In this document: positions 1-22,443 of the stretch, in pieces
Position numbering within the stretch: position 1 is the stretch's first letter
Layout: every line of letters begins with the position of its first letter
NCBI GenBank assembly: GCA_034436115.1
Contig: DAOTVY010000039.1
Span: 1 to 22,443, forward strand
Origin: Chloroflexia bacterium
GTDB taxonomy: Bacteria; Chloroflexota; Chloroflexia; DTKN01
Direction of reading: 5' to 3'
Length of the DNA stretch: 22,443 nucleotides
Notes under the pieces: model-generated
Seen by the model: only the letters and a program-made list of their open reading frames with translations
Databases searched by the model: none
Told to the model about the DNA's origin: nothing
Position numbers and translations under genes: made by a program

Positions 1-7464: not shown

Positions 7465-10400
7465 CTAGAGCTCGCGCCGGATCAGGACGAGCGTCAGGTC
7501 ATCGAAGGGAGGCTGACCCTCCCCGAACTCCTTCAACGCTTCCAGGACCGCGGCCTGGACGTCGGGGAGGGCATCGGCGCGGCGATCGGTCACGATGCGG
7601 GTCAGCCGCTCCAGGCCGAACTCTTCCTCGTGCCGGTTGATCGTCTCCGTAACCCCGTCCGTATAAAGCACCAGGGTATCTCCCGGCCGCAGTTCCACGA
7701 CCCGCTCTTCCAGACGCGCGTCCGGAATGACCCCCAGAATCACCCCGGGTGCTTGCAACAGGGCAGTTTCCCCATCCGCGCGCACCAGCAGCGCAGGGTT
7801 ATGCCCCGCACTCGCATACCGCATCTCGCCCGCCTGGGGATCGAGGACACCGTAAAAGACCGAGACGAACATCTCCGCCTGGGAGTCCTCCAAAAGGAGG
7901 CGGTTCACGTGGCCGAGGGCTTCGGCAGGGGAAGCGTGGTTGACCGCGCTGGCGCGCACCAGGCTTCGCGACAGCACCATGAAAAGCGCCGCCGGCACCC
8001 CCTTGTCGGAAACATCCGCTACCACAATTCCCAGCCGTCCATCGGGCAGCGGGACGAAATCGTAAAAATCCCCGCCGACCGCCCGTGCTGCTTCCCAGGC
8101 CGCTCCGATGGACCAGCCGGGGATCTGGGGGCAGCATTCGGGAAGGAGACGACGCTGGATCTCGCGGGCCACTGCCAGTTCCTGCTCCAGCCGTTGGCGG
8201 ACCTCCGCCTCTTGCCGCAAGCGCGCCTCCTGGATGGCGATCCCAGCTTGGTGGGCCAGGCCGGAGAGGATCGTCTGCTGTTTTCCGCTCAGAGGAGTGC
8301 CTCCTGCACCCAGGCCGAGGAGGAGCACGCTGCAAACCTCCCCGCCGGCGACCAGAGGATACAGCCATCCACTCCCGCCGGGCAAAAGCCCCGAGACCGC
8401 GACGGGCATTCCTTCCACGTCTGGCTCTGCCACCAGAGCCAGCGGCGTGGCACCTTGGACCACCCGCGCCAGGGCCGGTATCACCCGGGAATCCAACACC
8501 TGGCCTTCGAGCGCCTTCCATCCCGCTCCGTAGCCGTGAGCCACGCGGAACACGCCACTTTCCCTTTCGCGCAAGAGAAGGACGCACGGTTCCGCGCCGA
8601 TGAGCAGCGGCACCAGCCGCACGACGGTCTCCAGCGTTTCGCTCAGGTCTCGGGCGCGGGCGATGTTCTGTGCGACCTGCAGAAGCGCGTTTAGCACCCA
8701 GGCTTCCTCCTGCTCGGCCCGGTAGAGACGGGCATTTTCAAGCGCTACCGCAATCTGGTCCGCGAGCGTGCGCAGGATAAAGAGATCTTCGTCATCGAAG
8801 GCGTCCACCTCATCGCTCTGGACATCGAGGACGCCGACCACGTCGTTTCCAACCTTCAGGGGAACGGCGACCTCGGAACGCACATCCTTCTGGTCCGGCA
8901 GCCACCTGGGGTCCTGGCAGACATCGCCCACGATCGTGGCCTCCCCGTGCCGTGCGACCCAGCCAACAAGCCCTTCCTCCAGGGAGAGCCGGCCTTGCCG
9001 GGCTTCCCAGAAGGGGTTTTCCGGGTCGGTGCTGGCGCGGAAGATCACCTCTTCCCGCTCCGCATCGACCGTGAAGATATGGGCGTGGGAATACCCAAAG
9101 CGAGAGCGCACCAGCCGCACGACCTGGTTCAGCAGGGCATCCAGGTCGAGGATCGAAAGGATGCTGCGCATGACCTCGGCGATCGTTTGCAGCTGTACCG
9201 CGCGCCGACGCTGGGCTTCGTACTGGCGGGCCGCCTCCAGGGCGACCGCGGCCTGGTCCGCCAGCGCCAACAGCAGGGTGAGGTCGGCCTGGGCGAAAAA
9301 CCCGGGCTGCGGATGGGTGAGCGTGATCGCGCCCCAAGGGGTATCTCCGTGCAGGATGGGAACAGCAACCGCAGACCCTACGGCCTGTGCGCCGGGGAGC
9401 CAGCGCGGGTCTTTCCGGACGTCTGGGAGCAACGCGGCCTGCCGGTTGTGGATCACCCAACCCGCCAGCCCGCGCTCCAGGATCAGCCCCAGATCGGTCT
9501 GGGGTCCCTCTTGGGTGGAGATCGCGCGCGGGGTCTCCCGGCGGGTGCCCAGCAGCAAGATGACCCCGTCGGCTGCTTTCAGGCTTTCCAAGGCGCGTTG
9601 AAGCAACCGCTGGAGGAGGTCATCCAGGTCCAGCCGGCGTGTCAGGTCGCGGGTAACGTCCTGGAGGAGGCGCAGCCGGTCGCGCTCCTCGCGCACCGCG
9701 GCATAGAGGCGTGCGTTCTCGGCCGCGATGCGCTCCAGTTCGGCCGCCCGCTCGCGCGCTGCCTGGTACAGGCGGGCTTTCTCGATCGCTAGCGCCGCCT
9801 GGTCGGCGATGAAGGACAGGATGCGCAGGTGTTGTTCATCGAAGGCGGCCGGCCGTCGACTCTGGATCGAGATCGAGCCAATCGCTTCACCGGACGCCAG
9901 GAGCGGCACGAACACCCCGGAGCGCGGAGGATCGGGGTCCAGGTAAAGGGGGCGCGCCGGCAGCCGGTCCATTTCTCGGACAAAGTCGCGCACCAGCAGG
10001 GGCTGCTTGCTCTCCCGCATCCAGCCCACGATCCCCTTGCCCCGGGGGACCGTGACTGTGAGCGGAGGCTGACGTACACCGTCGCGGACGCGAATGGCCA
10101 GGGTGAAAAGGTCCCCTTCGAAGAATCCCAGGTGGAAAAAGGAGGTGTCCACGATGTGGCTCGCCTGCTGGTAGACCAGTTCTGCCAGGGCCTCGACGCT
10201 CATCTCGGCGTGCGCGACCGCGCGACCGATCTCGTTGAGCACCATAAGCTCGCGGACATTGTGCTGCTGTTGCAGGGTGATGCGCACGAGCCGCTGGATG
10301 ACCAGGCTGGTCGCGATCAGGCCGGCCGACATCAGGAGGAAGGCGCCCGGGCTCCCGCTCGCGTAGAGGAACGCGACCAGCACAGATAAGGGAAGCGGTG

Positions 10401-11025
10401 CGAGCTCGATCAAAAGGGAGGGCACGATCACCGCGTGCAGCCAGTCGCGGACACGCTTCCAGCCGCCCAGGATCGCTTCGGCAATGCCCCAACCCAGGTG
10501 GTCCATCAGGAACCAGGTCACGAGCAGGAGGAGAGTTGGTCCGGCCAGGGAAAGGTCGATCCTGTAGAGGGGGGCAGGACCGCCAACCCGTTGGTAGAGC
10601 GTTCCGCTCACAAGCGCCATCCAGCCTTTTAGCCCGCTGTCGAACGCGAGGTTCCCGACTAGCACCGGCCCGGCCAGCTCGGATCCCTCGCGCCGGGCTC
10701 GGACGCCTTCGACCAACCCTCGTTCGATTTGATACAGGAACGCACCCGCAGCCGCGACCCAGGCACCTCCAACTGGGCCAAACAACAGGATGGCTGCCAG
10801 GTCCACGATACCTACCAGGCTATGCGTCTCGCGTGGGACGACGCGGCTCCCGAGCCCCTTCATGAGGAGAGAGAGGAGGACAAAGAGGGGCCAGGCACGG
10901 TGGAAGAACACGGGCGGCACGTTCAGCCGCCACCGGAAGAGTATGGCCCACGCCGCGAAGCACACGAGGATACTCAGGGCTACGAAGGCCTCACGACGGC
11001 CCCTGGGAGGATTCCCCCGGACCAC
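7465..11025 (-). CDS. Membrane-anchored multi-GAF (about 4 GAF domains) PP2C/SpoIIE-type serine phosphatase, RsbU/RsbP-like, 1186 aa
   Basis: The N-terminal roughly 230 aa is hydrophobic, with about 6 TM segments. Four repeated GAF-like blocks each end in an ..ADQAAvALEnARLY.. helix. The C-terminal PPM/SpoIIE domain reads GGDFYDFVPLPDGRLGIVVADVSDKG ... YTDGVTE. The start is GTG at 11025 (SD GGAG 7 nt upstream) and overlaps the upstream gene by 35 nt. The exact start is uncertain. Confidence 0.88.
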   Translation of the reverse strand: MVRGNPPRGRREAFVALSILVCFAAWAILFRWRLNVPPVFFHRAWPLFVLLSLLMKGLGSRVVPRETHSLVGIVDLAAILLFGPVGGAWVAAAGAFLYQIERGLVEGVRARREGSELAGPVLVGNLAFDSGLKGWMALVSGTLYQRVGGPAPLYRIDLSLAGPTLLLLVTWFLMDHLGWGIAEAILGGWKRVRDWLHAVIVPSLLIELAPLPLSVLVAFLYASGSPGAFLLMSAGLIATSLVIQRLVRITLQQQHNVRELMVLNEIGRAVAHAEMSVEALAELVYQQASHIVDTSFFHLGFFEGDLFTLAIRVRDGVRQPPLTVTVPRGKGIVGWMRESKQPLLVRDFVREMDRLPARPLYLDPDPPRSGVFVPLLASGEAIGSISIQSRRPAAFDEQHLRILSFIADQAALAIEKARLYQAARERAAELERIAAENARLYAAVREERDRLRLLQDVTRDLTRRLDLDDLLQRLLQRALESLKAADGVILLLGTRRETPRAISTQEGPQTDLGLILERGLAGWVIHNRQAALLPDVRKDPRWLPGAQAVGSAVAVPILHGDTPWGAITLTHPQPGFFAQADLTLLLALADQAAVALEAARQYEAQRRRAVQLQTIAEVMRSILSILDLDALLNQVVRLVRSRFGYSHAHIFTVDAEREEVIFRASTDPENPFWEARQGRLSLEEGLVGWVARHGEATIVGDVCQDPRWLPDQKDVRSEVAVPLKVGNDVVGVLDVQSDEVDAFDDEDLFILRTLADQIAVALENARLYRAEQEEAWVLNALLQVAQNIARARDLSETLETVVRLVPLLIGAEPCVLLLRERESGVFRVAHGYGAGWKALEGQVLDSRVIPALARVVQGATPLALVAEPDVEGMPVAVSGLLPGGSGWLYPLVAGGEVCSVLLLGLGAGGTPLSGKQQTILSGLAHQAGIAIQEARLRQEAEVRQRLEQELAVAREIQRRLLPECCPQIPGWSIGAAWEAARAVGGDFYDFVPLPDGRLGIVVADVSDKGVPAALFMVLSRSLVRASAVNHASPAEALGHVNRLLLEDSQAEMFVSVFYGVLDPQAGEMRYASAGHNPALLVRADGETALLQAPGVILGVIPDARLEERVVELRPGDTLVLYTDGVTETINRHEEEFGLERLTRIVTDRRADALPDVQAAVLEALKEFGEGQPPFDDLTLVLIRREL

Positions 11026-11773
11026 TTTCTTGCTCCAGGGCTCGTAGTGCCGCTTCTCGCGTGTCGAAGGATGGGAAGATTTCCGAAAAACCCGTGATCC
11101 GCAGTACGCGCGCGACGTTCGGCTGCGCGCAGCAGAGGACGACCTGTCCCCCTCGTTCCCGCAGTTCCTTGGCGATCACCAAGAGCACGCGCAAGCCTCC
11201 GCTGCTCAGGTAGGTTACTTGGGCCAGGTCGACCACGAGATGTCGCTGGCCCAGGTCCAACGGCTGCCGGAGCAGGCGCTCCAGCTCCGGGGCGCGGGTC
11301 GCATCCAGCCGGCCGGCCGGAGCAAGCACGGATACGCCGGCCGGACCTCCCGCCACCCGCGTGCCGTAGCGCACCAGGGTGAGGACGTTTTCCTCTCCCT
11401 CCACCGTGAACTCGACCCGGTCCATCAGGCGGCGCATGAGGTAGATCCCCAGCCCTCCCTCCTGTCGCTCCTCGAGGGGTGCCTCGAGGTCGGGTTCCGG
11501 CACCAACGAGGGATCGAACCGCCGCCCGCGGTCGCGCAGCTGCACGAAAAAATCGGAGCCTTCCCGCCAGCAGAGCACCTGGAATGTGCCCTCCAACCCG
11601 GCCTCCTGGTATCCGTGGACGATGATGTTGGTCGCAGCCTCGTCGACCGCCATCTGGATGGCAAAGAGGTCGCCTTCCTGCACCCCGAGCTTCCGTGCAC
11701 ACTCCGAGACGAACTCGGAGAGGATGCTCAGCTGGTCCAAACGCGCCGGGAAACTTCGCTCCGATTTCCGCAT
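10991..11773 (-). CDS. Fusion protein: RsbW/SpoIIAB-like GHKL serine kinase (anti-sigma type) fused to a C-terminal STAS anti-sigma-factor-antagonist domain
   Basis: The N-terminal half has the E...N..VHG N-box, a DRGRRFD G1-like box and GGLGIYLMRRLMD G2 box. The C-terminal half has the STAS block VVDLAQVTYLSSGGLRVLL...VLRITGF, which includes the phosphorylatable Ser. ATG at 11773. The longer ORF-track start at 11863 lies inside the predicted promoter. Confidence 0.8.
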   Translation of the reverse strand: MRKSERSFPARLDQLSILSEFVSECARKLGVQEGDLFAIQMAVDEAATNIIVHGYQEAGLEGTFQVLCWREGSDFFVQLRDRGRRFDPSLVPEPDLEAPLEERQEGGLGIYLMRRLMDRVEFTVEGEENVLTLVRYGTRVAGGPAGVSVLAPAGRLDATRAPELERLLRQPLDLGQRHLVVDLAQVTYLSSGGLRVLLVIAKELRERGGQVVLCCAQPNVARVLRITGFSEIFPSFDTREAALRALEQESGPGESSQGPS

Positions 11774-11853
11774 GGCTTCGCTCTTACTGCCCCAATCGTC
11801 CCGTGCCCGTAACGGCGGGACGAACCTTCTTCGAACAATGGGCACTCGTGGTG

Positions 11854-11882
11854 ATGATAGCATAGCCCCCCGCTATTGACAA
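11854..11882 (-). promoter_or_regulatory. Sigma70-like promoter (minus strand) for the kinase-STAS/phosphatase operon: TTGTCA, 17-nt spacer, TGc, TATCAT
   Basis: The minus-strand read is TTGTCAatagcggggggctaTGcTATCAT. The -10 is the complement of 11854-11859 and the -35 the complement of 11877-11882. It lies about 80 nt upstream of the ATG at 11773. Confidence 0.4.
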
Positions 11883-11903
11883 GCCGCACGGCCATGGTAA
11901 ACT
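11876..11903 (+). promoter_or_regulatory. Sigma70-like promoter (plus strand) for the SPFH gene: TTGACA, 16-nt spacer, TGg, TAAACT
   Basis: TTGACA at 11876-11881 and TAAACT at 11898-11903, with a TGn extended element. The -35 hexamer overlaps the minus-strand -35 by 5 nt (core ctaTTGACAAg). It lies about 43 nt upstream of the ATG at 11946. Confidence 0.35.
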
Positions 11904-11945
11904 GTGGTGCGGGATCCCGAAAGTAGCGAAAAGGCAGGATGTACC

Positions 11946-13436
11946 ATGAGTGACGGGGACACCTCTGCGGGAGGGGCGGCCGGCCGGTCCAGAAGTTTCG
12001 GTTGTCTTTTGGCTGCCGGGCGTGTGCTTCTCATCCTGGTGGGATTGATCCTCGCCGTGCTCGCACTGTGGAAAGGTGGGTGGTATGCCCTGATCGCCTG
12101 GCTGCTCACCCTCGTGCTGCTCATCGACACCTCAGTGAACGTCTTCTACAGCGTGTACGAGGAAACCGGCTCGCGCCGGTGGGGCTGGTTGCTATGGATC
12201 GCGGCCTTCCTGTTGGGGTTTCCGGGGGCCCAGCGCATCACATCGGAGGGGAAGCTGGTTCCGACCAAGCCACCCGGGCCTCTCGGACGGCTGTTCGCCC
12301 GCTTCGGTGTCTCAAGGGAGCTGGTCATCGAGGGAGGCTGGGCGGCGGTGCTGGAACGACGTGGGCAGTTCACGCGCGTCTGCGGCCCCGGGCGCTACAC
12401 GCTGCAGCGCTTTGAAGAAGTCGCCCACGTCATCGACCTGCGGCCGCAGGTGCGCACGGTCGAGGTGAAAGGGGTACGGACGGCGGACGGCCTGACGTTC
12501 GACGTCGAATTGGACGCTCGTTTCCGGATCTCCGCAACGGATCCGCCCGGGGCGGGTGGTGGGACAGGGGCTGCCGGGACGATATCCCAAACCGCCCCCT
12601 CCGGTTCGGGCGCGGACGGCTCGGGCACAACAACGGCTCCGCCCGGGGCGGGTGGTGGGACAGGGACCGCAGGGACAACATCCAAGGTTGCACCCTCCGG
12701 TTCTGGCGCCGACGGTTCACAGACAACGGGAGTCCCAACAGCTACCCCTACCTACCCGTTTTCAGCGACTGCGATCCAGACCCTCGTGTACAACGGGGGA
12801 ATCCTGTACCAGAAGGAAGGGCAAGGATCGGGCAACCAGCTGGGCACCGGGGACAGGAGCGAAGGCCGGTTCGAGGATTGGCGGGACACGGTCGTCCGTG
12901 TTGTCCAGCAGGCGGTGCGTGACGTAGCCGCAGGAGTCCGGCTGGAGCAGATCCTTTCACTGCAGGACAGTCTGCCAAGCGCGCCCTCAGGTGTTCCTAC
13001 TTCCCAAAGATTCCCGGAACAACTGCCACAACCGGGTCGAGCGTGGCTCGGAACAGCGGTGTTTGGCAAGGCAAAGAGCCAACTCGAAAAACTGGGCGTG
13101 GAACTTCTCGGCATCGACCTGCAAGGCTTTGTGGTTCCCCCAGAGGTCCAGGATTTCTTCCTCAAATCGCTGCGCAGGCAGATCGATATCGAGTGGGCAA
13201 GGGCGCAAGAAGAAGCGATCCACCGCATCGCGGAGGGGCTGCAGAAGGCTCTCGGAACGATCCGGCAGGCAACGGAAGACACTCTGCCAGAAATCCGCCC
13301 CCACCTGCTGGTGACCCTGACCGACTTGTTGCAGCGCATTTCGCAGGACTTCTTGCGGTTGACCGCGCCCTACCGGACGATCGCCCAAATGCCCCCCAAA
13401 GCCCAGGGGCCTGCCACGCCTGAGGGAAAGGAATGA
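11946..13436 (+). CDS. SPFH/band-7 (stomatin/flotillin-like) membrane protein with an internal Gly/Thr/Ser-rich tandem-repeat insertion
   Basis: Two to three N-terminal TM helices (LLILVGLILAVLAL.., ALIAWLLTLVLLI.., WLLWIAAFLLGF). The SPFH-like core reads LVIEGGWAAVLERRGQFTRVCGPGRYTLQRFEEVAHVIDLRPQ..TADGLTFDVELDARFRI. The C-terminus is helical. ATG at 11946 with the SD AAAAGGCAGGA. The ORF-track GTG at 11904 falls inside the predicted 5' UTR. Confidence 0.8.
   Translation: MSDGDTSAGGAAGRSRSFGCLLAAGRVLLILVGLILAVLALWKGGWYALIAWLLTLVLLIDTSVNVFYSVYEETGSRRWGWLLWIAAFLLGFPGAQRITSEGKLVPTKPPGPLGRLFARFGVSRELVIEGGWAAVLERRGQFTRVCGPGRYTLQRFEEVAHVIDLRPQVRTVEVKGVRTADGLTFDVELDARFRISATDPPGAGGGTGAAGTISQTAPSGSGADGSGTTTAPPGAGGGTGTAGTTSKVAPSGSGADGSQTTGVPTATPTYPFSATAIQTLVYNGGILYQKEGQGSGNQLGTGDRSEGRFEDWRDTVVRVVQQAVRDVAAGVRLEQILSLQDSLPSAPSGVPTSQRFPEQLPQPGRAWLGTAVFGKAKSQLEKLGVELLGIDLQGFVVPPEVQDFFLKSLRRQIDIEWARAQEEAIHRIAEGLQKALGTIRQATEDTLPEIRPHLLVTLTDLLQRISQDFLRLTAPYRTIAQMPPKAQGPATPEGKE
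12543..12734 (+). repeat. Imperfect tandem duplication, 2 x 96 bp (about 78% identical), in frame inside the SPFH gene
   Basis: Copy 1 is 12543-12638 and copy 2 is 12639-12734. Both begin with the identical 27-mer ccgcccggggcgggtggtgggacaggg. They encode PPGAGGGTGAAGTISQTAPSGSGADGSGTTTA and PPGAGGGTGTAGTTSKVAPSGSGADGSQTTGV. Confidence 0.85.
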
Positions 13437-13517
13437 CCAGGGGAGTCGTCCTGCGAACTATGGAAACGGGCCTGTTCCTTCCAAGCCGAGGTCTGGTTTC
13501 CCGAAAGCGCGCCCGCC

Positions 13518-14000
13518 TCAGCCTTCGCACGGATCGGTGGGCGCTTCTTTCCAGTGGCGCTTTTTCCGGGCCAGAGGTGGCGGGAGTTGGATCGGGCTGC
13601 CCAGGCTGGCCAACAGGCCCTGACAGATATCGGCAAAACCGCGCAAGTATGCTTCCCGGCGCGCCTTCGGCAAGGACGGGGGAGACGAAAGCGTCGAGGC
13701 GTAGAGTGAGGTAATCAGGTTCTCCAGGTCTTCCAGGAGCCAGAGTTGGGTGATGACGCCGTGTGGCTTCTGCGTGCTCTGCGTCGGGGAGGGAATCCCC
13801 GCGAGTTCAGGGGAAAACCCCAGGGCGACGAGGATGCACTGCGTGGCCACGGTGCAGCCACTGGCGTATGCCCTGGCCGCTTCCTCGGGCGGTGGCCCGA
13901 CGCCGTCGCCTGTGGCCGGCCCGAAGGGAGCCAGTTTGGCTCCGAGCAAGGCGGCCAACAGGTTCTTCACGTCGTCCCGGCTCCAGCTGCGCGATGGCAC
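13518..14000 (-). CDS. Hypothetical protein (about 161 aa) with a predicted GTG start; the longer 13518..14417 ORF is rejected
   Basis: GTG at 14000 with the SD AAGAGGG 5 nt upstream. A minus-strand promoter at 14036-14064 places the TSS near 14029, which excludes the longer N-terminal extension. That extension is Arg-rich and lies antisense to a better ORF. The product (..DVKNLLAALLGAKLAPFG...WLLEDLENLITSLY..) is not recognised. Confidence 0.35.
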   Translation of the reverse strand: MPSRSWSRDDVKNLLAALLGAKLAPFGPATGDGVGPPPEEAARAYASGCTVATQCILVALGFSPELAGIPSPTQSTQKPHGVITQLWLLEDLENLITSLYASTLSSPPSLPKARREAYLRGFADICQGLLASLGSPIQLPPPLARKKRHWKEAPTDPCEG

Positions 14001-14035
14001 GGCATCCCTCTTGGGCGGGAATCTGTTGCGATTGC

Positions 14036-14064
14036 AGTATAGCACACCTGTTCGAGTCTGTCGA
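14036..14064 (-). promoter_or_regulatory. Sigma70-like promoter (minus strand): TCGACA, 17-nt spacer, TGc, TATACT
   Basis: The minus-strand read is TCGACAgactcgaacaggtgTGcTATACT. The -10 is the complement of 14036-14041 and the -35 the complement of 14059-14064. It sits in the 78-bp divergent intergenic region. Confidence 0.35.
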
Positions 14065-14078
14065 CCCGGAGGCAAACG

Positions 14079-14636
14079 ATGGCCATGCCCAGTCTGATCC
14101 AGCGCTTTCCGCTGCAGCTCCTCTCCTACCAGGACCTGCAGGAGGCGATCGACGAGGCAGCCCAAGGGGTGCTTCCCGCGGGCGCCAGTTCCGAGGTGAC
14201 TGACGCGTGGACAGGGCTCGCTCAGCAGGTACGGAACGTCTTGGCGGAGGCCTTCCTTTCTGGTGCTCCGGCCGCCCTCCCTGTGGCGCAGCAGGTGGAA
14301 GCGCTCCTGGCCCAGCTTGACTCGCGCATGGGAGCGGAAAGCTGGCAGGCGCTCCGGGTGGCCTACCGGACCTTCCTCGACCGGATCTACGGCGCGCTTT
14401 TCCAACACGTGGTCCATCAGGTGCCTACCTCAACCTTTACCGCGGCAGGACAGTTCTACTTGGGCGGCCTGGTCGTTTCCCGGCAAGCCTGGTTGCCGCA
14501 CGGACGCTCCGCGCTGCAAACGCTGATCCAGCTGCTGGACGATGGGGGCTTCCGTCTGGAGCTGGAGTTTGGCTGGCGCCCACTGGGAGAGCCGCAGGCA
14601 GCGGAATCCCCTCGGCCACAGAGGCACCATCGGTAA
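14079..14636 (+). CDS. Hypothetical protein, 185 aa, Ala/Leu-rich, predicted helical
   Basis: ATG at 14079 with the SD GGAGG about 8 nt upstream. GC3-rich and protein-like composition (MAMPSLIQRFPLQLLSYQDLQEAIDEAAQG...). No domain recognised. Confidence 0.45.
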   Translation: MAMPSLIQRFPLQLLSYQDLQEAIDEAAQGVLPAGASSEVTDAWTGLAQQVRNVLAEAFLSGAPAALPVAQQVEALLAQLDSRMGAESWQALRVAYRTFLDRIYGALFQHVVHQVPTSTFTAAGQFYLGGLVVSRQAWLPHGRSALQTLIQLLDDGGFRLELEFGWRPLGEPQAAESPRPQRHHR

Positions 14637-14882
14637 ACCGCACTTCTTAGAACGCTCACTTCCGCCAAGTTGGCGATCAGCCACGGGCCCGCCTAGCCCG
14701 GTGGCAAGCACACGGCCGATGCGGTTCTCCGCATTTCGATTCGCGCGTCGCACAGGATCCTTCCGACATAAGGCGGGAGAAAGGCCGGCCGTCGGCCCCG
14801 GCATCGGTTTGCCTGCAAACGGGCTAGTACAAGGGCTTCGTAGCGGTGTCATAGCACCCGAAATCCTCTGGCAAAGCCCCCC

Positions 14883-22443: not shown

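Follow-up and report, generated by a model that had tools for sequence, protein, structure and literature searches.

The 22,443-nucleotide stretch of DNA analysed here (the window), which comes from an uncultured Chloroflexia bacterium, carries a two-gene signalling operon, confirmed by our analysis, in which a gene encoding a Ser kinase fused to a STAS (anti-sigma-factor-antagonist) domain overlaps a gene encoding a sensor phosphatase. The operon reads as a two-gene partner switch whose most likely partner, at about even chances, is a sigma factor encoded elsewhere in the genome. The domains, the motifs, the predicted fold and the conserved gene pairing all agree with the preliminary description of the locus, which had seen in it a partner-switching module made of a fused kinase and STAS antagonist and of a membrane-bound PPM phosphatase with four GAF domains.

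Partner switching is among the main means of controlling alternative sigma factors in bacteria, and is increasingly met in the control of other targets; to our knowledge, almost all that is understood of its mechanism was learned in Firmicutes, in Actinobacteria and in a few Proteobacteria. The kinase/STAS/phosphatase gene set is conserved across Chloroflexota, which often have kinase and antagonist in a single protein, so that the switch would become a single-molecule device with a fixed stoichiometry, and the input phosphatase joins a transporter-like membrane domain to a string of GAF domains. Such a compact module is tractable for the study of the competition between a tethered antagonist and a target, of phosphorylation in cis or across a dimer, and of what S-component-like receptor domains sense. 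Each of its elements has a described precedent (Rv1364c, RsbZ, OsaC and the S-component-like receptors) and no concept is overturned: the module presents a well-known bacterial switch in a conserved, hitherto unstudied variant form, and our literature search found no experimental study of any member of the Chloroflexota kinase-STAS family.

Organization of the operon

Two open reading frames of the minus strand make up the operon: one extends over 7465..11025 and encodes 1186 amino acids from a GTG start, and the other extends over 10991..11863. In the latter we place the start at the internal ATG at 11773, since it yields a 260-residue protein comparable in length to its homologues (254-261 residues) and lies downstream of a promoter-like site, whereas the alternative ATG at 11863 falls inside that site. 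The kinase-STAS fusion gene thus occupies 10991..11773 (minus strand) as one continuous frame, supported by Pfam matches and by two-domain homologues, and the sensor phosphatase gene occupies 7465..11025, supported by Pfam and by full-length homologues of up to 80% identity. The two genes overlap by 35 nt (10991..11025, minus strand), as had been noticed before, and a GGAG lies 7 nt 5' of the phosphatase GTG at 11025; overlaps of 23 and 17 nt are found in the related loci L001 and L084, respectively. This overlap suggests translational coupling of the two genes.

The fusion gene had been credited with a promoter of its own, and a sigma-70-like site is indeed predicted 5' of the operon at 11854..11882 (minus strand), where TTGTCA is separated by a 17-nt spacer from TATCAT, itself preceded by an upstream TG (TG-n-TATCAT). 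The site matches the consensus at 10 of 12 positions, a level that shuffled sequence yields at 0.4 sites per region. Its -35 (CTTG.C) and extended -10 (TGCTAT.AT) elements are invariant in the window, L084, L001 and L004, and the remainder of the spacer has diverged.

The kinase-STAS fusion protein

Residues 8-134 of the fusion protein (11372..11752, minus strand) form a GHKL Ser kinase domain of the RsbW/SpoIIAB type, which matches Pfam HATPase_c_2 (PF13581) with E=5.7e-29 and 101.1 bits against a cut-off of 27.4. The ATP-binding motifs align with those of RsbW and SpoIIAB, and the following residues are invariant in 85 homologues: E45 and N49 of the N-box DEAATN (residues 44-49), D81 of the G1 motif LRDRG (79-83), and G106, G107 and G109 of the G2 motif EGGLG (105-109). 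The anti-sigma-type GHKL kinase on which the earlier interpretation stood or fell is therefore present. Among the sequences of solved structures, this half matches RsbW (6m36_A, E=4.9e-8) and SpoIIAB (1th8_A, E=6.7e-5), and its top Foldseek matches are 1th8_A, 1tid_A, 1l0o_A and 6m37_A, with E values of about 1e-9 and target-normalised TM-scores of 0.7-0.9. When the whole fusion model is compared, its N-terminal half is most similar in fold to SpoIIAB and RsbW, and its C-terminal half to SpoIIAA and RsbV. The NCBIfam cut-offs are not reached by the kinase half, which scores 52 bits against 145 for RsbW (NF003144), 37.7 against 135 for SpoIIAB (TIGR01925) and 43.2 against 155 for TIGR01924. It is so far below the RsbW and SpoIIAB equivalog levels that no proven anti-sigma factor is its orthologue, and its sequence consequently does not tell whether it binds a sigma factor.

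The STAS domain covers residues 145-242 (11048..11341, minus strand) and matches PF01740 with E=1.4e-22 and 79.9 bits (cut-off 22.6), TIGR00377 with 80.8 bits (cut-off 53.45) and, among solved structures, the sequence of SpoIIAA (1th8_B, E=1.4e-10). Its motif YLSSGGL (residues 188-194) contains Ser191 (codon 11201..11203, minus strand), invariant in 85 sequences, which falls in the alignment column of Ser58, the phosphorylated residue of B. subtilis SpoIIAA, and of Ser56 of RsbV. A Ser occupies this column in 46 of the 46 aligning fused STAS domains and in all 64 free STAS proteins of the related loci. The conserved phosphorylatable Ser of the preliminary description thus stands, with Ser191 as the predicted acceptor.

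The further claim that the fusion implies cis-phosphorylation does not follow from the fusion itself. RsbW and SpoIIAB work as dimers, the linker between the kinase and STAS domains counts about 11 residues, and the AlphaFold2 model, in which the domains are confident (pLDDT 92.4), reaches a pTM of only 0.66 for their mutual placement; both geometries are therefore possible, and Ser191 could be phosphorylated within the chain or across the dimer.

The sensor phosphatase

The N-terminal integral-membrane domain of the phosphatase comprises residues 1-262 (10240..11025, minus strand). About six transmembrane helices had been counted there, which is roughly right: seven hydrophobic segments are found, and the confident AlphaFold2 model has eight helices. 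By structural comparison this model resembles solved S components, so that the domain is predicted to adopt the ECF-transporter S-component fold. No Pfam family, PF07694 included, matches the membrane domain of the window at E<=10, and 51 homologues give one weak match to PF12822 (ECF_trnsprt, E=0.012) and none to PF07694 (5TMR-LYT, 0/51). The family is very small, with 79 cluster representatives, and polar residues are conserved within its helices (K56, H68, S69, D75, Y98, K133, D175, H176, W179 and E207). The S-component fold of the model makes the membrane domain a candidate ligand-binding input, and this part of the protein would be more than a mere anchor.

The membrane domain is followed by GAF domains, of which each of three Pfam models (PF01590, PF13185 and PF13492) reports four stretches (GAF match, E=1.8e-62) and which cross-match one another in an internal tblastn, in agreement with the four GAF-like repeats noted earlier. 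On the minus strand, GAF1 (about residues 263-423; 9757..10239) and GAF4 (about 777-941; 8203..8697) were delimited from Pfam, the tblastn cross-matches and motif positions, GAF2 spans about residues 447-605 (9211..9687), and GAF3 (about 611-767; 8725..9195) contains the best Pfam GAF stretch, at residues 626-763. GAF2 and GAF3 are 36% identical over 174 residues (tblastn, E=2e-22), and the phosphatases of the sister clades match GAF1, GAF3 and GAF4 only. The four GAF domains and the membrane anchor had been taken to mean that several inputs are integrated; the membrane part probably adds more to this than an anchor would, but four independent GAF inputs are not required, because GAF2 is a clade-specific duplicate of GAF3 that the sister clades lack. 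In NCBIfam, GAF3 also shows a likeness to the NifA and PtsP GAF domains, with scores under their cut-offs.

A linker of about residues 942-975 (8101..8202, minus strand; QEAEVRQRLEQELAVAREIQRRLLP), with boundaries set from motif positions, connects GAF4 to the catalytic domain and is assumed to be helical by analogy with the coiled-coil linker of RsbU, RsbZ and OsaC (PMC12143880). The PPM (SpoIIE/PP2C) Ser phosphatase domain itself (7468..8100, minus strand) matches Pfam SpoIIE (PF07228) over residues 994-1184 with E=5.1e-54 and 183.6 bits against a cut-off of 25, as expected from the SpoIIE/PP2C domain first described at this C-terminus. Its motifs are GGDFYD (984-989), ADVSDKG (1003-1009), YTDGVTE (1121-1127) and FDDLTLV (1174-1180), and the metal-binding residues D986, D989, D1004, D1123, D1175 and D1176, on which the assignment of the domain depends, are all present, each at least 90% conserved in 51 homologues. 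Among the sequences of solved structures, the domain matches RssB (3es2_A, E=5.8e-19), the 'putative serine phosphatase' 6k4e_A (1.4e-14), Rv1364c (3ke6_A, 1.6e-14) and SpoIIE.

Proposed model and output of the switch

The model we propose, which is inferred in its enzymatic steps, the logic of binding, the geometry (cis or trans), the signal and the output, begins with the sensor phosphatase, whose S-component-fold membrane domain, four GAF domains, linker and PPM catalytic domain would together form the input. When the sensory domains are in the activating state, the phosphatase would dephosphorylate the fused STAS domain at Ser191, and the unphosphorylated STAS domain would then occupy the kinase domain, to which it is bound by the fusion in a 1:1 ratio. 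The switch would be reset by the RsbW-like kinase domain, which would re-phosphorylate Ser191 with ATP, intrachain or across the dimer; the phosphorylated STAS domain would let go and leave the kinase domain free to hold an alternative partner. This partner would most likely be a sigma factor encoded elsewhere, as in the pairs Rv1364c/SigF and Slr1861/SigC, and the activation of the phosphatase would then release the sigma factor and turn on its regulon. In Synechocystis, sigC sits at a separate locus from slr1861/ssr1600.

The same phosphorylation cycle might also drive an output other than a sigma factor, a reading that we hold to be possible but rather doubtful: an enzyme, a transcription regulator or a membrane complex would be bound, either by the unphosphorylated STAS domain or by the freed kinase domain, or the kinase would phosphorylate further substrates. 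The preliminary description had remarked that no sigma gene lies near the module, and this holds throughout the window, which extends 7.5 kb beyond the module in one direction and 10.7 kb in the other: no sizeable ORF has a sigma-factor Pfam match, and tblastn with SigF, RpoE and RpoD seeds at E<=1 finds only a 32-residue SigF match inside sucD (E=0.94), which is at chance level and was rejected as a sigma gene. Within 10 kb on either side of the module in 83 related loci, SigF-, RpoD- or RpoE-like matches are likewise missing except for an ECF-like match about 5 kb downstream in L018 and L020, so that the missing linked sigma gene is a trait of the family rather than an accident of the window; nor do the related loci share a conserved neighbour gene that would hint at the output.

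This absence speaks for a non-sigma output, as do the scores of the kinase half below the RsbW and SpoIIAB equivalog levels and the precedents of SypE/SypA, BtrU/V/W and RbaV, since SypA, BtrV and RbaV belong to partner switches with non-sigma outputs (PMC8256260); to these can be added the Anabaena HenR module with its STAS-bearing glycosyltransferase, and RsbW2 of M. smegmatis, which phosphorylates a STAS protein without binding a sigma factor (PMC10950880). On the other hand, all of the solved structures most closely related to the kinase half are those of genuine anti-sigma factors, Rv1364c, the only characterised kinase-STAS fusion, does bind a sigma factor, and an unlinked sigma gene is also met in systems that act on sigma factors, Rv1364c among them. 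A more specific proposal, which we consider unlikely, is that a transporter-derived receptor, holding a vitamin-like metabolite or a metal in the membrane, and the ligands of the GAF domains together gate the kinase-STAS switch towards a non-sigma output; if true, Chloroflexota would have a signalling pathway of their own that leads directly from a small molecule bound in the membrane to the phosphorylation of Ser.

Arrangement of the module in related loci

In most of the 83 related loci the genes for kinase, STAS and GAF-PPM stand side by side, and the layout alone varies. Kinase and STAS are fused in a single ORF in 46 loci, and the fusion is also seen in more than 80 protein clusters at 30-87% identity; they follow each other in separate frames, kinase first, in more distant relatives such as L045 and L049-L053. 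Other fusions of the same parts are a GAF-SpoIIE-kinase protein (L041) and a kinase-GAFx4-SpoIIE protein (L083), the latter with a kinase-GAF-PPM layout that we take to be that of OsaC, and they argue that the parts of the module act on one another.

A free STAS gene lies immediately 5' of the fusion in 38 of the 46 fusion loci, with the acceptor Ser kept in all 38, and a second, unfused kinase gene is added in L031, L034, L042 and L052, which suggests a division of labour among paralogous parts. It could be imagined from this that the fused STAS domain is an internal pseudo-substrate or autoinhibitory domain, and that the real substrate is a separate single-domain STAS protein, encoded just upstream in the sister clades and elsewhere in the genome in the clade of the window. 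We judge this improbable: the clade of the window (L001, L002, L004, L005 and L084) consistently lacks the upstream STAS gene, tblastn at E<=1 finds no further STAS or kinase match in the window, and the fused STAS domain invariably keeps its acceptor Ser, as expected of a true substrate. An artefactual origin of the fusion (loss of a stop codon, misassembly or pseudogene decay), which would leave the module non-functional, a thought raised only by the separate frames of the distant relatives and found to have no support, is refuted for practical purposes by the recurrence of the single-ORF fusion in 46 independent loci and across such diverged clusters, the invariance of all catalytic and acceptor residues and the confidence of the AlphaFold2 model, and its probability is next to nil.

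Comparison with known systems

Like the RsbU/RsbV/RsbW-SigB and SpoIIE/SpoIIAA/SpoIIAB-SigF systems of B. subtilis, the module combines a GHKL Ser kinase, a STAS domain with its acceptor at the Ser58 position and a PPM phosphatase, but its kinase and antagonist are one polypeptide, its operon has no sigma gene and the inputs of its phosphatase are others; its proteins reach none of the NCBIfam equivalog cut-offs for RsbW, SpoIIAB, SpoIIAA and SpoIIE. The nearest parallel to the fusion is Rv1364c of Mycobacterium tuberculosis, in which PAS, PPM phosphatase, RsbW-like kinase and STAS domains share one chain: its kinase phosphorylates Ser600 of its own STAS domain, its phosphatase reverses the reaction, and it binds SigF, encoded elsewhere (PMC10950880, PMC9138534). 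Both systems join an RsbW-like kinase covalently to a STAS domain and include a PPM phosphatase; here, however, the fusion has two domains only and the phosphatase forms a chain of its own, 1186 residues long, with a membrane domain and four GAF domains in place of PAS. By sequence, RsbW and SpoIIAB are nearer to the kinase half than is the kinase domain of Rv1364c, whose chain 3ke6 is absent among the sequence matches of this half and ranks 45th by fold; independent origins of the two kinase-STAS fusions are therefore probable.

Clostridioides difficile RsbZ and Streptomyces coelicolor OsaC, GAF-PPM phosphatases that start the sigma-B response and for which a coiled-coil linker model has been proposed (PMC12143880), likewise join N-terminal GAF domains to a PPM domain. 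They have two GAF domains, or one and a PAS, whereas the phosphatase described here has four and a membrane domain of predicted S-component fold, a cognate kinase fused to STAS and no linked sigma-B-like gene. In Synechocystis, the kinase/anti-sigma factor Slr1861 and the STAS protein Ssr1600 govern the assembly of RNA polymerase with SigC into the holoenzyme through partner switching that depends on phosphorylation (PMC12329169); this cyanobacterial kinase and STAS protein are separate, and their homology to the present ones is established at the family level at most. The SypE/SypA set of Vibrio fischeri and the BtrU/V/W set of Bordetella resemble the module in having kinase, phosphatase and STAS without a dedicated sigma gene, and their targets, where known, are not sigma factors (PMC8256260), but they have other input domains and are not phylogenetically close to it, and SypE fuses kinase to phosphatase rather than to STAS.

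As to the input, S-component-like receptors (5TMR-LYT, PF07694) have been described in fusion with GAF, PPM-type phosphatase and other domains (Partipilo and Slotboom 2024; PMC11109136). The phosphatase would share with them, according to its model, an ECF S-component-fold membrane domain fused to cytoplasmic signalling domains, but this domain, which belongs to a very small family, matches neither PF07694 nor any other Pfam entry. The described 5TMR-PPM fusions occur mainly in archaea (PMC11109136).

The kinase-STAS fusion gene

Two long reading frames span positions 7465-11863 on the minus strand of the window, whose G+C content is 61-68%, and each element of the preliminary description was found at the position given for it. 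The preliminary description placed a GHKL kinase and a STAS domain with intact motifs on one polypeptide, and the domain searches bear this out with Pfam matches far beyond chance: the N-terminal half is a GHKL kinase (HATPase_c_2, the RsbW/SpoIIAB class of serine kinases, residues 8-134, E=5.7e-29) and is followed by STAS at residues 145-242 (E=1.4e-22). Among 85 fused homologues of 30-87% identity, the columns of E45 and N49 (N-box), D81 (G1), G106, G107 and G109 (G2) and S191 are invariant. S191 shares its alignment column with Ser58 of B. subtilis SpoIIAA, the residue phosphorylated in that protein. The conservation of the fusion across homologues and loci speaks against its being a product of misassembly or of a frameshift, and this reading is rejected.

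The ATG at 11773 is the preferred start, because the resulting product of 260 residues matches the length of its homologues (254-261 residues) and because this codon lies downstream of the promoter, inside which the start of the longer frame (11863) falls. The promoter of its own that had been attributed to the gene is found as a sigma-70-like site on the minus strand, TTGTCA-17-TATCAT with an upstream TG (11882..11854); four members of clade C, the clade of the window, share its -35 and extended -10 elements unchanged, and the surrounding spacer has diverged.

The solved sequences nearest to the kinase half are RsbW (6m36_A, E=4.9e-8) and SpoIIAB (1th8_A, E=6.7e-5), and the one nearest to the STAS half is SpoIIAA (1th8_B, E=1.4e-10). 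The AlphaFold2 model of the fusion protein (pLDDT 92.4) likewise finds its best PDB fold matches in SpoIIAB and RsbW chains, then in SpoIIAA and RsbV chains. The kinase half scores far under the cut-offs of the NCBIfam equivalogs for RsbW and SpoIIAB; the sole NCBIfam model passed by the fusion is the superfamily 'anti-sigma factor antagonist', and NCBI names the homologues likewise. The fusion protein is thus a member of the family and not an orthologue of any proven anti-sigma factor.

Layouts of the module in related genomes

Apart from a JGI metagenome protein with 100% identity to the phosphatase, the best relatives come from MAGs of uncultured Chloroflexia, and public MAGs already carry automatic annotations of the proteins. 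The window's domains were mapped onto 83 related loci, joined later by L084, and the surveyed loci fall into four layouts, whose parts are listed below in gene order. Layout A, in Anaerolineales, combines a free STAS protein, an unfused kinase and a GAFxN-PPM phosphatase. Layout B, in Chloroflexales and others (Herpetosiphon, Kouleothrix, Oscillochloris, Chloroflexus, Roseiflexus), has a free STAS protein, the kinase-STAS fusion and a (membrane domain)-GAFx3-PPM phosphatase. Layout C, that of the window and of loci L001, L002, L004, L005 and L084, consists of the fusion and a membrane-GAFx4-PPM phosphatase, without a free STAS. Layout D, in more distant relatives, some of them non-Chloroflexota, has a kinase and then a separate STAS ORF. 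A true single-ORF kinase-STAS fusion occurs in 46 loci; none of the 46 fused STAS domains aligning at the column lacks the acceptor serine, and 64 of 64 free STAS proteins have it too.

Other arrangements involve the same activities. In L041, from a MAG labelled Eubacteriales, a GAF-SpoIIE-HATPase_c_2 fusion (2015-4453) precedes a separate STAS gene, and in L083 (Anaerolineae) HATPase_c_2-GAFx4-SpoIIE is read in one frame (8906-12643), a single case that could be due to a sequencing error or a lost stop codon. That the three activities have been fused repeatedly and independently is a classic sign that they act on each other. In some loci (L031, L034, L042 and L052) a second kinase gene, not fused to STAS, stands between the fusion and phosphatase genes (around 10-12 kb in L042), with a free STAS upstream, so that the module there has four genes.

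The sensor phosphatase

The phosphatase gene begins at GTG 11025 on the minus strand, with GGAG 7 nt before it, and overlaps the stop of the fusion gene by the 35 nt first reported. Its 1186-residue product has the four GAF repeats and the C-terminal SpoIIE/PP2C domain attributed to it (four Pfam GAF matches; SpoIIE/PPM, E=5.1e-54). The GAF units match one another and, delimited by their conserved end motifs, occupy about residues 263-423, 447-605, 611-767 and 777-941. GAF2 is closest to GAF3 (36% identity, E=2e-22), and the phosphatases of layout B lack an equivalent, so GAF2 arose by recent tandem duplication.

The nearest matches of the PPM half are P. aeruginosa RssB, the 'putative serine phosphatase' 6k4e_A, Rv1364c and SpoIIE. 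The metal-binding Asp residues looked for in this domain are present, in the motifs GGDFYD, ADVSDKG, YTDGVTE and FDDLT, and each shows a conservation of 90% or more among 51 homologues. The second motif usually reads DVSGKG or DVSGHG, and RssB has ADVSGHG in the alignment with the phosphatase; here it reads DVSDKG (ADVSDKG, residues 1003-1009; residue 1007, listed at the 8998-9000 region of the window). Since the extra Asp is itself at least 90% conserved in the 51 homologues (alignment A4), DVSDKG characterises the family and does not reflect an error. The segment joining GAF4 to the PPM domain (about residues 942-975) sits where RsbU, RsbZ and OsaC have the coiled-coil linker proposed as their signal transmitter (PMC12143880), and by analogy it may be helical.

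Residues 1-262 contain seven hydrophobic segments, in keeping with the membrane part of about six helices expected from the preliminary description. Pfam and NCBIfam searches of these residues gave no match, and neither did a word-indexed search with the domain alone, in which hydrophobic words probably swamped the candidate list. When 1.84 billion representatives were searched exhaustively with HMMER, only 79 proteins proved to have the domain. The 51 long ones join it to GAF (50 of 51), SpoIIE (39), HisKA with HATPase_c (4) and GGDEF (2), and the domain therefore behaves as an input module common to several signalling outputs.

Conserved polar residues, among them H68, D75, D175, H176 and E207, lie in the helices of the membrane domain. 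Its AlphaFold2 model is confident (pLDDT 91.9, pTM 0.89); Foldseek by itself gave no significant match to this model, and one homologue has a weak PF12822 match. That S-component folds can act as receptors, in some cases fused to GAF and PPM domains, is an idea published in 2024 for the 5TMR-LYT family (PMC11109136). The membrane domain differs from that family in sequence, and its predicted fold is S-component-like; it adds to this receptor picture, the concept itself not being new. In L084, the MAG relative closest to the window, genes for a CbiM-type ECF S component and for a Fur-family regulator (12461-13932) are found about 8 kb from the module and beyond sucCD; given the S-component-like fold of the membrane domain, their proximity is probably a coincidence, and the window does not extend to the equivalent region.

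Model of the switch and its output

The best-supported model, to which as a whole we give roughly even chances and whose every enzymatic and binding step we infer, is a canonical partner-switch cycle carried by two proteins, in which the switch would act on a sigma factor encoded elsewhere. The sensor phosphatase would remove the phosphate from Ser191 and the fused kinase domain would put it back. The unphosphorylated STAS domain would occupy the kinase domain, and its phosphorylation would leave the kinase domain free for an alternative partner. Ser191 may be phosphorylated in cis or in trans: the linker between the two domains is about 11 residues long in the AlphaFold2 secondary structure, kinases of the RsbW/SpoIIAB family are dimers, and the pTM of 0.66 for the fusion monomer leaves the domain arrangement, and cis versus trans docking, unfixed.

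The absence of a nearby sigma factor gene, already remarked upon in the first description, holds after searching: sigma-factor families match no sizeable ORF of the window, and tblastn with SigF, RpoE and RpoD seeds gives no credible match in it at E<=1, a 32-residue SigF match inside sucD (E=0.94) being at chance level. The window also gave no match to a second STAS or kinase. Within 10 kb on either side in any locus, the only SigF/RpoD/RpoE-like match is ECF-like, about 5 kb from the module in L018 and L020. When all ORFs of at least 90 residues around the module were clustered in 84 loci, no conserved extra neighbour emerged as a candidate output, those recurring being module genes, shadow ORFs and clade-local synteny. 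To our knowledge, Rv1364c is the only kinase-STAS fusion studied experimentally. According to PMC10950880 and PMC9138534, it autophosphorylates on Ser600 of its STAS domain, loses this phosphate through the action of its own PPM domain and has SigF, encoded elsewhere, as a binding partner; it is thus a precedent both for the fusion and for a distant sigma factor. Slr1861 and Ssr1600 control the sigma factor SigC (PMC12329169). Because of these two cases, a sigma factor encoded elsewhere is favoured as the output.

The main rival, a non-sigma output, is possible though rather unlikely in our estimation; SypE/SypA and BtrUVW (PMC8256260) are precedents for partner-switch modules without a dedicated sigma factor as output. 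A second rival would make the fused STAS an internal regulatory domain, a free STAS protein being encoded elsewhere. The free STAS and the fusion do coexist in layout B; the fused domains retain the acceptor serine, and we consider this reading distinctly improbable.

RsbZ and OsaC are precedents for GAF-PPM input phosphatases, as S-component-like receptors are for the membrane domain. What is new here is the particular combination, its conservation as a family in Chloroflexota whose layouts are graded, and a previously unrecognised membrane domain. Our literature search on partner switching in Chloroflexi returned nothing relevant and no paper on the fusion/phosphatase family; Chloroflexi are also absent from a review of sigma factors.

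Genes flanking the module

An SPFH/Band-7 gene (11904-13436, plus strand) diverges from the module; its start is likely ATG 11943 rather than GTG 11904. Its promoter-like site, TTGACA-16-TAAACT (11876-11903, plus strand), has a -35 that overlaps the -35 of the fusion operon on the opposite strand (palindromic TTGACAA/TTGTCAA) and a -10 that reads ACAGTTTAC in minus-strand letters and is invariant in four clade C members. Co-regulation of the two transcription units, or competition between them, is possible. As a functional partner, the SPFH gene was rejected: it is conserved in clade C only, together with the unrelated ChsH2, thiolase and 1061-residue protein genes, and therefore reflects ordinary synteny.

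On the other side lie two tandem ChsH2-type genes (zinc ribbon and OB fold; 6428-7410, plus strand) and two tandem thiolase-like genes (3984-6417, plus strand); in both L001 and L084 the same block of four genes lies downstream from the module. Further on, an unannotated ORF for 233 residues (2010-2711, plus strand) stands between sucC (811-2016) and sucD (2692-3573) and overlaps each of them by a few bases. It contains an HExxH motif, has no Pfam or NCBIfam match, and has a counterpart of the same length and position (9577-10278) in L084, a relative of 80% identity; such a conserved uncharacterised gene within a succinyl-CoA synthetase operon is unusual.

Beyond the SPFH gene are a methyltransferase gene (14883-15725, minus strand), the gene of the 1061-residue membrane protein (15733-18918, minus strand) and uvrA (19386-22259). 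The membrane protein, which has no Pfam or NCBIfam match, combines many N-terminal membrane helices with a large C-terminal part; its conserved counterparts in L001, L002 and L005 share 41-58% identity with it. The AT skew is marked around its gene, reaching 0.24-0.27 in 17-19 kb.
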